Positions 1 to 64,000 of a DNA stretch of 64,000 nucleotides are shown here, one piece after another. A model generated the notes under the pieces. The model saw nothing but the letters and a program-made list of their open reading frames with translations. It was not told where the DNA came from and ran no database searches. Numbering within the stretch: position 1 is the first letter of the stretch; each line of letters opens with the position of its first letter. The stretch is from a virus (lineage: Duplodnaviria; Caudoviricetes), in the IMG/VR virus record IMGVR_UViG_3300029705_000021, one strand, 5' to 3'. Made by a program: the position numbers and the translations under genes.

Positions 1-2
1 AT

Positions 3-3000
3 CTTAGAGTATGTTATACTGATGATACTAACGTATTACTTAATTTTGCGAATGATGGAAGTCAAACGTTATTTGTAACAGATAGTAGTAAGAGTGTTAA
101 GAGTTTAGTAGGTGTAAACAATGTTGGTATTGCAACTTTTGAATATGAATACTTCGGTATACAAGAAGGTATATGTACCCTTGAAGATTTTGAACCATAT
201 GTAGGTGTACATTCTAGTCCTAGTCCAGATTACCCACAAGATATTAAGTCTGTAGGCGATATGGGTTGGTTTGATGGAGAGTTGTTGCAGGGATATCGTG
301 CAAAAGGAACTCTTACTTCAGTAACTAATCACGTTTGTAGCAAAAATTTTGTGCCTTGTAAAGAGGGAGATAACATTAAACTTGCTTATGAAGAAAATGT
401 ATCTCAGTTAGCTATATTTTTTTATGATGAAAATATGGTATATATAAGTTCGTCATACAATACAAATCAAAGCGAATATGAAGTTATAGCACCGACTAAT
501 GCTTGTTACTTTGATTGGTTTATTAACAAGGGAAGTATCACACCGAGCAACACAAAGAAGATAGTTGTAACGATAAATGGTACTTATGCTATTAAAATGA
601 AGAGTACTGGAAAGAATTTGTTATCATCTGATAATATAATTACATATATAAATGCTAATGTTAATAATGGTGTAGTAACACAAAGTTCTGCAGATACTGC
701 AACATCAGTAGTGTTTAAATTACAGACTACTAAAAATGATTCATATAATGGTGAAATATCATCTAATCTTACAGTAACTTCAACAGGTAGATATTCTAAA
801 AAATTCACTAAGACTAAAGATTTTAATGGATTTAGATTTGGTTTAAATGGTACTGATACAGATACATTGGTAAAATTTGGAGTTGAACATTTAATAGATG
901 ATAAAGAATATGTATTATCATTTGAAGTTACAAACATAACACAGGGTAGTATTTCTTGGAAGAATATGCAACTTGAAATTGGTTCAGAAGCGACTGATTA
1001 TGAATCTTATAAGGAAAACATTGAGTACATTCCAATTAATGAACCTTTAAGAAGTATTAATAATGTTAGAGATGAAATAGTTTGTGTAGATAATGTTTAT
1101 GGTGTTTTGAGAAAAAGTGGTTGTACACATGTTACTTCTGTTGCCAGCAAATACAATACAACTGCAACGAATTATTTCTATTATATAGAAACAATTAGTA
1201 ATTTAAATTTGAAAACTATTGTACAATGTAATAATCTTATTAAAAATAATTATAGTCAGGTAAATGGTAAAGCAATAAGAAATGTTGGTTTAAGTATTTA
1301 TCGAGGAAAACTTGGAATAAATGTTGGTTATTACTTATCAGCAAATAACATTGATACAATGAATACATGGTTGGCTGAAAATCCTACATATATGTATTAT
1401 CAATTAACAGAAACAGTATTTGAACCATTTGAAAACCAAACAATATTTAATAACATTTTAGCTTACAATCCTACTCTTATCTCTGCAACAGATGATATGG
1501 AGATGGAAATCAAGTACTTTACTAATTCCGTTGATGGTCAATTAGCATATGAAGCAATTAATAAAGTTAAGAATGATTTAAATGAAGAAATTTTGAGTCT
1601 AGATGGAGATATTACTACTATAAATGATAATATTACTAGAATAGATGGAGATATTACTACTATAAATGATAATATTACTAGAATAGATGAAGATATTACT
1701 ACTTTAGATAAAAAAGTTGTTCTTAATAATACAGAATTAAATGATACAATTAATAGTATGAATTTAAGTGATAAATCAGAAGGAAATAGTATACTTTTAA
1801 CAAATAGTATTGATAGTGAAGTAATAGACTTTAAAGCTTATGGTAGAAGTGAACAAGTAAACTATACTGGTAAACATTTGTTAAAATCAACATTAACAAC
1901 TACTACAAGTAATGGTGTAACTTGTACTGATAATGGTGATGGTACTTATGCGTTGAATGGTACACCAAGTGAAGATACTATTTTTAATGTATATGCAGAC
2001 ACCGATTTAATAAATTTATTAAATAATTATAATGGACAAACATTAAATATAATTGGTGGTACATCAAGTTCTATAGCAGTTTGTATTTATATTAAGAGTG
2101 AAAGTACTGAATTTGAAAATACATCTCTTGACAGAAATATATCACGTACTTTTACTGTACCAACAGATACAGTAACAAGTGCCAGTATACAGATACGTTT
2201 AAAAGTTAATACACCATTATCAAATAATGTTGTAAAACCAATGATTACAACAGATTTAACAGCAAAATATGAAGATTATGAACCATACGTAGGTGGTATA
2301 CCATCACCAAATCCAGATTATCCACAAGATATTAAGTCTGTAGGTGATATGGGATGGTTTGATGGAGAATTGTTGCAGGGATATCATAGCTCAAGTTCAG
2401 GTACATATACTAACTCTATTGGTTATGTATGCAGTAAAAATATGATGCCTTGCAAAAATGGTGATACTATTAAACTTATCTATGAAGAAACTGCTAATGG
2501 ATTAAGTTTTGTATATTTTGATGAGAACGGAACTTTTATCAGTAAAGAAAGTGTTAATTATGTTAGCGAATTGATTGGAACAATACCGACAGATGCGAGA
2601 TTTTTTCATATTAACATAAATCAGTCAAGTATCACCCCATCCACAGCCAAGAAGATAGTTGTTATAATTAATGATACTTATGCTGTTAAGGTTAAGAGTA
2701 CAGGTAAGAATTTGTTGCCAAGTTTTCGTAGTAGAACAGCAAGCAGTTTAACTTTTGCGAGTAACGAAAAAGGCGCAGTGGCGATTACTGGTACATCTAC
2801 GTCAACAGCCTCACCTGGCGAGATTGTAAAATTAAAAGCAGGCGATTATATATTGAGTGGCGCAAGTGACATAGCGAATATAACGACATCTATAAACTAC
2901 CTTCGTGTAATAGTTAATGGTAAATACTATATGGATAAAGGGGATGGTGTGGCATTCAGTTTAGAAGAAGAAACAGAAGTGATAGTACAAATTGTAGTTG

Positions 3001-5768
3001 GTAATGGTGTGACAATAAATACAACGTATTACCCAATGATACGTAGAGCAGAAATTGCAGATAGTACCTTTGAACCTTATAAAGAACACGTTGAATGGAT
3101 ACCACTTAGTAAACCTTTAAGAAGTATTGGTGATGTTAAGGACGAAATCGTATATCAAGATGGTGTATATGGTGTATTGAGAAATTATACCGATGATACA
3201 TATGATGGTTCAGATGACGAAAGTTTAGGTGCAAATTCAACTATAGCTTGGATTTTAAATTCAAGATATAATGTCACAGAAGATAGAGATAAAGCTTTAT
3301 GTACGCATTACACAAATAATCCTAATGTTTCAGTATATAACAATGCGTCAGCAGGCTCAAATTTATCAAATGGAGAATTTGCTCTAGGAACAAGTACTAT
3401 AGCAACAGCAAGATTTTATTTCAAAAACGATAGTATTACTAGTCTTGATTTATGGAAAACATGGTTACAAGCTAACCCTATTAGAATGACATATAGACTT
3501 GCAAATCCAATATTTGAACCATTTGAAGATCAATCTCCATTCTATAATATCAAGACATATAACAATGTAACTCATATATTTATAACAGATGATGCAGAAA
3601 CAAATGTAACATATTATAGAAATTCAACAGATGGTCAAGCTGTATATGATTTAATAAGTAAAGCTACATCAACAGATGGTCAAGCTGTATATGATTTAAT
3701 AAGTAAAGCTACAAATCTTTTAGATGAAGATATTACTGATTTAAATGAAAAGGTAGAATCTTATAATGAAGAAGTAAATGATAGAATTGATGACATGAAA
3801 GTAAATGATGAGTCTTCAGGAAGTCCTATTTTATTAACAGATAGTGCTGATGGAAATCTTATTAACTTTGAATGTACAGGTGGAAGTTCGCAGAAGAGTT
3901 ACAGTGGAAAGAATTTGTTAGAGAATGATGCAACATCACAGACAGTAGGTGGACTTACATTCACAGTAAATGATGATGGAAGTATTAAGGTAAGTGGCAC
4001 AGTAACAGGTGCTAATAATTTACAAATTAAAACCCTTACACTAGCAGCAGGTACTTATGTGTTAAGTGGTATGGAAAATGTAAGTGGTTCAGGCGATATG
4101 GTAATGAGGGTATATGATGTAACGAATAGTAAGATAATAGCAGATTTAAGCAAAGGTTCAACTTCAATTATCTTTACACTTTCAAGCGAAACTACTTTGA
4201 GTATATATATAAACTTTAACACAGTAGGTATAACATATAGTGGTACAATTTATCCAATGATTTCAGTGGAAGGTGGAAACTATGAGCCATATACAGGTGT
4301 ACAGCCAAGCCCTAATCCTTCATATCCACAGCTTATCAAGTCAAAGGGTGATTGTGGGTGGAATGATGGTGAATATTTACAAGGCAGATATGATGGTACA
4401 GGCACATTTATATCATCAAGTAACTATATCTGTAATAAGAACTTAATACCTTGTAATGAAGGTGATGTTGTGAAATTTGCTTATGAAACTACATTAGGAC
4501 AAATTATCATAGGTTTTTATGATAAAGACAAGAATTTTATCAGCAGTTCATATAACCTTAGTCAAAGTGAATATGGGGTTACAGCTCCTACTAATGCTGC
4601 ATATTCTTATTGGAATGCTAATTTAAGTGGTATCACCCCATCCAACGCAAAGAAAATTGTTGTTACGATAAATGGTACTTATACTGTTAAGTTGACTAGC
4701 ATAGGTAAAAATCAATTTGACGAAAGTCAGTTACTTTTAGCTAGTGGGTGGACTTATAGTGATGGGGTTTATAGTGGTTCTATTTGGGAACTCTATAAAG
4801 TATTTAAAAATGGATTTGACTTGCCTAAGTTCCTTACCAATACACAATACACAATATCGTATTATGCGAAAACCGATACTGTTGGAAATAATTCAAGATT
4901 AAGAATATATTATACAGATGGTACTGTTGGCGAATTAGGTTTAGGGAGTTCAACAACAGAATATCAGTATGTAAAATTAATAACTTTAAGTGGTAAAACC
5001 ATACAGAGAATAGGTTATACCTATGGTTCAGATGCAACTATTTACATCAAAAACTTCCAAATCGAAGTAGGTTCAACAGCAACCGAATATAAGAAGTTTG
5101 AGGAACACACCGAATGGATACCACTTGCAGAGCCTTTGCGTGGTATTGGCGATAGTGCTGATACTATCAAGGCTACAGATGACTTGTATAGAGGTCATAG
5201 GAAATTTAAAGAGGTTGTGCTTGATGGTTCAGCAGATTGGGTTTTATCAACAACATTTGTCGGTGCTGTTTATGTAAAAACATTACCTTACGGATTAAAA
5301 CCATTTGGATTAGGATTATGTGATAAATTTACTTATGTAAGTAGTGATTATGCTTACAATAAGGGTAAATTTATGATTGACTCTAACAGTATTCGTTTTT
5401 GGATTCAAGATACAGCATTTGAGAGTATTGATGAGGTAAGAAGTTGGTTTAATGAAAACCCTGTTACTGTATTATATGAGATTGCAGAGGAAGAAATTGA
5501 AGAGCTAGACCAAACACCATTCTATAACCTAAAAACCTTCGAGGGTGTGACGTATATATCAGCGAGTGATGATATGGATATGGTGGTTGAATACTATCGT
5601 AACTCTAATACAGGACAAGCTATGGCTGATTTAGATGTTAAGGTTAATAATCATATTCTAAATTTAGACTTTACTCCTACAGTTAATGATAATGGTAAAA
5701 TACTTGGAATTGTAGATGGTAAAATTTCGTTAATTACTATTACAAATGGAAATGAGGTGAACTATTAA
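3..5768 (+). CDS. Large modular tail fibre / receptor-binding-like protein, 5' truncated by the window edge
   Basis: The frame is open from position 3, so the ATG at 261 is internal. An approximately 690-aa module repeats, marked by EPYxGxxxSPxPxYPQxIKSxGDxGWxDGExLQG near 190, 2280 and 4285. It has beta-rich GKNLL segments and coiled-coil linkers, and sits next to LRR and lysis genes. Confidence 0.7.
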   Translation, partial: LRVCYTDDTNVLLNFANDGSQTLFVTDSSKSVKSLVGVNNVGIATFEYEYFGIQEGICTLEDFEPYVGVHSSPSPDYPQDIKSVGDMGWFDGELLQGYRAKGTLTSVTNHVCSKNFVPCKEGDNIKLAYEENVSQLAIFFYDENMVYISSSYNTNQSEYEVIAPTNACYFDWFINKGSITPSNTKKIVVTINGTYAIKMKSTGKNLLSSDNIITYINANVNNGVVTQSSADTATSVVFKLQTTKNDSYNGEISSNLTVTSTGRYSKKFTKTKDFNGFRFGLNGTDTDTLVKFGVEHLIDDKEYVLSFEVTNITQGSISWKNMQLEIGSEATDYESYKENIEYIPINEPLRSINNVRDEIVCVDNVYGVLRKSGCTHVTSVASKYNTTATNYFYYIETISNLNLKTIVQCNNLIKNNYSQVNGKAIRNVGLSIYRGKLGINVGYYLSANNIDTMNTWLAENPTYMYYQLTETVFEPFENQTIFNNILAYNPTLISATDDMEMEIKYFTNSVDGQLAYEAINKVKNDLNEEILSLDGDITTINDNITRIDGDITTINDNITRIDEDITTLDKKVVLNNTELNDTINSMNLSDKSEGNSILLTNSIDSEVIDFKAYGRSEQVNYTGKHLLKSTLTTTTSNGVTCTDNGDGTYALNGTPSEDTIFNVYADTDLINLLNNYNGQTLNIIGGTSSSIAVCIYIKSESTEFENTSLDRNISRTFTVPTDTVTSASIQIRLKVNTPLSNNVVKPMITTDLTAKYEDYEPYVGGIPSPNPDYPQDIKSVGDMGWFDGELLQGYHSSSSGTYTNSIGYVCSKNMMPCKNGDTIKLIYEETANGLSFVYFDENGTFISKESVNYVSELIGTIPTDARFFHININQSSITPSTAKKIVVIINDTYAVKVKSTGKNLLPSFRSRTASSLTFASNEKGAVAITGTSTSTASPGEIVKLKAGDYILSGASDIANITTSINYLRVIVNGKYYMDKGDGVAFSLEEETEVIVQIVVGNGVTINTTYYPMIRRAEIADSTFEPYKEHVEWIPLSKPLRSIGDVKDEIVYQDGVYGVLRNYTDDTYDGSDDESLGANSTIAWILNSRYNVTEDRDKALCTHYTNNPNVSVYNNASAGSNLSNGEFALGTSTIATARFYFKNDSITSLDLWKTWLQANPIRMTYRLANPIFEPFEDQSPFYNIKTYNNVTHIFITDDAETNVTYYRNSTDGQAVYDLISKATSTDGQAVYDLISKATNLLDEDITDLNEKVESYNEEVNDRIDDMKVNDESSGSPILLTDSADGNLINFECTGGSSQKSYSGKNLLENDATSQTVGGLTFTVNDDGSIKVSGTVTGANNLQIKTLTLAAGTYVLSGMENVSGSGDMVMRVYDVTNSKIIADLSKGSTSIIFTLSSETTLSIYINFNTVGITYSGTIYPMISVEGGNYEPYTGVQPSPNPSYPQLIKSKGDCGWNDGEYLQGRYDGTGTFISSSNYICNKNLIPCNEGDVVKFAYETTLGQIIIGFYDKDKNFISSSYNLSQSEYGVTAPTNAAYSYWNANLSGITPSNAKKIVVTINGTYTVKLTSIGKNQFDESQLLLASGWTYSDGVYSGSIWELYKVFKNGFDLPKFLTNTQYTISYYAKTDTVGNNSRLRIYYTDGTVGELGLGSSTTEYQYVKLITLSGKTIQRIGYTYGSDATIYIKNFQIEVGSTATEYKKFEEHTEWIPLAEPLRGIGDSADTIKATDDLYRGHRKFKEVVLDGSADWVLSTTFVGAVYVKTLPYGLKPFGLGLCDKFTYVSSDYAYNKGKFMIDSNSIRFWIQDTAFESIDEVRSWFNENPVTVLYEIAEEEIEELDQTPFYNLKTFEGVTYISASDDMDMVVEYYRNSNTGQAMADLDVKVNNHILNLDFTPTVNDNGKILGIVDGKISLITITNGNEVNY
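1601..1701 (+). repeat. 42-bp in-frame tandem repeat (about 2.5 copies, DGDITTINDNITRI)
   Basis: Direct repeat agatggagatattactactataaatgataatattactagaat; 14 aa equals two heptads. Confidence 0.9.
3624..3713 (+). repeat. Perfect 45-bp in-frame tandem duplication (STDGQAVYDLISKAT x2)
   Basis: tcaacagatggtcaagctgtatatgatttaataagtaaagctaca occurs twice in tandem. Confidence 0.9.
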
Positions 5769-6913
5769 TGGCTAACGTATTTGTTGAAGAATCTTATTTA
5801 CAAGACATTGCAAATGCAATTAGAACAAAAACTGATACTACTGATACTATGAAAGTTTCTGAAATGGCTGAGAAGATTGAGGGAATTGAAGCTGGTGGTG
5901 ATATTACAGCATTGGTTGATAAATCAATTACTGAATGTACTTTACCTGAAGGAATAAATATTGGAGATTATGCTTTTTATGGTTGTACAAATTTAGCATT
6001 AACTTCATTACCTGAAGGGGTTACTATTGGAAGATATATTTTTAGTGGTTGTACTAATTTAGAATTAACTTCATTACCAGATAGTATAACTATAATTAAT
6101 GTTGGTGCTTTTCAAAATTGTACTAATTTAGCATTAACTTCATTGCCTGAAGGAGTTACTAGTGTTGGTGATTATGCTTTTGAAAGTTGTACTAATTTAG
6201 CATTAACTTCATTACCTGATGGTGTTACTTATATTGGAACTGAAGCTTTTTATTATTGTACAAAATTAGCATTAACTTCATTGCCTGACGGTGTTACTTA
6301 TATTGGAAAATCTGCTTTCGTAAATTGTACTAATTTAGAATTAACTTCATTACCTGAAAATGTTACTGATATTGGAGATTATGCTTTTCAAAATTGTACA
6401 AATTTAGCATTAACTTCATTACCTACTAGTATAACTAAAATTAATAATGGTACTTTTTATGGTTGTAAAAACATAAGAATAACTTCATTACCTGATAGTG
6501 TTACTAGTATTGGAGAACATGCTTTTTATAATTGTACTAGTTTAACACAATTTCCAACATCAACTACAGTTACTACTATTGAAAGATATGCTTTTTGTGG
6601 TTGCAATAGAATGGCTTATGTTTCATTTCCAAATACATTAACAAGTATTGGAGATTATGCTTTTAAAGGTTGTACAAATTTAGCATTAACTTCATTACCT
6701 GAAAATGTTACTACTATTGGAAAACAAGCTTTTTATGGTAGTACTTTGATGAGAACTTTAACTTTTAATGGAACACCTACTTCTATTGCTTCAAATGCTT
6801 TTGGTAATTGTACTAATTTAAGAACAATTAACGTACCTTGGGCAGAGGGAGCTGTAGCTAATGCACCTTGGGGAGCAACTAATGCAACTATTAATTATAA
6901 CTATACTAGTTAA
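5768..6913 (+). CDS. BspA-type leucine-rich repeat (LRR_5) protein, probably a virion adhesin
   Basis: About 13 repeats of 23 aa (LPEGVTxIGDYAFxxCTNLALTS). The N-terminus LQDIANAIRTK is typical of phage tail accessory proteins. Confidence 0.85.
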   Translation: MANVFVEESYLQDIANAIRTKTDTTDTMKVSEMAEKIEGIEAGGDITALVDKSITECTLPEGINIGDYAFYGCTNLALTSLPEGVTIGRYIFSGCTNLELTSLPDSITIINVGAFQNCTNLALTSLPEGVTSVGDYAFESCTNLALTSLPDGVTYIGTEAFYYCTKLALTSLPDGVTYIGKSAFVNCTNLELTSLPENVTDIGDYAFQNCTNLALTSLPTSITKINNGTFYGCKNIRITSLPDSVTSIGEHAFYNCTSLTQFPTSTTVTTIERYAFCGCNRMAYVSFPNTLTSIGDYAFKGCTNLALTSLPENVTTIGKQAFYGSTLMRTLTFNGTPTSIASNAFGNCTNLRTINVPWAEGAVANAPWGATNATINYNYTS

Positions 6914-6933
6914 TAAATTTAAAGAGGTGACTT

Positions 6934-7380
6934 ATGAATAAAGTTATTAAGACAATTTTAGAATTCTTTGTCGTATGGTGCGTAGGAGGTTCTGTTTATT
7001 TTTTAATGGAAACTGCTTGGAGAGCTGACCACACAAGTCATTGGAGTATGTTGATTTTAGGTGGCATTTGTACATGTCTTGTTGGATTAGTAAATCAACT
7101 TTATTTTACTTGGAATATGAATTTATTCTTACAAATGTTTATAGGTTCTATTATTATTACAGTGTCAGAATTTGTAACTGGTTGTATAGTAAATCTTTGG
7201 CTTAGTTGGAATGTATGGGATTACTCTCATCTTCCATTTAATGTGATGGGACAAATATGTATCCCTTTTATGATATTGTGGTTTTTCCTATCTGCATTAA
7301 TAATTTTTGTAGATGATATTATAAGATATAAATTATTTGGAGAAGAAAACCCACACTACTACTTCTTTAATAAGAAATAA
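6934..7380 (+). CDS. Four-TM membrane protein (putative ABC-permease-like / CmpB-like family)
   Basis: Four hydrophobic segments and a WDYSHLPFNVMGQIC motif. Confidence 0.65.
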   Translation: MNKVIKTILEFFVVWCVGGSVYFLMETAWRADHTSHWSMLILGGICTCLVGLVNQLYFTWNMNLFLQMFIGSIIITVSEFVTGCIVNLWLSWNVWDYSHLPFNVMGQICIPFMILWFFLSALIIFVDDIIRYKLFGEENPHYYFFNKK

Positions 7381-7412
7381 CTATAAATAACAATTTAATA
7401 AAAATATAAACC

Positions 7413-7444
7413 AAGAGACTCTATAGAAATATAGGGTCTCTTTT
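7413..7444 (+). terminator. Rho-independent terminator-like hairpin
   Basis: gagactctat-agaa-atagggtctc-like stem followed by tttt. Confidence 0.6.
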
Positions 7445-7461
7445 AATTTAAAAAGGAGGAA

Positions 7462-8712
7462 ATGATTATGAGTAATAGTTCTTTAGTAAATTATACAAGA
7501 ATTTCACCAAACAGCACAAATCCTAGAAAAGACAAGATTAAGAAGATTACTATTCATCATATGGCTGGTAATTGGTCGGTAGAAACTTGTGGTAATGGAT
7601 TTGCTTCGGCTTCAAGAAAAGCTTCTTCTAATTATGGAATTGATTCAAATGGTCGAGTTGGTATGTACGTTGAGGAAAAGAACAGAGCTTGGACTAGCGG
7701 AAATGCAGACAATGATAATCAAGCGATTACGATTGAGGTTGCTAATGATGTAGTTGGTGGGAATTGGCACGTAAGTGATAAAGCTCTTGCTAAATTAATT
7801 GACCTTTGTGTTGATATCTGCAAGAGAAACGATATTGAAGAATTGATTTTTACAGGTGATGCAAGAGGTAATTTAACAATGCATAGATACTTTCAAGCTA
7901 CAGCGTGTCCTGGTGAGTATCTTGCCAGTAAATTCCCTTATATCGCTTCTGAAGTAAATAAGAGACTTAAGCCTACACCGAATTATGTGGGTTATCTTGA
8001 CAGTGCTACTTCTACTTCTGCTTCTGGTTGGGCTTGGAATAGTATTGATGACACAGCGTTAAAGGTTGAAATTAAAGCATATAAAGATGGTAAATTTGTA
8101 AGAACATTTGCTACAAATGCTGACGTTTATAGAACAGATTTAAAGAGTGCAGGCAAGGGAAATGGTAAACACGGATTTAATACCAAACTTGATTTCAATG
8201 GTCTTGGTTATGGTACATTTACACTTAAAGCATTTGCTAATGGTGTTCAGTTAACAAATACAAAGACTGTAACTATCGAAGCTCCAAAAGCTACTGTAAC
8301 TCCTAAACCTAGTGTAAATGTTAGTGCTTCAAACTCAACATCTACATATACTGTTGTTTATGGTGATAGTTATTGGGCAATTGCCAAAAAATTAGGTAAT
8401 GCAAATAGATTTCAAGAAATTCAAAAATTGAATAATAATAAGCCTTTATATGCTGGACATACAATACTTGTTCCTTCTGATATGAAAAAGGCTTCTAGCA
8501 CATCTAATTCAACTACTACAACACTAAAAGATGGTGATAGAATCAAGTTAGAGTCAGGTGCAACTTATGTAAATGGCAAATCTATACCTCTTTGGATAAG
8601 AGTATTACCTTTATATTATAGGGGTAAGAATGCCGATGGTATTATATTTAGCACTCAAAAGACTGGTGCTATTACTGGCGTAGTCAAAGCTAATATGGTT
8701 AAAAAGGTTTAG
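7462..8712 (+). CDS. Endolysin: Amidase_2 N-acetylmuramoyl-L-alanine amidase with a LysM cell-wall-binding domain
   Basis: ITIHHMAG, ASSNYGI, AITIEVAN and HRYFQATACPG amidase motifs; LysM YTVVYGDSYWAIAKKL. Confidence 0.9.
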   Translation: MIMSNSSLVNYTRISPNSTNPRKDKIKKITIHHMAGNWSVETCGNGFASASRKASSNYGIDSNGRVGMYVEEKNRAWTSGNADNDNQAITIEVANDVVGGNWHVSDKALAKLIDLCVDICKRNDIEELIFTGDARGNLTMHRYFQATACPGEYLASKFPYIASEVNKRLKPTPNYVGYLDSATSTSASGWAWNSIDDTALKVEIKAYKDGKFVRTFATNADVYRTDLKSAGKGNGKHGFNTKLDFNGLGYGTFTLKAFANGVQLTNTKTVTIEAPKATVTPKPSVNVSASNSTSTYTVVYGDSYWAIAKKLGNANRFQEIQKLNNNKPLYAGHTILVPSDMKKASSTSNSTTTTLKDGDRIKLESGATYVNGKSIPLWIRVLPLYYRGKNADGIIFSTQKTGAITGVVKANMVKKV

Positions 8713-8774
8713 ATAGAAGCAATGATGAGTTAGAGAAAAAGAAACCTAAATAAAATAAAAGAAAGGAATGCGAT

Positions 8775-9332
8775 ATGTTAGATTATTTAGATAAACTTAG
8801 TGCTCCAGAATGGCTCGTTATAAGTATTATATTCTTAGCTGTTGTTGCTGATATTATTGGTTTGATGTCTAAATTATGGGGTGTGATTGCACCAAAGATA
8901 TTTAAAATATCAACTAATATGTCAAGAAAAAAAGAAATTGAAAAAATTATTTTAAGTAATCAAGAAAAAATCCAAAAGTTAGAAGAAGAACAGATTAAAG
9001 ACAGAGAAGCTTCTAAAAAGGCAGATAAAGATATAAAAAATGAAATCAATAAAACCAATGATAAATTAGATGAACTAAATAATTTGGTTGTCAGTATGCA
9101 TATTGATAATTTAAGAGTTCAGATTATGGATTTTGCGTCTGCCTGTAGAATAAGAAATTATACTCGTGAACAATATCATGAAATTTTTCAGTTATGCGAT
9201 AAATATAAAAATCTAATTGAAAAATATAATATAAAAAATGGAGTATTTGTTATATCTTTAGAGATTATCAGAGAAAGATATAAAGAATTAGACGAGTTAC
9301 ATGGATTTCTTGAGGATAATATTAGTGATTAG
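8775..9332 (+). CDS. Membrane-anchored coiled-coil protein of the lysis cassette
   Basis: N-terminal TM segment, coiled coil, directly after the endolysin. Confidence 0.55.
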   Translation: MLDYLDKLSAPEWLVISIIFLAVVADIIGLMSKLWGVIAPKIFKISTNMSRKKEIEKIILSNQEKIQKLEEEQIKDREASKKADKDIKNEINKTNDKLDELNNLVVSMHIDNLRVQIMDFASACRIRNYTREQYHEIFQLCDKYKNLIEKYNIKNGVFVISLEIIRERYKELDELHGFLEDNISD

Positions 9333-9348
9333 ATGAGGTGAGAATACA

Positions 9349-9816
9349 ATGTGTAAGAGCAAGAACGACAAAAAAGAAAACAAGAAAAGAAATAAATTTC
9401 AGTTCTCCAAATTAATTGTAATTGTAACTTGTATAATTTTCGTAGCATGTTTATATCATGGGCTTACTCTTGATTTAGAACATTATGCCGATTTGACAAT
9501 TGTGGCTACTAGTATTACTGTTTCTGCAGGATTAGCAGGTTCAAGTATAATTTGGTATCTTAAAAAGAGTCAATCAGAGAATAATGTAAAACTTAAAACA
9601 GAATTATACAAAGTGGCTTCACAAGAAAGATTATATTATAATGAACAGATGATGATATTAAAACAAAAATATATGTTATCAGATGAAGATATAATGGCGA
9701 TTGAAAATGATTCACCAATGGATGATTTTGAATCAGAAGCCTTATCTTCTATTCAATCAGTAATTAATGTCGCTGAAAGCGAAGCTGATTCCCCAATAGA
9801 ATTGCAAAATTATTAA
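9349..9816 (+). CDS. Two-TM holin-like protein
   Basis: Basic N-terminus, two TM helices, lysis cassette context. Confidence 0.55.
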   Translation: MCKSKNDKKENKKRNKFQFSKLIVIVTCIIFVACLYHGLTLDLEHYADLTIVATSITVSAGLAGSSIIWYLKKSQSENNVKLKTELYKVASQERLYYNEQMMILKQKYMLSDEDIMAIENDSPMDDFESEALSSIQSVINVAESEADSPIELQNY

Positions 9817-9838
9817 TTAAATATAGGAGGAATGACAT

Positions 9839-10243
9839 ATGGAATTATTAAGAGATGTTTTAGAAATAATTATTTATACTATAATTACTGGATGTGGTGT
9901 TGTTGTATGTGCTAAAATTACAAATTTTTTAAATAATAAAGTTGATGAATTGCAAGCAACTGCTAAACTTGCCGAATACGAAAAACTTAATAAAATTATT
10001 GATAAAGCACAAGTAACAATAACCGATATTGTAACAAAAATAAATCAAATTTTTGTTAACGACCTTAAACAGTCAGGATCATTTACAAAAGAATCTGCCA
10101 AAGAAGCAAAAGATAAAGCTTTAGCAGAGGCAAAAGATTTAATTAATCAAGAAACTGTTTCTGCAATTGAAATAATGCATGGATCATATGATAAATGGTT
10201 GGATACAATGATAGAAAAAACTGTAAACGAGCTTAAGAAATAA
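9839..10243 (+). CDS. Holin-like protein (LL-H-like)
   Basis: One N-terminal TM followed by a helical domain ending IEKTVNELKK; lysis cassette context. Confidence 0.6.
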   Translation: MELLRDVLEIIIYTIITGCGVVVCAKITNFLNNKVDELQATAKLAEYEKLNKIIDKAQVTITDIVTKINQIFVNDLKQSGSFTKESAKEAKDKALAEAKDLINQETVSAIEIMHGSYDKWLDTMIEKTVNELKK

Positions 10244-10296
10244 AGTAATAAAACAAATAAAACTAATTAAAATTATAATAAAAGGAATAAAAGGAT

Positions 10297-10464
10297 ATGA
10301 GTAAAATTTATGTTACATATAATGTCTTATTAAAACAATATCTGAGACAAAAAGGAATTAATGATGTTTTATATGGACTAAATCCTAAAAGTTTAAAACC
10401 TTTTTGGGTATATGAACGAACAATTGAATTAGAAGCAATATTAAAAGACTGGTTTAATCATTAG
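10297..10464 (+). CDS. Small 55-aa hypothetical protein missed by the ORF track (MSKIYVTYNVLLKQYLRQKG...DWFNH)
   Basis: AAAGGA RBS, ATG...TAG in frame, immediately upstream of the HNH gene. Confidence 0.6.
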   Translation: MSKIYVTYNVLLKQYLRQKGINDVLYGLNPKSLKPFWVYERTIELEAILKDWFNH

Positions 10465-10519
10465 ATTATCCAGTCTTTTTTAATGTACAAAAGTAAAGAC
10501 AAGAAAGGAACGAAAGAAT

Positions 10520-11668
10520 ATGGGATTAATAAGTACAGAAGTTGAAATCGGTATTAACGGAAGAAATATTTCATATTGGGAAGAAAAGGGTTATGTTATA
10601 CCACGAGTAAAGAAAAAATATAGTTGTGTTGTTCCACATGGGACAAAAATTAAAGTTAAAGTTTCAGATTTACCAAATAACAGTTTTGTAGAAGTGTTAG
10701 TAAAATGTGATTGTTGTAAAAGAGAATATAAAAGAAGGTATGGTGTATACTATAATGCTCAAACAAGAACAGATAATCTTTGGTACTGTATACATTGCGA
10801 AAAGAGAGTTTATTATTCTGGAGAAAACAGTGTTTTGTGGAAAAAAGAGAAGTCAGAAGAAGAACGTATTAAGGATAGAACGTATGAAGAATATTGCAAC
10901 TTTGTAAAAAAAGTACTAAAAAGAGATAATTACACTTGTCAGTGTTGTAGTGAGATTGTCGGTGGAAATTTAGAAGTACATCATTTAGATGGATATAATT
11001 GGTGTGTAGAAAAAAGAACTGATGAAACTAATGGTATTACTCTTTGTAAACAATGTCATAAAAACTTTCATGATATATATGGCAGAGGGGATAATACTAA
11101 AGCACAATATGAACAATGGATTGGGTATATAATCGAGGATTTTAAAGAAACTAGTGATATATTGTTACCTTGCTCTGACAGAAAAATATATTGTTTCGAA
11201 GAAAATAAAGTTTATTTAAATCCAAAAGAAATAGCAAAAGAATGGAATGTAAATGTTTCTTGTGTTTATGACGCTTGCAAGCAGAGAAAAAATATGAAAA
11301 GTTTAAAAGGGAAACATTTAATATGGAATAGTATCTATGAGGGCAATACATATGAAGAAAATATGTTATATTTGAAAAATTTAATAGATAGTCCAAAAAA
11401 TAATAGGGTGTCTCTAATATGCTTAAATACATTGGAAATATTTATAAGTGGCGTTGACGCTGCAAGAGCAATAGGTGATAATAAATATGGCAATTATATA
11501 ATCCAACATTGTAAAAATGGGTTAGGTTGTGCGTATAAACATCCTGAGACTAAAGAAAAATTATATTGGTTATGTTACGAAGAATACCAGTCATATAGTA
11601 ATGAAAGAAAACAGCAATTAAAGGATCAGTATTATACTGGTTCTTTTTTAATGCAACAAACTGAATAA
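10520..11668 (+). CDS. HNH homing-endonuclease-like protein with a Zn ribbon and NUMOD1-like repeats
   Basis: RDNYTCQCC...LEVHHL...NGITLCKQCHKNFH HNH core; C-terminal IYCFEENKVY and LICLNTLEIF motifs. Confidence 0.85.
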   Translation: MGLISTEVEIGINGRNISYWEEKGYVIPRVKKKYSCVVPHGTKIKVKVSDLPNNSFVEVLVKCDCCKREYKRRYGVYYNAQTRTDNLWYCIHCEKRVYYSGENSVLWKKEKSEEERIKDRTYEEYCNFVKKVLKRDNYTCQCCSEIVGGNLEVHHLDGYNWCVEKRTDETNGITLCKQCHKNFHDIYGRGDNTKAQYEQWIGYIIEDFKETSDILLPCSDRKIYCFEENKVYLNPKEIAKEWNVNVSCVYDACKQRKNMKSLKGKHLIWNSIYEGNTYEENMLYLKNLIDSPKNNRVSLICLNTLEIFISGVDAARAIGDNKYGNYIIQHCKNGLGCAYKHPETKEKLYWLCYEEYQSYSNERKQQLKDQYYTGSFLMQQTE

Positions 11669-11850
11669 TTAATATTAGATATTACAAACACAATATGTGT
11701 GTAATGTGGTTTAAAACCTTGTTTGTATATTGTGTTTGTAATTGACTGTTATATATAATAATACGAGGGTATGTATTAAAAAATAATCATAAAAACCCCT
11801 AATTTTTGTGTTTATTTTTTAATACATAAGTGTAAGTCTTTAATGAAAGT

Positions 11851-14800
11851 TTGATATTTGATACGATTAAAGACTTAAAAGATAGTTTTAAACAAGAACC
11901 TATTAAGTTTAATATGGATGAATCTTCTGCTAAATCTATCATAGATCAATATAATGATATGAAATTAAGTGCAGACGCATTTATTGAAAGAACTGGTTTG
12001 TCAGATGAAGCTATGAAATCATATTTGTATACAGTAGAAAGTGGAAAAGCTACTTTTACAGGATGTTCTCAGCATATTAATACAACAAGTAATTCAATTG
12101 GTTTAATGGGTATTAAAGCAAAAGCCACTACTTTATTAATTACTGGATTAAAAGCTGCCGCAGGAATGTTAGTTGCTACCCTCTTGGCAATGGCTATTGG
12201 TAAAATAATTGAAGGTTTTGATTATTTAATTCATAGAAGTGAGAAAATTGCAGAAGCTGCGGAAACAGCTAGACAAAAAATAGATGAATTAAATAATACT
12301 TTTAAAGAGAATAAGCAAACAATAGATGGTGTTAAGAAGCGATATGCCGAGTTAGCGCAGGGTGTGGATCAATTATCTGGAAAAAATATAATTTTATCAA
12401 CAGATGATTATGAAGAATTTTTAGGTTTAAGTAATCAATTAGCAAATTTATTTCCTGATCTTACAAGAAATTATGATTCTAATGGCAATGCTATTCTCAA
12501 TTTATCAGGCAATGTTAGTACAATAGTTGGCTCTCTTGATTCGTTAATAGAACGAGAACAACAATTAATAAATTTACAGATTGCGAAAGAAATGCCTGAT
12601 ATATATTCAGGATACAAACAAAACTTAGAAGATTATAATCAAGAACTTGATTTGTTACTTAGAAAGAATAAAGCTGTAAAAAAACTAGTTGCAACTAATT
12701 ATTCTGTAAATGAATCTCCAATAGATGGTAATCAAATATTAAGTTGGAAGTTTGACAATATAAGAGAATCATCATTCATGCATATCCAAAATGAACTTTT
12801 TAATGCTTTACAAGCAGCAAATATAGATTTGACAAAATTTATTATTGATTCAGGTAAAGATTTAGAGACTGGAGAACAAATAATTAATTTATCTATACCA
12901 GAAGTTGAATTTGATGATTATGGTAATATTCAAACTATACTAGGAGAATATTTTGCTAATATTAATAATGATATTCAGTTTGCAAGAATGCAATTAGAAG
13001 GTGAAACATCTAAGTTTAATTCATATTTGAGTACATGGTTATCAACAGAGTTGCAATTTCAAAAACAAGATACAGAAGTTCAAACAGCATTAAAAGAAAT
13101 GTTATTTAATGGTAATTGGATTTCAGAAGCGTTACAAGACCCAAATGTAGATGGAAGTTGGGATTCTTTAGCTAATTGGATTGAAAGAAATTATCTTTAT
13201 GCTATTGATAAAATTAATGATAATAAAATCAAGAAAAAGATAATAAGCTTAGGACAAATAGATAATTCTATAGAAAAAATTAATATAGCACAAGAGCTTC
13301 AGGATTATTTTGATAAAAATAAAATACCAATATCACTTGATTTTATTTTAGATGAAAATATGTATAATAGTACTCAAAGTATATTAAATGCTTTTAATCA
13401 ATCATTAAACAATATATCTGGTGATTCTACAGAGGATTCTTCTTTATTATATGAATATACAAAAGGTTTCAATGAATCTCAAATGAACAATTGGTTAATG
13501 GTTACTGCTGGAATTAATAATGCCAAAGACGCAATTGATGCTTATCAAAAATCTTTTGAAGTTACTAATGGAAAGATTGATTTCTTTACAGATAACAATA
13601 TTGAAGCAATTGATGAATATAAAAATAAGATTTCTGATTTATCTGGATATTTGCAGACTATTAGTTCTGAAGGTAAATTATCTGCAGATGATATATCTAA
13701 ATTAAATGTAGAATACCAAATTGTAGCAAATTCTACAGAAGAATATAGAAAAGCTATAATTGAGGAAATGGATATTGCGTCACAAAATAGTGATGTTATA
13801 GGAACATTAAAAGATGCAATTGAAAATTGTGATGACGCAATAATGAAATCTCTTTTAATGACATTGTATGAAGCTTTATTAAATGTTAATACAGAGGCTC
13901 AAGAAACAACAACATCATTTTATGATTTGGAAGCATCTGTTAGTACGCTTGAATCTTCTGCTTCTCTTCTTAGAGAATTAGATGAGTTAATGAAAGAACA
14001 AGGGTACATTGATACAAGTAAGGCAAATGAAATATTGTCTACATTTCCTGAAATGGCAGAAGCAGTTGCTAAATATAATGCTGGACTAATTAAATCTGAT
14101 GAATTGTTTGAAAAGCTTAAAGAAGCTTATGAAGAGGATAAGGATATTTATGCTAAAGCAATCGCCTACAAAATGAGACATGATGAAGATTATTTTGATA
14201 AGTTTGTAAATGAAAATATTCCTGATTGGGTAAAAGATTTAGCGGATGCTTATAAAATAGATTTAATCAATTACAAAACTTTGAATGAGCAAAAATTAGC
14301 TTTAGATAAAGAATATACAAGAAGAAAGAATATACTTGATAATCATATTTCTGTAATGGATGCAACTAAAAAGATTGAAGAATCAAGTGATACAATTATA
14401 GGGAAACATCTTGCTCAAAATATAGGAGCAGCATTAGATGAGAGTTATCAAGATGCAAAAGAAAATTTTGATGCAATTAATACAGTTATTTCTGCAGTTG
14501 AAGATTCTTTTGATATTGATGCTTCTTGGAGAGAATTTGGAGCTAATGAATCTGGTGATTCTAGTAAAGATAATACAACAGAAATAGATTGGGCTGACCA
14601 GTCACTTAAAGTTCTTCAAGATGAAGTAGATAAATTTCAGAATATTTTAGATAATACCAAAGGGTTACAAAATCAAATAGATGCTATTGATGAATTAAAT
14701 GGTGCTTTAGAGGAATTAAAAGATGGATATCAGTCTGCTTATAATGAGTATGAACAAAGATATGAAAATACTGTAAGTGGTTTAGGTAGCAATATTCGTA

Positions 14801-17298
14801 CCAAAATAGAGTCTGGTGAAGAATTTGATTTATCAACATATGATTCTGACACTGCTGAAAAAATTCAAAATGCAATAGATTATTTCAACAAAATAACTGA
14901 AACAGAAACCAAAATTAAAGAGATTTCTGATAATATAAATACAAATGAAAATTTGGAAAAATCTAAATTATCACAACAAATATATGAATCTCAATTAACA
15001 ACAATTAATACTAAACTTGAAGATCAAACTTTGTCTGTCGATGAAAAAAACAAACTATTAAACGAACAACTTAAACTTCAAAATGCTATTAACGAAGAGT
15101 TACGTAAACAAGCAATATATGAAGAGGATTTTGAAACAGTATCTAAATTAGATGTAGAAGATAAAAATAATAAAATTCAAAATCGTCTTGATAAATTGCA
15201 GAACCAGAAAGAGCAGAATCAAGTTTATATTGATTTGTATGAAACAATGCTTGAAAATGGTGATTTAGGAGAAGAAGATATAAATCAATTAAATCAAAAT
15301 CTTCAGAAAAAAACAAATAAAGATTTTAAATACCAGTTCAAAGAAATTGTTGCTACAATTGATTCTCAACTTTGGAATGATTATATTAATTCTTTAAAAG
15401 AAACATATAATGAAACAGATTTAAATGACACTGAATTTATTAAAAAACATATTGAAGAAATAGTTAGTTATTTTGATTATACTGGCATGGCAAAATTGTA
15501 CCAAGAGCATTTGAATTCAGAAGATAATTTTGCGCAGACTGATTATGAAACAAGAAAAAATACTCGCAGTTATTATATTAATGATGCACAAAATGATATT
15601 CAAACTATTCAAAATGATATAGAATTACAAGGTGGACGTGGCACTGAGATTCAATTTGAAAATCTTGAAAATTTGTATAAGACTTCTAAGAAATATTGGC
15701 TCGAACAAAAACAAGATGCCGAGGCTATGTTGAAAACTTGTAATGAAGGAACTGCAGATTGGGATAAATGGAATAATGAAATTCAAGAATGTGAAAACAA
15801 TATTGCTAAATGTGATAATGAAATTAAACAAACTCATATTTCTATATTACAACTTCCTTTAAATGACGTTGAAGATGCATTAAAAGATATTCAAAAGAAA
15901 CTTGATGAAATAAATAATTCTTTGGAAGACCAAGATGATTATATTGCTGTTGCTGTAGGTGTAGTAGACCAAGAAATTAAAAATCAAGAAATTTTGAAAG
16001 AAGCAATACAAGATAAAATAGATGCATTACAAGAAGAAAACGAACTTAAAGAAACTAATTTGGCAATACAGAAAGCTGAATGGGAATTAGAAAAAGCTAA
16101 GAACCAAAAAAGCTCTAAGATCTTCTACGAGGGTCAAGGGTGGGTATATGAAGCAAATCCAGATGAAATTCAAAATGCACAACAAACTTATGACGAAGCT
16201 ATCTATAATAAAAAATTATATTTATTAAACGAACAAATCAAAGTGTATGACAATGAAATTGAACGTTTAAATAATATAAAAGAAATGTGGAGTACAATTA
16301 CATCACAAATTCAATTTACTATAGATTTGAATGAAGCATTAAGATATGATAGTGAATTTTATACTAAGGTTCTCACAGAAGATTTAAGTTTGATGAATTC
16401 TATTTCTTCTGCTTATTCTTCTCTTGTTGAACAAAAATCGGCTTATGAAACCCAACAAGAAGACTACACAACATTACAAGATATTATTAATGAAACTGTT
16501 GAACTTTATAATTTAGAAGGTATTGGTTTCATTGATGCAAAAAGACGTATATCTGAAGCAATAAAGTTTTATTATCCTGGAATAGTTGCTCAATACAATG
16601 ATGAAGAAGAAACTTTAGATAGAGTTGCTGAGAAGAAATTAAAAGATGCTGGTGTGACAGAAGAAACTTCTGAAGATATGCTTGAAGATGTTACGAATGC
16701 TAATACATTGATTATTCAAAGTTATTATGCGTTACTAACTGATTTAACAGCAATATTTGATATACTTAATTTGTATATGAGTAATTTTGCTCAGAATGCA
16801 CAAGCAATGGCAAATACTGTTAGTAAATCAATTAATGGTATCCAAAATAAAATTGAATCATTATCCGAAAAAGATTTTAGTGTAACAATATCATCTGGAA
16901 AAGTTGAAGATGAAGTAAAAGTTAAAAAGGCAGGGAAGTCTCATAGTGGATTGGAGCTTGGATATATTGGCGAAGGAAATGCTTCTAAAGACAAGAAAGC
17001 ATTCCAATATATAGCTTTAAATGAATTAGATAATAACGAAATTGTACGTGTACTTCAAAAAGGAGAAGGTGTCGTGAATTCTATCCAGTTGCAAAACGTT
17101 ATGTCTAATTTTAAAAAGCTCGCAGAATTTAAAGCTCCTGTTATACCATTTAATGGGCAAGCAGTAAATCAATCTGTAAACTTTAATGGAGATATAATTG
17201 TTCAAGGTAATAACGGAGACGTTAATAGTTTTGCAAAATCTCTTAAACAAAATCTTCCGAATGCAATGTTACAACAATTGTATAATCGTGACAAATAA
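11851..17298 (+). CDS. Tape measure protein, apparently only the C-terminal part
   Basis: 1815-aa helical coiled-coil with a hydrophobic stretch near the start and a typical C-terminus (xHSG...LQKGEGV...NFNGDIIV), followed by tail genes. The TTG start lacks an SD. Confidence 0.75.
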   Translation: MIFDTIKDLKDSFKQEPIKFNMDESSAKSIIDQYNDMKLSADAFIERTGLSDEAMKSYLYTVESGKATFTGCSQHINTTSNSIGLMGIKAKATTLLITGLKAAAGMLVATLLAMAIGKIIEGFDYLIHRSEKIAEAAETARQKIDELNNTFKENKQTIDGVKKRYAELAQGVDQLSGKNIILSTDDYEEFLGLSNQLANLFPDLTRNYDSNGNAILNLSGNVSTIVGSLDSLIEREQQLINLQIAKEMPDIYSGYKQNLEDYNQELDLLLRKNKAVKKLVATNYSVNESPIDGNQILSWKFDNIRESSFMHIQNELFNALQAANIDLTKFIIDSGKDLETGEQIINLSIPEVEFDDYGNIQTILGEYFANINNDIQFARMQLEGETSKFNSYLSTWLSTELQFQKQDTEVQTALKEMLFNGNWISEALQDPNVDGSWDSLANWIERNYLYAIDKINDNKIKKKIISLGQIDNSIEKINIAQELQDYFDKNKIPISLDFILDENMYNSTQSILNAFNQSLNNISGDSTEDSSLLYEYTKGFNESQMNNWLMVTAGINNAKDAIDAYQKSFEVTNGKIDFFTDNNIEAIDEYKNKISDLSGYLQTISSEGKLSADDISKLNVEYQIVANSTEEYRKAIIEEMDIASQNSDVIGTLKDAIENCDDAIMKSLLMTLYEALLNVNTEAQETTTSFYDLEASVSTLESSASLLRELDELMKEQGYIDTSKANEILSTFPEMAEAVAKYNAGLIKSDELFEKLKEAYEEDKDIYAKAIAYKMRHDEDYFDKFVNENIPDWVKDLADAYKIDLINYKTLNEQKLALDKEYTRRKNILDNHISVMDATKKIEESSDTIIGKHLAQNIGAALDESYQDAKENFDAINTVISAVEDSFDIDASWREFGANESGDSSKDNTTEIDWADQSLKVLQDEVDKFQNILDNTKGLQNQIDAIDELNGALEELKDGYQSAYNEYEQRYENTVSGLGSNIRTKIESGEEFDLSTYDSDTAEKIQNAIDYFNKITETETKIKEISDNINTNENLEKSKLSQQIYESQLTTINTKLEDQTLSVDEKNKLLNEQLKLQNAINEELRKQAIYEEDFETVSKLDVEDKNNKIQNRLDKLQNQKEQNQVYIDLYETMLENGDLGEEDINQLNQNLQKKTNKDFKYQFKEIVATIDSQLWNDYINSLKETYNETDLNDTEFIKKHIEEIVSYFDYTGMAKLYQEHLNSEDNFAQTDYETRKNTRSYYINDAQNDIQTIQNDIELQGGRGTEIQFENLENLYKTSKKYWLEQKQDAEAMLKTCNEGTADWDKWNNEIQECENNIAKCDNEIKQTHISILQLPLNDVEDALKDIQKKLDEINNSLEDQDDYIAVAVGVVDQEIKNQEILKEAIQDKIDALQEENELKETNLAIQKAEWELEKAKNQKSSKIFYEGQGWVYEANPDEIQNAQQTYDEAIYNKKLYLLNEQIKVYDNEIERLNNIKEMWSTITSQIQFTIDLNEALRYDSEFYTKVLTEDLSLMNSISSAYSSLVEQKSAYETQQEDYTTLQDIINETVELYNLEGIGFIDAKRRISEAIKFYYPGIVAQYNDEEETLDRVAEKKLKDAGVTEETSEDMLEDVTNANTLIIQSYYALLTDLTAIFDILNLYMSNFAQNAQAMANTVSKSINGIQNKIESLSEKDFSVTISSGKVEDEVKVKKAGKSHSGLELGYIGEGNASKDKKAFQYIALNELDNNEIVRVLQKGEGVVNSIQLQNVMSNFKKLAEFKAPVIPFNGQAVNQSVNFNGDIIVQGNNGDVNSFAKSLKQNLPNAMLQQLYNRDK

Positions 17299-17374
17299 CA
17301 AATAGCAAAAATAAAGAATAATAGGGGGTGTCTAAATGGCACTCTCTATTGTTATATAAAAACGAGGTGATATA

Positions 17375-17641
17375 TTGAAAATTGAAAATGAAGCAATAGA
17401 TATAATGGTTAAAGAATTTTACAAACTAGTAAAAACAATGATCGACAGATCGTCATTCGATAAAACAAAAAAAGGTAGAATTGTTAATCATATAGAAGGA
17501 AAATATTACAAAATACAAATTGGAAATGAAATATACACAGCACTTTCTCCTACTTTTACTTACAATGAAAATGACATTGTATATGTAAAAATAGTAGAAA
17601 ATAATTATAACAACTTAATAATAGAATGTCCCGTGAAGTAG
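17375..17641 (+). CDS. Small tail-module protein
   Basis: GAGGTG RBS; lies directly after the tape measure gene. Confidence 0.55.
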   Translation: MKIENEAIDIMVKEFYKLVKTMIDRSSFDKTKKGRIVNHIEGKYYKIQIGNEIYTALSPTFTYNENDIVYVKIVENNYNNLIIECPVK

Positions 17642-17655
17642 AAAGGAGGAAAAAT

Positions 17656-18708
17656 ATGAAGCCTGTACTTTATTTAATAGATACTTTTGATGCAACACAA
17701 GAAAAGCAAATCAAATTTAAATGGGTGGGCAGTCAAAGTTTTGGTAATGTATGTGAAATTAGAGAAAACTATAATGATACGATAGTTTATCAGGCAACAC
17801 AATCTACTATGCAGTTAACACATACTATTCCTGCAGGAATTTTAACCAATGGAATACTTTATAATGTAAGAATTGCTTCAATAGATGTAGATGGTAATAT
17901 ATCTGATTATTCTAATCCAGCACTCTTCTATTGTTTTTCAACACCCACTTTTAACTTTACCAATGTAACAGAAAACCAAGTAATTAAAAATTCATCATAT
18001 CAAACATACTTAGAATATTTTCAACCTGAAGGAGAAATGTTAAATACATTTGAAGTTATATTATATGATTTAAGTAAATCTATAATTAATTCAAGTGATT
18101 TAATTTATTATGGTGTAAATGAATTGTCTTATATGTTAAATGATTTAGAAGACAATCAATCTTACTATATCCGTGCTATTGGTATAACAACTACTGGTAT
18201 GAAAATTGAAACAGATTATATATATTTTTCAGTTAATTATGAGCAACCGTCTATTTATTCAATTTTATCATTAGAAAATATAAGTAAAGAAGGATATGTA
18301 AAATTACAATCAAATATAAAGATTGTAGAATGTCATACTGAAAAAGACCCAATATATATAGATGATGAATATATTGATTTAAGAGATGATATTTTAACCA
18401 TTGATGATGGTTTTAGTCTTGATAATAATTTTGTAATTAATTTTTCTGGTTATAATTTTTCAGAAGGATTACTTATGCAATTATTTGACGGAGTTAATAC
18501 GATTAATTTATATTATAGAACAGGAACATATGACATTAATAATAATGTTAAAAAAGCATTTATTGAATTACTTACACCAGTTAGTTTTACATATTATTGT
18601 TGTTTTAGTAATTATATAGATATCCCTGATGATACAGATGAATTATCTGTTTGGATTAAAAAAGAAAATGGATTATTTAGCATTAGTTTATCAAAGGTGG
18701 GTGATTAA
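17656..18708 (+). CDS. Tail/baseplate protein with Fn3-like beta domains
   Basis: Start re-assigned to the ATG after GAAAGGAGG. LTNGILYNVRI and LEDNQSYYIRA are Fn3-like strands. Confidence 0.55.
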   Translation: MKPVLYLIDTFDATQEKQIKFKWVGSQSFGNVCEIRENYNDTIVYQATQSTMQLTHTIPAGILTNGILYNVRIASIDVDGNISDYSNPALFYCFSTPTFNFTNVTENQVIKNSSYQTYLEYFQPEGEMLNTFEVILYDLSKSIINSSDLIYYGVNELSYMLNDLEDNQSYYIRAIGITTTGMKIETDYIYFSVNYEQPSIYSILSLENISKEGYVKLQSNIKIVECHTEKDPIYIDDEYIDLRDDILTIDDGFSLDNNFVINFSGYNFSEGLLMQLFDGVNTINLYYRTGTYDINNNVKKAFIELLTPVSFTYYCCFSNYIDIPDDTDELSVWIKKENGLFSISLSKVGD

Positions 18709-18709
18709 A

Positions 18710-19603
18710 ATGTTTTTAGGAAGCTTTTGTGGAGACGAAACATCTTTAACCCCTACTTGTACTAATATACAAAGTGTCACTAAACTTACACTTACTAATG
18801 GGATATACGATGAGTTATATGGCAGTATAAACACAGATTTATATATAACAAGATCTTTAGGATGGGATTTTGATACACAATTTTATGCAAAATTTCAAAA
18901 TAATCTTTATGCAGGAAATGTTGAATATGCATCCGACATTGTTTCTTCAATGAGAATTAAACGGAGAAAAAATGGTGATTATAAATGGTTGGTTTTAAAA
19001 GATATACCAATATATACAAATGACGACTTTGCATTCGAATATATAGATAGATATGCACAAGGAGATACGAAATATGAATATGCTCTTGTTCCTGTAATGA
19101 GTGGTATAGAAGGTAATATTAATAAAAATTCTATAGTTTCAGAATTTAGAGATTATTTTATATTAGATAAAGATATTATTTATCCAATTATAGCAAATAC
19201 GAAGTTATCTATACAGTTAAATAAAAGCGCAAGTATAGTGGAAACATTAGGAAGAAAATATCCTTTTGTAATATCTAATGGAAACGCTCAATATACAACA
19301 GGAAGTTTACAATTTGCATTGCTTTCTATAGATTGTAACACTTCGTCAAGCACATCATTAAATAATTATTTGATACAATTTAATGAGTGGATCATGAATG
19401 GAAAACCTAAGATATTAAAAGATTGGACAGGGCAAATTTATATGATAAATATAACCAATAGTGTTCCAATTGATTGTTCAGTTTATCAATTACCTAGTTA
19501 TGAAATACAATTTACTGAAATTGGTAGTGTATTTGATCAAGACAGTATGTATGATAATAATTTTACAGATATTAATTTTTCATTAGCTTCTGTATATACA
19601 TAA
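18710..19603 (+). CDS. Tail/baseplate (distal-tail-like) protein
   Basis: Probable start MFLGS after AAGGTGG. KPKILKDWTG motif; tail module context. Confidence 0.55.
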   Translation: MFLGSFCGDETSLTPTCTNIQSVTKLTLTNGIYDELYGSINTDLYITRSLGWDFDTQFYAKFQNNLYAGNVEYASDIVSSMRIKRRKNGDYKWLVLKDIPIYTNDDFAFEYIDRYAQGDTKYEYALVPVMSGIEGNINKNSIVSEFRDYFILDKDIIYPIIANTKLSIQLNKSASIVETLGRKYPFVISNGNAQYTTGSLQFALLSIDCNTSSSTSLNNYLIQFNEWIMNGKPKILKDWTGQIYMINITNSVPIDCSVYQLPSYEIQFTEIGSVFDQDSMYDNNFTDINFSLASVYT

Positions 19604-19609
19604 AGGTAG

Positions 19610-21136
19610 GTGGTATTTATGAATGATTACATAGTAACACAACAAGACATTGAGCTTTTAACGCAGTCTAATAAAACTTTATATTATAAATTGGAACTGC
19701 TCAATGAAAACTTTCAAGTAGTTGATTTTTTAGAAGGAAATTTAATATCTGATAATATTTCAATATCAGCAGATTCTGATGTAAGAAGAACTTACACTTG
19801 TGAACTTGTAGTAACAGATAGTAGTTTTATATTGGATAGAGAATCTAAAATTTGGTTTAATAAAAAAGTCAGACCATACATAGGGGTTTTACACCATAGA
19901 ACCAATCAGATACTTTGGTATTTGCTTGGTACTTTTTTGTATACAGATTTAAATTATTCATATGACGCTGTGTCTAAAACATTATCGTTAACTTGTTTGG
20001 ATATGATGTGTTTATTAAATGATTCTAGAAGTGGTCAAATTCCAGATTATAAAAGAACGATTTTAAAAGGAACAAGTGCTCGTGCAGTAATTATAAGTTT
20101 ACTTGAAGGACTAGGGATTACCAGATATTTTATAGAATTTAATATAAACAATAATGTTTTATCTACATTTTCAATCCCATATGACATGGTTTATAATGCA
20201 GGTTCAAACGTTTATACAATGATAAAAGACATTGTGTCCTTATATCCTGGTACACAAATGTATTTTTCGCTTGATGGCACATTTATAATCAATGCAATTC
20301 CAACTAAAGAAAATGAAATAAACATATTGACAGATGATATTATTCAGCCAATCTTAATTAATGAACAGCTTACTACATTTTTGTCAAATGTATATAATCA
20401 CGTTAAGATATATGGGAAAATAAATGAGCCAGATTATTATACAAAAGATGTTAATGTTTCTGACAATGTTTATAATGCAAGTTTGGTTGTAACTAAGTTA
20501 GATGAAGATACTAACGAAACCATAGAAGTAGAATATGCAGAATATGAAAATTTTGATATTTTTGCATTAAAAATACCTGAAACCAATAAAGTAAATCAGA
20601 GACTTAGTATAAATAATCTTGAAAGTAAACTTATTGTTAATAGTGATGATAGCGTTTTAGAAATTGGCTATTTAGAAGCAAATGTTGATTATGTTTTTAG
20701 ATATAGAGTTGAAAGTGATGACTTTTTATTTCTTGGTCAGTATCAGGTTTATGGTGAAGCATATTTAACTAATAATACAAATGACACAAATGAATATGCC
20801 GTTATTAGTCAAGATAATGATTTCTCAGTTGAAAAAATTGGTAATATATTAAAGGTATTTACTGGTGGAGATTATGATTTGATTTATACAAATCGTCTGG
20901 CAGAAATGAGAGCAAGATATGAACTATATAATTGTACTAATAAACAGAATTCTTTATCTATTACTACTATGTTTATCCCGTGGTTAGACGTTAATATGAA
21001 AGTGCAATTTACATCTAATTTAATTAAAGGGACACATGAGTATCTTATTACTAATATATCTTGCGATTATAGTTCAGGACAAATGTCAATAAATCTAAAT
21101 CGTTATTATCCAGAATATTTAATAGAAAGGAATTGA
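19610..21136 (+). CDS. Baseplate hub / Tal-like tail protein
   Basis: SDVRRTYT...LGTF...CLDMM and IPWLDVN motifs; tail module context. Confidence 0.55.
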   Translation: MVFMNDYIVTQQDIELLTQSNKTLYYKLELLNENFQVVDFLEGNLISDNISISADSDVRRTYTCELVVTDSSFILDRESKIWFNKKVRPYIGVLHHRTNQILWYLLGTFLYTDLNYSYDAVSKTLSLTCLDMMCLLNDSRSGQIPDYKRTILKGTSARAVIISLLEGLGITRYFIEFNINNNVLSTFSIPYDMVYNAGSNVYTMIKDIVSLYPGTQMYFSLDGTFIINAIPTKENEINILTDDIIQPILINEQLTTFLSNVYNHVKIYGKINEPDYYTKDVNVSDNVYNASLVVTKLDEDTNETIEVEYAEYENFDIFALKIPETNKVNQRLSINNLESKLIVNSDDSVLEIGYLEANVDYVFRYRVESDDFLFLGQYQVYGEAYLTNNTNDTNEYAVISQDNDFSVEKIGNILKVFTGGDYDLIYTNRLAEMRARYELYNCTNKQNSLSITTMFIPWLDVNMKVQFTSNLIKGTHEYLITNISCDYSSGQMSINLNRYYPEYLIERN

Positions 21137-21161
21137 CAATTATTTACATTTGTGTTATACT
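21133..21161 (+). promoter_or_regulatory. SigmaA-type promoter for the inserted endonuclease gene
   Basis: TTGACA-17 nt-TATACT with extended TG. Confidence 0.7.
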
Positions 21162-21271
21162 AACTAAAAATACATAGAAATGGTATGATTATGTTTGATT
21201 AATAATTATATTGTTACCAATGTATTTTTTTTTAATTATTAGACTAATTAATTTTACATAAGGAGATTTAT

Positions 21272-22714
21272 ATGAAAATAGATACTACAAAAGATGTGTG
21301 GGTTGATGTAAGTGGATTGCCACACAAAAAAAACGTTGGAGTTCTTTGGGCAAAATCAATTGGTATGCAAGTACCTTTTAAGTATTATGAAACAAATGGA
21401 GTATTTGATATTATAGATTATAACAAAGATACTCATTTGCTTACGGTAATACTAAAAGATAAAGAACCTTTAGTAATTTTAACTGATGGATTTCTTGGAT
21501 GTAAATTTATCAAATATATAGGCTATCACAAAACGAATTGGAAATATAACATAGGAGATAGGTTATGCAATAATAAAAGAGATATTACTATTACTAATAG
21601 AAAAGAAAATTATGATAATGGAAAGCATTATAAGTTTTATCAATATAAATGTAATAAATGCGGATTTAATTGTGGTGAGCATTATCGTGACCAAGTATAT
21701 CAGGAGGATTTATGGGTTTTAGAAAATAAATTAAATCAAAGTATGGGTTGTACTTGTTGTCATAATAAGGTTGTAGTATCAGGTATAAACGATATTCCAA
21801 CCACTGCTCCATGGATGATTAATTATTTTCAAGGCAGTTATGATGAAGCAAAAATGTATACAAAAACATCTAATAGAAGAATATATCCAATCTGTCCTGA
21901 TTGCGGAAATGTTTCTAAAAAAAACAACAGTATAAATGATTTATATAATAAAAAACTTTCGTGTATATGTAGCGATCAACATAGTTATCCAAATAAATTT
22001 GCATATGGATTATTTATGCAACTGCCAGTAACAAATTGGTGTAGAGAATATTCTCCAGAATGGGCAAAACCATATAGATATGATGTTTATTTTGAATTAA
22101 AAGGAAAAATGTATATTGTTGAGATGGATGGATTATTAGGACACGGAGAATATATGTATAAATCAGGGAAGAAAGATGTTGAGGGATTAAAGCGAGATGA
22201 AATTAAAAATAAATTAGCAATAGATAATAATATACATATTATAAGAATTGATTGTAAAAAATCTAATATGGATTATATCAAAAATAATATATTAAAATCA
22301 GATTTATATAGTTTATTTGATTTATCTAATATTAATTGGACAGAGTGTGATAAATTTGCAACAAATAATTTAATAAAAGAATTATGTGAATATTGGAAAA
22401 ATAATGATTATCCGATATATGACGAAGTTGCTTTAGTATATCATTTACCCAAAATAACTGTAAGAAAATATTTAAAAAAGGGCGGTGAATTCGGTTGGTG
22501 TGATTATGAAACTCATAAACGAGATAAAAACAAAAAAATAATTAATGTTTATAATGAAAAAGATGAATATATTGGAAGATTTTTAGGAATAGTAGATTTT
22601 TGTAATAACTCCATGGAGATATGCGGAGTACATTTTGATGCATGCAATATTACATTAGCAATAAAAAACAATAGAAGATATAATGGTTATAGATTTGAAG
22701 AGGGGGTAGAATAA
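21272..22714 (+). CDS. Homing-endonuclease-like protein (Zn ribbons plus PD-(D/E)XK/Vsr-like nuclease)
   Basis: CxxC motifs and YRYDVYF...IVEMDGLLGH...RDEIKNKLA; inserted between tail genes. Confidence 0.7.
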   Translation: MKIDTTKDVWVDVSGLPHKKNVGVLWAKSIGMQVPFKYYETNGVFDIIDYNKDTHLLTVILKDKEPLVILTDGFLGCKFIKYIGYHKTNWKYNIGDRLCNNKRDITITNRKENYDNGKHYKFYQYKCNKCGFNCGEHYRDQVYQEDLWVLENKLNQSMGCTCCHNKVVVSGINDIPTTAPWMINYFQGSYDEAKMYTKTSNRRIYPICPDCGNVSKKNNSINDLYNKKLSCICSDQHSYPNKFAYGLFMQLPVTNWCREYSPEWAKPYRYDVYFELKGKMYIVEMDGLLGHGEYMYKSGKKDVEGLKRDEIKNKLAIDNNIHIIRIDCKKSNMDYIKNNILKSDLYSLFDLSNINWTECDKFATNNLIKELCEYWKNNDYPIYDEVALVYHLPKITVRKYLKKGGEFGWCDYETHKRDKNKKIINVYNEKDEYIGRFLGIVDFCNNSMEICGVHFDACNITLAIKNNRRYNGYRFEEGVE

Positions 22715-22753
22715 CCCTCTCTTTTTCAATTAAAATAGAAAGGAAGTGAAAGA

Positions 22754-23512
22754 ATGAGTTTGACTTATCCGACATATGTGCACACGAGCTATCCTGATAA
22801 AATTGATACGTTTCAATACTTCAGTGACCCCACTGCTGATGATGTGACATTGATTAAACAATATCAATCTTATTTTAATGCGGGTAATATATCTTCTGCC
22901 GCAAAAATTTTAGAAAATAATCCTTCACTACAAAATAAGATTGTTAATGCAAATAACTTAAATAAAATTATTGATGCACTTAAGGCGATTGAGACATTAT
23001 ATATGAGCGATATTCAAACATATATTATGGAACTGATTACTTTTAAAGATGAATATAGTGCGAAACAGATTTATTCAAAATACGATGTAGTACAATATAA
23101 TCAACAAGTATATATGTGTGTAGTTTTAAATTGCCCTATGGGAACTTTACCTACAAATACAGATTACTTTATTCCATTAACATTAAAAGGTGAAAAAGGA
23201 GAAAGTGGTACTGGATTAACTCCAAGAGGAGTTTGGAACGAAAATGTACAATATTATAAAGACGATTTAGTTAGTTATAATAATGTATTATGGGCAGCTA
23301 ATGAAAACAACATCGGTTATCTTCCTAGTGATACCTCTTCTAAATGGTACGATGTGTTATCTATGAATATTAACTTTAGTACTCTTAAAATTCAAAATGA
23401 TGAAATTGATAAAATTTTTGATGGGAGTGCGGTTCTTTCTGATGATGATACAGGTGTTATAGAAGAAGATGAAAGTATTACAAATGAAGAAATTGATGAT
23501 GTAATAAATTAA
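22754..23512 (+). CDS. Tail-associated protein with carbohydrate-binding-like repeats and a short collagen-like stretch
   Basis: YSKYDVVQY and YYKDDLVSY repeats, KGEKGESG, and the acidic tail ITNEEIDDV. Confidence 0.55.
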   Translation: MSLTYPTYVHTSYPDKIDTFQYFSDPTADDVTLIKQYQSYFNAGNISSAAKILENNPSLQNKIVNANNLNKIIDALKAIETLYMSDIQTYIMELITFKDEYSAKQIYSKYDVVQYNQQVYMCVVLNCPMGTLPTNTDYFIPLTLKGEKGESGTGLTPRGVWNENVQYYKDDLVSYNNVLWAANENNIGYLPSDTSSKWYDVLSMNINFSTLKIQNDEIDKIFDGSAVLSDDDTGVIEEDESITNEEIDDVIN

Positions 23513-23535
23513 TTAATAAATAGGAGGAATTAAAA

Positions 23536-24348
23536 ATGGGAAAATTTTTAGACATGAATGGATTAACTTACTTTTGGCAACAGATTAAACTTAAATTAAA
23601 TAATAAGGTTGATGTTGTTGAAGGAAAAGGACTATCTACAAATGATTTTACAACTGAAGAGAAAAACAAATTAAAAAACATTGCGGATGGAGCAAATAAT
23701 TATACTCATCCAACAAGTGGGGTTACTGCCAGTAGTTATATGAAAGTTACAGTAGACGATAAAGGTCATGTGACTAGTGGCAGTAACCCTACAACATTGG
23801 CTGGATTTGGTATTACAGACGCAGCCAATAAAACACATACTCATAGTAGCAATGATATTACAAGCTTGGACGCTTCGAAATTAACTGGTACAATTTCTGT
23901 GGATAGATTACCTGCAGGGGCGTTAGAAAGACTTGTTATTGTTGCAAATGACACTGAAAGATTTGCACTTACAACGTCAAATATTCAAAAGGGAGACACT
24001 GTAAAAGTAACTGAAACAGGGAATATGTATTTTGTTGTAGATGATACAAAATTATCATCTGCAGATGGATATGAAGTTTATACAGCTGGTTCTGCAACAT
24101 CTGTTCCATGGTCAGGTGTTACTGGCAAACCAAGTACTTTTACGCCAGCTACGCATACTCATACAAAATCAGAGATTACAGATTTTCCAACTTCATTAAA
24201 AAATCCAAATGCTCTAACAATATCAGTAAATGGTACTAATACTAGTTATGATGGTTCGGCACAACAAACGATTACAATAAATGAATCTTCTTTAGGTATC
24301 ACTTCTATTACAAATGCAGAAATTGATACAATTATTGCAAGTAGTTAG
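23536..24348 (+). CDS. Tail/head fibre-like protein
   Basis: KFLDxNGLTYFW start, KVDVVEGKGLSTNDFT, TTLAGFGITDA and HTHxxxEITDFP fibre repeats. Confidence 0.7.
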   Translation: MGKFLDMNGLTYFWQQIKLKLNNKVDVVEGKGLSTNDFTTEEKNKLKNIADGANNYTHPTSGVTASSYMKVTVDDKGHVTSGSNPTTLAGFGITDAANKTHTHSSNDITSLDASKLTGTISVDRLPAGALERLVIVANDTERFALTTSNIQKGDTVKVTETGNMYFVVDDTKLSSADGYEVYTAGSATSVPWSGVTGKPSTFTPATHTHTKSEITDFPTSLKNPNALTISVNGTNTSYDGSAQQTITINESSLGITSITNAEIDTIIASS

Positions 24349-24356
24349 GAGGAGGT

Positions 24357-26258
24357 GTGCTTATGAAGTTTTTAACACATGATGGTACTTTATATTTTTG
24401 GAAAAAAATAAAATCTTATATTGATACTAAATATAATGAGCTTTTTCAATCTGTCAGTAATGGAAAAACAACAGTAGCAAACGCTATTACTGGCAAAGGA
24501 GTTGCAACAAATGCAACAGATACGTTTGCTACGATGGCTACTAATATTGGCAAAATTCAAACTGGTGTTGATACATCAGATGCAACTGCAACTGCGGCTC
24601 AGATTTTATCTGGTTATACTTCGTATTCTAAAGGAAGTAAAGTAACAGGGTCTATGCCTAATGTTGGTAGTGGCACAAATACAGTTTCGACACTTAATGA
24701 CTCTACAACTAATCGAAGTGGTAATATTACTAATATGTATGTGACACCAGGTGATAATGCAATACATACAGAATTTATTCCACCTAAAGGATATTATGAT
24801 GGAGTAAATTCAAAAATCCATTTAAGATTATGGGGAATATCACCAGATTATGTTGCTTCTGAACAACCAATAGGAAGTCTAATAAATCCTTGGTTAAAAG
24901 GAACATATAATGGTCTCAGCAATGTTCGTGGTTCTGTTAAATCATATTATGCTTATGCAGGACAATCAATACAAGCAGGAGATTTTGTTAAATATGTTAC
25001 TGGAGTTGCTGGCATAGGAACTGGTAACTTCTCTCCTACTGCAGTCAGTGGAGTAACAGATGGTACATATATTGATATGTCTATTGGGTTAAATGAAACA
25101 CAAGTTGCATTCGTTGGTTCTAGTGCTTCTGGAGGTGGAAGAAAAGCTTTTGTTGGCACTTTAAATGGTGCTACTATGACTTATGGTTCTGGTGCAACTT
25201 GTTATTATTCTAATAGTCATAAAGCAATGTGTAAACTAAGCAATTCAAGATTTGCAGTAATTGAAAGTGCGACTGGTTCAGGTGTAAATCATTATTGGAT
25301 AAATATTTTTCAAGTAAGTGGAGGAAATGTTACATTAGAAAAAAGAGGTTCTATAACACATAATAATTATACGGTTGTAAATGTTGTTGACACATTCTAT
25401 TTAGGGAATGATACATTTGCTATAGGATGTAAGAATGCATTTTCAAGTCCAACATATGCGTTTTTAGATATTGTTTCTTTTAGTGGTTCTGCTCCAACAT
25501 TAGTAACTGAAAGCAGACATTCTTATTCTACTACTATGAGTTCAGTATATTTTTCTATTACACCAGATAATAAACATGTATTTGTATTAGGACAACTTAA
25601 TAGTGGATCAACTCTTATTAGATATGATATTTCTACTACAAGTGCAACTTATGTTTCACAAACAACTATTGCTACCACTAATTCCAACTATGATATATGT
25701 TCATTATCTGCAACTGAGCATATTATATTAACACATGCAAGTGGGACATCTACATTAACTTACTTATCTGGCACTACATTAGGAAGTTCAGTAACATTTA
25801 CTGGATATACGCCACGTTATGCTAAAATAGTTCCAATATCAAATAATAAATTTGTTGTTGTGTCTGAAAACTTTGCTAACACCAATCCAACCATATTCTG
25901 TGCTGTTGTATGTACTCTTTCTGGTACAACATTGTCTCTAGGAACAGTACGTCAGTTTAGTTATTCGCTAGGTTCTTCTATTGCATCAATAATAACTGGA
26001 GCTTCTATAATGACTGGAACAAAAATATGTATTACAACTGCAAATAGTAGTAGTGGAAATCCATATTATGTTGTTATTAATGTTCCATCTACAACAATTG
26101 ATACATACAATTATATTTATGAAACACAAATAGCAAAAGCAACTACTAATGATGAAATACAAGGTGTTGCTCATTCTAATGCAACAGGAGGCACATTGTC
26201 AGGTGCAAATGCTGGGCATAATCAAGCAACGAATGTTACATCTGTAACTTCACCTTAA
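24357..26258 (+). CDS. Tail fibre / receptor-binding protein with a beta-propeller-like C-terminal region
   Basis: LFQSVSNGKxxVANAITGKG and DATATAAQILSGYT fibre motifs; Ser/Thr/Gly-rich beta repeats. Confidence 0.65.
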   Translation: MLMKFLTHDGTLYFWKKIKSYIDTKYNELFQSVSNGKTTVANAITGKGVATNATDTFATMATNIGKIQTGVDTSDATATAAQILSGYTSYSKGSKVTGSMPNVGSGTNTVSTLNDSTTNRSGNITNMYVTPGDNAIHTEFIPPKGYYDGVNSKIHLRLWGISPDYVASEQPIGSLINPWLKGTYNGLSNVRGSVKSYYAYAGQSIQAGDFVKYVTGVAGIGTGNFSPTAVSGVTDGTYIDMSIGLNETQVAFVGSSASGGGRKAFVGTLNGATMTYGSGATCYYSNSHKAMCKLSNSRFAVIESATGSGVNHYWINIFQVSGGNVTLEKRGSITHNNYTVVNVVDTFYLGNDTFAIGCKNAFSSPTYAFLDIVSFSGSAPTLVTESRHSYSTTMSSVYFSITPDNKHVFVLGQLNSGSTLIRYDISTTSATYVSQTTIATTNSNYDICSLSATEHIILTHASGTSTLTYLSGTTLGSSVTFTGYTPRYAKIVPISNNKFVVVSENFANTNPTIFCAVVCTLSGTTLSLGTVRQFSYSLGSSIASIITGASIMTGTKICITTANSSSGNPYYVVINVPSTTIDTYNYIYETQIAKATTNDEIQGVAHSNATGGTLSGANAGHNQATNVTSVTSP

Positions 26259-26264
26259 TATTTT

Positions 26265-26303
26265 AAAGGGGTATTACTTTTTATAGTAATACCCCTTTTT
26301 TTT
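26265..26303. terminator. Bidirectional rho-independent terminator ending the late operon
   Basis: aaaggggtattact...agtaatacccc plus a T-run, between convergent genes. Confidence 0.8.
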
Positions 26304-26309
26304 ACGTTT

Positions 26310-26516
26310 TTATTTTTCTTGGATTACATCTGATAGCGAAAGTTTATATGTATTACAGATTGAAATTATTACGGATAAATGAACTGGCTCTCCTTTTGTC
26401 ATTTTGATAATTGTATTTCTACTAATTCCCGATTTATCTGATAATTCACTTTTACTTATATGATTCTTGAACATATAAGCAAATAATTTATCATAACTAA
26501 TTTCCACAGACCTCAC
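26310..26516 (-). CDS. Cro/C1-type HTH regulator (HTH_26-like)
   Basis: ISYDKL...KSELSDKSGISRNTIIKMTKGEPV. Confidence 0.8.
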   Translation of the reverse strand: MRSVEISYDKLFAYMFKNHISKSELSDKSGISRNTIIKMTKGEPVHLSVIISICNTYKLSLSDVIQEK

Positions 26517-26573
26517 TCCTTTCTTATTAATTTATTCTTTTATTATTATATCACAAAAACACAAAAAATACTG

Positions 26574-26602
26574 TTGACTTTTAGAGCAGTACTGTTTATA
26601 AT
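26574..26602 (+). promoter_or_regulatory. SigmaA-type promoter of the tubR-tubZ-rep operon
   Basis: TTGACT-17 nt-TATAAT with extended TG. Confidence 0.7.
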
Positions 26603-26670
26603 ATGAACATAAAGGAACACTTTGTGACACTTTATAATAATTCGTAACTATAAAGAAAAGGAGCGAACTT

Positions 26671-26931
26671 ATGAGAACAGGAAGGAATCATATGGAACTT
26701 TCTAGAATTGATTATTTAATTTTAAGCTCTTTGGATTCTAATGGAGCAACTAATCCTATACTTGGTCTGACTATTAAAGAAATGAATATTACAGAAGTAC
26801 AAAGACCTTGTATCTGGAAACATTTATCAACATTGATTAATAAAAATTTAGTATGTCAAGATGGGAATTATGGTAAACAGAAAATGTATTATATTACTAA
26901 AGATGGTATTAACTTGATTAAGGGGGTTTAA
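26671..26931 (+). CDS. Winged-helix DNA-binding protein, TubR-like
   Basis: wHTH pattern ending YYITKDGI; directly upstream of a tubulin-family gene. Confidence 0.65.
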   Translation: MRTGRNHMELSRIDYLILSSLDSNGATNPILGLTIKEMNITEVQRPCIWKHLSTLINKNLVCQDGNYGKQKMYYITKDGINLIKGV

Positions 26932-26933
26932 GC

Positions 26934-27992
26934 ATGAACAATTTAAAAGATTTTGGTTTGTTAGGTATTGGTGCTTGTGGTGGAAATCAAGTCGCAGCTT
27001 TTAAAAAATATGATATATCTAGTTTTTATGTCAACTCTGCTATGGAAGATTTAAGTAGTTTAGGATTACAAGATATGCATTACTATCATGTTAAGGGAGC
27101 TACTGGTTGTCATAAAGATAGAAATGTATCTAAAACTTATTTAGCACATCATTATGAAGAAATTTTAAAACATATAGAACGTTATTTGACTGGTAAATAT
27201 GTATTTTTATTTGGATCTACTGGTGGTGGAACTTCATCAGGTATGTGCGCATTAATGACTGAGTTGTTAGAAAATGAACTTGGTAAAATTGTAATTCCAA
27301 TTATAACTATTCCTAGTTTGTCTGAATCATTGCAAGCAAAAACGAATTCTTATGAATTACTGAAAGAATTATTTGATTGTGCGCAACATACTATATTTAT
27401 TGTTGACAATAATAAAGAATCTAATTTAATCAAAAGTAATGAGATACTTGCTAATTTAATTTATTCACTCATATCTGATGTGTCTACTTCTATTGATGGT
27501 ATTTATGATTATTCAGAAATATGTGCAATGTTAGAACAAAAAGGATATGGAATTCTTAATTACTTTAGTCGCAAACCTACTCAAATAGATATTACTTCTG
27601 CTATTAAAGTTGCTGTGTCTAATAATATTTTTGCAGATGTAGAACTACATAATACTTTATATTATTGCGGTATTAAATCTTCTACTATGCGTAAAACAGT
27701 TAAAATAGATTATGAAGAACTACAATTAACATTTGGGTATTGGAGAGATGTTTTTCAAGGGTATCAAACAAAATCGGATATGATATTTTTAAGTGGATTA
27801 CAATATCCTAAGACTGTTATAAATCGTTTATATGATTCAATAAAAGAAGATAAAAAGAAAATCGAACTTGATATGCAATTCGGGTATGATTTTACATTTA
27901 AGGATGATTATAATATAATGCCAACACAAAATAAAAAATCAACAAAAGAACCTTCTGCCAGAGAAAAATTAATGAAATTAGTTAAGGAGTGA
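26934..27992 (+). CDS. tubZ: Tubulin/FtsZ-family GTPase, TubZ-like partition protein
   Basis: LGIGACGGNQ N-terminal loop, GATGCHKDR, and the tubulin signature STGGGTSSG. Confidence 0.85.
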   Translation: MNNLKDFGLLGIGACGGNQVAAFKKYDISSFYVNSAMEDLSSLGLQDMHYYHVKGATGCHKDRNVSKTYLAHHYEEILKHIERYLTGKYVFLFGSTGGGTSSGMCALMTELLENELGKIVIPIITIPSLSESLQAKTNSYELLKELFDCAQHTIFIVDNNKESNLIKSNEILANLIYSLISDVSTSIDGIYDYSEICAMLEQKGYGILNYFSRKPTQIDITSAIKVAVSNNIFADVELHNTLYYCGIKSSTMRKTVKIDYEELQLTFGYWRDVFQGYQTKSDMIFLSGLQYPKTVINRLYDSIKEDKKKIELDMQFGYDFTFKDDYNIMPTQNKKSTKEPSAREKLMKLVKE

Positions 27993-28807
27993 TACATATG
28001 CCATCAGGTGCTTTCAGGAAGAAAAAGACATCTTTTGCTCAAGTTAGTAATGTTGCTCTTAGGGATGAAACTTTATCTTTGAAAGCAAAAGGGTTATTGG
28101 CACTTATTGAATCTTATCTAAGTTTAGACAATTTTGTGCTGTATAAACAGTTTTTGATTAACAAGTCTAAAGATGGAGAAACAGCTTTTAGAAGTGCATG
28201 GAAAGAGCTAAAAGATAAAGGATATCTTATACAACATAAACTTAAAGATGGAGAAACAAAGCAATTTTACTACGAATATGAAATATGTAATAATCCACAT
28301 GATGAAAATCCACCTGTGGCTATAAAACCGACAGATCCATATAATGAAATTCCACATGTCGAAATTCCACCTGTGGAGTCCCTAAATAATAGTATTACCA
28401 CTAGTGGTGTCTCCACAAAGAAGAAAACCCACTCATATAATAATACTATAAATAATAATACTATAAGTAATAATACTTTATATATTAATATCATACAAAC
28501 AAACATAGATTACAAAACAGTGTTCCTTGGTTCTTCAGACCAAGAACTTGTAGATAATATTGTGGATATAATGGTTGATGTGTTAATAAATAATTATGAA
28601 ACTATAAAAATTAATAATGGAGATATACAAAGTACATATGTGAAAGCAATGTTGTTAAAAGTAAATATGAACCATATTCTTTATACAGTAAACACAATCA
28701 ACAATTATAAAGAGAAAATAAACAATATGAGGAATTTTATTCTTTCGGTATTATATAATTCTGTACAAACATTGGATTCATATTATCAAAATTTAGTAAG
28801 CATATAA
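27989..28807 (+). CDS. Replication initiator / replisome organiser (N-terminal wHTH, DUF6017-like C-terminus)
   Basis: LRDETLSLKAKGLL...WKELKDKGY and a C-terminal INNMRNFILSVLYNS; contains internal iterons. Confidence 0.7.
   Translation: MIHMPSGAFRKKKTSFAQVSNVALRDETLSLKAKGLLALIESYLSLDNFVLYKQFLINKSKDGETAFRSAWKELKDKGYLIQHKLKDGETKQFYYEYEICNNPHDENPPVAIKPTDPYNEIPHVEIPPVESLNNSITTSGVSTKKKTHSYNNTINNNTISNNTLYINIIQTNIDYKTVFLGSSDQELVDNIVDIMVDVLINNYETIKINNGDIQSTYVKAMLLKVNMNHILYTVNTINNYKEKINNMRNFILSVLYNSVQTLDSYYQNLVSI
28292..28480 (+). repeat. Putative origin: iterons plus AT-rich repeats inside the initiator gene
   Basis: Four TCCAC(A/C)TG units in two near-identical 28-bp blocks, followed by taataatact x3. 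Confidence 0.6.
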
Positions 28808-28894
28808 AACATAAAAATAGGAGCAATAAGATTATTTTCTTATCTACCCCTATTCCTTGTAAGGATTATATTATTATATTTATTATTTAAAATC

Positions 28895-29150
28895 TGACTG
28901 TAATTTGACTGTAATTATTACGGTCAATGACGTTTTTTAACGAAGAAAAGCGACTCCATAGTAGAAGTTTTCCAATCTATGAAATCGCTCAAACCCTTTA
29001 AAATCAATATTCTTCAATGTTTTTTAAGGTTTTTATTTTTTTCCAAATAGTGGAGCTGAGGGGAATCGAAACGTAGTTCCCCTTGCTCAACTACTGATAA
29101 ATCAATGGTTTCATAGACTAAAATTTTCTTTGACTGTAATTTGACTGTAA
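28895..29150. mobile_element. attP site: core resembling the tmRNA (ssrA) 3' end, flanked by integrase arm-type repeats
   Basis: Minus strand 29051-29070 reads TTCGATTCCCCTCAGCTCCA (T-loop plus acceptor 3' strand). TGACTGTAATTTGACTGTAA occurs at 28895-28914 and 29131-29150. Adjacent to the integrase 3' end. Confidence 0.75.
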
Positions 29151-29155
29151 AAAAA

Positions 29156-30346
29156 TCAAGTAATGTCTAATAGCTCAATAGCAGAGGTTTTTTGTTCTTC
29201 TATAATTTTGATATATGCATCATATGTAACTCGTACTGAACTATGACCCATTAAAGAACTTACTACAGAAATATCTACACCTTTTCTTAATAATGTTGAT
29301 CCAAACGTTCTTCTTAAATCATGTAATGAAATATGTTTAATGTTTGCATTATTTGTTATTATATCCAATGTTCTTTGTAAGTTTCGTGCCCGAACCATTG
29401 TTCCTGTAACACTACTAGCTACATATTCGGTTTGTATATTATATTTTTTATTATATTCTTGTATCTCATTTAAATAAAAAAGAGTCTGTTTATTTAATGG
29501 TATATTTCTTGTTCCTCTTTTTGTTTTAGGTTTTGTTACTACATTCTTACGTTTATTCTCTGCATTAAGTTGTCGGTCTTTTACATTACTTTGAACAGCT
29601 TTATCAATTGTAATTATTTTGTCCTGAAAATTTATGTCACTCCATTTCAAAGCAATTAATTCTCCACAACGTAATCCAGTATTAAGTAATAAAATATAAT
29701 ACAACCCAAACTTGTATTTGTAATTTCCAAGTGAGGTTTTAACTAAACACGCATCTTTAAAAACATTTAATTCATCTTCATCAAGTATTACGGTTTCTTT
29801 GGTATCCTTTATACAATATTCTTCTTTAGGAATAACTACATCAATACATGGATTCTCATTAATATCTTTATGAACCATTGCATATTCAAAACAAGGAAAC
29901 ACAAGTTCAACTATTTTCTTAATACTCGAAAGTGACAAAGGTTCAGATCCATCTATTGGACTAGCTTTATTGTCAAGAAGTTGTTGTATATCCTTACTTG
30001 TTATTTTGCCCAGTTGTTTGACACCAATTGTATCCTTAATATGATGTAAATAAGTAGATTCATATCTGTCAAAAGTAGACTCTCTTACTTTTCTAAATTT
30101 CTTAAATAGTAACCAATTGTAACAATATTCGCTAAATAAAATCTTGTTTGGCTGAACATATCCAGTTGCAACTTTATTTCGGTATTCTCTCATTTTTCGT
30201 TTTGATTCTGTTTCAGTTTTTCCATAAAAAGATTTTCTAACATTATCAATACAAATTTGAGTTTCCCATCTTCCATCAGAACGTAGTCTTGTGCTACCTT
30301 CCCATTTATCTTTTTTTATATTGTTCAAATGAATCCATCCTTTCAA
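29156..30346 (-). CDS. int: Tyrosine integrase
   Basis: TGLRCGE, HDLRRTF, LMGHSS and TYDAY catalytic motifs; N-terminal arm-binding domain. Confidence 0.95.
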   Translation of the reverse strand: MKGWIHLNNIKKDKWEGSTRLRSDGRWETQICIDNVRKSFYGKTETESKRKMREYRNKVATGYVQPNKILFSEYCYNWLLFKKFRKVRESTFDRYESTYLHHIKDTIGVKQLGKITSKDIQQLLDNKASPIDGSEPLSLSSIKKIVELVFPCFEYAMVHKDINENPCIDVVIPKEEYCIKDTKETVILDEDELNVFKDACLVKTSLGNYKYKFGLYYILLLNTGLRCGELIALKWSDINFQDKIITIDKAVQSNVKDRQLNAENKRKNVVTKPKTKRGTRNIPLNKQTLFYLNEIQEYNKKYNIQTEYVASSVTGTMVRARNLQRTLDIITNNANIKHISLHDLRRTFGSTLLRKGVDISVVSSLMGHSSVRVTYDAYIKIIEEQKTSAIELLDIT

Positions 30347-30413
30347 ACAATATAACCCTTACAGCTATATTGTAAACCTAAGTTCTATTCTTGTCAATTA
30401 TCTGTGAATGTTG

Positions 30414-30602
30414 TTATTTATATATAATTTCCTGCCCTAAATTTTCTTCAATCCAATTTAATAATGCAGCACGAGTAATAATATAGTCTCTTCCTATCTT
30501 CACAGTTGGTATTTCTTTTGAACGTAATAATTCAAATAATTTTGTTCTTTTAAAAGGTAAAATTTTTAATAAATCATTTTGATTTAATATCTCTTTTTCC
30601 AT
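30414..30602 (-). CDS. xis: Excisionase-like HTH_17 protein
   Basis: LFELLRSKEIPTVKIGRDYII; adjacent to the integrase. Confidence 0.8.
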   Translation of the reverse strand: MEKEILNQNDLLKILPFKRTKLFELLRSKEIPTVKIGRDYIITRAALLNWIEENLGQEIIYK

Positions 30603-30627
30603 AATCTTACATATCCTTTCACATTAA

Positions 30628-30658
30628 TAAAGACCGTCAATTAAGACGGTCTTTTTTT
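30628..30658. terminator. Rho-independent terminator
   Basis: aaagaccgtc-aattaa-gacggtc-ttttttt. Confidence 0.7.
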
Positions 30659-30673
30659 ACGTGTTAAATTTAA

Positions 30674-31129
30674 TTAATTAGTTCCTGTAGAACCAAATCC
30701 ACCTGCTCTTACTTCGTCTGTATTACCATTGTCTGCCACTAAATATGTAAAGAACATACCCTGTGCAACACGTTCTCCTTCATTAATAGTAAGAGCCTCG
30801 TCACTAATATTCTTTAAAAATATTCCAATATTGCCATCGTTTCCATCGTTAGAATAATAATCTGCATCAATAACACCTATTGTATTAGCAAGCATAAACT
30901 TACCACCCATAGAACTTCTTACATCCAATAACAATACTTCGTTGTCCCCCATATAAGCCTTTACATCTGTCCAAATCTTTGCAATCTTATTTGGTTCAAT
31001 TGTGTATGTATCGTTTGAATAAAAATCATATGCTGCAGCTTTAGAAGTACCTCTTGTTGGTAACTTAATTTCTTTATCTATAAACTTTCTTGCATCATCT
31101 CTTACTACTTCAAATCCTCTTGTTCTCAT
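30674..31129 (-). CDS. dut: Trimeric dUTPase
   Basis: AAAYDF, RSSMG, GVIDADY and RAGGFGSTG motifs. Confidence 0.95.
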   Translation of the reverse strand: MRTRGFEVVRDDARKFIDKEIKLPTRGTSKAAAYDFYSNDTYTIEPNKIAKIWTDVKAYMGDNEVLLLDVRSSMGGKFMLANTIGVIDADYYSNDGNDGNIGIFLKNISDEALTINEGERVAQGMFFTYLVADNGNTDEVRAGGFGSTGTN

Positions 31130-31605
31130 CTATTAATCTCCTTTAAATATTTACTTTCTGTGTTCTTTAAATACTCTTCAATCAATCTTGATTGATCTTT
31201 TGTTTTGCTATAAGCAATAACATTAATTGTTTCTTGTCCTTTACGATTAAGTCCATGATTGGCGAGATATTTTATTTTATTCTCAACTAGATAATTACAT
31301 AGTCTAAGTACATCATCTTTATCTGAACTTGTAAGGAAGAAGATCCATTTATCATCTTTTTTAAATTTATCGTTGATCATAAAAGCTATGTAATTACCTA
31401 TGCCTGAACTAATACTAACAATAATTATTGCAAGCATTGTACTGTCATTTATTACTTGATCTATGACTAAATAAAATAATAATTGTGATATGATTACCAA
31501 TATAGAAGATAATATTTTTTGACCTCGGTATGTTGCTAACGATTTGGCTGTAAGAACTATGTTATCTATGATCTTAACTAATCCCAACAAAATATACATT
31601 AACAT
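31126..31605 (-). CDS. Membrane protein (DUF5698/DUF2179-like)
   Basis: Three N-terminal TM helices plus a small soluble C-terminal domain. Confidence 0.55.
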   Translation of the reverse strand: MLMYILLGLVKIIDNIVLTAKSLATYRGQKILSSILVIISQLLFYLVIDQVINDSTMLAIIIVSISSGIGNYIAFMINDKFKKDDKWIFFLTSSDKDDVLRLCNYLVENKIKYLANHGLNRKGQETINVIAYSKTKDQSRLIEEYLKNTESKYLKEINR

Positions 31606-32354
31606 AATGCCTCAATCTCCTTCTCAAGATATTTAAGATAATCGTCCCATTTGTCAATACTATGAATGTACTGGTTGTTCTTCATGCATTTTTGCTTCAT
31701 ATCATTCTTAATATCTTCAAGTTTATTTCTTCTATTAGCTAGAGATTTAATATAATCATTAGTCATTCTACTAACCTTCAAAATATCTTCTTTTGGTAAT
31801 TTAGCTACCACTTCTTTATATTTTAATTGATCTTCTTCGGGAATCTCATAATCACTCTTTGGTAAATTCTTGCTACTAAATGGACTACGATTTGCAGCAC
31901 TTGTCTTTGGTTTAAAATATTTCTCAAAGTCTTTCATCTTATCCCACGAAAACTTAAATAATACCTCTTCATCTGTTTCGTTAATATCAAATATTATTTT
32001 ATTTAATTCTTTATCTTTATACAAAGCATCATAATCAAAAGAGTTGGTTGTTTTTACTTCTTTAGTTTTCTCATCTTCTTTTTCGGTAGTTGTCATATAT
32101 GGACTTTTCTCTATATCTTGTACATAATCAGAATAAATTGCCTTAACAATGTTTCTTCCTCTACCAAGAGAAGGTATGTATGCTTCAAGCTTTCCATGCC
32201 CATAATGACTTATTTGAATACCATTTGAACAGTCTACGTATATATCCATATCAGAAAATGTATTGTTTATATCTCGTGGGAACTGATTGTTTGATAAATC
32301 ATAAGGTGCTTTCAGGCGGTAAGTTCCTTTAAATTTTTCTATCATAAATGACAT
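31599..32354 (-). CDS. Hypothetical phage protein
   Basis: 251-aa ORF coupled to its neighbours. Confidence 0.6.
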   Translation of the reverse strand: MSFMIEKFKGTYRLKAPYDLSNNQFPRDINNTFSDMDIYVDCSNGIQISHYGHGKLEAYIPSLGRGRNIVKAIYSDYVQDIEKSPYMTTTEKEDEKTKEVKTTNSFDYDALYKDKELNKIIFDINETDEEVLFKFSWDKMKDFEKYFKPKTSAANRSPFSSKNLPKSDYEIPEEDQLKYKEVVAKLPKEDILKVSRMTNDYIKSLANRRNKLEDIKNDMKQKCMKNNQYIHSIDKWDDYLKYLEKEIEALC

Positions 32355-32761
32355 TATTTCGCACCTCTCTTCTTTTCTTTTTTATACAAGATTTTATCTT
32401 TAACAAAGATATCAAGTTGCGCTTTAATTTTTGCTTCTGCTTTTTCGACTGCTTTATTTATCCCACCATATTCACGATTAAAGAAAGCAGGATATATATT
32501 AAATTCAGAATTAGTTACAATGAATCTGCAACATTTTTGTTCCAAATCAATGTAAATACTACACCATAATGTAGGATCTTTTTTATACTTAAGGACAGGA
32601 AATCTATATGAATAATACCCATCCATATGTCTAAAATTATTCTCTATTAAAATTTCTTTTGTAACTCCTGAGTGTGGTTTATATTGTTCTATATTAAGCA
32701 TATTTGATATTCTCCTGTCCTTTTTATTGTTTTTGTATTGTGATGCTTTTAATCGCACCAC
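32354..32761 (-). CDS. Hypothetical phage protein (true start probably MLNIEQ, about 32701)
   Basis: AGGAG RBS precedes the internal Met. Confidence 0.55.
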   Translation of the reverse strand: MVRLKASQYKNNKKDRRISNMLNIEQYKPHSGVTKEILIENNFRHMDGYYSYRFPVLKYKKDPTLWCSIYIDLEQKCCRFIVTNSEFNIYPAFFNREYGGINKAVEKAEAKIKAQLDIFVKDKILYKKEKKRGAK

Positions 32762-33294
32762 AATACTACTTGGTTTTGCTCTAATGATTTTTTAATGTCG
32801 ATGACTCTTTGATTTGTAGAGCCAGCCCAAGGATATTTTACATCAGCTAACTCTTCGATAAATTTGCCATCTACAAGCACATCGCATTGTTTCACAATAT
32901 CCTGTTTTTTGTTAATTAACTCATCTCTTGTTGGGTTAAAATCATCTGTTATAACTGGATGCATAATTTGTTCGAATGTATAACCACTATATAACCAAAT
33001 AGTTTTAGTAGGATATTTTTCTTTTAATTCCGTAACAAAACTTAACATATCATCAACATTATTAACATTTAAAGGATCTCCACCACTTAATGTAATCCCA
33101 TCAATATAATCTTTTTCTAATTCTTTATAAATTAGGTTTTTAGCATTTTTATCAAATGGTGTTCCATTTGAAGCTTGCCATGTTTCTTGGTTATGACAAT
33201 TTTTACAATAATGATCACAAGCAGTACAAAAAAGTACTACTCGTAATCCATTACCATTAAGCATGTCATCTGTTCTTATCATTATATAGTTCAT
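32749..33294 (-). CDS. nrdG: Anaerobic ribonucleotide reductase activase (radical SAM)
   Basis: CDHYCKNC CxxxCxxC motif, GITLSGGDPL, GSTNQRVID. Confidence 0.95.
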   Translation of the reverse strand: MNYIMIRTDDMLNGNGLRVVLFCTACDHYCKNCHNQETWQASNGTPFDKNAKNLIYKELEKDYIDGITLSGGDPLNVNNVDDMLSFVTELKEKYPTKTIWLYSGYTFEQIMHPVITDDFNPTRDELINKKQDIVKQCDVLVDGKFIEELADVKYPWAGSTNQRVIDIKKSLEQNQVVLWCD

Positions 33295-33309
33295 AAGTAA
33301 ATATCTCCT

Positions 33310-35472
33310 TTACATGCTTTTTCTGTCTTTTATCTCCATTACTTTTGCTTGATTATATCTTGATTTACCGTGTATCTTTGTGTAGCCTATATAGCCATTC
33401 ATTCTGTCAATCTGGGTGATATTTTCACTTCCACATTGAGGACATTTATTCATTTCAAGTTGTTCATATCCACAATCTTCACAGTATGATAAAGCTAAAT
33501 TACATCCTTCATAAAAACCTTTTTTCATTGCTCTACGAATTAATGTTTTTTGTGCTTTAAAATTATAATCTACAGGGTATCTGCAATATTGAATTTTTCC
33601 ACCATTAAACAAATCCCAAAAACGTTCTTCTAAGTCTTGTTTTTGAATTGGTGTAACTTCTTCCCATACTCCACAATGGAATGAATTAGATACGTATGCT
33701 CTATCTGAAACCCCTTCGATAATTCCATACTTCTTTCTAAATTGCTCTATTTGTAATCCGCAAAGTGATTCTGCAGGAGTACCATAAATTGCATATAAAA
33801 TACTATCTTCTTTTTTTATTCTTTCGGTATATGCATTTATGTATTCCATTACTTCTAAAGCAAATTTACCATCTTCTACTAAGGATTTACCATTATATAA
33901 AACTTGTAATTCATTTAATGCAGTAATACCAAAACTCATTGTCATTGGTGGTAAAATAGATTTAATTTTATCTTCAGGATTTAACGTTCCACCATAAAAT
34001 CCACCTTGAGTAAATCCTAATGGATTTGTACTTGCTTTCTTTTCTCCTAAGAATGCATAAGTACGTTTATGAAGACTTCTAATTAATTCAAGATAATAAT
34101 CTAATACTTCATAAAAATCTTTATTTTCATGTCTTGCTTTTGCAAGTATCATTGGTAAATGCAATGAGATTGCACCGAGATTGAATCTTCCTTCGAATAC
34201 TGGTACATCATCTTCATCTGCTGGTTGCATACCACCTCTTTCATACCAAGGTGATAATGAGGCTCTGCAGCCCATTAAACTAATAACTTTTCCATACTTT
34301 TTATACATCGAAGGAATGTATCCTTTTCCGCTGAGGCTCAAAAAGTCAGGATACATGGTTTTGCTGCTACACTTGCAAGCAACATCAAATAACCATTCTA
34401 ACTCTTTTCCTTCACCGTGTAAGTTTTCATCATATAAGAAAGTTAATTTAGGGAATAATACTGGTCTCTTAAATCCTGGCTTTCCTTGACCATTCATTCT
34501 GACTTTCAATGCCATTTCAGAAGCCATTGTCTCCCATTTACTAGTACCAATACCAAATGACATTGCGATAAATGGATAATCACCACGAGAAGATCCTACA
34601 GTATTAAACTTATATTCCCAACCTTGGAAACCTTGTTCGAACTCTTTACGAACTTTTTCTGTAGCATATTCATCAGCTAATTTTGATACATTTAATCCAC
34701 AAGAATCATATGAATCAATAATCTCATAATATTCATTCAAATACTTCTGATAAGATTTTTCTGCATAAGGTGCAAGAATCTTATCTACTTGTGGAATTGT
34801 AAAACCACCATATTGCTGTGCTGATCCACCAAATGTAACATCTCCTATTACATCAAATAACGTATCTAATGTCTTTGGTTCGTTATACCAAATGTTACCC
34901 ATTTCAAATCCACCTTTTACAACATTAGACATATCAAATAAGCAGCAGTTAATTGCATCTCTACGATCTTTCATATCGTGAATGTAAATATATCCATCAT
35001 TAGATGCTTGTAATTCTTCTTTTGTTAAAAAGAAATGTTTATATAATTCTTTACTAAGTAAGCCATAAGACAAACTTCTTTGAGTGCTAACCATTGTAGA
35101 ATCTGTATTTGCATTAGAAACATCACCAACATATCTTTGCTCTTGTTCTTTTGTATATACTTCATCAAGCATTTTTACAAAATCTTGTTTGTAATTTCTA
35201 TACTGACGATAACTTTCACCTACTGTTGGGAACAATTCCATTAATACATTTTCAACTATTACATGCATATCAAACACTGGTATTACATCTTCTTGAATAT
35301 CTTCTTCAAAGTAATCTTCTTCATCAATAATTTCTAAAACTCTATTGCAGATTCTTGAAAAATCATCTTCTGTTAATGTAAATAATGCTCTGTTTGCAGC
35401 AAGATTACATGCATTAATAATTTTTTGTTCGTTATATGTTTCTAGCGTATTATCTTTTTTTATTACTTTCAT
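33310..35472 (-). CDS. nrdD: Class III anaerobic ribonucleoside-triphosphate reductase
   Basis: ATP cone, YIYIHD, YGTPAESL, C-terminal Zn site and RMNGY glycyl radical motif. Confidence 0.95.
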   Translation of the reverse strand: MKVIKKDNTLETYNEQKIINACNLAANRALFTLTEDDFSRICNRVLEIIDEEDYFEEDIQEDVIPVFDMHVIVENVLMELFPTVGESYRQYRNYKQDFVKMLDEVYTKEQEQRYVGDVSNANTDSTMVSTQRSLSYGLLSKELYKHFFLTKEELQASNDGYIYIHDMKDRRDAINCCLFDMSNVVKGGFEMGNIWYNEPKTLDTLFDVIGDVTFGGSAQQYGGFTIPQVDKILAPYAEKSYQKYLNEYYEIIDSYDSCGLNVSKLADEYATEKVRKEFEQGFQGWEYKFNTVGSSRGDYPFIAMSFGIGTSKWETMASEMALKVRMNGQGKPGFKRPVLFPKLTFLYDENLHGEGKELEWLFDVACKCSSKTMYPDFLSLSGKGYIPSMYKKYGKVISLMGCRASLSPWYERGGMQPADEDDVPVFEGRFNLGAISLHLPMILAKARHENKDFYEVLDYYLELIRSLHKRTYAFLGEKKASTNPLGFTQGGFYGGTLNPEDKIKSILPPMTMSFGITALNELQVLYNGKSLVEDGKFALEVMEYINAYTERIKKEDSILYAIYGTPAESLCGLQIEQFRKKYGIIEGVSDRAYVSNSFHCGVWEEVTPIQKQDLEERFWDLFNGGKIQYCRYPVDYNFKAQKTLIRRAMKKGFYEGCNLALSYCEDCGYEQLEMNKCPQCGSENITQIDRMNGYIGYTKIHGKSRYNQAKVMEIKDRKSM

Positions 35473-35522
35473 AACATCTTCCTTTCATTATATTTTATCT
35501 AGTTATATATTTTTAATTAGTT

Positions 35523-35759
35523 TCAATCCATTAACTTATGAATTTCTGCTAATAAAATATCATGAAATGATAATTCTTTTTCGTCTTCTTGAATTCTTTT
35601 TTTGTCAGGAATAAATGCACTATATTTTTGTCCTTCATTAGACAAACACACTTCTTCTAAACGGGAGTATGTTTGCCATGATTTGTTTGGAGATGCAGTA
35701 TAACGATAACAATATTCACTTATAGGGCAATTTCCTGTACACATGCAAATATCAGGCAT
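35523..35759 (-). CDS. Small Cys-rich hypothetical protein
   Basis: MPDICMC...CPISEYCYRY. Confidence 0.55.
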   Translation of the reverse strand: MPDICMCTGNCPISEYCYRYTASPNKSWQTYSRLEEVCLSNEGQKYSAFIPDKKRIQEDEKELSFHDILLAEIHKLMD

Positions 35760-35761
35760 AC

Positions 35762-36025
35762 TTATACCTCCTCAATTAAAATACCTAAATTCTTGGTAAT
35801 ATTTATCAACTTATCCTTTTCTCCTTCCCCAAAGACATCTAACAAGAGATTATTAGTTAAATCTAAGCTAAAAATCCCCATGATAGAACGTGCATCTACA
35901 GCATATTTGTTATTTTCGGTTCTAATGACTGCATCAGATTCTAAAGTATCCATTTCATTAATAAAGGATTTAACCTGATCAATTGTGTTGAATTTAATCT
36001 TAATTGTAAAATTAGGTTTAATCAT
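35762..36025 (-). CDS. HPr-family protein lacking the His15 site
   Basis: VDARSIMGIFSLDL matches the HPr Ser46 signature; no GLHARP. Confidence 0.75.
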   Translation of the reverse strand: MIKPNFTIKIKFNTIDQVKSFINEMDTLESDAVIRTENNKYAVDARSIMGIFSLDLTNNLLLDVFGEGEKDKLINITKNLGILIEEV

Positions 36026-36043
36026 AATATTTTTTCCTTTCTT

Positions 36044-36658
36044 TTATTCTGTATAAGCTAATTTTTCATTGTTAATTTTTTCTTGACATATATTATGTAT
36101 TTTTTCTGCCAAGCTTAAAATATCTTCACCTTCGTTATTGTCGATTATTAAATCTACTTCTTTATCTAATCCTAAAAACATACCAAAATCTCTTTCTACT
36201 CTTGAAGCGATCTCGTTCTTATCATCGAAATCAAATTTGTCCACACCACATCTATCTATGTATCTCTTAACTCTTGTGCCAAGACTTGCATTTACAAGAA
36301 CAGTATAAATATTGTCTGTTTCACAATTTTGCTTGATTTTTCGAAAACCATTAGGGGTAAGAACTACAACTTTGTTACCGTCTTTGTAATCACTTTCAAG
36401 TGTTCCATATAATCTATTTTGAGAATATTCATCATACTCAGCAAATAAATTAAAATCAATCATATCAGCAAAAGTTTTGTTATCTATAAAATTATAATCA
36501 ATACCGTCTACCTCTCCGTTTCTAGGAGGTCTTGTTGTATAAGATATGATTTTTCCATAACCATACTTATCTGCCAATATTTTTTCGATGCTTGATTTAC
36601 CTGAACCAGATGCACCAATTAAAATAACTATCACTGTTTTTTCTCCTTTCTTCCACAT
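36044..36658 (-). CDS. gmk: Guanylate kinase-like protein (start probably GTG at about 36634)
   Basis: GASGSGKS P-loop, SYTTRPPRNGEVDGIDYNF, LYGT. Confidence 0.9.
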   Translation of the reverse strand: MWKKGEKTVIVILIGASGSGKSSIEKILADKYGYGKIISYTTRPPRNGEVDGIDYNFIDNKTFADMIDFNLFAEYDEYSQNRLYGTLESDYKDGNKVVVLTPNGFRKIKQNCETDNIYTVLVNASLGTRVKRYIDRCGVDKFDFDDKNEIASRVERDFGMFLGLDKEVDLIIDNNEGEDILSLAEKIHNICQEKINNEKLAYTE

Positions 36659-37314
36659 GATTTCTTTTCTGGACAGTAACCTAACTGCTCACATTTTGGC
36701 TTAAATAGATTATCTACAATCCATTTCCACTCATCAGAAATCTCACTTAAAGCATTGCAAATATCTTTAAACATTTGACGATATTCCCAATAAGCTCTTG
36801 TACACATTCTCTGATGTGACATATCAATTAGATTACGAAGATTACGTTTATCTACTATTCTAGTTGTCATTCCTAAAGGTAAAAGCATTGCTGTATCTTC
36901 TCTAGGAACACCTAATGCTTCTAAAGTGTAGCAAACATTATTAATAGTTTTCATTGCATTTTCATACAATTCTATTGCAGTATTTCCTACATTTGAAATT
37001 GATTTTGGAATAACATAATCAAAACCATTGTTTTTTGTATAATCAATGTATCTAGTTGAGGCTTGGAGTCTAGTTGGCGCACCACCCAAATGTGTGTACC
37101 ATTCTCTGATAACTCTTGCCGAATAACCATCAATAATCATCTCAATATTAACATATTCAAGAGTTCTTCCGTGATTAGCTAAAATACAATCCATGCCACG
37201 TTTATAGTTCTTTTCGTTATCAGTAATATCAGCTCCCCAGCACACACCTGCTCTTTCGCCTATAAGAGTAATAGGATTTTTTGTTGTTTCTTTAAGTATT
37301 GTAATCGTACCCAT
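36631..37314 (-). CDS. thyX: Flavin-dependent thymidylate synthase (divergent signature)
   Basis: HGRTLEY, QASTRY, GVPREDTAMLLP and RMCTRAYWEYR motifs. Confidence 0.85.
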   Translation of the reverse strand: MGTITILKETTKNPITLIGERAGVCWGADITDNEKNYKRGMDCILANHGRTLEYVNIEMIIDGYSARVIREWYTHLGGAPTRLQASTRYIDYTKNNGFDYVIPKSISNVGNTAIELYENAMKTINNVCYTLEALGVPREDTAMLLPLGMTTRIVDKRNLRNLIDMSHQRMCTRAYWEYRQMFKDICNALSEISDEWKWIVDNLFKPKCEQLGYCPEKKSCGRKEKKQ

Positions 37315-37357
37315 ACTTTTTTCCTTTCTTTTATGTATTTTTAATTAGTCTTAACTT

Positions 37358-38002
37358 TTACTTATAAAACCCATGCCCTACTTCATCTATAAATTGAAGC
37401 TCCCAATAATTATCTTTCCATGTATACCATTTTTCAGGCTTATTATCACTTCTATATGCTATACAGCCATTAGTTGTATCTCCATATTTATAAGCATTTT
37501 CGACAGCCTCTATTGTAGTGTCTGTGATTTCAGTCCTCCAATAAGCAAACTGGTTAGGCGCAGTAATAATAGCAATTACATCATCTCCATACTTCTTGTC
37601 TGGATGATTTAAACGATTAAATATTACTGACGCTACATTCATCTTACTAATTACATCTCCACTATGAACTTCGGTTTCTACACATCTTTGAATCATATAG
37701 ATTTCTTCTTGTGTAAAATCTGTATATATATCTGGATATATATACTCATTTTGCGAAGTTTCCTCTTCTTGTGGCTCTTGAGTTGTTTGGTTCATTTGAG
37801 ACATAGAGGTTTCTATTGTTGTTTCTTCTTTAGATATAGATTCTTCTTCTGAAACTGTTTCTTTTATTTCTTCAGATGTATATTCAATATCTGTAGAAAA
37901 ATTTTCATCCTTGTTCAATTTTAATGGGAAAATGCTTATTAATATCAATGTAATAAATACTGTTAATATTGATAAACTTAATAATCTTGCTTTTATATTC
38001 AT
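37358..38002 (-). CDS. Membrane-anchored SleB/Hydrolase_2-type cell wall hydrolase
   Basis: N-terminal TM, acidic linker, VETE...VASVIFNR...PNQF...GHGFY. Confidence 0.8.
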   Translation of the reverse strand: MNIKARLLSLSILTVFITLILISIFPLKLNKDENFSTDIEYTSEEIKETVSEEESISKEETTIETSMSQMNQTTQEPQEEETSQNEYIYPDIYTDFTQEEIYMIQRCVETEVHSGDVISKMNVASVIFNRLNHPDKKYGDDVIAIITAPNQFAYWRTEITDTTIEAVENAYKYGDTTNGCIAYRSDNKPEKWYTWKDNYWELQFIDEVGHGFYK

Positions 38003-38057
38003 CGTCTTTTCCTTTCTATTTTTGATTAGTTAAGATGTTTTTCTTGAAAGCAATAAT

Positions 38058-38086
38058 ATATTACCACATATAAAATGATATGTCAA
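38058..38086 (-). promoter_or_regulatory. SigmaA-type promoter
   Basis: TTGACA-17 nt-TAATAT with extended TG. Confidence 0.65.
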
Positions 38087-38103
38087 TGTTTTTTTAAATT
38101 TAA

Positions 38104-38718
38104 TTAGTTTATTTTTAAAGAACAATATCCATTAACCATCATCTTAAATGCAGTGTAAGCTTCTTCAATAGAATTAAATTTATTGTTAATACTGATACCT
38201 TCTGTAAATACTTGATATAAATCAAATTCTCTAGAAGTATTATAATTATTTTCTTCCATAAATTTAGTAAATTCATCTAATAAGCTTTGCATATATCCAT
38301 AATGTCCATTTTCTTCAAACATATAAATTGTCTCAATGCTAAGTGAATACTTATTAATATCCTTATGATATATTAAATCCAAATCATTCATTGTAAACAT
38401 GTTTGCTTCTTTACTACCACTTAAATCATCATATGACATAACACCCCAGATAAACAACGTGTCTTCTGTCTCTTTTTCATTTATATAGTAATTATCATAA
38501 TATTGTATTTCTTTTTCAAATCGTTTATCTTCGATATAATTATGAATTTGCTTAATAACAGGCAATTTAAATATCTTTCCATGAAGAATATTACTTACCG
38601 AAGGACACTTATAATTATGATTATACAAAGCATCAAAACAAGCCTCTTTATTATATTTATATTTACAGAAGATACACTGTTTATCAAAGTTAAACAACTT
38701 AAAATTTTTAATACTCAT
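38104..38718 (-). CDS. Hypothetical phage protein
   Basis: 204-aa ORF with an RBS. Confidence 0.6.
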   Translation of the reverse strand: MSIKNFKLFNFDKQCIFCKYKYNKEACFDALYNHNYKCPSVSNILHGKIFKLPVIKQIHNYIEDKRFEKEIQYYDNYYINEKETEDTLFIWGVMSYDDLSGSKEANMFTMNDLDLIYHKDINKYSLSIETIYMFEENGHYGYMQSLLDEFTKFMEENNYNTSREFDLYQVFTEGISINNKFNSIEEAYTAFKMMVNGYCSLKIN

Positions 38719-38866
38719 TTTCTTTTCCTTTCTCTAAAGCATCATAATTAATTCGTTTTTTATGTGTTTGCTGCTTACAACGTTTACACATATGAAAAGC
38801 ATAATCCTTACCTCTCTCAAAGTGTATTACATTTGACATTGTGCGATTACATCTTGGGCATCTCAT
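38708..38866 (-). CDS. 52-aa zinc-ribbon protein missed by the ORF track (MRCPRCNRTM...MCKRCKQ...)
   Basis: AAGGAGG RBS and two CxxC pairs. Confidence 0.7.
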   Translation of the reverse strand: MRCPRCNRTMSNVIHFERGKDYAFHMCKRCKQQTHKKRINYDALEKGKENEY

Positions 38867-38881
38867 ATAAACATTCCTCCT

Positions 38882-39076
38882 TTACTCAATCTGTTGAATT
38901 TCCCAATCTTTAATAAAATCTTCTAGGTTATAATATGTACAAAATGAATTGCCTAACTTATCTTTAACAAAAATTAAACTATTAATTAATGTAGCAGCAA
39001 TATTATATTCATAACCTGTTTTAAAACCTGTTGTTGTACTTCCTATAAATTTTGCAACCATAAAACTTCCTTTCAT
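38882..39076 (-). CDS. Small hypothetical protein
   Basis: AKFIG...GFKTGYEY...DFIKDW. Confidence 0.5.
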   Translation of the reverse strand: MKGSFMVAKFIGSTTTGFKTGYEYNIAATLINSLIFVKDKLGNSFCTYYNLEDFIKDWEIQQIE

Positions 39077-39192
39077 TTATTTTTAATTAGTCTCATCTGT
39101 AAAAATAAGATGAGTTCTTTCACCTGAACCCATCTTAACATATTTTACTTTATTTGTCAATGCTTTTTTTGAAAATTTTATTTTTAATTAGT

Positions 39193-39537
39193 TTATATTT
39201 TGTCTGGTAAATCTTCTAGTCTGATAAATTTAATAGGTTTATATTCAGGATCTTCTTCTGCAATAATTTCTTCGAAATCTTCGCCATAATAAATTATAGG
39301 ATAATGTTCTCCATAACTAAAACTATCATTGTAAGATATAAAATCAACAGCTTCTTCTTCACTCATATCTTCATTTTCAATTAGCCAATCAATCATTAGA
39401 CTATAATCGTATACTGCATTGTAGTCGTCTGTTAAACCTATCAAAGCGTTAGTATAGTCTGGACATCTAAAGATTATAACATCATCATAACCTTTCTCTA
39501 AAAGAATGTCTAAGGGAGTTTTATTAATATCACTCAT
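39193..39537 (-). CDS. Conserved acidic phage protein
   Basis: DYTNALIG...AVYDY...MSEEEAVDFISYN. Confidence 0.6.
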   Translation of the reverse strand: MSDINKTPLDILLEKGYDDVIIFRCPDYTNALIGLTDDYNAVYDYSLMIDWLIENEDMSEEEAVDFISYNDSFSYGEHYPIIYYGEDFEEIIAEEDPEYKPIKFIRLEDLPDKI

Positions 39538-39538
39538 A

Positions 39539-40306
39539 CTATTCGTCCCCTTTCAGCACGTCTATTACAAGTGACTTTAATGGTTCTTTTAAATCTGTTC
39601 CTGCAAGCCACTTAAGATAATCTTTTGGCACTTCTGTAAGGATTTTACCTGCGTGTTTTCCAAAAGTAAGTTTGTAATCTTCAGGTTTAATTGGTGGATA
39701 AGCCTGTTCATCATCTTGAAAAGAAACATCAATATCTTTTCTACTAGCAAGATAGTCTGATAAATGTACAATCTTCTGCATTTCAGTTTTTGGTTTTGGA
39801 AGGGTAATATTAGGATTTCTTTTATCTGTATTCCATTCACCCATATGACTACCAATACCAATAGCTATGAATTTAATCTCATCTTCGGTTAAATATTTAT
39901 CTTTATATGACATTATGTACTTAGCTGCCAATAATGGATGATCAAATACTGTAAATACTTTATTTTGTCCATTGTTAGATTTCTCAATATAAGATTCATG
40001 TGTTCCAGACTTTTGTATATCATGTGCTAAACAAGATATTCTTCCTAAATCAATTTCTCTCTCTGTAAACATACTTCTATTTTGTTCAATACTCATAAGA
40101 TGATTATAAAATCTTATAACAGCTTTTGTATGACGCATTAAACCACCTTCACCTAATGCATATTGTGGATGATACTTCCCAGTTGAAGAAGCAGCGACAT
40201 CAAAAAAGTAATCTGGGGCATCATCTAATAGCACTTTTGCAAATTCTTTGATGTCTTCATTTGTAAATGTATTTAATTCGTTTGTAAATAATTCATGTTT
40301 ATTCAT
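39539..40306 (-). CDS. HD-domain phosphohydrolase with a C-terminal DUF3820-like motif
   Basis: ASSTGKYHP, GGLMRHT, LAHDIQK, SHMG, HLSDY; FGKHAGK...VPKDYLKWL. Confidence 0.8.
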   Translation of the reverse strand: MNKHELFTNELNTFTNEDIKEFAKVLLDDAPDYFFDVAASSTGKYHPQYALGEGGLMRHTKAVIRFYNHLMSIEQNRSMFTEREIDLGRISCLAHDIQKSGTHESYIEKSNNGQNKVFTVFDHPLLAAKYIMSYKDKYLTEDEIKFIAIGIGSHMGEWNTDKRNPNITLPKPKTEMQKIVHLSDYLASRKDIDVSFQDDEQAYPPIKPEDYKLTFGKHAGKILTEVPKDYLKWLAGTDLKEPLKSLVIDVLKGDE

Positions 40307-40313
40307 ACTGCTA

Positions 40314-42623
40314 TTATTCCTTTCTTGTAATTTTGATTAGTTTTAGAAACTCTTGCATAAATGTATTACGTTTAAGATTTTCTTTCTTCTTGATTACCAT
40401 ATTAATAGTTTCAGGCAATCCGAGATGAAAACACATCAATTTAGTTCTAGTAAGCATAACGTACAAAAGATTGCTAGTGTCCATGAAGATATGGCTACGA
40501 GGTTCTACAATAATAGGTATTTTAATTCCTGAACCTTGAGACTTATGACCAGTAATAGCATATCCTAACAAAATATTTTGCATATCATTTCTATAATATC
40601 TTACTTCTGTCCCACTAAAATCTAAAATTACATATTGTAACTGAAAATTAATTTCCTTAATTACAGCAGTTTCTCCATTCGCAATTAATGTTTTTTGTGG
40701 CTCTCCAAAAGGGTCTTCTAATATCATATCATCTGCGTATAGTTCTGCTTTATAATTATTTTGTTGCTGCATAACTAAATCACCTTCATAAAATACAACG
40801 TCTCCAACTTTAAAATGTTTAGTTGAACCATAATTTTTATTTGCTATTTTTTGAAGTTCATTATTTAAAGCTACTGTTCCATATGCCCCAACATTTTTAG
40901 CAGTTAATACTTGAATATCAGAAACATCTAAACTTAATCCTTTGCTCTCTTGCCACTCTTTAGATAACAACTTTTTATATAAAGCAAGAGTATTTTTAAT
41001 AATATCTTTATCTTCACATTTGATAAATGTGTAATCTTTGTTTTTGCCAAAGGTAGTCATTGTTCCAATATCTTTCTTTAAGAAAGGTTTACCATTACGA
41101 ACATCTGTTGCAACAGTCATTAAGCCACCTTCAGCATAACGGAAGATTTTACTTAATATGACTTTAGCGATTTTGTTTGACTCAATCATATCATATAAAG
41201 CATTACCTGCTCCTACGCTAGAACACTGAGCTGGATCTCCAACTAACAATAACTTTGTTCTTGAAAAATCAATGGCATCAATTATATGTTCAAATAAATA
41301 AACATCTACCATAGAGAACTCATCAATAATTATTAAATCATAAGGAACTTTATTTTCTAAATTATAATGCCACCCATTATATGATTCAAAGTCTGGATAA
41401 CCTAAACCTCTATGTACAGTTTTAGCTTCTTCTCCAATATATTCTGTTAATACTTTTGCTGCTTTTCCAGTTGAAGATAAGCATAAATAAGTTTTATTAT
41501 TACCTTTGCACATATTTAATACAGCTTGTGTCGAATAACTTTTACCGCTTCCTGCAAAACCTGCTAGTATAACTACTTGATTATCACATAATAACTTATT
41601 TACTTGTTGTTGTTCTTCACTTAGTTCACAACCATCTACAAACTTATATTGTGATGTATCTATATTCCATTGATTAGATGTTTCAGCAGAAGCATCAATT
41701 AATTCTGTTGCTATATATAATTCAGTATCATATGCTCTTCTCAATGCAACAACTAATTTATCTTTATCATAATAAATTGAATTATCTTTTAATGCTTCAA
41801 CAAATTTACCAGCGCAAGCTGGAGTAAGCTTTAAGATTTGTTGTCTTAATTCTCTAAGATCAAGACGTGTGTTACCTTGAGTCTCATTTTCTTCTAGTAA
41901 ATATACACATGCTGCAAGACATCTTTGCTTGCTTGTTTTTAAATCATAACCAAAATCAATTACCTTTTCTTTTTCTAACTCTAACGCTATATGATCAGCA
42001 GTTTTAAATCCAATTCCACTAATTCTAGTTAAACAAGCATATGGATCTTCTTTTAATTTTATCTTTAAAGCTTTAACAGATAAATAAACATTATATAATT
42101 TTTGTATCATTGCCATTGACAATAATCCTTTAAATTCGATAACCATTTCTGCTAAAGCATAGTTTTCAATAATCTTTCTCTTTATAACTTCAAAACGTGC
42201 TTCTTTAATACCACATGTTTTTGTTAAATCAATATCATCAAGTTTATCATCTATAACTCTTTGAACAATATCTGGATATGCTTCATACATAACACGAGCC
42301 TGATCTGGTGTAAGTATTTCTTTTAAAAACAAATACATATCTTCTGCATTTTTAGGACGATTACGACTAATATTAATTACTTTGTAAGAATAACCATTTT
42401 TGCCATTAGTTTCTTCTGCTTTAATTTGATAGTCTAAACCTTCTCCGAGTTCATGAAGATTTCCTTGTATTGCCACATTTCCATATTGAGTTCGTTTTAA
42501 TCCTAGTTTTAAGATTTCTTCAGGTTGTACATCAACAGCAAAAATACGATATCCAGAAGAATCATCTCCCCATATTTTTCTTACAACTGTTCCTGTGAAC
42601 TCTACAATCTTTGCATTTGCCAT
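40314..42623 (-). CDS. recD2: RecD2-like SF1B helicase
   Basis: HhH GIGFKTAD, GFAGSGKS, IIDEFSM, VGDPAQ, YAITGHKSQGS. Confidence 0.9.
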   Translation of the reverse strand: MANAKIVEFTGTVVRKIWGDDSSGYRIFAVDVQPEEILKLGLKRTQYGNVAIQGNLHELGEGLDYQIKAEETNGKNGYSYKVINISRNRPKNAEDMYLFLKEILTPDQARVMYEAYPDIVQRVIDDKLDDIDLTKTCGIKEARFEVIKRKIIENYALAEMVIEFKGLLSMAMIQKLYNVYLSVKALKIKLKEDPYACLTRISGIGFKTADHIALELEKEKVIDFGYDLKTSKQRCLAACVYLLEENETQGNTRLDLRELRQQILKLTPACAGKFVEALKDNSIYYDKDKLVVALRRAYDTELYIATELIDASAETSNQWNIDTSQYKFVDGCELSEEQQQVNKLLCDNQVVILAGFAGSGKSYSTQAVLNMCKGNNKTYLCLSSTGKAAKVLTEYIGEEAKTVHRGLGYPDFESYNGWHYNLENKVPYDLIIIDEFSMVDVYLFEHIIDAIDFSRTKLLLVGDPAQCSSVGAGNALYDMIESNKIAKVILSKIFRYAEGGLMTVATDVRNGKPFLKKDIGTMTTFGKNKDYTFIKCEDKDIIKNTLALYKKLLSKEWQESKGLSLDVSDIQVLTAKNVGAYGTVALNNELQKIANKNYGSTKHFKVGDVVFYEGDLVMQQQNNYKAELYADDMILEDPFGEPQKTLIANGETAVIKEINFQLQYVILDFSGTEVRYYRNDMQNILLGYAITGHKSQGSGIKIPIIVEPRSHIFMDTSNLLYVMLTRTKLMCFHLGLPETINMVIKKKENLKRNTFMQEFLKLIKITRKE

Positions 42624-42690
42624 TAGTTTTCCTTTCTTACTCGTAAGGAGAATTGTATACTTCTCCTTACAAGTATATTTTTAATTAGTT

Positions 42691-45600
42691 TTATTTGATT
42701 ACTTCATAATCAGTAAGTATTTCTTCAGTTTCATCTGTGATCGTCCATTCACCATTCACATTCTTCTTTTTAAATTGTGTAGTGAATTCATTCACTTTCA
42801 ACACAGAGTAAAGACCAAACGGTTGTTTTTCATATATTTTAACACTAGTTATCTTAGTTTTGATATCTTCTCCTGTACGAACATTATGAAGAGTAACATA
42901 AGGTTTACGACTCTCCTTGAAAGTTTTATATTCGGTAACTATCCAGTAACTCTCGTGTACTTTAGGATTAGTATATATAACATAATTAAGATATTCTTGC
43001 TCAAATTTAACCTGCTCTACAACACTTAATGCTTTATTGTCAATGCGTTTTGCTAATTCTGTAACTAATCCAATATTGTCAATATCACTATATTGTTTTG
43101 CTGTTTCTTTAGCACAATATTTTTGAGCCAAGTATTCTGAAATACCATACTCTTCAAGTTTATCCTTTTTAAGCTGCTTACAAGTTAACATAGCTGGCTT
43201 AATAATCTTACTTCCTTCTTTTACACCATTACATAATTTAATTATTTCTAATAAATATTTGTTCTTACCAAATTGTTCAAAGAAATTTAATCCAACAAGA
43301 ATTTCTAACTGACGAGAGTTAACAGATGTTTTCTCATTAATGTCAATTAAGAGTTCTACAAAGTTATTATATTTGTTTTTTGAAAGTTCATATAATTCCT
43401 CTGCTATTTGAGCATTGCAGAATTTTATAGAAGATAAACCTTTGTAAATTACATTTTCTTCTTTATTCATTTCATATTCAGCACGAGATTTACCAAATTT
43501 AATATTTCTTATTGTTATACCAAAATAATCTAACTCTGAAATAAGGTTAGCAGTTCTTTCCATATCATCAGCGTACAAACTTAATGTAACTGTAAAATAT
43601 TCTAGTGGATAATGAGATTTTAAATATGCTCCATATAATGAATCAATAGCTACTGACAAAGCATGTGAAGCATTAAAAGAATATCTTGCAGCATCTTCTA
43701 CTACTTGCCATGTTTCAGCAAATCCGTCTTCTGTACCTACATTTTGAATCCATCCTTGAATAAGAGTATTTTTAAGTTCATTCAACTCTTCTTCTTTAAA
43801 CTTCTTTTTTGCAATCTTTTTAATAATATCATATGTGCCTTTTTCTTCAATTCCTAACCATACTAAGTATGCCATAATTGATTCTTGGTATAAGAGATAG
43901 TGAAAAGAATCATTAAGTAAATTATCTAATTCTTTTACACCAGTTGAATAAGGTAATCTATCTAAGAAGTTATTTAACAATGATGCAAATCCTGGTCTAA
44001 TGGCAGCTACCCAAGCACTTAATTCTGCTAGGTTCTTTGCTTTATATCTAGACATTAATTGTTTGCCTAAATCAGAGTCTACCTGATTAATAGTTGTTGT
44101 TAAACCTTTTTCATAAATATCCCAAACTTTATCATCGCAATTATTTACAAGTGTAGCAATATCATCAATAGGTCTGCCTATTAATTTATAAACCTTATCA
44201 ATAATTTCATATACTTTTACGGTTAAGTAATCGTTCTTTAAGAACTTAAAGACATCGCAATTGTAACCGTCAAGCACACAACAGATTTGTTCACCTACTT
44301 TAATTAATCCGACCTTTTCTGAAATTGAATCATTTGAAAGTAAAAACGAACAAGGAGATGGTGCTACTGATTCTATAACTCCTCTAAATCTTCTACTATT
44401 TTCAATTTCAATTGTCCATTTAGAATGATTTGATATAATGTCTTCATCAGTATTAGCATTATCTGCAAATAATTTTGCCACTTCATCATATTCATCTATA
44501 TGATATCCTCTTGACTTACACCAAAGTCTAAAAGCAGATGAACGTTGCATTGGTTTATATGCAATCATATAATAAATACCATCTTCTCCAAGGATATCTT
44601 TTGTAGCTTGAATTACAGGTTCTACACTAGCAAAGTTAAGATCAATATCTGGAAGAGATTTAGAACTTAAAATACGTTCTGCCGACATAAATCGTGTCGG
44701 ATATAATTTAGTTGGAGCTTTGATTCTGTCAACTTCTGTCAATCCTAAAAGATTATTAATTAAAAATGATACTGCTGAACCTCTTCCAGAACGTGTTAAA
44801 ACAGCATCATATTTATTGACTGCTCTATTAACAACCATATGGTCAAGAATAAAGTAATCTGCCATTCCACATTTCTGAACAATATCAGTTTCATAATAAA
44901 TTGCATCTGTATATTCTTTATATTTTTCTTTCTTTACTGTATTCTTTTTATTGTCCCAAGAACGTTTTATAATTTCTCTAAGAACTTTATCGCTATCATC
45001 ATTAGAAAATCCTTCTCCTAATTCTTCTTTAATAAATTCATTTGGAACTTTCGGTATTTTAAATTCTTTATCGGTATAACAAGGTTCGGCATTATCAAAA
45101 ATTAAAGTATTATCTAATGCTTGTTTTGCTTGTTCTTCTGTTAATACACCTTGTAATTTATATCTTTCTAGAATTGTATCATAATCTGGATAATCTAAAA
45201 CAAAGCCTTTTTCTTCTTCATAAAAAATACCTTTTGCTTGGAGAAATAAATCTCTATAATATGAATCCTTCTCATAAATATAATGACTATCATTTGCATG
45301 AATAAGTGGAATATTATATTCTTTATGTAAAGCCAAAATCATTTTATTATAATTGGCTTGTTCCCATGCTTTATGACTTTGTACTTCTAAATAAAAGTTT
45401 TTACCAAAATGATTTTTAACAGGTTCAAGAAATTTATAATACCAATCTTTATTAGGATCTGGATTAAACCATTCTTTTGTTTCTGGATCTATTTTTGGCA
45501 TAGCTCCTGAAAGTCTACCTGCTATACAAGCAGTTGTAACTATTGTATCCGTAGGAGTTAAAGATAATAATTCTTTTAATCCAATTCTAGGTTTATAATA

Positions 45601-45939
45601 GAATCCATCTGTATTAGCAATAGACATAATTTTATTGATTTCATATCTTGCTTTTTCTGTCATTGCAATTAGCATAATATGATATGATTTTCTCTCAATT
45701 TTATCTTCAATATCATCTACATAGTATGCCTCTACTGAATATATAGGTTTAAGATTATATTTTTCGCATAATGTTTGTGTTTCATAAATATTTCCTTGAA
45801 AACCATGTTCTCCAGTAAAATATGTCGTATGTCCAAGTTCTACTGCTCTTTGCATATATTCTTCAGGTTTTGTTACACAGTCAAGAGTACGAAGATTACT
45901 ATAATGTGTATGTTTATGATAATTATTATATCGGTTCAT
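42691..45939 (-). CDS. dnaE: DNA polymerase III alpha subunit (PHP domain plus C-family polymerase)
   Basis: YHKHTHYS PHP motif, GRGSA, PDIDLN, YSFNASHA. Confidence 0.95.
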   Translation of the reverse strand: MNRYNNYHKHTHYSNLRTLDCVTKPEEYMQRAVELGHTTYFTGEHGFQGNIYETQTLCEKYNLKPIYSVEAYYVDDIEDKIERKSYHIMLIAMTEKARYEINKIMSIANTDGFYYKPRIGLKELLSLTPTDTIVTTACIAGRLSGAMPKIDPETKEWFNPDPNKDWYYKFLEPVKNHFGKNFYLEVQSHKAWEQANYNKMILALHKEYNIPLIHANDSHYIYEKDSYYRDLFLQAKGIFYEEEKGFVLDYPDYDTILERYKLQGVLTEEQAKQALDNTLIFDNAEPCYTDKEFKIPKVPNEFIKEELGEGFSNDDSDKVLREIIKRSWDNKKNTVKKEKYKEYTDAIYYETDIVQKCGMADYFILDHMVVNRAVNKYDAVLTRSGRGSAVSFLINNLLGLTEVDRIKAPTKLYPTRFMSAERILSSKSLPDIDLNFASVEPVIQATKDILGEDGIYYMIAYKPMQRSSAFRLWCKSRGYHIDEYDEVAKLFADNANTDEDIISNHSKWTIEIENSRRFRGVIESVAPSPCSFLLSNDSISEKVGLIKVGEQICCVLDGYNCDVFKFLKNDYLTVKVYEIIDKVYKLIGRPIDDIATLVNNCDDKVWDIYEKGLTTTINQVDSDLGKQLMSRYKAKNLAELSAWVAAIRPGFASLLNNFLDRLPYSTGVKELDNLLNDSFHYLLYQESIMAYLVWLGIEEKGTYDIIKKIAKKKFKEEELNELKNTLIQGWIQNVGTEDGFAETWQVVEDAARYSFNASHALSVAIDSLYGAYLKSHYPLEYFTVTLSLYADDMERTANLISELDYFGITIRNIKFGKSRAEYEMNKEENVIYKGLSSIKFCNAQIAEELYELSKNKYNNFVELLIDINEKTSVNSRQLEILVGLNFFEQFGKNKYLLEIIKLCNGVKEGSKIIKPAMLTCKQLKKDKLEEYGISEYLAQKYCAKETAKQYSDIDNIGLVTELAKRIDNKALSVVEQVKFEQEYLNYVIYTNPKVHESYWIVTEYKTFKESRKPYVTLHNVRTGEDIKTKITSVKIYEKQPFGLYSVLKVNEFTTQFKKKNVNGEWTITDETEEILTDYEVIK

Positions 45940-46012
45940 GTTTCACCACCTATAAATTTAATTAGTTTAATATTAAGTAACAGACAGAAGCATATACTTC
46001 TATCTGTACTTC

Positions 46013-46041
46013 ATTCTACCATGATTTACAATATTTGTCAA
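46013..46041 (-). promoter_or_regulatory. SigmaA-type promoter upstream of dnaE
   Basis: TTGACA-17 nt-TAGAAT with extended TG. Confidence 0.65.
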
Positions 46042-46078
46042 GTGAAATTTTCAAATTATTTGTAAATTTAATTAGTTT

Positions 46079-47269
46079 CTATAAATCATTAAGCCAGCTT
46101 AAATCGTCTTCAGCAAAGTCCTCTTCTGCTGTCTTCTTAGCACCACCAAGAATATCCCCATTCTTCTCTGCAGTCATTTTATCAAGATATTGTTTGTAAG
46201 GCTTGATTGTTGGAATTGAATAACCACAAAGATTATTATAATAATAGCTCTGAGCTTTTAACGATTCTTCATCGTCCCAAAACAACTTCTCAGCACCATC
46301 AGCATCACCAATCTCCATTAAACAATTATACTCTTCTGTCTTCTGATTGATTTCTGATACTGTCTCAATAATTTCTTCTTTTAACTTCTCATAAAAGTTC
46401 CAAATATCATCAACATAAACATAACAATCATTGATGGTATATTTTGCTTGTACATCTTCAGGAAGGCATTTAATATCATTTGTTTGAGCTAAGGCATCAA
46501 GATATTCTATTATCTGACCTTCGTATCCTAATTTTTTAAGCCATGTTTTAACTGATGCTTGTAACTTCTCTCCGATTTCATAACGCTCAATTGTTCTAGT
46601 TTTAATTTTACCATTCATCTGCTCACAATCAATATTTACATACTTAAGGAAGTTCCAACAACATCTAATCTTATCCTTTGGAACACCTAGCTGTCTAAGT
46701 GCTTCTGAATATAATACTAACTGAGCAGCATGTTCTTCAATGGCTTTGCCACTATATTGTGTGCTTGTTTTATAATCTACTACTGTATATACTTCATCTT
46801 CGTTCTTATATACAGCATCAATATATCCCTGCATAACAATATCGTCTGTAATCTTAATTGTAACAAATTGTTCATTCTGCATCTTATATGGAAGCTTATT
46901 ATAATTCTTAAAGAAGTGTACTAAATCCTTATAATATTTATTTTTAATATTATCATTCTTAGTCGAATCATTTCTATCAAACACTAATTGAGCAATATCA
47001 ATATTAGTCATCCAAATATCTTCAAATTGATCTGCCATTTCTTCATACTTTACTTTACCATCATATAATCCTTCAAGCACATCGTGAACTGCCGAACCTA
47101 AGCTTGCATAAGCACTCTGTTTTTCGTTATTTTCTGGTAAATGTTTTATGTATTTAAGCATCCACTCATATTTTGAAGTTCTATAAGAATCAAACTTACT
47201 AAAACTCCAAAGTTGATCAACGCCAAACTTCTTTTTTATTTCATTCAATTCATCATACGATAATCTCAT
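46079..47269 (-). CDS. PD-(D/E)XK (RecB-like) exonuclease
   Basis: WSFSK, GSAVHDVLE, GYIDAV...VVDYKTS, QLVLY. Confidence 0.85.
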   Translation of the reverse strand: MRLSYDELNEIKKKFGVDQLWSFSKFDSYRTSKYEWMLKYIKHLPENNEKQSAYASLGSAVHDVLEGLYDGKVKYEEMADQFEDIWMTNIDIAQLVFDRNDSTKNDNIKNKYYKDLVHFFKNYNKLPYKMQNEQFVTIKITDDIVMQGYIDAVYKNEDEVYTVVDYKTSTQYSGKAIEEHAAQLVLYSEALRQLGVPKDKIRCCWNFLKYVNIDCEQMNGKIKTRTIERYEIGEKLQASVKTWLKKLGYEGQIIEYLDALAQTNDIKCLPEDVQAKYTINDCYVYVDDIWNFYEKLKEEIIETVSEINQKTEEYNCLMEIGDADGAEKLFWDDEESLKAQSYYYNNLCGYSIPTIKPYKQYLDKMTAEKNGDILGGAKKTAEEDFAEDDLSWLNDL

Positions 47270-48358
47270 TTATTTCTCCTTTTTCTCTAAACTCTTAAGA
47301 TATTTTTTATGTAATTCTTCAGTATATTCAATTCTATATTTATAAAGATAATTATAAATTTTATTACTAGCATCTGCAGGAGAATCCTTTTCTCCTAATA
47401 AATTATGCTTATCCCAGATATAAGATGTTTTTCTTTGTCTAAAAAATTTCTCACACATAGACCAAATTTCTTCTTCTACAACATCGTTATCTAATGATAT
47501 AACTATTTCATTCACATCTAATCCCAATATAATACGAACTTGCTCTTCACTTAATGTTTTCCCACTAATAGCAACCCAAGTACTATCGCCACGAGAGTCC
47601 CTTTTAAGAACACTCTTTTCACTCTCTCCAATAACAATAACGTGTTGCTTTTCAATCTCACCCATATTCTGATATAAACCATAAAGATTAAGTTCTTTTT
47701 TCATACCAGGCGTTAAGAAATACTTTTTTATATCGAAGAGGTCAAAGTTTTCTATAGAAGTTCTTGCATTATATCCCATTAGCTGACCTGTCAACCAATA
47801 ATAATGAGGAAAAATTGTTCTTTTCCATTTATAGCTGTAGCCTAAATGAAATTTATCAATAGTTTTTCTTATAATACCCTCTCTAAACAAATCAATATGT
47901 ATACTAGGATAAAAATCATCTAATATATCTTCATCTAAATATTTAATCTCATTTACATCACAAACATGTCTTTTTCTTGAAGCTGCTTTTTTAAATATTG
48001 CCAAAGGATCAAACTTAGGTTTCTCAGGTTCTTTCTTTTTAAGAGAATATTTATATTCTAATCCTAAAAGTTTATGGGTGTATTTAATTGCTTCTGAAAA
48101 TTTCATTTTCTTAACATCTTGAATTAAGTTAAATATATCTTTACCATCTTCTATGTGAATATTACGTGAATAACTGTAATAGTTGAGGTCTTTACACTTC
48201 TTTATGACAACCCCCATAGCATTATTCCCATCAGGCTGACACGCAGAATAAAATTCCTTCTCAGGATGGAAGACTATCTTCGTACAGCCTATGTCTTCTA
48301 AAATACATTCAATTTTATTATTATTGTTTACATATTCTTTTAATTCAATTGCCGTCAT
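47270..48358 (-). CDS. DNA primase (TOPRIM), SPbeta YorJ-like
   Basis: NLYGL, IGESEKSVL, ISLDND, KDSPAD; adjacent to DnaB. Confidence 0.8.
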   Translation of the reverse strand: MTAIELKEYVNNNNKIECILEDIGCTKIVFHPEKEFYSACQPDGNNAMGVVIKKCKDLNYYSYSRNIHIEDGKDIFNLIQDVKKMKFSEAIKYTHKLLGLEYKYSLKKKEPEKPKFDPLAIFKKAASRKRHVCDVNEIKYLDEDILDDFYPSIHIDLFREGIIRKTIDKFHLGYSYKWKRTIFPHYYWLTGQLMGYNARTSIENFDLFDIKKYFLTPGMKKELNLYGLYQNMGEIEKQHVIVIGESEKSVLKRDSRGDSTWVAISGKTLSEEQVRIILGLDVNEIVISLDNDVVEEEIWSMCEKFFRQRKTSYIWDKHNLLGEKDSPADASNKIYNYLYKYRIEYTEELHKKYLKSLEKKEK

Positions 48359-48388
48359 ACTTTTCTAGTCTCCCATCCTTTATTTTAT

Positions 48389-49921
48389 TTAGAAATCAAT
48401 AGGTACGTTACATATACCAATTTCTTTCATAATGTTTCTGCTCATATCATGTTCTACTACGATTTGATATTGATTAGCTGATCCTTCACGATTTTTTATA
48501 ATGAACAAGATTTGATAACGTTTATCTTTTTCGAGTTTGACTGGTATTTTTGTCTTACCATTCTTCCCTTCAAGTTTATATACATGAAGCTCTCTATTTT
48601 CTCCTGTCTTTTCATCATCATATAAATCACGTATCATAATACATGTACTAGCTGGATCAATAATGTTTTTACTAACACCAATATTATCTTGAGTATAATA
48701 TCTTTGTTTCACAGAGCCTTTTGCCAACTGAAATGTAATCATAATATGTAAATTATTTGCTTCAGGTTTAACTACATCATTGATTTCAACCATATTCTGT
48801 TGCATTTCTAACCAGCTATTTTCACTAACTTTTCCTGCATCCATCTTATATGTATCTAACAAGAAATAGCGTACTCCCATACTACTAAATTTACGAATTA
48901 CCTTTATTGCTTTTTCAGTTTGATACTTTTGAAATGGAACAACGGTAATAATATGATTTTGTGTTTGTTCTTTAATCCATTGTGCTGCATCTTTAAGAGC
49001 CTGTTTTACATCCGAAGTGTATTTACCATCTCTTACTACATGTTTTTGTAAATCAAAACCTATTACATTATTTGCAACAAATACCATTAATTCACGTTGC
49101 CACTTTTTGATTCCATCCTCATTCAACATAATAACAATAGGTTCTTTTTCTTTAATAATTGATGGAAGAATCGAGGTACGTGCGAATGTACTTTTACCAA
49201 CGTTTGAGAGTCCTCCAACTAATGTGATAGAACCAAGATATTGTCCACCAGTTTCTTTTGTTAATAAAGGCATATTATTATATGGTAAACCAATTGCTAA
49301 ACCTTGATCTAATTCTTCAATTAGTTCGTCAATACCATCAGAAATATCATAACTTTTAACATCTTGATCAATATTGACAAAAGTATCATTTAGATAAGCA
49401 TTGTATTCGTCATATATCTCTTCAGCAGTCATATCATGAAAATCTGCCAATCTCTCAGAAGAAACAGGAAAACCTAATTTAACCAATCTACAAAGTGCAT
49501 TATGTTTTCTTAATTCTCTTAAATATCCATCAAAATTTTCTGTCTTAACATAAGTCATTGCAGACTCAATCATTGCATATCCACCATACTCTTCTACTTT
49601 CGCTAAGAGTTTCTTATGCTTTTCGAGGTACAGATTCACTGTTATTTGATCTAACGAATTCTTCTTTTCTACCAATACTAAATCACTAGCAATAGTAAAG
49701 AATACTCTCCAAACATTATTACTAAACTCTTCTAAGACAAGATTTGTTTCTCTTAATAAGTCTGGTTCTTTATATAAAATACTTACCACGTTTGCTTCCG
49801 CAGTAACTTTGTATTCATTAATTCTTTTTAATACTTCGATTTGTTCTTGTTCAAAAGGAGTAAGTTTAGTTGTTTTAGTAGATGACTTCGTAGTTGTAGA
49901 TTTCTTAGTTGTTGTCGCCAT
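48389..49921 (-). CDS. Replicative DnaB-like helicase, SPbeta YorI-like
   Basis: GGLSNVGKST Walker A, LLDTYK, IIKNREG. Confidence 0.85.
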   Translation of the reverse strand: MATTTKKSTTTKSSTKTTKLTPFEQEQIEVLKRINEYKVTAEANVVSILYKEPDLLRETNLVLEEFSNNVWRVFFTIASDLVLVEKKNSLDQITVNLYLEKHKKLLAKVEEYGGYAMIESAMTYVKTENFDGYLRELRKHNALCRLVKLGFPVSSERLADFHDMTAEEIYDEYNAYLNDTFVNIDQDVKSYDISDGIDELIEELDQGLAIGLPYNNMPLLTKETGGQYLGSITLVGGLSNVGKSTFARTSILPSIIKEKEPIVIMLNEDGIKKWQRELMVFVANNVIGFDLQKHVVRDGKYTSDVKQALKDAAQWIKEQTQNHIITVVPFQKYQTEKAIKVIRKFSSMGVRYFLLDTYKMDAGKVSENSWLEMQQNMVEINDVVKPEANNLHIMITFQLAKGSVKQRYYTQDNIGVSKNIIDPASTCIMIRDLYDDEKTGENRELHVYKLEGKNGKTKIPVKLEKDKRYQILFIIKNREGSANQYQIVVEHDMSRNIMKEIGICNVPIDF

Positions 49922-50389
49922 TTACCATAAACCCTCCAATCTTTTGTTAATCTTACGTTCTGTATTATTAGTCTTATATTCAGCACCCTCATGAGTCATA
50001 ATAGAAGTGTCAACACTCTCAACTTTTTCTTGAGTTTTTTGAGCATTTAAATATCTACTATACATATCATTAATCTTATCTCTCACGATAGCACAAACAT
50101 AAGACATTTTATTTGATTCATCTTCAAAATTCTTATTACGAATTGCATTTTGAATTTTTGTTTTATTAGCCTTAAAAGTCATAAGGATGACATTAAAAGG
50201 ATAATCACCGAATTTTTCACAATTATTATTTGCAACATTCTGACCAGTTTGAAGACCTTTGAGAATTAAACAAGCTTTTTTCTGAAGACGTTGAGTTTTT
50301 ATATCATAATTGAAGATATTAACTTCTATCCATTCACAAAGTTCTCTCCACTGAATTTTTTCTTCTTCTGTCATTTTTTTATTAGCCAT
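49922..50389 (-). CDS. Replication-module protein (YorH-like; possible helicase loader)
   Basis: Lies between the AAA ATPase and DnaB, as in SPbeta-like phages. Confidence 0.5.
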   Translation of the reverse strand: MANKKMTEEEKIQWRELCEWIEVNIFNYDIKTQRLQKKACLILKGLQTGQNVANNNCEKFGDYPFNVILMTFKANKTKIQNAIRNKNFEDESNKMSYVCAIVRDKINDMYSRYLNAQKTQEKVESVDTSIMTHEGAEYKTNNTERKINKRLEGLW

Positions 50390-50502
50390 AATAACTCCTT
50401 ATGTCTTGTTGTTTTCTAGTTACATTTAATCTTTATACAAGTACAGCCACAAGATTACTCTTGCAGCGTATACTTTTATACTATTTTATTTTATATTATT
50501 AA

Positions 50503-51639
50503 TTACTCTTCAATCATAGCAAGAAGTTCTTTAGCCAACTTCATATCAGTAACTTCTGTAGGTTTAACACCTGCTTCTTTACATCTATCAACAATAGGTT
50601 TAATAGTATCCATATTAGATTTATTTTCTTTAATAAAATCTAAAACCTTTGCCATAACTTCATCTACAGATTTCTGAGCCTTTTTTGCTTTTTCAGCTTT
50701 AGCAATTTCTTTTAACTTCTCTGCTTCTGCAGCTTCTTGTTCTGCTTTTGTTTCTTCAAATGATTTACCACTCTTTGATTGTTCTGCCTTAATAGCATCT
50801 TCAATAGCCTTAATAAATTCATCTGCATTCATAGGAACTTCAGGTACAATATTACTGAAACGTGAACCAGCATCAACTGCATAACCTTCATCACGGAACT
50901 TAATCTTTCTAGTTTCCTCTGATATAGAACTCTTCATAACATCCTTACCTTTGATGTCTTTTTTGCCTGTCTTCTCTTTTACTATCTCACGATCAACGTA
51001 AGCAAGAGCTAAAAAGTGTAATTGCTTCTTTAATGCATTAAAATAATTTTGTTGCTGGTCAGAAGTTAAAATCTGATACTGTTCTCCAGTTACTGTATCT
51101 GTAATATCTTTAGTCTTAACGTGACCAATTATAATTGTCTCTACACCAACTTTCTTAAGACGGTTCTTCATATCCCACATAAGTTCCATGGCTTTCTTTT
51201 CACCACGACCAAAACCGCCCCAAGCACCATTAATTGTTTCTGCTTTTTTATCAGATGATACAGATTTATTATATAAACGAATTGCTTCTTCTTCTGCAAG
51301 AGGAATAATCTGATCATATGTATCCCAAACCACTACTTTTAAATTAGGATAATCTGTTGTTTTATTTTCACAAATATCTTCTACGATATCTGCTAATCCT
51401 ACAATATCTTCATCTTCATCTGACCACCAAGACTCAACATTTTCATAATTGATATTTTCAATTGCTGCAGCTCCTCGTTCATCACCGAATTCTAAGAATA
51501 AATATCCATCTTCACCTGCAAGCTTTTCACATACTTCTTTAATAAGAGTAGTTTTACCTACTTTAGCCTCTCCTAAAAGACAAGTTGAATAGTCAAGTAA
51601 ATTAATAGATACGTGATTTTTCTTACCAAATTTCGCCAT
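50503..51639 (-). CDS. AAA_24 / Sak4-like ATPase (YorG-like)
   Basis: GEAKVGKTT, VVWDT, GGFGRG, IIGH. Confidence 0.8.
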   Translation of the reverse strand: MAKFGKKNHVSINLLDYSTCLLGEAKVGKTTLIKEVCEKLAGEDGYLFLEFGDERGAAAIENINYENVESWWSDEDEDIVGLADIVEDICENKTTDYPNLKVVVWDTYDQIIPLAEEEAIRLYNKSVSSDKKAETINGAWGGFGRGEKKAMELMWDMKNRLKKVGVETIIIGHVKTKDITDTVTGEQYQILTSDQQQNYFNALKKQLHFLALAYVDREIVKEKTGKKDIKGKDVMKSSISEETRKIKFRDEGYAVDAGSRFSNIVPEVPMNADEFIKAIEDAIKAEQSKSGKSFEETKAEQEAAEAEKLKEIAKAEKAKKAQKSVDEVMAKVLDFIKENKSNMDTIKPIVDRCKEAGVKPTEVTDMKLAKELLAMIEE

Positions 51640-51719
51640 TATTATATCTCCTTTTCATTAAGCTACTGCACCATAAAGATGCAGTAGTTGTTATATTGTT
51701 TTTATATTATTAGTTAGTT

Positions 51720-52955
51720 TTAAAGTGAATTTAACCAGTCATCAGAATCATCAGAAGTTGTTTCTGTCTCATCTGTGTCAACATCATCTGTATCTACATC
51801 GTAACCATCTTCATCTTCGTCCTCGTCCTCATCCTTTGGAGATAAACATTCCATTATTAAAGCATCTTCTGAGAACTTTTCATCAATTCTCTGAACTTCA
51901 GGTTTTTTATCTCCTTCTTCACCTACCATTTTAATCATAGGCTTTAAGATAAGCATTCTTCTTTCACGAGAACCATTTTCTGAACACTTAGCTAATGCTT
52001 CTTCCTCTGTATAAACTCCGATATCAATAAGTTCCTTAATATCATCTGGAACATCATCCATAGTAGCTTGAACAGTAGCACCTGTTTCTACGAACTCACC
52101 CTCAAAAGTAATCTGAGTAACACCCTTCTTAACTTTAAAGAGTTTAGCCATTACCTTCTTAACTTTTTCCTTACCCTCAGCAGTAGAAATATCAACTGGG
52201 AATTCAAACTGTCTCTTTAATGGAACAAACTTTCCACCTTTAACCTTACCATTATCAGTAAGATCCCAACCATTATATTCCTTAAATTTTTCTAAGATAT
52301 AAGCATCAATAATTAAAGATGATTTATCTTTATCTAAAGAATCCTGAGTGCAACTATCTTTATCAATTAACATAGTCTGAGTAAATGTTGCACGATACTT
52401 GTCAGGTGTTGCAGAAGATAAAGCAATTGAACTAATTTCTTTTCTACACTGTACATTACCATTATAAACAGTATAACGTAAGTTACCAGATACATTAACA
52501 ACCATACCATCTTCAAGATACTCATTAATATAAGCAATAGTATCATATGGTGTTAAGAACTTCTTGTAGAAAGTCTTATCTTTATCTGTCTTCGCAAGTC
52601 CTACTGTAGTAAAGCTTAAATCGCCGATATCAGCTAAAATAGACTCATCGAAACGATCATCCCAATCAATAGTATAAGAATTCTCAAAGTCATCTGTGCC
52701 GTCTTCCTTCTTACCGTGAACATAAACTATATTGTCTCTTTCCGAGCCATAACCGCCCATTAATTCACAAAATACATTTCCTGACTTCTCACCACAAAAT
52801 ACACCTAAATTAATAGAATTATAAACCCAATCTGACTTTTCAGACTTAGCATCAATTCTGTATGTGAAATCATTAATCTTTGCTTCTCCAACAAGGTTGA
52901 ATCTTTGCACCCATTCTTTTTTCTCTAATGCATTTGTTGTTTCTTTCTTTGCCAT
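51720..52955 (-). CDS. Putative single-stranded DNA-binding protein (YorF-like)
   Basis: OB-like beta content, a very acidic C-tail, and the head position of the replication block. Confidence 0.6.
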   Translation of the reverse strand: MAKKETTNALEKKEWVQRFNLVGEAKINDFTYRIDAKSEKSDWVYNSINLGVFCGEKSGNVFCELMGGYGSERDNIVYVHGKKEDGTDDFENSYTIDWDDRFDESILADIGDLSFTTVGLAKTDKDKTFYKKFLTPYDTIAYINEYLEDGMVVNVSGNLRYTVYNGNVQCRKEISSIALSSATPDKYRATFTQTMLIDKDSCTQDSLDKDKSSLIIDAYILEKFKEYNGWDLTDNGKVKGGKFVPLKRQFEFPVDISTAEGKEKVKKVMAKLFKVKKGVTQITFEGEFVETGATVQATMDDVPDDIKELIDIGVYTEEEALAKCSENGSRERRMLILKPMIKMVGEEGDKKPEVQRIDEKFSEDALIMECLSPKDEDEDEDEDGYDVDTDDVDTDETETTSDDSDDWLNSL

Positions 52956-53012
52956 ATTTTTTCTCCTTTATTTATATTTATATAATATATAATTAATTAG
53001 TAACAAATTTAA

Positions 53013-53264
53013 TTATTTGTTTTTAAAATATAATCTTCTGTCGTAATTCATGCGACTGAACCCATAATCTTCTGAATGTTTAACTACATTAACACATCCA
53101 CAATTTGAGCAATGTACGAGCTTTGTAGAATATCCGTACCCTTTATTGTCCCACCAAGCTTCATCAGGCTTGAAGACAAAATCGGTGTGACACTTTTTAC
53201 ATTCACAACTATTCTTACTTTTTTGATAGAAGTAAGCTGCTTCAAAATCTTCAACAGTTTTCAT
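53013..53264 (-). CDS. Zinc-ribbon protein
   Basis: CKKC and CSNC pairs. Confidence 0.6.
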   Translation of the reverse strand: MKTVEDFEAAYFYQKSKNSCECKKCHTDFVFKPDEAWWDNKGYGYSTKLVHCSNCGCVNVVKHSEDYGFSRMNYDRRLYFKNK

Positions 53265-53386
53265 GGTTTACCTCCTTTCTCGAAGGCAAACCAAAGTGCT
53301 CCTTGAGCAATTGCCTGAATCTTAATTTTAGTTATCAATCTTCTAGTTTTATATTCTCTTTCTTATATTTTTATTTTTAATTAGTT

Positions 53387-54340
53387 TTAATTAGTTTCGT
53401 CTACTGCCAATTCTTCTGCTTCTTCCATATTTGGAGTTGTTACTATATATTTGCTAGTTTCTAACAATAAATCATCAATAGATAATTCATTATATATGTA
53501 ATATGGAATTCTAATTAATGGTATTTTATTGTTTAGACAATAGATATTTTTTGCTATATCATGCGAATGTCTTTGTTCATAAGATTCTACATCATTCCAA
53601 CCACCAATTGCTTTAAAATGCTGAATGCCATCATATTCAATAAGATATGAAAGATTATTATTATTATCTATGATGCCAAAATCGTATCTTGGTGTTCCAT
53701 TTGTATCCTCAAATTTAAAATTATCAAAAGTATATTGCGGTTTATATGATATATTATTTACTTTTAAAATAGATGATATTTTTTGTTCGCCAAGTGAATG
53801 AATACAGCCACAGCTTATTGTACGACCTTCTCGTAGATTTCTTGATGGTACGTTAGTAATATTACCACAATCACACTGACATTCCCAATAAAGTACTCCT
53901 GGAGCGTCCCCAGTTCCTTTTTTTAATACAGTCAACAAACCAAATTTTTGATCACTAATATCAACACATCTATTTTGGGCTAATTCAACATTATAACAAC
54001 CACAACTTTTAGTATTACCTGATTTTAAATCAGTAGATACAACATCAACAACATTTCCACATTCGCATTGACATTTATATATCTTTTGTCTATGTTTTGT
54101 TCTTCTGTCTAAAAGTTCTATTACAGTTAAACGCTCAAATTTTTGACCAACCAAGTTTTCATTTTTTAAACAACCACATGATAATGTTATTCCTCCAGTG
54201 AGTGCAGTACCTCGAATTGGCTTAATGTTACCACACTCACATTCACATACCCATTTTGTTGGATTTTTATATGGGAAATCTCTATATAATACTGTTAATC
54301 TCCCAAACTTTTGTCCTGTTAAATCTTTAAATCTTCCCAT
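53387..54340 (-). CDS. Homing-endonuclease-like protein (three GQKFGRLTV/CxCxCG repeats plus PD-(D/E)XK domain)
   Basis: Repeated CECG...SCGC units; RYDF...IEYDGIQH...LIRIPY. Confidence 0.75.
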   Translation of the reverse strand: MGRFKDLTGQKFGRLTVLYRDFPYKNPTKWVCECECGNIKPIRGTALTGGITLSCGCLKNENLVGQKFERLTVIELLDRRTKHRQKIYKCQCECGNVVDVVSTDLKSGNTKSCGCYNVELAQNRCVDISDQKFGLLTVLKKGTGDAPGVLYWECQCDCGNITNVPSRNLREGRTISCGCIHSLGEQKISSILKVNNISYKPQYTFDNFKFEDTNGTPRYDFGIIDNNNNLSYLIEYDGIQHFKAIGGWNDVESYEQRHSHDIAKNIYCLNNKIPLIRIPYYIYNELSIDDLLLETSKYIVTTPNMEEAEELAVDETN

Positions 54341-54349
54341 ATCTTCACA

Positions 54350-55615
54350 TTATCCATGATATTTTACTAAAAACTCATTATCAACAGCTTTAAAACTATG
54401 AACACCATCTAAACTTCTGAACACAAGTCCTTCTCTCATACCACCATAAGTTGCAGCTTCACCACCAGCCATAGCCAACACTTCTTCACAAGTATCAGGA
54501 AGAACAATATCAGTTGCTACAATTGGAACTGTTGGAACATTATATTTGTCCATAAGTTCTTTCATTTCAATAGGATTAAGGCGTTTTGTTGTTCCATCTT
54601 TGTATCCAAAAATTACATTGAACACTTCGAATACATGCTCTTTTAAACCATAATCTCTTTTCTGAATTCCTTCTCCAAATGTTTCACCCTGAATAGTTAC
54701 AAATTCATATTCATCTGTAAGTAAAGCTTCTAAAATATTTTTAATTGAATATTTATCTGCCATTTCAGTATAAACATTTATATCATACCACGAACCATCT
54801 TTACGATTTGTCATGACAACGTTTCTAGAACAAACAAAATATTCTTGATTTTTACCATGACCTTTTAAAGACATTGTGGTGCTCGTCCCATCTCGTTTTT
54901 CTGTACCGATCCACTTAGTGTTAATAGAATGTACATGTGAAAAACAGTTTTGAACTCTCTCTTCGTCTGTCTTAACAATATGTGAAGGGAAACTCTTAAC
55001 ACCATTCTTTTTATCTCCACCAAGAATTAAATACAATAGTTTCTTAGCAAACACATGCTTCATACACCAACGACCAAATCTACTCTTTGCAAGTTTAGGA
55101 TGTCTATTCATCATACGTTGATATTTTGCATTTGGATTATTCTTGTTGCTTTTTCTCTTATTATCTTCTGGATCTGCATATGTAACTCCTAATTTTGATG
55201 TAAGGAAATCACCTTCTTCAAATGATTCAATTCCACCAGTTTCAGTCTCTGCTACAATAGTCATGCCATATGAATCTGCATGAATTGTCCAACCAAAATC
55301 TTGAGCAGACATTAATAGTCCTTGTGAATAGAAATTACCAATTTTATTTCCTTCTGCATCTTTTAAGGCAAACTTTTGTGTCTTGATTTTTCCATGATAT
55401 TTTTCCGTAAAAGCAAACTCTGGTTTAGAGGTGTCGAGTTTTGAATCAATTTCAAAATAAATTCCTAAGTCACCTGGCTTAAAAGCACCAACTGGGATCA
55501 TACACGTCCATCCACCTACTTTAGCACACTCAACTCTGTCTCTTCCATGAATCGGTTCAATACTATCAACTCTTACAACATAAACTAATTCTCTTTGTCC
55601 ATCTTTGTTTAACAT
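54350..55615 (-). CDS. ATP-dependent RNA ligase (DRB0094/Rnl5-like, with an N-terminal OB domain)
   Basis: Nucleotidyltransferase motifs TEKRDGTS, QGETFG, FEVFNV, REGLVFR, SFKAV; YFEIDS and KTDEERVQN. Confidence 0.9.
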   Translation of the reverse strand: MLNKDGQRELVYVVRVDSIEPIHGRDRVECAKVGGWTCMIPVGAFKPGDLGIYFEIDSKLDTSKPEFAFTEKYHGKIKTQKFALKDAEGNKIGNFYSQGLLMSAQDFGWTIHADSYGMTIVAETETGGIESFEEGDFLTSKLGVTYADPEDNKRKSNKNNPNAKYQRMMNRHPKLAKSRFGRWCMKHVFAKKLLYLILGGDKKNGVKSFPSHIVKTDEERVQNCFSHVHSINTKWIGTEKRDGTSTTMSLKGHGKNQEYFVCSRNVVMTNRKDGSWYDINVYTEMADKYSIKNILEALLTDEYEFVTIQGETFGEGIQKRDYGLKEHVFEVFNVIFGYKDGTTKRLNPIEMKELMDKYNVPTVPIVATDIVLPDTCEEVLAMAGGEAATYGGMREGLVFRSLDGVHSFKAVDNEFLVKYHG

Positions 55616-55678
55616 CTATTAATTTCACATCCTTTCATCTATTTTTAATTAGTCTAACTATTTATTTATTACCATATC

Positions 55679-55987
55679 TTACTTGTTATTAACCTTTACA
55701 GAACCAGTAGCCTTCTGAATATTCTTCATCAATTGAATATTATCGTTAATCATAAGAGCCAAAGCCTGATCCTCTGTGAATCCTGCATTTACATATGCAT
55801 CATACATATTCTTCTTTACCTTTGCTACGACAGCTGGGTGTTCTGTGTTGTTAGAATAATCCTTATAAACTTCTACTACTTCTTGTGCGAGTTCATATAC
55901 CATAGGCTTATACTTAGCAATTAATTCCTTAATTGTAGGTGTTAATACTTCTGGATTTTCCATTAATAAACTTAAAATTGTTTCCAT
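55679..55987 (-). CDS. Hypothetical protein
   Basis: RBS; YDAYVNAGFTEDQALAL motif. Confidence 0.6.
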   Translation of the reverse strand: METILSLLMENPEVLTPTIKELIAKYKPMVYELAQEVVEVYKDYSNNTEHPAVVAKVKKNMYDAYVNAGFTEDQALALMINDNIQLMKNIQKATGSVKVNNK

Positions 55988-55999
55988 TTTTTATCTCCT

Positions 56000-56350
56000 T
56001 TACTTCACTATCTTTACTTTACAACCATACATCTTCTCTAAATCAGCCATACTAACCTCTTTAATCTTCTCTTCATAAATAAGATACTTGTTATCAATAG
56101 CATTTAAAGTAGTCATGTCGTGTTGGTCTGTCACTCTGTAAACCTTAATAATTCTGTTATCCTTACCATCGTACTTAAATGTTAAATCATCATTAATCAT
56201 ATCTAAAGAACGATACTTATGAATAACTTCGCCTTTGTTATTCTTAAACCATTTGATCAAATCGCCCTTGGGAGTGCCACGAAGAACAACACCATAGCTG
56301 CCTTTACTACTAAGGACAACATCACTAGTCTTTAATCCACTTAACTTCAT
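56000..56350 (-). CDS. Hypothetical protein
   Basis: RBS; C-terminal EVSMADLEKMYGCKVKIVK motif common in phage ORFs. Confidence 0.6.
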   Translation of the reverse strand: MKLSGLKTSDVVLSSKGSYGVVLRGTPKGDLIKWFKNNKGEVIHKYRSLDMINDDLTFKYDGKDNRIIKVYRVTDQHDMTTLNAIDNKYLIYEEKIKEVSMADLEKMYGCKVKIVK

Positions 56351-56382
56351 AATCTTTTCATTCCTTTCTTTATTGTATATTT

Positions 56383-57441
56383 TTAATTAGTTTCAAAATT
56401 TGTCATCTTGTGATTTTCATCTACAATACCATAGCTTTTCAAAATTTCCATTTCTTGTTCATATGCAACGCAGCCTGAAAGCATAGCAATAATTTCTTCT
56501 TTTAAATTATTTAATTCATCTAACTGTTTATTAAATTCTGAAGACACTCGCTTAAATTCATTATTAGATTCTACTGTCAAAGGTAATGTAAGAGAAAATG
56601 AAGGTACAACTACATTTTTAATTTCATTTTCTTCGACATATGTATTATACTGTTCTTTTAATTGATTAATAAAGATATGATTTTTATCTGCTTCTACAAT
56701 TCTTCTCTGTGCATTGTCCAGTGCTTTATTAATTGCATCTTGTTTTCTCTTAAAATACAGGTCAACTACCTGCTGATTTTTGATCTCTTTCATTTTTGTT
56801 TCCTCACTTTCTTTAATTTCTTTTAAATTATTGTTTACTACATCTTGAATATAATTTGAATAACTTGCAGTATTGACTGTAGTTGCTGCTGGGAATAAAA
56901 TATCAATATCACTACTAAGATAATAAGTATCTAATGCATCAGCATTTTCAAACAAACATTTCTTAGTTAATTCTTCTTCGTATGTTGTATCTGATACTTT
57001 TTCTAAACAATTTACAGATAATGAAACTCTTACAATGTTATTTTCTACATTAAATATATCAACAATATATCTTTCAAGATTACGAATGCTCTCATCAGGT
57101 TTATATATTGTGCCACAACAATTATGAATTTTAGAACCTTGTGGATAATTAATTCTAACTTTTTCTCCAATCTTAAACTTAAAATTATTGACAACTTCGC
57201 AACAATTACATGGAATCCAAAAATCATATAATTCTCCATAAGATCTTTGTTGTGGATATGCTATATCTGATGGATTTTGTTTACCATCTATATGTACAGA
57301 ATATTTACCAGTACCAGCAACATAGTTAACAATACCAATATCGCCAATTTCCACAGCTTCATTATGTTTATAAGGTACTTTCTTAATAATCTTAACATAA
57401 TCACCGACTTTAGCTTTATCTTGGTTTTTATAAACTGCCAT
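56383..57441 (-). CDS. Hypothetical protein with two SH3/KOW-like domains and a coiled coil
   Basis: AKVGDYVKI and FKIGEKVRI repeats; AAGGAG RBS. Confidence 0.6.
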   Translation of the reverse strand: MAVYKNQDKAKVGDYVKIIKKVPYKHNEAVEIGDIGIVNYVAGTGKYSVHIDGKQNPSDIAYPQQRSYGELYDFWIPCNCCEVVNNFKFKIGEKVRINYPQGSKIHNCCGTIYKPDESIRNLERYIVDIFNVENNIVRVSLSVNCLEKVSDTTYEEELTKKCLFENADALDTYYLSSDIDILFPAATTVNTASYSNYIQDVVNNNLKEIKESEETKMKEIKNQQVVDLYFKRKQDAINKALDNAQRRIVEADKNHIFINQLKEQYNTYVEENEIKNVVVPSFSLTLPLTVESNNEFKRVSSEFNKQLDELNNLKEEIIAMLSGCVAYEQEMEILKSYGIVDENHKMTNFETN

Positions 57442-57484
57442 TGTATTCTCCTTTCTTATAAAATTAGTTAGTTTAAACTAAGAA

Positions 57485-57559
57485 TTACGATTAATAGATT
57501 CGAACTATTGACCTCCACTTTTTTATATAGTGGTGCTCTCGCCACTGAGCTAAATCGCA
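57485..57559 (-). tRNA. tRNA-like gene with an aberrant 9-nt anticodon loop (AUAUAAAAA)
   Basis: Acceptor TGCGATT/AATCGTA, D arm GCTC/GAGC, anticodon stem CCACT/AGTGG, T arm AATAG-TTCGAAT-CTATT. Confidence 0.75.
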
Positions 57560-57617
57560 ACTGAATTCATACTTTAATTAAAGTCACTCATAAATCTGCG
57601 CACCTATTATGAGTAAA

Positions 57618-57689
57618 CTCTAGTAACGAGAATCGAACTCGTGACATGTGGATTTCCGTCCACTGTTCTGCCAACTGAACTATACTAGA
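57618..57689 (-). tRNA. tRNA-like gene (Asn-like body) with an aberrant 6-nt anticodon loop (CGGAAA)
   Basis: Acceptor TCTAGTA/TACTAGA, G73, D arm GTTC/GAAC, stem GTGGA/TCCAC, T arm ACGAG-TTCGATT-CTCGT. Confidence 0.75.
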
Positions 57690-57699
57690 GTATAAAACA

Positions 57700-57795
57700 A
57701 TAGAATTAAAAAGAAATGTGTGGATCATTTTTTCATCTTTACCATTATCATTCTTCACATAATTGACTCTGTTTATGTCTCGCAATTAATTCTAT
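57700..57795 (-). ncRNA. Unassigned structured RNA, copy 1 of 2
   Basis: Closing stem ATAGAATTA/TAATTCTAT; core GTGAAGAATGATAATGGTAAA...AATGATCCACACATT shared with 57921-58020. Confidence 0.6.
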
Positions 57796-57811
57796 ATGTT
57801 TTATTTTATTA

Positions 57812-57912
57812 GACAGTTTAATCGCCCTCACTGACAACGGAGTTGTACATCAACTCACATGGAACAGTTTCACCATTAGCATCTGGCTGAATACGTCAGC
57901 ACTCCAACTGCC
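57812..57912 (-). ncRNA. Unassigned five-way-junction RNA
   Basis: Closing GGCAGTT/AACTGTC plus hairpins GCTGA/TCAGC, ATGG/CCAT, GAGTTG/CAACTC and GTTGTC/GGCGAT. Confidence 0.5.
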
Positions 57913-57920
57913 AAGTCAAA

Positions 57921-58020
57921 ATAGAATTATAAGTAATGTGTGGATCATTGTTATTGTCTTTTACCATTATCATTCTTCACGTTATTGACTATGTTTTTAA
58001 CGTCTCTCAGATAATTCTAT
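57921..58020 (-). ncRNA. Unassigned structured RNA, copy 2 of 2
   Basis: Same closing stem and core as 57700-57795. Confidence 0.6.
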
Positions 58021-58029
58021 TTATTTTTT

Positions 58030-58550
58030 AAGATGCATCCCCAGGCTATGATCATCTCACCCAGTATACAGTAGTGTTTCGCACTTGCATGGCACACTCT
58101 GCAGAAGCCTTGCGCTTAAAAGATATTTTTTCACACCTTAAACCTCTCAGCCATAAAAATATCAAAAACGTATCGGAGCACCCTAACACTAACAACTTGC
58201 AATTTGCTGCTCCTTTCCGTATCCAATTCACTGATACTATTTTTATCATAACCCACAATGATAAAGGAGATCACCACCTCGTCCTACCGCTAACCGTAAC
58301 ATACGATTTACTAAGACTTCCCTATCTAATTCACTGTTTCTTTTTCTCGCATTTCAACCCTTATGCATTGCTAAAAGAATACTAGAAAACAAGTCCATAA
58401 CCCAAATACTTATCAACATGATAGATAATAAGTAGAGTAAACTGGAGTTCCAATGCTCTACAAAATTTCATGTGTTATGTTTCCAAAATATACATATATG
58501 TAACAATGTTTCTGTGTGGTTTATAGTCATATGAAACACTAAAATCGTAG
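58030..58550 (-). ncRNA. Probable ROOL large structured ncRNA (5' boundary approximate)
   Basis: Ordered blocks GGTTGAAATGCGAG, TTAGTAAATCGT, AGTGAATTGGATACGGAAAG, GGGTGCTCCGATACG, GAGAGGTT..AGGTGTGA, AAGTGCGAAACAC and GGGTGAGATGAT..TAGCCT match my recollection of ROOL. Size and the tRNA-cluster, Firmicute-phage context fit. Confidence 0.75.
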
Positions 58551-58556
58551 ACCTAA

Positions 58557-58648
58557 CGGAGACTCTGGAACTCGAATCCAGACACCGAATTACTTCGATT
58601 ACTCACTCCTTAGCAGGGAGCTGCCTTACCAATTAGGCTTAAGTCTCC
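58557..58648 (-). tRNA. tRNA-Ser(GCT)
   Basis: GGAGACT/AGTCTCC, anticodon loop CTGCTAA, long variable arm, G73; CCA not encoded. Confidence 0.9.
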
Positions 58649-58897
58649 AGATATAATACCGACACACCATACGGTATCTTGATTGCTTTCACTATGCCTT
58701 TGTAATCCTCGCTTCCGCAATCTTTCTCGTCTATTCTTCTGTTGGCATACAGGACGATGGACATTCGTAATACTCTATAATGTAACTGCTAGTTTTCCGA
58801 CCTATTCTAACCCACCTCAAAGGTAACAGTCCGTATAATTATAAAGCGCAGGCTTACTCCACACCTATCTGGTTTATCGAGCGAAGACAGCTCGGCT

Positions 58898-58985
58898 TGT
58901 TAGAGGAAGGATTTGAACCTTCAAGATATTTCCTATCTACTAAGTAGTACTCACTCAATGCCTTACCATTTCGAGCCACTCTAAC
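58898..58985 (-). tRNA. Class II tRNA-like gene with a degenerate anticodon arm (loop GAGTACT, nominal GTA, no U33)
   Basis: GTTAGAG/CTCTAAC acceptor, variable hairpin AGATA/TATCT, T arm GAAGG-TTCAAAT-CCTTC. Confidence 0.65.
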
Positions 58986-59111
58986 AGATTGTGGCAAATG
59001 CTTAAAGTAGACCGCCACTCTTCTACACATAGCGCATTTATAAGACCATATACTCAAACTCACTGCGCTGTTTTGTTTACCTTGTGAGACCCATTCGTAT
59101 ATGGAATTTTT

Positions 59112-59178
59112 CAAGACACCATTTACACTATTATTCACCTAAAGAAAGTATGTACTTAAATGTAGCTGTTAGTGTCTT
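59112..59178 (-). ncRNA. ACAGCAA-motif RNA (variant ACAGCTA); cargo loop unclear
   Basis: AAGACAC-TA-ACAGCTA...GTGTCTTG; first element downstream of the promoter at 59208-59236. Confidence 0.65.
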
Positions 59179-59207
59179 TTGTTGTTTGTAAGTTTTTTGT
59201 TGTATTG

Positions 59208-59236
59208 ACTATACCACATTACGTGGTATTTGTCAA
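59208..59236 (-). promoter_or_regulatory. SigmaA-type promoter for the downstream ncRNA block (motif RNA, tRNA-Ser, ROOL)
   Basis: TTGACA-17 nt-TATAGT with extended TG. Confidence 0.75.
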
Positions 59237-59264
59237 TACTTATTTGTAATTTTAATTAGTTTAA

Positions 59265-60770
59265 TTAAATTACTTCTTTTAATGCTTCTTCTACCATGTT
59301 ATAACGTTCTTTATTAAGTTCTGCAATTAAACACTTATATGGATCAACTTCACCATTCATAACCATATTAATTAAGTTTACACTGTATCCAGACATCAAT
59401 ACAACGCCATATTCATTGCTTTGTAATGGGATAACATTTCTAGAACCAGATCCTGCTACATTCCAAAAGATTAATCTTGGAAGATGATAGTTATGTGCTT
59501 TGTACATATCACTGATATTTTCAAATAAAGCTTTTGTAAAGTTATGACTATGCGCATCAAACTGCATATCACTGATTACCACAATATTTCTAGGCATTTC
59601 TTCTTGTGGAAGATTATTCTTAATAGCAACATCTAAAACAAGTTTAAAAACTGCTTCAATATTTGTATTGCTACAATCATCTTCTTTATATGTCTTTACA
59701 AGCTTATCATGTAAATTATCATATCCAGACAAATCAATTAATTTAGGTCTTGCACTAAAAGTAATAAACTGATTAGCAAACTGTCCTTCACATCTTTCAG
59801 ACATATAAATTGCTAATGCTGTACTAACATCTAATGGTTTTCCACTATCAGCCCATGACATACTACCAGAACCATCTCTAACAACTAATGTATTGCCAGT
59901 TGATTCAAAATTCGGAAGTGCTTTCCACATTTCTTCTAATGCAATATCCTTATTTTGTAAGTAATATCCTCTGCCATATTTATGTACAATTTCATCTGGG
60001 AACAGAACTTTTGAATTAATCTTAACATTCTTATCTCCACGTTCAAGAGCTGCCAAATACTCTCTACGTCTTTCTTCATCGTTTCTAAGGAATGCACTGT
60101 TGTAAATAAGGTTACTACGACTAGGTACTGCTGAGTAATTAATCTCATTCCACTGTTTAGCAGACATCTTTACTTCAACTACATCTAAGTAAGCACGAAG
60201 TTTAGATAAAGTTTTTCTGTATTGTCTCTCAGTCATGCCAATTTCTTTATAAATAATCTTAGCAAGTCTTTTTGTTTCTTTAGAAGAAGCGTTAACACTT
60301 GGAAGCCATTTTGCAATAAGACTACATGGTTTATTGTCCATCATATTCTTGGCATCTTCATTAAGCTGCTTCTTAATAATTGCAATAACGTCAGTCTTTA
60401 ATTCTGTATCAAGTAAACCTAATACATCATCATATCTACCAAACTCTGGAATTAAAGCAATTACTGCCTTAGCAACAGATGGATGATTCTTTGCTAAATA
60501 TTTCATGATTACTCTAAAAGTTCTTCTCTCGCCAATTCCTTCACGAGCATCTCTAACATAAAATAACCACTTCATTGCTAACATCTTGTTCTCATAAAAT
60601 GCATCTACAAATTTTGCAGCAATTGTATCTTCTGTCATTTTTCTTAAAGTTGTAACTTGAAAATTAAGATCTAACAAATTTTTGCCAGAAGTCTTATATC
60701 CAATTGCTCCATTTGTAGTAATAGCTTTTTCATTTTTCATTTCGTTTTTTAATCCATCCATAAAACTCAT
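59265..60770 (-). CDS. TROVE/Ro60-like protein (DUF2828-type helical repeat plus vWA/MIDAS domain)
   Basis: TTNGA, LFYVRDAREGIGER, FGRYDD, IAKWLPS, YRKTLS; vWA motifs VVRDGSGSM, ITFS, TNIEAVF, ISDMQFD, IFWNV. Confidence 0.85.
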   Translation of the reverse strand: MSFMDGLKNEMKNEKAITTNGAIGYKTSGKNLLDLNFQVTTLRKMTEDTIAAKFVDAFYENKMLAMKWLFYVRDAREGIGERRTFRVIMKYLAKNHPSVAKAVIALIPEFGRYDDVLGLLDTELKTDVIAIIKKQLNEDAKNMMDNKPCSLIAKWLPSVNASSKETKRLAKIIYKEIGMTERQYRKTLSKLRAYLDVVEVKMSAKQWNEINYSAVPSRSNLIYNSAFLRNDEERRREYLAALERGDKNVKINSKVLFPDEIVHKYGRGYYLQNKDIALEEMWKALPNFESTGNTLVVRDGSGSMSWADSGKPLDVSTALAIYMSERCEGQFANQFITFSARPKLIDLSGYDNLHDKLVKTYKEDDCSNTNIEAVFKLVLDVAIKNNLPQEEMPRNIVVISDMQFDAHSHNFTKALFENISDMYKAHNYHLPRLIFWNVAGSGSRNVIPLQSNEYGVVLMSGYSVNLINMVMNGEVDPYKCLIAELNKERYNMVEEALKEVI

Positions 60771-60810
60771 AATTCTTTTCTCCTTTTTGAATTGATATAT
60801 TTTTCAATTC

Positions 60811-60912
60811 CAAGACACTTTAATGCACCAGATATTCTGGCTACTGGATTTGAACCAGATTAAAACTTTTGCAGAGTTTGTATTTACCATTTAACTTTGC
60901 TGTAAGTGCCTT
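60811..60912 (-). ncRNA. ACAGCAA-motif RNA enclosing an acceptor-less tRNA-Cys(GCA) (D-like loop, anticodon arm, T arm)
   Basis: AAGGCACTT-ACAGCAA...AAATGGTA...AAACT-CTGCAAA-AGTTT...CTGG-TTCAAAT-CCAG...AAGTGTCTTG. Confidence 0.8.
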
Positions 60913-60924
60913 TATGGAATTAAT

Positions 60925-61043
60925 GCAGAGTGGGAAGATTCGAACTTCCGTCTCGGTCTTAACAGGACAATTGTAAAATTGCAGTTGAAGTTTTTTTTCA
61001 AAACTCAATTAATTACGTGTTCTATCCGCTGAACTACACTCCA
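60925..61043 (-). tRNA. tRNA-Asn(GTT)-like gene with a 47-nt motif insertion (60969-61015) in the anticodon stem
   Basis: Removing the insert restores CGGTC-CTGTTAA-GACCG. The insert has GAGTTTTG/AAAACTTC then ACTGCAA. Confidence 0.8.
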
Positions 61044-61058
61044 CTTATTTTATTATTA

Positions 61059-61126
61059 CAAGACGGTTTTAAGACTATTAAAATATTTACAGTATTCTCA
61101 AGTTTTAATATTGCTGTATCCGTCTT
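61059..61126 (-). ncRNA. ACAGCAA-motif RNA carrying a Tyr(GTA) anticodon stem-loop
   Basis: AAGACGG-AT-ACAGCAA...AGAATA-CTGTAAA-TATTTT...CCGTCTTG. Confidence 0.75.
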
Positions 61127-61129
61127 AAA

Positions 61130-61253
61130 GTCGGGATGTGGGACTCGAACCCACGACCACGTGCTCCCCAAGCAATAGAAAAAAATTGCTGTTTACGTCT
61201 TTTACAAGACACATTATCTTTTTACGTGCTCTAACCAGCTGAGCTAATCCCGA
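61130..61253 (-). tRNA. tRNA-Pro(GGG)-like gene with a 50-nt motif insertion (61175-61224) in the anticodon stem
   Basis: Removing the insert restores CGTGC-TTGGGGA-GCACG. The insert has GTGTCTTG-TAA-AAGACGT-AA-ACAGCAA. Confidence 0.85.
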
Positions 61254-61256
61254 CAG

Positions 61257-61394
61257 TGAGGAAGATAGGATTCGAACCTATACGTCATTTAAGACAGGAG
61301 ATTTTCAGTCTCCACTATTTAAAAGTTGCTGTAAATGTCTTGCTAGACACTTTTGTGAATTTTATCCTGCGTCTGCCAGTTCCGCCACTTCCTC
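61257..61394 (-). tRNA. tRNA with a Leu-type body, GAA (Phe) anticodon and an approximately 54-nt motif insertion (about 61312-61365)
   Basis: D arm GCGGAACTGGCAGACGC, long variable arm, A73; GGAGA-CTGAAAA-TCTCC. The insert has GTGTCT-AGCA-AGACAT-TT-ACAGCAA. Confidence 0.8.
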
Positions 61395-61411
61395 ATGTTT
61401 GATGGCTTTGT

Positions 61412-61527
61412 TGGAGCAATTTGGAATCGAACCAAAGGTAAAAACCTGCTGAATGTTTTCAAAATTAAAATTGCTGTAAGCGATTGCCATCCTATTCGCT
61501 TTATAAACCGCCATCCAGACTTGCTCC
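61412..61527 (-). ncRNA. Degenerate tRNA-like RNA with an internal ACAGCAA-motif hairpin
   Basis: Acceptor GGAGCAA/TTGCTCC, T arm TTTGG-TTCGATT-CCAAA, internal AGCGA/TCGCT-T-ACAGCAA; D and anticodon arms eroded. Confidence 0.6.
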
Positions 61528-61545
61528 ATATTATTTAGTTTTTTA

Positions 61546-61608
61546 CAAGACACTTTAAACTTATCAGATCCCCAATCAGATGTTTTATTCGATTGCTGTT
61601 TGTGTCTT
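61546..61608 (-). ncRNA. ACAGCAA-motif RNA carrying a Pro(GGG) anticodon stem-loop
   Basis: AAGACAC-AA-ACAGCAA...ATCTGA-TTGGGGA-TCTGAT...GTGTCTTG. Confidence 0.8.
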
Positions 61609-61646
61609 TAAACATAGGCTCAACATCAAGCCTATAGATTAAAAGC

Positions 61647-61781
61647 TTACATTGAAGCTTCCATATTTCTTATTTCTCTTTTGAGCTTTTTAACAGCACC
61701 TGGACATTTGATGTTCTTATTACTTGCCTCAAGCTTCTGTAATCTGTTCTTCTTTAATGCTAAAATCTCTGTCTGTGTCAT
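61647..61781 (-). CDS. 44-aa basic protein inside the RNA array, missed by the ORF track (MTQTEILALKKNRLQKLEASNKNIKCPGAVKKLKREIRNMEASM)
   Basis: AAGGAG RBS, ATG...TAA, followed by a hairpin. Confidence 0.7.
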   Translation of the reverse strand: MTQTEILALKKNRLQKLEASNKNIKCPGAVKKLKREIRNMEASM

Positions 61782-61852
61782 TCTTATTTCTCCTTGTTAT
61801 AAATTTTTAAGTAATCATTCACAAATTTTTTAGTTGTGTATATTTACTTGAA

Positions 61853-61925
61853 CAGGGCTAGTTGGATTCGAACCAACGAGATGCAGGAGTCAAAGTCCTG
61901 TGCCTTACCGCTTGGCGATAGCCCT
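61853..61925 (-). tRNA. tRNA-Gln(TTG)
   Basis: Canonical cloverleaf, CAGGA-CTTTGAC-TCCTG. Confidence 0.92.
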
Positions 61926-62018
61926 AGACACTTGGTTTTTTAAAGATGACCAAGCAAACATCTAATCTATTTTTACTAGAAAGGAGGCGTATAGGAGATA
62001 TATTGATTTATCTCCGAG

Positions 62019-62090
62019 TGGGTCATGTGGGACTCGAACCCACGACTCTCAAATTAAAAGTTTGATACTCTACCACTGAGTTAATGACCC
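62019..62090 (-). tRNA. tRNA-Lys(TTT)
   Basis: Canonical cloverleaf, TCAAA-CTTTTAA-TTTGA. Confidence 0.92.
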
Positions 62091-62095
62091 ATATA

Positions 62096-62163
62096 CAAGG
62101 CGGCTATTTTGGCTATCACAAATTAAAAGTTTGTTGCTTGTTCAGATTTGCTGTAACCGCCTT
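62096..62163 (-). ncRNA. ACAGCAA-motif RNA carrying a Lys(TTT) anticodon stem-loop
   Basis: AAGGCGG-TT-ACAGCAA...ACAAA-CTTTTAA-TTTGT...CCGCCTTG. Confidence 0.85.
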
Positions 62164-62319
62164 TATACATTTGTATTTTTTCTTATTGTCTCTGGAAGAA
62201 ACTCAGTATTGTTTTGGCAAACTAAATGCCTACCACAAATAACAACATTTATCTTCAGTTTTATGTATTTTTGATTAGTTAAGAGATTGAACAACCAAGT
62301 CCTCTCTTGAACTGTAATC

Positions 62320-62589
62320 ATTATATCATAACTGTTTTTATTTGTCAAGAACTTTTTTCATTTTTTAAAATTAATTAGTCTTAATTATTTTTTAAAGCTT
62401 TGAGATATTTTCTCTGCTCTTGACTCTTCAATGATATCATACTTGTCAAATTTTGTCAAGCACTTTTTTCAAATTTTTTGTAAATAAAATTTTAGTTTGT
62501 TTAGTAGCATATTATGTGTAAGAAACTCAACAATCAAGTGGTTCTCTTAAGCACAGTTATATATTATCATAACTTCCAAATAATGTCAA
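62320..62589 (-). promoter_or_regulatory. Three tandem sigmaA-type promoters feeding the tRNA/motif-RNA/TROVE operon
   Basis: TTGACA-17-TATAAT (62320-62348), TTGACA-17-TATCAT (62431-62459) and TTGACA-17-TAATAT (62561-62589), all with extended TG. Confidence 0.75.
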
Positions 62590-62618
62590 TAGTTTTTTCA
62601 AAAATATTTTTAATTAGT

Positions 62619-63551
62619 TTAGTGAGCAGCTAGATCTGCTTCGTGCAACAAATCTAATGATTTAATTAGTTCATCACCAAGCAACAATCTGTCTTTTTCT
62701 CTCGCCTTATCACTATCTCGCCAATCCATAAAATACTTCATATGTAAATTAATAAGTAAAGATACATACAAAAGATCTTTATCGCTCCATTCAGGATGCA
62801 TTTTTCTTACATAGAATAAGCTTAGGTAAGCTCCAACATTATGATGACCATAGAATTTAGCATCACCATAAATTTCTCCATTATCATCAATATCATAAAA
62901 CTTCGTACTAGGCTTACCACAATCATGTAACAGTGTAGCTGTAATCAATCTTATATCATTTGTTCTATCCTTAATATAATCACAAGCAGCGAGCATATGA
63001 CTTCCAACAGTCAATGAATGATGAATATTATCATGAGATATCACACGCCATCTGCACATATCATCTTTAATATTGTATTCAAATCCTGGTAAACCTTTAT
63101 ATTTCCACCAAACAATCTGAATATCATCAAATCCTTCAGTATACCAAGGAGTCTCGAAGCTTTTATACATTCTCTCAAGAACTTCTTCAGGAACATGTCT
63201 ATCTCTAGCACAGTTATTCGCTAAGCAAAACTCATATGGGGTAGCAAATAAAACGCAAATCTTTTCACAAGAAATGCCTTTAAGCTCATTATTCAGAAAA
63301 TGCACTCTTTTCTTGCGTGAAAGATTTGTAGCATCATATATAACATTCTTACCAGCTCTCAAGTCGTCCTTAATTCTCTGATGTAATATCTTGAATACCA
63401 ATTCATTCTTACTCTGGTCGTTCACATCACCTAATTCTGCTCTAATTTCATCGCTAGATAAAACAACCCAGTCTTTATTGTATTTATATTGTTCGCAATA
63501 TGTAGATTTCCCCGATGCAGGTAAACCCACTGTAACATATATTTTACTCAT
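62619..63551 (-). CDS. Polynucleotide kinase (AAA_33) fused to an HD phosphoesterase; RNA end-healing enzyme
   Basis: GLPASGKST, SSDEIR, YDATNL, NCARDR; HSLTVGSH, LLHDCGKP, FYGHHNVG, LHEAD. Confidence 0.85.
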   Translation of the reverse strand: MSKIYVTVGLPASGKSTYCEQYKYNKDWVVLSSDEIRAELGDVNDQSKNELVFKILHQRIKDDLRAGKNVIYDATNLSRKKRVHFLNNELKGISCEKICVLFATPYEFCLANNCARDRHVPEEVLERMYKSFETPWYTEGFDDIQIVWWKYKGLPGFEYNIKDDMCRWRVISHDNIHHSLTVGSHMLAACDYIKDRTNDIRLITATLLHDCGKPSTKFYDIDDNGEIYGDAKFYGHHNVGAYLSLFYVRKMHPEWSDKDLLYVSLLINLHMKYFMDWRDSDKAREKDRLLLGDELIKSLDLLHEADLAAH

Positions 63552-63578
63552 CTCTATCTCCTTTCTTTTGATGAGGCT

Positions 63579-63607
63579 ATATTACCATACATTTACAAAT
63601 ATGTCAA
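63579..63607 (-). promoter_or_regulatory. SigmaA-type promoter of the kinase-HD gene
   Basis: TTGACA-17 nt-TAATAT with extended TG. Confidence 0.7.
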
Positions 63608-63722
63608 TACCTATTTTGTATTTTTCTTCAATTCGCAAAGTAAATATTTTTGATTAGTTTGTAGACAACGAGGCTACTGTATCAATAATAATATGTTATG
63701 AACAGTAGCCTCTTAGTACTAC

Positions 63723-63881
63723 TTAACGCTCTAACTCTTCGAGTCTTCTTAAACGTCTTAGAGATTCTTTTAATTCAGCAATTCGATCGAGAACAGCCCA
63801 TCTACGAGTATCATCTGATTTCATTTCAGCCAACAATGCCTCTAATTCCTGAATTTCATTAAGAATTTTTTTCTTTGTCAT
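63723..63881 (-). CDS. 52-aa coiled-coil protein missed by the ORF track (MTKKKILNEIQELEALL...LEELER)
   Basis: AAAGGAG RBS, ATG...TAA, downstream hairpin. Confidence 0.6.
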   Translation of the reverse strand: MTKKKILNEIQELEALLAEMKSDDTRRWAVLDRIAELKESLRRLRRLEELER

Positions 63882-64000
63882 ATCGACTTCTCTCCTTTCT
63901 CATATTTATAGCTGAATATTAATTTATGTTTTTAATTAATCAGCTATATATAATATGTAAGAAAATGAGAGCTTGGAAAACAAAAATTTGTTTTTTATCA

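What the first reader, a model, noticed from the sequence alone, without database searches (positions are those of the whole stretch)
59112..62163. Candidate new system: a TROVE/Ro60-like protein with an array of nine tag-bearing, anticodon-presenting RNAs
Seen: nine elements flanking the TROVE-vWA gene share a helix (AAGRCRY paired with RYGYCUUG) followed by about 2 nt and unpaired ACAGCAA (variants ACUGCAA, ACAGCUA). The helix covaries between copies (GACAC/GTGTC, GACGG/CCGTC, GGCGG/CCGCC, GGCAC/GTGTC) while ACAGCAA is nearly fixed, as expected for a protein-binding RNA tag. The tag occurs in two circular permutations: closing a standalone RNA (59112, 60811, 61059, 61546, 62096) or as a hairpin inside a tRNA (60925, 61130, 61257, 61412). 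In the seven clear cases a 7-nt anticodon loop lies 13-22 nt 3' of the tag. Established: Ro60/Rsr binds a Y RNA stem, and bacterial YrlA RNAs join that stem to a tRNA-like domain, but this tag differs from the GNCGAA-type Rsr site as I recall it. Inference: a Y-RNA-like family for the DUF2828 clade that displays a panel of anticodons (Lys, Pro, Phe, Tyr, Asn, Cys) to decoy anticodon nucleases or to recruit repair.
Basis: partly seen in the sequence, partly recalled or inferred. Interest (0 to 1): 0.95.

Follow-up and report, generated by a model that had tools for sequence, protein, structure and literature searches.

The report
Phage Ro60-like protein with handle-tagged RNAs
A gut phage gene for a ring-shaped, Ro60-like RNA-binding protein is surrounded by nine small RNAs that all carry one conserved "handle" attached to anticodon hairpins or whole tRNA bodies; the same pairing recurs in many phages, including a laboratory E. 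coli phage, matches no catalogued RNA family, and is probably a new kind of Y-RNA-like particle.

Summary
Nine elements on the minus strand between 59112 and 62163 share a handle: a 7-bp covarying helix, a 2-nt linker, unpaired ACAGCAA, and a conserved G after the helix's 3' strand. Five are free-standing. Four are grafted into tRNA bodies as a circular permutation.

The flanked gene (59265-60770) is a DUF2828/DUF7788 protein. Its model (pLDDT 95.5) matches full-length Ro60 structures.

The link between RNA and protein holds in both directions:
- Of 78 viral contigs chosen only by the RNA pattern, 68 encode the protein. The base rate among deposited phages is 1.4%.
- In 80 loci chosen only by the protein, all 54 covariance-model hits lie on the gene's strand.

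Cultured phages of Escherichia, Listeria, Staphylococcus, Campylobacter, Bacillus, Enterococcus and Mycobacterium carry the same handle beside the same gene. One is Bas63, whose gp130 is reported to counter the Ppl defence.

No Rfam family matches. I found no published description of the handle. This scan has noted the same class before on other genomes.

The best reading is Y-RNA-like partner RNAs of a divergent phage Ro60, sitting in an RNA healing and sealing locus. Binding and the decoy or repair role are inferred. The tRNA-intron reading is unlikely but not excluded.

The parts
62320..62348 (-). Consensus sigma-70 promoter (12 of 12, extended -10) upstream of the RNA array. Likely start of a unit that runs through the array into the DUF2828 gene.
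   Evidence: No terminator-like site was found between it and the gene. The transcription unit is inferred.
62096..62163 (-). Free-standing handle RNA with an anticodon arm that copies the adjacent tRNA-Lys(UUU).
   Evidence: R1 57.1 bits
62018..62090 (-). Intact tRNA-Lys(UUU), 5 nt downstream of the previous element (context).
61852..61926 (-). Intact tRNA-Gln(UUG) (context).
61546..61608 (-). Free-standing handle RNA. Its arm has one U-U mismatch and the same 7-nt loop as the grafted GGG tRNA at 61130.
   Evidence: R1 54.6 bits
61412..61527 (-). tRNA-like body (acceptor stem and T arm) with a hairpin followed directly by ACAGCAA. No clear anticodon arm.
61257..61394 (-). Long-variable-arm tRNA body with an intact GAA anticodon arm. 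The permuted handle hairpin lies between the D arm and the anticodon stem.
61130..61254 (-). tRNA body with a GGG anticodon. A 50-nt insert carrying the permuted handle splits the anticodon stem after its third base pair.
   Evidence: read directly from the sequence
61059..61126 (-). Free-standing handle RNA with a Tyr-type (GUA) anticodon arm.
   Evidence: R1 51.7 bits
60925..61043 (-). tRNA-Asn(GUU) body. A 47-nt insert after the second pair of the anticodon stem carries the ACUGCAA variant.
   Evidence: Rfam tRNA 33.8 bits with the insert
60811..60912 (-). Free-standing handle RNA closing a D-like loop, a Cys-type (GCA) arm and a T arm. It ends about 25 nt before the ribosome-binding site of the DUF2828 gene.
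   Evidence: partial Rfam tRNA match 60843-60898; R1 32.5 bits, not in the training set
59265..60770 (-). DUF2828/DUF7788 protein, 501 aa. Ro60-like ring plus a vWA domain with an intact MIDAS motif.
59208..59236 (-). Second strong promoter-like site (11 of 12), directly after the gene's stop codon and upstream of the last handle RNA.
59112..59178 (-). Free-standing handle RNA with the ACAGCUA variant. No clear anticodon arm.
   Evidence: R1 44.1 bits
62619..63551 (-). Polynucleotide kinase (P-loop) fused to an HD phosphohydrolase: an RNA end-healing enzyme (context).
54350..55615 (-). RNA ligase with an N-terminal OB domain: an RNA sealing enzyme (context).

Best explanation
The nine elements are partner RNAs of the phage's Ro60-like DUF2828 protein, a divergent counterpart of Y RNAs.

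Shown: the handle is the conserved core. It consists of a 7-bp helix, a G beyond its 3' strand, a 2-nt linker and single-stranded ACAGCAA. The rest is interchangeable tRNA-derived cargo: anticodon hairpins, T and D arms, or a whole tRNA with the handle bulging from the 5' strand of the anticodon stem. The handle travels with DUF2828 genes across very different phages.

Inferred: the array and the gene are transcribed from the promoter at 62348. tRNA-processing enzymes release the interleaved RNAs. The ring protein binds each handle, reading both ends of the short helix and the ACAGCAA strand. The resulting particles present tRNA look-alike parts to tRNA-directed enzymes.

The locus also carries a kinase/HD phosphoesterase and an RNA ligase. 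Given that, the particles most likely act in the contest over tRNA damage. They could work as baits for host anticodon nucleases, or as adaptors that bring damaged tRNAs and repair or decay enzymes together, as Y RNA does for Ro60 and PNPase.
For: Repeat family and geometry.

Protein fold: the AF2 model has pLDDT 95.5. Its top 12 PDB matches are Ro60/TROVE structures aligned over both domains (probability 1.0, TM 0.41-0.60). The MIDAS residues are invariant.

RNA to protein: more than 112 viral stretches match a 22-base handle pattern. Of the 80 listed, 46 have the gene inside the short locus. Of 32 others searched whole, 22 have it elsewhere on the contig, including 11 of the 12 that are at least 90% complete. 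Only 710 of 50,697 deposited phages have the gene.

Protein to RNA: in 80 loci from bacterial assemblies picked by protein alone, 54 of 54 model hits are on the gene's strand, in 30 loci. A simple geometric scan finds 80 same-strand handles against 7 opposite, in 40 loci, where controls give 3-10 loci.

Specificity: in five complete cultured phage genomes, all 11 hits lie within about 4 kb of the gene, and 10 of them within about 1.1 kb.

Breadth: Tyson, EC6, Bas63, LP-125, SEP9, F348, Nate and VRE9_1 all carry the handle.

Conservation: between close relatives the helix and motif change at 0.03 per site, against 0.18 for spacer.

Precedent: canonical Ro60 binds a terminal stem with an adjacent conserved unpaired motif, and its RNAs are encoded within 4 kb on the same strand (PMC4201824). 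Thermus phage phiLo Ro60 binds two such upstream RNAs in gel shifts (PMC12135203).
Against: No binding, expression or processing data exist for any member.

The association is not absolute. One complete 75-kb phage has a handle but no DUF2828 or TROVE gene. A 192-kb contig that is 70% complete has six handles and no such gene. About half of the protein-selected loci show no canonical handle within 5 kb, and Vibrio phage D482 has none within 4 kb.

Bas63 gp130 expressed alone, even in phage T7 which has no such RNAs, counters Ppl. At least one activity of the protein therefore does not need the phage's handle RNAs.

Sequence similarity to Ro60 is marginal (E 0.014, vWA region only), so the RNA-binding mode cannot be carried over with confidence. 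The covariation count on alignment A2 is circular, because its rows were picked for pairing.
Confidence: 0.7

Rival explanations
1. The grafted copies are a new kind of short tRNA intron or mobile insertion. The handle is a recognition signal for an unidentified endonuclease, and the neighbouring kinase/HD enzyme and RNA ligase heal and seal the exons. The free-standing copies would be derivatives or excised forms.
For: The inserts sit at one place, 2-3 bp into the 5' strand of the anticodon stem, and are 42-54 nt long in many different tRNA bodies. Deleting them restores a perfect 5-bp stem and 7-nt loop at 60925 and 61130; at 61257 the arm is already intact beside the insert. A subgroup keeps conserved flanks around the handle in tRNAs with different anticodons. 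Healing and sealing enzymes lie in the locus.
Against: About nine in ten handles are free-standing and not in tRNAs (358 closing versus 33 hairpin). I could draw no bulge-helix-bulge at the junctions by inspection. The inserts are far too short for group I or II introns, and no intron or ribozyme family matches. No splicing endonuclease appears among nine neighbouring ORFs. The handle travels with DUF2828 far more often than with the ligase or kinase (46 versus 11 and 5 of 80 loci). Two grafted tRNAs have bodies that do not fit their anticodons (a long-variable-arm body with GAA; U1-A72 and C73 with GGG), which argues against a decoding role.
Confidence: 0.1
2. The handle is recognised by something other than the DUF2828 protein, such as a host factor, RNase P/Z/E or the repair enzymes. 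In this reading the handle and the gene merely share the tRNA island of large phages.
For: Handles occur on a complete phage genome that lacks the gene. The 7-bp stem plus one unpaired 3' nucleotide resembles an acceptor stem with its discriminator base. The elements are interleaved with tRNAs, so tRNA-processing enzymes must act next to them. gp130 works without them against Ppl.
Against: Many handles lie within 40-300 nt of the gene, even in phages where the gene is not inside a tRNA array, such as SEP9 and Tyson. The enrichment is about 60-fold over the base rate. The conserved G is kept inside the hairpin loop of the grafted copies, where no end processing can be at stake.
Confidence: 0.1
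3. The handles are cis-regulatory operators through which the protein controls its own mRNA, or processing punctuation for the operon. They would not be stable trans-acting RNAs.
For: One copy ends about 25 nt before the gene's ribosome-binding site here. In many loci a copy lies 40-100 nt upstream of the start codon.
Against: There are up to nine copies per locus, including copies downstream of the gene with a promoter of their own (59112-59178). Copies sit inside tRNA bodies. The cargo is enriched in well-formed anticodon arms. Autoregulation could still coexist with the main reading.
Confidence: 0.07
4. The elements are decayed tRNA genes, or chance similarity in AT-rich DNA.
For: The cargo is clearly tRNA-derived, and several tRNAs of the island are aberrant.
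Against: The motif count is 7 against 0.48 expected. The helix geometry is found in 68% of occurrences against 10-18% for controls. The handle is conserved across phages of six bacterial phyla while the helix sequence changes. The strand bias is 54 of 54.
Confidence: 0.02

Closest known systems
Ro60/Rsr with Y RNAs of the YrlA/YrlB type (Chen et al. 2014, PMC4201824; Rfam RF02553)
   Same: A ring protein with a vWA domain. Its small RNAs are encoded within a few kb on the same strand. The RNAs have a terminal stem with an adjacent conserved unpaired motif as the presumed binding site, and tRNA-like modules as cargo. There is a link to RNA repair genes. One handle RNA of mycobacteriophage Tyson is a sub-threshold YrlA match (36.4 bits against a gathering score of 69).
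   Different: The protein is DUF2828/DUF7788, not Pfam TROVE, and is related to Ro60 by fold only. The motif is ACAGCAA after a 7-bp helix and a 2-nt linker, not GNCGAAN0-1G. There are several copies per locus (nine here; one to six in protein-selected loci). The cargo includes true anticodon arms and whole tRNAs with the handle grafted into the anticodon stem. No Rfam hit in this window at E up to 1.
Thermus phage phiLo Ro60 with Yrl1/Yrl2 (PMC12135203; PDB 9KOP, 9L5Y)
   Same: A phage-encoded Ro60-fold protein with partner RNAs directly upstream of its gene. Binding was shown by gel shift, and complexes with host PNPase were formed. Among the best structural matches to the model (ranks 1 and 5).
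   Different: phiLo Ro60 is a canonical TROVE protein. Its RNAs carry CGAA in a bulge, there are two of them, and they have no tRNA parts.
Bas63 (Escherichia phage JohannRWettstein) gp130, reported to counter the Ppl defence (preprint PMC11482910)
   Same: Same protein family: 33% identity over residues 17-492, with DUF2828 and DUF7788 domains. It sits directly upstream of a tRNA array. The authors noted the Ro60-like fold and guessed that some annotated tRNAs may be Y RNAs. I find at least three ACAGCAA handle RNAs in gaps of that array, at 82072-82138, 82239-82296 and 82781-82906.
   Different: The preprint does not identify the RNAs or the motif, and the handle RNAs are not among the annotated tRNAs. 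The reported phenotype needs only the protein.
Stable small RNAs in the phage T4 tRNA gene cluster (species 1 and 2 RNAs; from my own knowledge)
   Same: Non-tRNA small RNAs interleaved with phage tRNAs and released by tRNA-processing enzymes.
   Different: No known shared motif or protein partner. I did not test this comparison here.
Archaeal non-canonical tRNA introns in the anticodon stem (bulge-helix-bulge type; from my own knowledge)
   Same: Short inserts at positions such as 28/29 or 29/30. Removing them restores the anticodon stem.
   Different: No bulge-helix-bulge could be drawn, the host is bacterial, no endonuclease gene is present, and the same module exists mostly outside tRNAs.

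Membership tests
Ro60 / TROVE-vWA proteins | HEAT-repeat ring followed by a vWA domain (fold) | tested here: met
   The AF2 model has pLDDT 95.5 and pTM 0.94. The twelve best Foldseek matches in the PDB are Ro60/TROVE chains aligned over 515-569 columns, probability 1.0, TM 0.41-0.60.
Ro60 / TROVE-vWA proteins | Sequence match to Pfam TROVE (PF05731) | tested here: not met
   Pfam gives only DUF7788, DUF2828 and a weak VWA_2 match at E up to 0.01. A profile of 105 homologues reaches Ro60 chains only at E 0.014-0.46, in the vWA region.
Ro60 / TROVE-vWA proteins | MIDAS motif in the vWA domain | tested here: met
   D299, S301, S303, T369 and D401 are invariant in 105 sequences.
Ro60 / TROVE-vWA proteins | Binds Y RNA stems and misfolded RNA ends | not testable with these tools
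   Needs gel shift, CLIP or a structure.
Y RNA / YrlA (Rfam RF02553) | Encoded within about 4 kb of the Ro gene on the same strand | tested here: met
   All nine elements lie within 1.4 kb of the gene on its strand. The same holds in five complete cultured phages. In protein-selected loci, 54 of 54 hits are on the gene's strand.
Y RNA / YrlA (Rfam RF02553) | Conserved GNCGAAN0-1G (CGAA) motif at the Ro-binding stem | tested here: not met
   The conserved motif here is ACAGCAA, with variants ACUGCAA, ACAGCUA and GCAGCAA. The published motif is quoted.
Y RNA / YrlA (Rfam RF02553) | Match to the Rfam covariance model at its gathering score | tested here: not met
   No YrlA or Y RNA hit in 54000-64000 at E up to 1, nor in the whole window at gathering scores. 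The Tyson element scores 36.4 bits against 69.
Y RNA / YrlA (Rfam RF02553) | tRNA-like domain | tested here: met
   60811-60912 has D-like, anticodon and T arms (partial tRNA hit). Four elements are whole tRNA bodies. EC6, Bas63, Nate and Tyson copies carry a T arm, an acceptor-like hairpin and a D arm in the YrlA order.
tRNA introns (bulge-helix-bulge, group I) | Removal of the insert restores a canonical anticodon arm | tested here: met
   Holds for 60925 (47 nt) and 61130 (50 nt); 61257 keeps an intact arm beside the insert. 61412 has no recognisable arm.
tRNA introns (bulge-helix-bulge, group I) | Bulge-helix-bulge at the junctions, or group I/II core structure | tested here: not met
   By inspection, the first intron bases are not complementary to the first bases of the 3' exon in the window's 61130 insert or in L001 5568. 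The inserts are 42-54 nt long. No intron or ribozyme family matches at E up to 1.
tRNA introns (bulge-helix-bulge, group I) | A splicing endonuclease encoded or available | tested here: inconclusive
   None appears among nine neighbouring ORFs in Pfam and PHROGs, but three of them have no annotation at all.
Small self-cleaving ribozymes near phage tRNAs (HDV-like theta, hammerhead, twister, pistol, hatchet) | Match to the Rfam models | tested here: not met
   No hit at E up to 1 in 54000-64000.

The most novel reading that the evidence does not exclude
The handle is a portable docking tag. With it the phage loads a changeable panel of anticodon hairpins and non-decoding whole tRNAs onto a Ro60-like ring. 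This would create a display of tRNA baits that capture or neutralise host anticodon nucleases and other tRNA-directed immune effectors, or hand cleaved tRNAs to the phage's healing and sealing enzymes. The anticodons would be swapped freely on a fixed scaffold as host defences change.
Probability: 0.25. Interest if true: 0.9.

Novelty: new variant of a known kind. Interest (0 to 1): 0.72.

Why it matters
Ro60 and its Y RNAs are conserved from bacteria to humans, yet what the RNAs do is still debated. Here a divergent Ro60 clade, present in about 1.4% of deposited phages and in many gut-bacterial assemblies, appears with a different, sharply defined RNA handle. Its cargo is plainly modular: anticodon arms, T and D arms, or whole tRNAs.

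If the pairing is real, it would:
- add a large uncatalogued RNA family;
- explain unannotated gaps and spurious small ORFs in phage tRNA arrays;
- tie a Ro60-type particle directly to the phage-host conflict over tRNA cleavage and repair.

The system also occurs in Bas63, a phage of E. coli K-12 whose homologue already has a published anti-defence phenotype. The open questions are therefore testable with routine genetics and biochemistry.

Tried and rejected
1. A second helix directly inside the handle, which would make ACAGCAA a simple bulge between two stacked helices. Observed 85 of 273 elements with 4 bp or more, against 75.8 in mismatched controls. Not supported and dropped.

2. Anticodon triplets evolving faster than everything else. 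A first look at 9 pairs suggested this (0.22 against about 0.05). With 43 independent contrasts the rate (0.17) equals that of spacer (0.18), p = 0.9. Only the weaker statement survives: the anticodon is free to change while the handle is conserved.

3. Known RNA families. No Y RNA, YrlA, ribozyme, intron or ROOL/GOLLD match in the region at E up to 1. The whole window gives only five tRNAs at gathering scores.

4. Bulge-helix-bulge introns. None could be drawn by inspection.

5. Close phage relatives in the deposited collection. None; only tRNA-sized and short gene matches.

6. Literature. DUF2828 gives five unrelated papers. ACAGCAA with tRNA gives nothing relevant. A 2026 preprint on bacterial tRNA mimics concerns other motifs.

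7. One accession for Bas63 guessed from memory was wrong. The right one came from the preprint.

8. The covariation statistics on alignment A2 are not independent evidence, because its rows were chosen for perfect pairing. I rely on the control-heptamer comparison instead.

Full report
**What is in the window.** The window is the last 64 kb of a 106.7-kb IMG/VR virus record that is about 63% complete. Every ORF of 90 aa or more from 29 kb to the end is on the minus strand, apart from a few short ones nested inside larger genes. Between 57.4 and 62.4 kb lies a non-coding island with tRNAs around a 501-aa gene at 59265-60770. A P-loop polynucleotide kinase fused to an HD phosphohydrolase lies upstream (62619-63551). 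An RNA ligase with an N-terminal OB domain lies downstream (54350-55615), next to an HNH endonuclease.

**The observation.** The degenerate pattern for the tag gives 7 matches against 0.48 expected, all in this island, and none elsewhere in the record.

Five elements are closed by the helix: 62096-62163, 61546-61608, 61059-61126, 60811-60912 and 59112-59178. In these the order is:
- 5' strand of the helix;
- two linker nucleotides;
- ACAGCAA;
- a variable interior;
- 3' strand of the helix;
- a G.

Four elements are tRNA bodies in which the order is turned round: 3' strand, G, a small loop, 5' strand, linker, ACAGCAA.
- In 61130-61254 a 50-nt insert splits the anticodon stem after three pairs.
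- In 60925-61043 a 47-nt insert splits it after two pairs.
- In 61257-61394 the insert lies between the D arm and an intact anticodon arm.
- 61412-61527 has an acceptor stem and a T arm but no recognisable anticodon arm.

Seven elements have a 7-nt loop of anticodon type 13-22 nt after the motif. The triplets are UUU, GGG (twice), GUA, GCA, GUU and GAA. The copy at 62096 mimics the arm of the tRNA-Lys that follows it 5 nt later.

**Is the handle a real RNA feature?** I collected 121 viral loci. In them, ACAGCAA is followed or preceded by a helix of 7 bp or more in the expected geometry in 68% of 574 occurrences. Six control heptamers of the same composition give 10-18%.

Among 273 distinct closed elements there are 76 different helix strands. 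The nucleotide after the 3' strand, which played no part in the selection, is G in 93%. A strict anticodon arm (5 bp, 7-nt loop, U at loop position 2, purine at position 6) occurs in 98 of the 273, against 12.4 expected from shuffled interiors. The loop most often starts 14-16 nt after the motif.

The permuted, tRNA-grafted form is also recurrent. There are 32 distinct cases with a T arm downstream, against none for five control motifs. The insert usually splits the anticodon stem after two or three pairs and is 42-54 nt long.

Between close relatives, the helix and the motif change at about 0.03 per site. The anticodon triplet changes at 0.17 and the spacer at 0.18. The handle is therefore the constrained part and the anticodon is free to change.

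A covariance model built from 42 closed elements (A2, R1) recovers the window copy left out of training. It finds nothing else in the 64 kb. The pair counts on A2 are not independent evidence, because its rows were chosen for pairing.

**The protein.** Pfam assigns DUF2828 and DUF7788, and PHROGs calls it an RNA-binding protein. The family is large: 6,705 cluster representatives at E up to 0.001.

A model built on 105 diverse homologues has pLDDT 95.5. Its twelve best PDB matches are full-length Ro60 or TROVE structures from frog, human, Deinococcus and Thermus phage phiLo. The vWA MIDAS residues are invariant.

At the sequence level the relation to Ro60 is marginal. This is a distant Ro60 relative, not a member of Pfam TROVE.

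**Association, RNA to protein.** A 22-base pattern for one common handle version finds more than 112 stretches in IMG/VR.
- Of the 80 listed, 46 contain a DUF2828 homologue (34-61% identical) inside the short fetched locus. In many of them the gene is within a few hundred bases of the handle.
- Of 32 others searched as whole contigs, 22 have the gene elsewhere, including 11 of the 12 that are at least 90% complete.
- In total 68 of 78 records have the gene. The base rate among deposited phages is 710 of 50,697.
- The ligase and the kinase co-occur far less often: 11 and 5 of 80.

**Association, protein to RNA.** In 80 loci of bacterial assemblies chosen by the protein alone (mostly Lachnospiraceae and other Clostridia), the model gives 54 hits at E up to 0.01. 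All 54 are on the gene's strand, in 30 loci. A geometric scan finds 80 same-strand handles against 7 opposite, in 40 loci. Control motifs give 3-10 loci.

In five complete cultured phage genomes of 86-167 kb, all 11 hits lie within about 4 kb of the gene and none elsewhere.

**Breadth and the link to known biology.** The same handle flanks the same gene in phages of Mycobacterium (Tyson), Escherichia (EC6, Bas63), Listeria (LP-125), Staphylococcus (SEP9), Campylobacter (F348), Bacillus (Nate) and Enterococcus (VRE9_1). The helix consensus differs between these lineages but is similar within a genome, while ACAGCAA and the distal G stay fixed.

In Tyson, one handle RNA contains a T arm, an acceptor-like hairpin and a D arm, and it is a sub-threshold match to Rfam YrlA. 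EC6, Bas63 and Nate have copies with the same three parts in the same order. This connects the class to the YrlA RNAs that Chen et al. found next to Ro60 genes in bacteria and mycobacteriophages. Their conserved motif is GNCGAAN0-1G. Thermus phage phiLo Ro60 binds RNAs with a CGAA bulge.

Bas63 gp130 is a DUF2828/DUF7788 protein. A preprint reports three things about it: it looks like Ro60; it counters the Ppl defence, even when moved into T7; and some neighbouring tRNA genes might be Y RNAs. The handle RNAs I find in Bas63 lie in unannotated gaps of the tRNA array. One of them overlaps a small reverse ORF that is probably spurious.

I found no paper that describes the handle. This scan has noted the same class on other genomes before. 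Those notes agree with what I tested here.

**How it most likely works.** Three things are shown: the anatomy, the conservation pattern and the two-way association.

The rest is inferred.
- The array and the gene form one unit from the perfect promoter at 62348. The last RNA is expressed from a second promoter at 59236.
- The tRNAs interleaved with the handle RNAs provide the processing sites that release them.
- The ring protein binds the handle.
- The cargo presents tRNA parts to enzymes that act on tRNAs.

Two grafted tRNAs have bodies that do not fit their anticodons, and anticodons are exchanged on otherwise conserved scaffolds between relatives (L001 against L004). Both points fit baits better than decoding tRNAs.

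The neighbouring healing and sealing enzymes place the particle in the conflict over tRNA cleavage. So do an RtcB ligase near the LP-125 gene and phosphoesterases near the Nate, Tyson and VRE9_1 genes. Whether the particle acts as a decoy, a repair adaptor or a regulator of the ring cannot be decided here.

**Rivals.** The intron reading is kept alive by the precise, recurrent insertion site and by the repair enzymes. It is weakened by four points:
- free-standing copies predominate;
- I found no bulge-helix-bulge and no endonuclease;
- the handle associates with DUF2828 rather than with the ligase or kinase;
- some tRNA bodies do not match their anticodons.

A partner other than DUF2828 is suggested by one complete phage and one large contig that have handles but no such gene, and by the RNA-independent action of gp130. 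Cis-regulation of the gene by the copy in its leader may coexist with the main reading.

**Verdict.** The interpretation as a Y-RNA-like family for the DUF2828 clade is well supported by comparative evidence but has not been tested biochemically. The decoy or repair function is a hypothesis. This is a new variant of the Ro60 / Y RNA kind, not a categorically new system.

Noticed in passing
window 57700-57802 and 57920-58027 (minus strand): Two diverged copies of an RNA-like element of about 100 nt, with conserved blocks 220-225 nt apart, between two aberrant tRNAs and a tRNA-like stretch. No Rfam match. It carries no ACAGCAA handle.
   Followed up: partly
window 58030-58550 (minus strand): About 520 nt of non-coding sequence downstream of tRNA-Ser. 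Another note of this scan took it for ROOL, but no ROOL, GOLLD or any other Rfam family matches it at E up to 1. What it is remains open.
   Followed up: partly
window 57484-57560 and 57617-57690 (minus strand): Two tRNAs with all four stems intact but a 9-nt and a 6-nt anticodon loop (Rfam alignments). Altered loops of this kind are reported elsewhere as a way for phage tRNAs to escape anticodon nucleases.
   Followed up: no
window 61648-61782 (minus strand): A small ORF of about 45 codons with a good ribosome-binding site. It sits inside the RNA array, between tRNA-Gln and the handle RNA at 61546, and is followed by a hairpin.
   Followed up: no
L001 7494-7557 against the same place in L004: Two closely related phages carry the same handle RNA, but the anticodon is changed from GUU to GCU. 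There is a compensating change in the arm, and ACAGCAA has become GCAGCAA.
   Followed up: partly
L048 (G017, a complete 75-kb phage with terminal repeats) and L041/L067 (G013, 192 kb): These contigs have handle RNAs (one, and six in a cluster) but no DUF2828 or TROVE gene. They are exceptions to the pairing.
   Followed up: partly
L138 (Bas63, MZ501086) 82748-82900: The annotated reverse-strand ORF bas63_0137 overlaps a forward-strand handle RNA with a tRNA-like domain (82781-82906). The ORF is probably an annotation artefact.
   Followed up: partly
L001 4300-5270, L009 4300-4690, L128 598-1476: A band-7/SPFH-type gene lies just upstream of the RNA island in two related gut phages (read from the translated sequence) and in mycobacteriophage Tyson (annotated as such). 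It may be a further conserved neighbour of the system.
   Followed up: no
window 56383-57441, 56000-56350, 55679-55987 (minus strand): Three ORFs between the tRNA island and the RNA ligase have no Pfam match and no informative PHROG match. They are candidates for further components of the RNA locus.
   Followed up: no

What the first reader, a model, noticed from the sequence alone, without database searches (positions are those of the whole stretch)
60925..61394. Three different tRNA genes interrupted at the same anticodon-stem position by approximately 50-nt tag hairpins
Seen: in the Asn(GTT), Pro(GGG) and GAA tRNAs, deleting 47, 50 and about 54 nt after the second base of the anticodon stem (28/29) restores perfect 5-bp stems and 7-nt loops. 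The inserts differ in sequence but each is an AU-rich hairpin carrying the tag. They are far too short for group I or II introns and I see no bulge-helix-bulge. Inference: either a new protein-dependent tRNA intron type (TROVE recognition plus kinase and ligase joining), or a permanent handle that turns a tRNA into an RNP decoy. Standard tRNA finders would probably miss or miscall these genes.
Basis: partly seen in the sequence, partly recalled or inferred. Interest (0 to 1): 0.9.

Follow-up and report, generated by a model that had tools for sequence, protein, structure and literature searches.

The report
Phage tRNAs carrying a Ro60-protein handle
Three phage tRNA genes really are split in the anticodon stem by about 50 bases, but the insert is most likely not an intron: it is the binding handle of a Ro60-like ring protein encoded next door, which turns tRNAs into tRNA-shaped partner RNAs, probably for counter-defence.

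Summary
On the minus strand, deleting 47, 50 and 54 nt gives canonical tRNAs with anticodons GUU, GGG and GAA. An unbiased deletion scan finds exactly these three; controls find none.

Each insert is a covarying hairpin followed by unpaired AC(A/U)GCAA. The same module closes stand-alone small RNAs in this array. It also lies beside the same protein family (DUF2828) in Bacillus, Listeria, Staphylococcus, Campylobacter, Enterococcus, Felix-O1-like and mycobacterial phages. The protein's predicted fold matches Ro60 (TROVE plus vWA).

I found about 80 distinct tagged tRNAs in more than 100 viral contigs, most with the junction after nt 28.

Several features argue against a translating, spliced tRNA:
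- CCA is rarely encoded and the discriminator varies.
- Some anticodons mismatch the tRNA body.
- Anticodons switch between near-identical genes.
- Some coexist with normal isoacceptors.
- Relatives exist that no deletion could turn into a tRNA.
- There is no bulge-helix-bulge and no nearby splicing endonuclease.

Anticodons are mainly Asn, Lys and Thr, the published PARIS/OLD nuclease targets. P2-OLD cuts at 28/29.

Best reading: permanent tRNA/Y-RNA chimeras, probably nuclease baits. This is a new variant of Ro60/Y RNA particles. Splicing is not excluded. This scan reached similar readings earlier on other phage DNA.

The parts
60925..61043 (-). Tagged tRNA with Asn anticodon GUU. 5' part 61043-61016, insert 61015-60969 (47 nt), 3' part 60968-60925. 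Discriminator C; no CCA encoded.
   Evidence: Rfam tRNA 33.8 bits in sensitive mode only. ARAGORN score 120 after deletion.
60969..61015 (-). Asn insert: A/U linker, hairpin, then unpaired ACUGCAA (tag variant), then a U-rich linker.
   Evidence: The hairpin covaries across relatives.
61130..61253 (-). Tagged tRNA with Pro anticodon GGG. 5' part 61253-61225, insert 61224-61175 (50 nt), 3' part 61174-61130. Discriminator C; no CCA encoded.
   Evidence: ARAGORN score 124-128 after deletion. Not called by default ARAGORN or Rfam.
61175..61224 (-). Pro insert: hairpin GUGUCUU/AAGACGU followed by AA-ACAGCAA.
61257..61394 (-). Tagged type-II tRNA (long variable arm, Leu-like D arm, A73) with the Phe anticodon GAA. 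5' part 61394-61366, insert 61365-61312 (54 nt), 3' part 61311-61257.
   Evidence: The junction is ambiguous between 26/27 and 29/30.
61312..61365 (-). GAA insert: hairpin GUGUCU/AGACAU followed by UU-ACAGCAA.
61060..61127 (-). Stand-alone module between the Pro and Asn genes. The helix AAGACGG/CCGUCUU is closed by the RNA's own ends, with AU-ACAGCAA next to the 5' strand.
   Evidence: Same architecture in L001, Tsamsa, Listeria, Staphylococcus and Felix-O1-like phages.
59265..60770 (-). Ro60-like protein gene (DUF2828 + DUF7788/vWA, 501 aa) directly downstream of the RNA array. It is the presumed binder of the tag.
   Evidence: Pfam; PHROG 850, 'RNA-binding protein'; model pLDDT 87; full-length Foldseek matches to Ro60 structures 9kop, 1yvp, 9l5y, 2nvo.
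62320..62348 (-). Perfect sigma-70 consensus promoter (TTGACA-17-TATAAT, with TG) upstream of the whole RNA array.
   Evidence: No terminator-like site lies within 60700-62450.
62619..63551 (-). Polynucleotide kinase (AAA_33) fused to an HD phosphohydrolase, upstream on the same strand. An RNA end-healing enzyme.
54350..55615 (-). ATP-dependent RNA ligase (RNA_ligase + PHA02142 OB domain), downstream on the same strand. An RNA end-sealing enzyme.

Best explanation
These are tRNA/Y-RNA chimeras, not intron-containing tRNA genes.

Each is a complete tRNA into whose anticodon stem a 40-65-nt module has been built, on the 5' strand, usually after nt 28. The module is a 6-7-bp hairpin followed by 2-3 nt and the unpaired heptamer AC(A/U)GCAA. 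It is the recognition module of the phage's Ro60-like ring protein (DUF2828, TROVE + vWA fold), encoded directly downstream.

In stand-alone partner RNAs the same helix is closed by the RNA's 5' and 3' ends. In the tagged tRNAs it is capped by a loop and the ends sit at the acceptor stem. A tagged tRNA is therefore a circular permutation of a Y RNA whose cargo is a whole tRNA.

Shown:
- The module, its covariation and its conservation.
- Its linkage to the protein gene.
- The protein's fold.

Inferred:
- The protein binds the module and the insert stays in the mature RNA.
- The tRNA body gives processing, stability and an L shape.
- The displayed anticodon arm is the working part.

Most likely the particle offers that arm as a bait or competitor to host tRNA-cutting defence nucleases that act on the anticodon stem or loop. 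The neighbouring kinase-phosphatase and RNA ligase could then reseal nicks.

My odds are about 0.55 for the permanent handle and about 0.3 for the nuclease-bait function in particular.
For: 1. The tag is not specific to introns. Seven tags lie on one strand within 60897-62154. They sit in three tRNAs, in stand-alone helices and in tRNA-like RNAs lacking an acceptor stem or an anticodon loop.

2. The same module lies beside DUF2828 genes, on the same strand, in Bacillus phage Tsamsa, Enterococcus, Listeria, Staphylococcus, Campylobacter, Felixounavirus JH2 and mycobacteriophage LeBron. In JH2 and LeBron it closes RNAs with YrlA architecture (Rfam YrlA 39.8 bits in LeBron).

3. The DUF2828 model (pLDDT 87) matches Ro60 structures over its full length, including phage phiLo Ro60 (E 1e-7 to 1e-6).

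4. In 26 aligned tagged tRNAs, 97% of cells pair against 43% in slid controls. The insert hairpin has double-sided changes at 6 of 7 pairs plus one invariant G-C.

5. Marks of translation are missing.
- CCA is encoded in 7 of 79 tagged tRNAs, against about 60% of normal tRNAs in the same loci.
- The discriminator of tagged Asn is A7/C5/G9/T5, against G7/T2 in normal Asn.
- Here Asn and Pro both have C73.
- A GCU (Ser) anticodon sits on a type-I body, GAA on a Leu-like type-II body, and some loops have 8 nt.

6. Anticodons switch in genes 95-98% identical: UGU/UGA, GUU/UCU, UGU/GGU. Five of ten multi-member 85% clusters hold more than one anticodon.

7. Nine of 58 tagged tRNAs have a normal tRNA with the same anticodon within 8.5 kb.

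8. Anticodons are dominated by Asn GUU, Lys UUU and Thr UGU/GGU: 45 of 71 unique sequences and 27 of 49 cluster-anticodon combinations.

9. Published work:
- PARIS AriB cuts tRNA-Lys(UUU), Thr(UGU) and Asn(GUU) in the anticodon stem at 40/41 (PMC12409363).
- P2-OLD cuts tRNA-Thr(UGU) between 28 and 29 and after 40 (PMC12445682).
- A Ro60-like protein of phage Bas63, next to its tRNA array, counters the Ppl defence system (bioRxiv 10.1101/2024.10.10.617714).
- Three very abundant small RNAs lie upstream of the Rsr-like gene of a P100-like Listeria phage (PMC12282133).
Against: - No RNA data exist for this phage, so retention of the insert is inferred.
- Precise deletion restores a perfect 5-bp stem and 7-nt loop in about 80 distinct genes, which is also what an intron model predicts.
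- In this phage Asn(GUU), Pro(GGG) and GAA exist only in tagged form.
- Kinase, phosphatase and ligase are the enzymes a heal-and-seal splicing pathway would need.
- The nuclease link rests on E. coli systems, while this 30% GC phage has an unknown host. The P2-OLD CNG motif register (28-30 / 40-42) is not the register of the conserved C27-G28 here.
- The tagged tRNAs share ancestry, so the anticodon bias is partly phylogenetic.
- Sequences for the covariation test were picked with ARAGORN. That favours the tRNA helices, though not the insert hairpin.
Confidence: 0.55

Rival explanations
1. Protein-dependent tRNA intron. The insert is recognised, perhaps through the Ro60-like protein, and cut out at both junctions by an unidentified endonuclease. 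The halves are then healed and sealed by the neighbouring kinase-HD phosphatase and RNA ligase, giving translating tRNAs.
For: - Exact deletion restores canonical tRNAs.
- The 5' junction is conserved as CG|UA in 65 of 79 genes.
- Healing and sealing enzymes lie in the locus.
- This phage has no uninterrupted Asn, Pro or Phe tRNA.
- An uninterrupted version of the main family body is essentially absent from IMG/VR.
Against: - No BHB in 0 of 79 genes, and the inserts are too short for group I or II introns, with no Rfam match.
- No endonuclease candidate among neighbouring genes. The only gene strongly linked to tagged loci is a Band-7/SPFH protein.
- The same module is the constant part of stand-alone RNAs, and of tRNA-like RNAs that cannot become tRNAs by any deletion.
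- CCA is rarely encoded, the discriminator varies, identities mismatch, and normal isoacceptors coexist.
Confidence: 0.15
2. Nuclease-proof working tRNAs. The insert stays in, disrupts the helix at the site where OLD/PARIS-type Toprim nucleases act, and the tRNA is still charged and used by the ribosome.
For: - The insert sits at P2-OLD site 1 (28/29), opposite the AriB site 40/41 (PMC12445682, PMC12409363).
- The anticodon set overlaps the targets of these nucleases.
- Cloverleaf and loop are fully canonical.
Against: - By established ribosome structure, a 40-65-nt branch in the anticodon stem, presumably with a 57-kDa ring bound to it, should clash with the 30S A and P sites.
- The discriminator is unconstrained and CCA is mostly absent.
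- Ser and Phe anticodons on the wrong bodies would cause mistranslation.
Confidence: 0.07
3. DNA-level explanation. A small mobile or palindromic element has inserted into tRNA genes at a preferred target, leaving pseudogenes with no RNA-level role.
For: The inserts are short hairpin-containing sequences at a recurrent site following CACG.
Against: - Strict strand specificity and linkage to DUF2828 genes across very distant phages.
- Compensatory changes in the hairpin and in the interrupted stem.
- No empty-site alleles.
- The module also occurs split around other cargos, which a transposed unit would not do.
Confidence: 0.03
4. Permuted units. The real RNAs run from the second half of one insert to the first half of the next, so each is a YrlA-like RNA made of a tRNA 3' half plus the next tRNA's 5' half.
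For: - A weak Rfam YrlA hit (20.2 bits, gathering score 69) spans the GAA 3' half and the Pro 5' half.
- AAGACAU in the GAA insert could pair with GUGUCUU in the Pro insert.
Against: - Relatives carry single tagged tRNAs with no tagged neighbour.
- The hairpin covaries locally within each insert.
- Any two adjacent tRNAs imitate the T arm-acceptor-D arm order of YrlA.
- The two acceptor strands at the GAA-Pro junction do not pair properly.
Confidence: 0.02

Closest known systems
YrlA-type bacterial and phage Y RNAs bound by Ro60/Rsr (Rfam RF02553; Chen et al. 2014, PMC4201824; structure preprint 10.1101/312249)
   Same: - Small RNAs encoded next to, and on the same strand as, a Ro60-fold protein.
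- A protein-binding helix joined to a tRNA-like domain with real T and D arms.
- Linkage to RNA repair genes.
- In phages LeBron and JH2 the same helix-plus-ACAGCAA module closes RNAs with true YrlA architecture.
   Different: - YrlA has the order T arm, closed acceptor-like hairpin, D arm. It has no anticodon arm, and its ends lie in the Ro-binding stem.
- Here the tRNA order is normal, the acceptor ends are open and a full anticodon stem-loop is kept. The binding helix is a capped branch inside the anticodon stem.
- The conserved motif is ACAGCAA, not GNCGAAN0-1G.
- The Rfam score is 20 bits against a threshold of 69.
- The protein falls in Pfam DUF2828, not TROVE.
Deinococcus radiodurans Yrn1 (Y RNA with D-like loop, 'anticodon arm' and T-like arm; PMC4201824)
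   Same: A Y RNA in which the Ro-binding stem takes the place of the acceptor stem and an anticodon-like arm is kept. This matches the neighbouring element at 60912-60815.
   Different: Yrn1 has a 6-nt loop and a degenerate D arm. The three genes here keep the acceptor stem and a canonical 7-nt loop.
Thermus phage phiLo Ro60 with Yrl1/Yrl2 (PMC12135203; PDB 9KOP, 9L5Y)
   Same: A phage-encoded Ro60-fold protein with small partner RNAs encoded just upstream. It is the top structural match of the protein here.
   Different: The phiLo RNAs are simple stem-bulge-stem Y RNAs with a CGAA motif. No tRNA is interrupted.
Archaeal and eukaryal protein-spliced tRNA introns, including non-canonical positions (PMC4090602)
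   Same: A short insert in a tRNA gene whose removal restores a canonical tRNA. Ends would be joined by a kinase and ligase pathway.
   Different: No bulge-helix-bulge, no splicing endonuclease gene seen, and a bacteriophage context. The insert is a module that is also used outside tRNAs.
Phage T4 Pnkp/Rnl1 tRNA repair, and nuclease-resistant phage tRNAs (T5 against PARIS, PMC11464382, PMC12409363; phage tRNA-Thr against P2-OLD, PMC12445682)
   Same: A phage tRNA cluster with kinase-phosphatase and RNA ligase. The anticodons (Lys, Thr, Asn) match known nuclease targets.
   Different: Known resistant tRNAs escape by point substitutions and remain ordinary tRNAs. None carries a protein-binding insert.
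Engineered 'tRNA scaffold' RNAs (from my own knowledge: Ponchon and Dardel 2007, not checked here)
   Same: A tRNA body used as a stable, correctly processed carrier for a foreign structured RNA placed in the anticodon arm.
   Different: That is an artificial design in which the anticodon stem-loop is replaced. Here the design is natural and the anticodon loop is kept.

Membership tests
Ro60/Y RNA particles (YrlA-type tRNA-mimic Y RNAs) | Encoded close to, and on the same strand as, a Ro60-fold (TROVE + vWA) protein gene | tested here: met
   The three genes lie 155-625 nt upstream of the DUF2828 gene on the same strand. The fold matches Ro60 over its full length.
Ro60/Y RNA particles (YrlA-type tRNA-mimic Y RNAs) | Conserved protein-binding helix with an adjacent conserved motif | tested here: inconclusive
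   A conserved, covarying helix plus ACAGCAA is present and closes YrlA-shaped RNAs in LeBron and JH2. It is not the published GNCGAAN0-1G motif, and the Rfam model does not cover it.
Ro60/Y RNA particles (YrlA-type tRNA-mimic Y RNAs) | tRNA-like domain with T and D arms | tested here: met
   Full cloverleaf.
Ro60/Y RNA particles (YrlA-type tRNA-mimic Y RNAs) | YrlA topology and a score above the Rfam RF02553 threshold | tested here: not met
   Best hit is 20.2 bits against a gathering score of 69, and it spans two adjacent genes. The order of arms is that of a normal tRNA.
Ro60/Y RNA particles (YrlA-type tRNA-mimic Y RNAs) | Physical binding of the RNA to the Ro60-type protein | not testable with these tools
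   Needs EMSA or RIP-seq. The complex predictor offered does not take RNA.
tRNA (Rfam RF00005), functional in translation | Uninterrupted cloverleaf detected by standard tools | tested here: not met
   Default ARAGORN of 3 and Rfam default of 3. The cloverleaf is canonical only after deletion.
tRNA (Rfam RF00005), functional in translation | Identity elements that fit the anticodon (for example G73 for bacterial tRNA-Asn, a long variable arm for Ser; established knowledge) | tested here: not met
   Asn here has C73. Tagged Asn discriminators are A7/C5/G9/T5. GCU sits on a type-I body and GAA on a Leu-like type-II body.
Protein-spliced tRNA introns (archaeal/eukaryal type) | Bulge-helix-bulge (or relaxed HBh') at the two splice sites | tested here: not met
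   0 of 79 can form hBHBh'. Relaxed forms are rarer than in shuffled inserts.
Protein-spliced tRNA introns (archaeal/eukaryal type) | A splicing endonuclease encoded by the genome | tested here: inconclusive
   None appeared among the neighbouring ORFs scanned with Pfam and PHROGs. The whole phage genome and the unknown host were not searched.
Self-splicing group I / group II introns and small self-cleaving ribozymes | Ribozyme core of sufficient size, or a match to a known family | tested here: not met
   The inserts are 47-54 nt. No Rfam family matched, even at E up to 10.

The most novel reading that the evidence does not exclude
The inserts are true introns of a kind unknown in bacteria or phages. 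The Ro60-like ring recognises the hairpin-ACAGCAA module and an unidentified nuclease releases it, possibly a host defence nuclease that cuts anticodon stems at 28/29. The phage kinase-phosphatase and RNA ligase then join the halves. Working tRNAs would thus be produced on demand during the tRNA-cutting response.
Probability: 0.12. Interest if true: 0.95.

Novelty: new variant of a known kind. Interest (0 to 1): 0.72.

Why it matters
Ro60 and Y RNAs are conserved from bacteria to humans, yet what the tRNA-like part of bacterial Y RNAs is for remains open. Here the tRNA-like part is a complete tRNA whose only fast-evolving piece is the anticodon. The anticodons chosen are those that known anti-phage nucleases attack. 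That gives a concrete, testable idea: phage Ro60 particles display anticodon arms to tRNA-cutting defence systems.

It also matters for annotation. More than 100 viral contigs carry such genes. Standard tRNA finders miss or miscall them, and they could be mistaken for introns or pseudogenes.

If the insert were spliced after all, it would be the first protein-dependent tRNA splicing outside archaea and eukaryotes.

Tried and rejected
- DNA similarity of the RNA array to 50,697 phage records: no match.
- Profile search of the protein against PDB sequences: only noise. The fold search was needed.
- Rfam at the gathering threshold and at E up to 10: no family for the module. The weak YrlA hit spans two adjacent genes and was rejected as a permuted unit.
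- Bulge-helix-bulge search: none.
- Search for an uninterrupted allele of the main family in IMG/VR: one unrelated tRNA-Lys.
- Search for a nuclease gene linked to tagged loci by ORF clustering over 90 loci. The strongest association is a Band-7/SPFH protein (25 of 50 tagged loci against 2 of 40 untagged), probably confounded by relatedness. No nuclease emerged.
- Tag-anchored deletion scan of seven cultured-phage loci (Listeria, Staphylococcus, Campylobacter, JH2, LeBron, Tsamsa, Enterococcus): stand-alone modules only and no stem-interrupted tRNA. The single hit, in Tsamsa, is an artefact of two adjacent tRNAs.
- Literature search for DUF2828: nothing relevant.
The coordinates were recomputed from references.
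- I did not search metagenome or transcriptome contigs for spliced junctions, because a 75-nt RNA would not be assembled as a contig.
Full report
**1. What is there**

The window is the last 64 kb of a 106.7-kb, 30% GC phage contig. All RNA genes discussed here lie on the minus strand.

| tRNA | Span | Insert | Discriminator |
|---|---|---|---|
| Asn(GUU) | 61043-60925 | 61015-60969 (47 nt) | C |
| Pro(GGG) | 61253-61130 | 61224-61175 (50 nt) | C |
| 85-nt type-II tRNA, long variable arm, anticodon GAA | 61394-61257 | 61365-61312 (54 nt) | A |

None encodes CCA.

I then tried every deletion of 20-90 nt at every position of 60780-61700 and scored the products with ARAGORN. The three best solutions are exactly these, with scores of 120-128. 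Ten other segments of the window and six shuffles gave one score of 101.7 and otherwise nothing.

The junction is unambiguous for Asn, after nt 28. Repeated bases leave one alternative for Pro (29/30) and a range of 26/27 to 29/30 for GAA.

- Default ARAGORN and Rfam find none of the three.
- ARAGORN with introns finds all three but miscalls two.
- Sensitive Rfam finds only Asn, at 33.8 bits.

**2. What the insert is**

Each insert holds a hairpin followed by 2-3 nt and the heptamer ACAGCAA (ACUGCAA in Asn).

The heptamer occurs seven times on this strand between 60897 and 62154. Across the whole window it occurs 20 times, against 9.5 expected. The other copies are not in introns:
- Two lie in stand-alone RNAs whose helix (AAGACNN / NNGUCUU) is closed by the RNA's own ends: 61612-61545 and 61127-61060.
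- One lies in a tRNA-like RNA without an acceptor stem: 60912-60815.
- One lies in a tRNA-like RNA without a proper anticodon loop: about 61530-61410.
- One lies at 62154.

The helix-plus-heptamer is the same motif in both settings. In the inserts the far end of the helix is capped by a loop. In the stand-alone RNAs that end carries the termini. A tagged tRNA is thus a circular permutation of a stand-alone RNA whose cargo is a whole tRNA.

**3. The neighbouring protein**

The array ends 55 nt before a 501-aa gene (60770-59265) with Pfam DUF2828 and DUF7788/vWA and PHROG 850, 'RNA-binding protein'.

A profile search of PDB sequences found nothing. An AlphaFold model built on 28 relatives (pLDDT 87) matches Ro60 structures over its full length:
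- Thermus phage phiLo Ro60 (9kop, 9l5y).
- Xenopus and human Ro60 (1yvp, 9nfa).
- Deinococcus Rsr (2nvo).

These hits have E of 1e-7 to 4e-5 and TM of about 0.55.

A kinase-HD fusion (62619-63551) and an RNA ligase (54350-55615) lie on the same strand. A perfect sigma-70 promoter at 62348-62320 precedes the array, and no terminator-like site follows it. The RNAs are therefore probably cut out of one transcript.

**4. Relatives**

The protein has homologues in 710 phage records. In every cultured phage I opened, two to four stand-alone modules lie beside the gene on its strand. These phages were Bacillus Tsamsa, Enterococcus VRE9_3, Listeria LMTA-34, Staphylococcus CF1, Campylobacter CP81, Felixounavirus JH2 and mycobacteriophage LeBron.

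In JH2 and LeBron the module closes RNAs with YrlA architecture: T arm, closed acceptor hairpin, D arm. Rfam YrlA scores 39.8 bits in LeBron, and the model begins just after the heptamer. The module is therefore the protein-side end of the Y RNAs of this protein family.

Stem-interrupted tRNAs were not found in the cultured-phage loci I scanned, but they are common in metagenomic relatives. In 92 loci around DUF2828 genes, a tag-anchored deletion scan found 92 distinct interrupted tRNA-like genes that plain ARAGORN misses.

| Junction | Number of genes |
|---|---|
| Exactly after nt 28 | 36 |
| After nt 29 | 6 |
| After nt 26/27 | 3 |
| In the loop at 32/33 | about 10 |
| 3' side of the loop, with no credible anticodon | about 25 |

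An exact pattern scan of IMG/VR for the main family's 5' junction, tag and T loop hit 106 contigs. It yielded 71 distinct genes, 67 of them with the junction after nt 28. That pattern fixes the 5' junction, so this proportion is by design.

An uninterrupted version of the family is essentially absent. That absence, and the many independent assemblies, rule out an assembly artefact or a recent mobile insertion.

**5. Structure**

In an alignment of 26 tagged tRNAs, the cloverleaf, the split anticodon stem and the insert hairpin are all supported:
- 97.1% of cells pair, against 32-49% when partners are slid.
- 23 of 28 pairs have double-sided changes.
- The insert hairpin, which played no part in choosing the sequences, has double-sided changes at 6 of 7 pairs and one invariant G-C.
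- The outer two pairs of the anticodon stem are almost invariant (C27-G43, G28-C42).
- The insert starts with UA in 65 of 79 genes.

No bulge-helix-bulge can form at the junctions in any of 79 genes.

**6. Intron or permanent handle?**

Five observations speak for a permanent handle.

First, the module is the constant part of RNAs that are not interrupted genes, and of tRNA-like RNAs that no deletion could turn into tRNAs.

Second, marks of selection for translation are missing.
- CCA is encoded in 7 of 79 tagged tRNAs but in about 60% of the normal tRNAs in the same loci.
- The discriminator of tagged Asn is A7/C5/G9/T5, whereas normal Asn tRNAs of these phages have G7/T2.
- G73 is an identity element of bacterial tRNA-Asn (established knowledge).
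- The Asn and Pro genes here have C73.

Third, anticodon and body disagree in several cases:
- GCU (Ser) on a type-I body.
- GAA (Phe) on a Leu-like type-II body in this window.
- 8-nt loops.

Fourth, the anticodon is the fastest-changing part. Genes 95-98% identical differ as UGU/UGA, GUU/UCU or UGU/GGU. Five of ten multi-member 85% clusters hold more than one anticodon.

Fifth, 9 of 58 tagged tRNAs have a normal tRNA with the same anticodon within 8.5 kb.

For an intron speak the exact restoration of canonical tRNAs, the conserved 5' junction, the healing and sealing enzymes, and the absence of normal Asn, Pro and Phe tRNAs in this phage. No endonuclease candidate was found near the loci. 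The only gene strongly linked to tagged loci is a Band-7/SPFH protein.

**7. Likely function**

Anticodons of the stem-interrupted class are dominated by Asn GUU, Lys UUU and Thr UGU/GGU. They make up 45 of 71 distinct genes and 27 of 49 cluster-anticodon combinations after de-replication. Among normal tRNAs of the same loci they make up about 10%.

Published work bears on this:
- The PARIS effector AriB cuts E. coli tRNA-Lys(UUU), Thr(UGU) and Asn(GUU) in the anticodon stem at 40/41, and phage T5 escapes with variant tRNAs (PMC12409363).
- P2-OLD cuts tRNA-Thr(UGU) between 28 and 29 and after 40. This detaches the anticodon arm so that phage ligases cannot repair it (PMC12445682).
- A Ro60-like protein of phage Bas63, next to its tRNA array, counters the Ppl defence system (bioRxiv 10.1101/2024.10.10.617714).
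- A P100-like Listeria phage makes three very abundant small RNAs upstream of its Rsr-like gene (PMC12282133). This fits the three modules I see upstream of the gene in Listeria phage LMTA-34.

From this I infer, but have not shown, that the particle displays an anticodon arm as bait or competitor for tRNA-cutting defence nucleases. The module sits at, or opposite, the place where Toprim nucleases cut.

Caveats:
- The host is unknown.
- The P2-OLD motif register differs by one base pair.
- Shared ancestry inflates the anticodon bias.

**8. Comparison and novelty**

Ro60-like proteins with tRNA-mimicking Y RNAs in bacteria and phages are known (PMC4201824, PMC12135203, PMC7824862). What I could not find described is two things:
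- This module (helix plus ACAGCAA) as the partner of the DUF2828 branch.
- A complete tRNA, with open acceptor ends and a canonical, rapidly switching anticodon loop, carrying the module as a branch in its anticodon stem.

It fails the YrlA membership test on topology and score, but it works like a Y RNA. I file it as a new variant of a known kind.

Earlier notes of this scan on other phage genomes reached the same reading. I saw those on other genomes only after my own analysis, and I do not count them as evidence.

Noticed in passing
window 61545-61612 (-) and 61060-61127 (-): Two stand-alone helix-plus-ACAGCAA RNAs. The first carries UUGGGGA, the anticodon-loop sequence of the neighbouring tagged Pro(GGG) tRNA, in its variable part.
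   Followed up: partly
window 60815-60912 (-): tRNA-like RNA with a D-like loop, an anticodon arm (GCA) and a T arm, enclosed by the tag helix instead of an acceptor stem. This is Yrn1-like topology. Rfam tRNA gives 22.8 bits for the inner part.
   Followed up: partly
window 61410-61530 (-): tRNA-like gene with good acceptor and T arms, in which the tag hairpin replaces a proper anticodon arm. ARAGORN calls part of it a 94-nt tRNA-Lys(ttt). Homologous degenerate genes occur in L001 (about 3636-3750) and L009 (about 3730-3850).
   Followed up: partly
window 62320-62348 (-): Perfect sigma-70 consensus promoter with an extended -10 TG, upstream of the whole RNA array. No terminator-like sites lie between it and the Ro60-like gene, so the array is probably one processed transcript.
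   Followed up: no
L002:1046-2113 and relatives: A Band-7/SPFH protein gene lies upstream of the RNA array in 25 of 50 loci with stem-interrupted tRNAs but in only 2 of 40 without. This may simply reflect relatedness of the phages.
   Followed up: partly
L201 (Listeria phage LMTA-34) 3165, 3253, 3322: Three tag modules lie in the 330 nt upstream of the DUF2828 gene. A published transcriptome of a P100-like Listeria phage reports three very abundant unexplained RNAs upstream of its Rsr-like gene (PMC12282133). They are probably the same thing.
   Followed up: no
L034, L046, L053 (about 2030-2158, 3152-3278, 3212-3340): A separate family with a Gly(GCC)-like loop in which the module sits in the anticodon loop at 32/33. 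Two of the three end in CCA. The placement of the 7 loop bases is not unique.
   Followed up: partly
window 53387-54340 (-): An HNH/homing-endonuclease-like gene lies directly downstream of the RNA ligase gene (PHROG 374/559).
   Followed up: no
genome contig C1 34-106 (+), outside the window: A normal tRNA-Thr(UGU) sits at the very start of the contig. Together with the normal Lys(UUU) at window 62018-62090 and the tagged Asn(GUU), the phage carries all three anticodons reported as PARIS targets.
   Followed up: no
window 57617-57690 (-) and 57484-57560 (-): Two tRNA-like genes with intact stems but non-standard anticodon loops (6 nt and 9 nt by the Rfam alignment), further downstream in the same cluster.
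   Followed up: no

Follow-up and report, generated by a model that had tools for sequence, protein, structure and literature searches.

Bacterial immunity often targets tRNA anticodon loops, as illustrated by PrrC, which cleaves tRNA-Lys, PARIS and retron effectors, and some anticodon nucleases require base modifications. PrrC is opposed by T4 Pnkp/Rnl1. Likewise, T5 tRNAs oppose PARIS AriB (PMC11464382, PMC12409363), which cuts Lys(UUU), Thr(UGU) and Asn(GUU) tRNAs and does not require tRNA modifications (PMC12409363). The anticodon stem-loop (ASL) is a minimal substrate for PrrC and gamma-toxin, and a 5-bp stem with a 7-nt loop is enough for synthetic ASL minihelices to serve as substrates for PrrC, gamma-toxin and colicin E5, with PrrC preferring a weak stem (PMC2275089). 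Among Ro60 particles, bacterial Y RNAs link Ro60 to PNPase and YrlA mimics tRNA (PMC4201824), and, in one phage, a Ro60 accompanied by Y-like RNAs engages the PNPase of its host (PMC12135203). Bas63 gp130, a Ro60-like protein encoded upstream of a tRNA array, counters the Ppl defense system; no phage RNAs were needed for gp130, supplied alone, to rescue T7 on a strain with Ppl (PMC11482910). In addition, the Class I RNAs of dictyostelid amoebae (RF01414) are ~60 nt long, start with AAG and have a short covarying 5′/3′ stem and a variable remainder; in the 11-nt motif beside the 5′ stem strand, T3, C6, C9, A10 and A11 are invariant (PMC7919456).

The window, i.e., the whole 64,000-nt stretch of DNA that was analyzed, is from a gut phage whose hosts would be Clostridia; it contains on its minus strand three units of 62-67 nt, each carrying one copy of a common handle: a 7-bp closing helix of the pattern AAGRCNN/NNGYCTT, 2 nt, and then the tag ACAGCAA. 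In each unit, a 5-bp stem closed by a 7-nt loop is the sole structured cargo, and the loop is CUUUUAA (Lys), UUGGGGA (Pro) or CUGUAAA (Tyr). All three of these cartridges had been described by the original prediction as tagged RNAs that contain only an ASL, and they were found on the minus strand where it had placed them. They form part of an eight-member handle-RNA array located upstream of a DUF2828/vWA gene; in the 106.7-kb record the handle is confined to this array, with six strict matches versus none for a reversed-pattern control. The array and its neighbors, from the upstream side, are as follows.

62619..63551, minus strand: P-loop kinase (AAA_33/KTI12)-HD phosphohydrolase fusion, a candidate RNA end-healing enzyme
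62320..62589, minus strand: putative sigma-70-like promoters, three in tandem, ahead of the RNA array, as consensus matches only
62589-62561, minus strand: promoter match, 10/12
62459-62431, minus strand: promoter match, 11/12
62348-62320, minus strand: promoter match, 12/12 with TG
62096..62163, minus strand: Lys cartridge; handle AAGGCGG/CCGCCUU, 62163-62157 paired with 62103-62097; tag ACAGCAA at 62154-62148
62134-62118, minus strand: Lys cartridge arm ACAAA-CUUUUAA-UUUGU, loop at 62129-62123; a conserved G trails the unit at 62096
62018..62090, minus strand: canonical tRNA-Lys(UUU), 74.5 bits, without handle
61852..61926, minus strand: canonical tRNA-Gln(UUG), within the array
61647..61781, minus strand: conserved 44-aa ORF within the array, no Pfam match; a 44-aa gene is also called at the same place in the related loci L090 and L091
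61546..61608, minus strand: Pro cartridge; handle 61608-61602 paired with 61553-61547; tag at 61599-61593
61580-61564, minus strand: Pro cartridge arm UCUGA-UUGGGGA-UCUGA, loop at 61575-61569, central U.U mismatch
61410..61503, minus strand: tRNA-like RNA with acceptor stem and T arm, and a hairpin plus ACAGCAA tag in the D/anticodon region; its ARAGORN call as tRNA-Lys is doubtful
61257..61395, minus strand: handle-bearing tRNA with loop CUGAAAA and a long variable arm; handle hairpin and tag directly 5′ of the anticodon stem
61130..61253, minus strand: handle-bearing tRNA-Pro(GGG), loop UUGGGGA at 61171-61165
61059..61126, minus strand: Tyr cartridge; handle 61126-61120 paired with 61066-61060; tag ACAGCAA
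61097-61081, minus strand: Tyr cartridge arm GAAUA-CUGUAAA-UAUUU, loop at 61092-61086, one G.U pair
60925..61043, minus strand: handle-bearing tRNA-like gene with variant tag ACUGCAA, tRNA score 33.8 bits
60811..60912, minus strand: handle RNA with a Cys anticodon arm (CUGCAAA) and a T arm, without acceptor stem; partial tRNA match at 60843-60898, 22.8 bits; final array unit ahead of the protein gene
59265..60770, minus strand: 501-aa DUF2828 + DUF7788/vWA protein with an intact MIDAS motif, DGSGS, at 299-303
54350..55615, minus strand: ATP-dependent RNA ligase (RNA_ligase + PHA02142 OB domain), a candidate sealing enzyme

None of the three cartridges contained a cloverleaf in cmscan and ARAGORN searches (RF00005; 0 matches); only the anticodon arm was present, with a 5-bp stem, a 7-nt loop, Y32/U33/R37 and residues 32/37 appropriate to the identity, as in a genuine ASL. 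The Lys unit (62163-62097) stops 6 nt ahead of the real tRNA-Lys(UUU), and its arm is identical at 15 of 17 positions to the tRNA arm UCAAA-CUUUUAA-UUUGA, the difference being the one flipped, compensatory pair that had been predicted. The loop of the Pro cartridge is indeed that of the handle-bearing tRNA-Pro(GGG), whose own anticodon stem is split between positions 29 and 30 by a 50-nt insertion of hairpin and tag (read by eye). In the Tyr cartridge, the alternative AU stem suspected earlier is indeed a possible rival helix, UAUUAAAA/UUUUAAUA. Single-sequence folding of the cartridges recovered the handle helix, and the AU-rich arms were not part of the minimum-energy structures (z -0.6 to -1.8); RNAalifold likewise yielded only the handle helix, without the arm. 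Evidence for the arms is therefore comparative, based on shuffle tests and orthologue comparison.

The handle is widespread. Upstream of the DUF2828 gene, ACAGCAA accumulates in a strand-specific manner, with 217 copies in the final 500 nt of 80 viral loci, and the handle, with the consensus W-AAGRCRC-WW-ACAGCAA-WUUUA, is present in 79/81 viral and 58/80 genome loci. Its helix is 100% paired, and six of the seven pairs covary. Both a closing stem formed by the RNA 5′/3′ ends and RNA genes adjoining the protein gene are found here, as for Ro60/Y RNA particles. An Rfam scan (E <= 5) of the array region detected no family but tRNA. Several other views of the array were dropped: CRISPR-like repeats (no Cas genes), a group I intron (no Rfam intron match in the array stretch) and terminators (no U-tracts).

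By sequence, the 501-aa protein belongs to Pfam DUF2828 and DUF7788, not TROVE, and a profile search of PDB sequences gave no match. The ten best PDB fold matches of its structural model (pLDDT 72) were all Ro60/TROVE proteins (E 4e-7 to 2e-3, TM ~0.4), and a Ro60-like fold is therefore predicted for the DUF2828/vWA protein. Very probably, this adjacent protein binds the handle. Rather than standing in isolation, the cartridges fall within a larger family of presumed partner RNAs for the Ro60-like protein. The DUF2828 family has >5,000 relatives and is present in 711 cultured-phage records. A Felixounavirus homologue has handle RNAs beside its gene, with four lying among the tRNAs; from synteny in the Felixounavirus phage adrianh, we infer that Bas63 gp130 is also a homologue. 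Cultured-phage homologues have handles and no clear anticodon arms, and genes for RtcB, metallophosphatase or phosphoesterase lie near them. In ~19/80 viral loci, a ligase homologue is found directly downstream of the DUF2828 gene. Literature searches on DUF2828 and on decoy or tRNA-mimic RNAs directed against anticodon nucleases yielded no description of this RNA family.

The original prediction had set a refutation test in advance, namely whether cargo loops in homologous arrays are more anticodon-like than chance. We surveyed cargos in 160 related loci, divided into two sets (74 and 57 clusters) and compared with shuffled controls (500 for the first set). Anticodon-arm cargo was detected in 35/74 clusters versus 7.2 +/- 2.4 in shuffles (maximum 15 of 500) and in 23/57 clusters versus 4.6 +/- 2.0, an overall enrichment of ~5-fold. 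When no loop filter was applied, the modal loop size was 7 nt, and unfiltered loops contained C32 in 22/36, U33 in 25/36, A37 in 24/36 and A38 in 24/36 cases (background C, 11%). The tRNA-like rules for positions 32/37 held: all six G36 loops had G37 and U32, and A37 was present in 34/36 of the remaining loops (p = 5e-6). The distance from tag to loop is fixed at 14-18 nt. The 98.6% arm pairing in the alignment partly reflects sequence selection and was not counted as independent evidence. Cargos form a graded series (whole tRNA; T arm with anticodon arm; anticodon arm only), and roughly half of the family's short cargos do not look like anticodon arms, so that the family is not solely about anticodons.

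Copying of neighboring tRNA loops, which had been proposed as the rule, was observed in this window; across the family it did not exceed chance (7/76 matches versus 9.5 +/- 3.2 expected by permutation), and mimic anticodons mostly have no same-anticodon tRNA nearby. The earlier view is thus partly supported, as homologue loops are far more anticodon-like than chance, yet tRNA copying is limited to this window. Its argument that two GGG anticodons are difficult to explain by codon supply is weak, as GGG would read CCU, which accounts for 160/356 Pro codons; CCC is nearly absent (3 codons). The decoy or inhibitor role that it suggested is plausible.

Anticodon choice is biased. Lys UUU accounts for 10/41 of the tallied mimic anticodons (~25%; 36 ASL-positive clusters) versus 11/208 (5%) among the genuine tRNAs of those loci (p = 5e-4); next come Asn(GUU), Thr(UGU), Pro and Tyr. 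This set overlaps the published nuclease targets. Anticodons also switch fast between close relatives. In L090 and L091, the orthologues of the Lys cartridge have an unchanged loop and a compensatory flip of pair 31-39 (A31-U39 to U-A); the Tyr cartridge orthologue in L090 retains AAAUA-CUGUAAA-UAUUU, and in L091 a Lys-type arm lies under the Tyr-cartridge handle. Cargo homologous to that of the Pro cartridge has the loop UUAGGGA in L010 and CUUAAAA in L034, and in L090 and L091 other cargo is swapped in under the same handle.

Our preferred reading, to which we assign a probability of roughly 0.4, is that the particles are baits for enzymes that attack anticodon loops. The array would probably be transcribed from strong promoters and then cut into units of two modules. 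The first, the handle (a covarying 7-bp helix with AAG/CUU closure, a 2-nt spacer and single-stranded ACAGCAA), is the presumed protein site, and the second, a bare anticodon stem-loop 14-18 nt from the tag, copies the loop of one tRNA, which in this window is Lys UUU, Pro GGG or Tyr GUA. Particles would display anticodon loops as competitive substrates or inhibitors for host anticodon nucleases of defense and toxin systems, and the phage kinase-HD protein and RNA ligase could reseal baits and real tRNAs alike. More tentatively, the locus might form a programmable anti-defense device, in which interchangeable cartridges on a Ro60-like ring trap or exhaust tRNA-cutting immune nucleases, a three-base swap suffices for retargeting, and cut cartridges are recycled by the kinase-HD protein and ligase. 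The bait reading is supported by the enrichment of anticodon-arm cargo, the Lys(UUU) bias that matches nuclease targets and the sufficiency of the ASL for some nucleases, as well as by the healing and sealing genes that flank the array, the synteny of the ligase and the activity of Bas63 gp130 against Ppl. It is weakened by the Lys mimic being nearer to the phage's own tRNA-Lys than to a typical host one, whereas a decoy should copy a susceptible target, and by the base modifications which some anticodon nucleases need and a short RNA may lack. Further points against it are that the AU-rich arms are not the minimum-energy fold, that anticodon-like arms are missing from about half of the short cargos, and that the gp130 protein can act without such cargo, as in the T7 rescue (PMC11482910).

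The same observations bear on other explanations. A Y-RNA-like tether is possible, if rather unlikely: with the handle on the Ro60-like ring, the anticodon arm would recruit a tRNA-binding partner (phage ligase, kinase-HD protein, host modification enzyme, synthetase or PNPase), and the particle would organize repair or turnover of damaged tRNAs. The Ro60-like protein model, the PNPase links and tRNA mimicry of Y RNAs (PMC4201824, PMC12135203), the repair genes near homologues (syntenic RNA ligase; RtcB, metallophosphatase or phosphoesterase in cultured phages) and the constant tag-to-loop spacing are consistent with such an adaptor, but most enzymes that recognize the tRNA body would bind a bare anticodon arm poorly, the Lys UUU skew is not predicted, and fast anticodon switching among close relatives suits an arms race more than a housekeeping scaffold. 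Alternatively, the RNAs might occupy or regulate the ring, much as Ro60 is gated by Y RNAs, the protein itself being the anti-defense factor and cargo sequence being of minor importance beyond folding. Improved T7 plating with gp130 alone, the non-anticodon-like half of short cargos and the handles without clear arms in cultured-phage homologues would fit; we nevertheless regard this as unlikely, since it leaves unexplained the 5-fold enrichment of canonical loops, the identity-specific 32/37 rules and the fixed tag distance.

Handles embedded in the anticodon stem of tRNAs that are complete in other respects, together with healing and sealing enzymes encoded nearby, could also point to splicing, in which the handle would be an intron-like or split-gene element, the kinase-HD protein and ligase would splice the tRNAs, and cartridges would be by-products or spare parts. 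This is very unlikely, given that the stand-alone units are circularly permuted, lack exons and are each closed by a helix of their own, that no splicing endonuclease was found, nor a bulge-helix-bulge motif by eye, and that each unit is conserved as a whole, with covarying helices. We particularly disfavor, as highly improbable, an origin of the arms as functionless remnants of tRNA genes disrupted by handles. The graded cargo series and the near identity of the Lys arm with the adjacent tRNA-Lys are what decay might leave, but orthologues show compensatory changes, the loop consensus is kept while the anticodon varies, the anticodon-arm enrichment was replicated in two data sets, and a same-anticodon tRNA is usually absent near mimics.

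If the bait reading is true, a genome-encoded, protein-tethered anticodon arm would represent a third phage answer, beside replacement tRNAs and repair enzymes, and the large and uncharacterized DUF2828 family would acquire a specific RNA partner, along with a role that can be tested. As the cartridges are small, modular and easily synthesized, a direct test is feasible. In addition, the handle provides a link between these phage RNAs and the Class I RNAs of social amoebae, which are themselves unexplained. Cartridges resemble the latter in their ~60-nt length, AAG start, covarying 5′/3′ stem and variable remainder. The invariant positions of the Class I motif fit ..UUACAGCAA when compared with the handle consensus, a motif-level resemblance only; the exact motif sequence is presumed, the paper text supplying the invariant positions only. 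A separate search with the RF01414 model gave 13 bits (E 1.1, cut-off 41.5), and control genomes gave similar noise. Unlike the cartridges, Class I RNAs are eukaryotic, bind an RRM protein and have no described anticodon mimicry.

Similar to phage tRNA and repair systems that oppose anticodon nucleases, the locus combines a phage tRNA cluster with kinase/phosphatase and ligase genes, and Lys UUU, Thr UGU and Asn GUU stand out among the mimics of the family; unlike replacement tRNAs, which are complete and chargeable, cartridges bear a protein handle and can neither be charged nor decode. They differ from laboratory ASL minihelices in being genome-encoded and tethered to that handle. The closest similarity is to Ro60/Rsr and Y RNAs (YrlA, RF02553, PMC4201824; Thermus phage phiLo Ro60 with Yrl1/2, PMC12135203), which share with this locus a ring-plus-vWA fold (predicted here), small and often multicopy RNAs beside the protein gene, a 5′/3′ closing helix (the protein site there, presumed here) with a variable tRNA-mimicking module, and linkage with RNA repair genes. 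The protein here is Pfam DUF2828/DUF7788 and theirs TROVE, and the RNA signature here is a helix plus ACAGCAA and theirs a bulged helix or CGAA motif. In the array region, the RF02553 model reaches at best 20.2 bits (E 1.1; gathering score 69), and that match covers a tagged tRNA and no cartridge. YrlA mimics the T/D/acceptor body and has no anticodon arm, whereas cartridges have the anticodon arm only. The locus appears to be a variant of Ro60/Y-RNA-like particles, in which cargo consisting of the anticodon arm alone would be new.

The window, the 3′ 64 kb of a 106.7-kb phage record (about 29% GC), carries eight RNAs with one common signature on the minus strand, from 62163 to 60811, with a canonical tRNA-Lys(UUU) and tRNA-Gln(UUG) interspersed among them. 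This signature, here called the handle, consists of a 7-bp closing helix (AAGRCNN/NNGYCTT), 2 nt and the tag ACAGCAA, and is presumed to be a protein-binding module. Four of the RNAs have the stand-alone form 5′-AAGRCNN-NN-ACAGCAA-cargo-NNGYCUU-G. In the other four, which are tRNA-like genes, the anticodon stem contains or adjoins the tag and the helix, here closed by a short loop. Each arrangement is a circularly permuted form of the same design. The strict handle pattern occurred 6 times in the whole record, always inside the array, and a reversed-pattern control gave 0 matches across the same record. As originally noted, three stand-alone units (cartridges) hold only an anticodon stem-loop.

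Features of the array and its surroundings

62320-62620 (-), three tandem promoter-like units, near-consensus TTGACA-17-TATAAT with TG, scores 12/12, 11/12 and 10/12

62163-62097 (-), Lys cartridge, loop CUUUUAA, 5-bp stem and 7-nt loop as sole cargo

61647-61781 (-), 44-aa ORF within the array, flanked by tRNA-Gln and the Pro cartridge

61608-61547 (-), Pro cartridge, loop UUGGGGA, 5-bp stem and 7-nt loop as sole cargo

61126-61060 (-), Tyr cartridge, loop CUGUAAA, 5-bp stem and 7-nt loop as sole cargo

60912-60811 (-), fourth stand-alone unit, cargo of a Cys arm and a T arm

60770-59265 (-), gene for a 501-aa protein, beginning 40 nt past the array end

Upstream of the array, the promoter-like units lie within a stretch of about 120 nt that is repeated, and they suggest very strong transcription. 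The 44-aa ORF had no Pfam match; a 44-aa gene was called at the matching place in two relatives (L090, 2886-3020; L091, 2294-2428). Elsewhere on the minus strand, at 57484-57690 and 58897-58986, are tRNA-like genes with abnormal anticodon loops (9 nt and 6 nt), including a tRNA-Tyr call without U33; the handle was absent from these genes.

Cargo loops were tabulated across homologous arrays, using as criterion a 5-bp stem closing a 7-nt Y-U-NNN-R-N loop and as control 500 dinucleotide shuffles. Among 117 distinct short units, forming 74 sequence clusters, 35 of the 74 representatives had anticodon-arm cargo, compared with 7.2 +/- 2.4 in shuffles (maximum 15 in 500); a stricter version of the test was also run. 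The test was repeated on 80 loci taken from bacterial genomes and MAGs, most of them of Lachnospiraceae or other Clostridia; this second set, which overlaps slightly with the viral set, gave 23/57 against 4.6 +/- 2.0 in shuffles. The predicted enrichment was found in both sets. At least one anticodon-arm cartridge was present in 59/81 viral loci; about half of the short cargos were not anticodon-like, and single-sequence folding did not recover AU-rich arms. Without the loop filter, stems of at least 5 bp most often closed loops of 7 nt, and these loops followed tRNA-like rules: C32 in 22/36 (background C 11%), U33 in 25/36, A37 and A38 in 24/36 each, with positions 34-36 variable. Loops with G36 invariably had G37 and U32, as in real tRNA-Pro, and the remaining loops had A37 in 34/36 (p = 5e-6). 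The loop started 14-18 nt from the tag in 38/49 cases. On these counts, anticodon arms are a recurrent minimal cargo beyond chance. In one sub-class (cartridges of L012, L032, L046, L047, L091 and L093), the arm is enclosed as UGG-A-[arm]-AUAA-CCA, with an additional 3-4-bp helix that has a bulge on its 3′ side. The arrangement recalls the D-stem/position-26/variable-loop junction in tRNA, although only 57% of aligned cells show the helix paired.

Units of the window were compared with contigs at 93%, 86% and 74% protein identity. In the Lys unit, handle and loop were kept while the loop-closing pair changed from A-U to U-A, a compensatory flip independent of the cargo selection criteria. The Tyr loop CUGUAAA was kept in the closest relative, and in the next relative a Lys-type arm has taken its place, with the handle unchanged. 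Pro-unit cargo was replaced in both close relatives; clearly homologous cargo occurs under a different handle in L010 (UUAGGGA) and L034 (CUUAAAA), with the same central stem mismatch kept. In near-identical phages (L012/L013/L017, around 3895-3954 and 5496-5554), orthologous cartridges differ in the anticodon only (CUUGUAA, CUGUUAA/G, CUAUUAA) on an unchanged stem, and the stem AUAGA/UCUAU is common to many cartridges with five different loops. These comparisons indicate that cargo identity turns over fast while architecture is constant. In the handle-bearing tRNA-Pro, at 61172-61195 (-), the 3′ tag part AGCAAU is complementary to AUUGCU directly 5′ of the anticodon loop, and L091 has GCAAA/UUUGC at the equivalent place (around 3677-3700); alternative pairing of this kind could make either the tag or the anticodon stem inaccessible.

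The idea that cartridges copy a neighbouring tRNA was rejected for the family: only 7/76 mimics shared an anticodon with a tRNA of their own locus, versus 9.5 +/- 3.2 by permutation. The Lys arm of the window is indeed a near-copy of the adjacent tRNA-Lys (15/17 identical, 6 nt apart), and this pair is a local case. That GGG anticodons are hard to explain as codon supply was also a weak claim; CCC is almost unused (3 codons), but 160 of the 356 Pro codons are CCU, which a GGG anticodon reads as well.

Anticodon identity was biased. Lys UUU ranked first in both sets (10/36 positive clusters and 6/23), followed by Asn GUU, Pro UGG, Thr UGU and Tyr GUA in the first set and by Ser UGA, then Leu UAA and Gly UCC, in the second. 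Among 208 real tRNAs of the first-set loci (ARAGORN), Lys UUU made up 5% (Fisher p = 5e-4 for Lys), and the commonest ones (Met, Leu, Gln, Gly) were not found among first-set mimics. tRNA-Lys is the target of PrrC. The anticodon stem-loop is the minimal substrate of PrrC and gamma-toxin (PMC2275089), and the PARIS nuclease AriB targets Lys UUU, Thr UGU and Asn GUU without needing base modifications (PMC12409363). The overlap of mimic anticodons with published nuclease targets is a correlation, not a test.

The handle, for which no covering Rfam family was found, belongs, by its genomic distribution, to the DUF2828/vWA protein. In 80 IMG/VR loci with homologues at 50-63% identity, 217 copies of ACAGCAA lay within 500 nt before the protein gene, strongly biased in strand and position, with the opposite strand almost empty. 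At least one handle occurred in 79/81 viral loci (median four); 231 distinct tags gave the consensus W-AAGRCRC-WW-ACAGCAA-WUUUA. In a 29-unit alignment the helix was paired in every unit, with two-sided changes at 6/7 pairs. Handles also lie beside homologues in the cultured phages Felixounavirus adrianh, Bacillus phage Nate, Staphylococcus SEP9, Listeria LP-125 and Enterococcus VRE9_4. Escherichia phage adrianh (L175) has four unannotated handle RNAs (AGACCNN helix and ACAGCAA; 5214-5290, 5381-5445, 5836-5910, 5923-6050) in Felixounavirus tRNA-array gaps downstream of the vWFA/DUF2828 gene, with cargos not clearly anticodon-like. In L060 (around 6374-6461), a handle-like unit lies downstream of the protein gene and its cargo contains CACCUCCUU, known from 16S rRNA as the anti-Shine-Dalgarno string; this may be chance or a reversed ribosome-binding site of the other strand.

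Pfam assigns the 501-aa protein to DUF2828 and DUF7788/vWA; its MIDAS motif is invariant. The ten best PDB matches of an AlphaFold model (18 homologues, pLDDT 72) were Ro60/TROVE structures (E 4e-7 to 2e-3, TM about 0.4), including Thermus phage phiLo Ro60 and Xenopus Ro60 with RNA, but the Pfam assignment is not TROVE and a PDB sequence profile search gave no match. The modelled protein is therefore called Ro60-like in fold only, TROVE membership not being demonstrated.

Flanking genes of the locus encode a kinase-HD fusion and an ATP-dependent RNA ligase. A ligase homologue directly follows the protein gene in about 19/80 viral loci, and in cultured phages the homologues have RtcB or phosphoesterase genes nearby. 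In experiments, gp130 of Bas63, a Felixounavirus, Ro60-like and encoded directly upstream of tRNA genes, counters the Ppl defence system, also when transferred alone into T7 (PMC11482910). From the 32%-identical syntenic gene of adrianh and the four handle RNAs among its tRNAs, we infer that gp130 is a member of this DUF2828 family. Together, repair-gene linkage and the gp130 activity make an anti-defence role of the handle-RNA/protein particle likely, and we favour anticodon arms as putative baits for anticodon-directed nucleases. The gp130 result in T7 also shows the protein to be capable of acting in the absence of such cargo.

New here are the quantified and replicated anticodon-arm cargo, its tRNA-like loop rules and anticodon-identity bias, the cargo turnover between relatives and the rejection of neighbour copying. 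No covariance-model match to the Class I RNAs of dictyostelid amoebae (PMC7919456) was found, and the handle agrees with them at the motif level: AAG start and invariant T3, C6, C9, A10 and A11. Handle RNAs of 117-122 nt (helix UAGUCAC) downstream of the protein gene (L011, 5947; L032, 6513; L035, 6970; L055, 6516) carry a tRNA body that is nearly complete: the D, anticodon and T arms are there and the acceptor stem is missing. These RNAs are the most YrlA-like members. The linkage of the protein gene with ligase, RtcB and phosphoesterase genes parallels the bacterial rsr-yrlBA-rtcBA operon.
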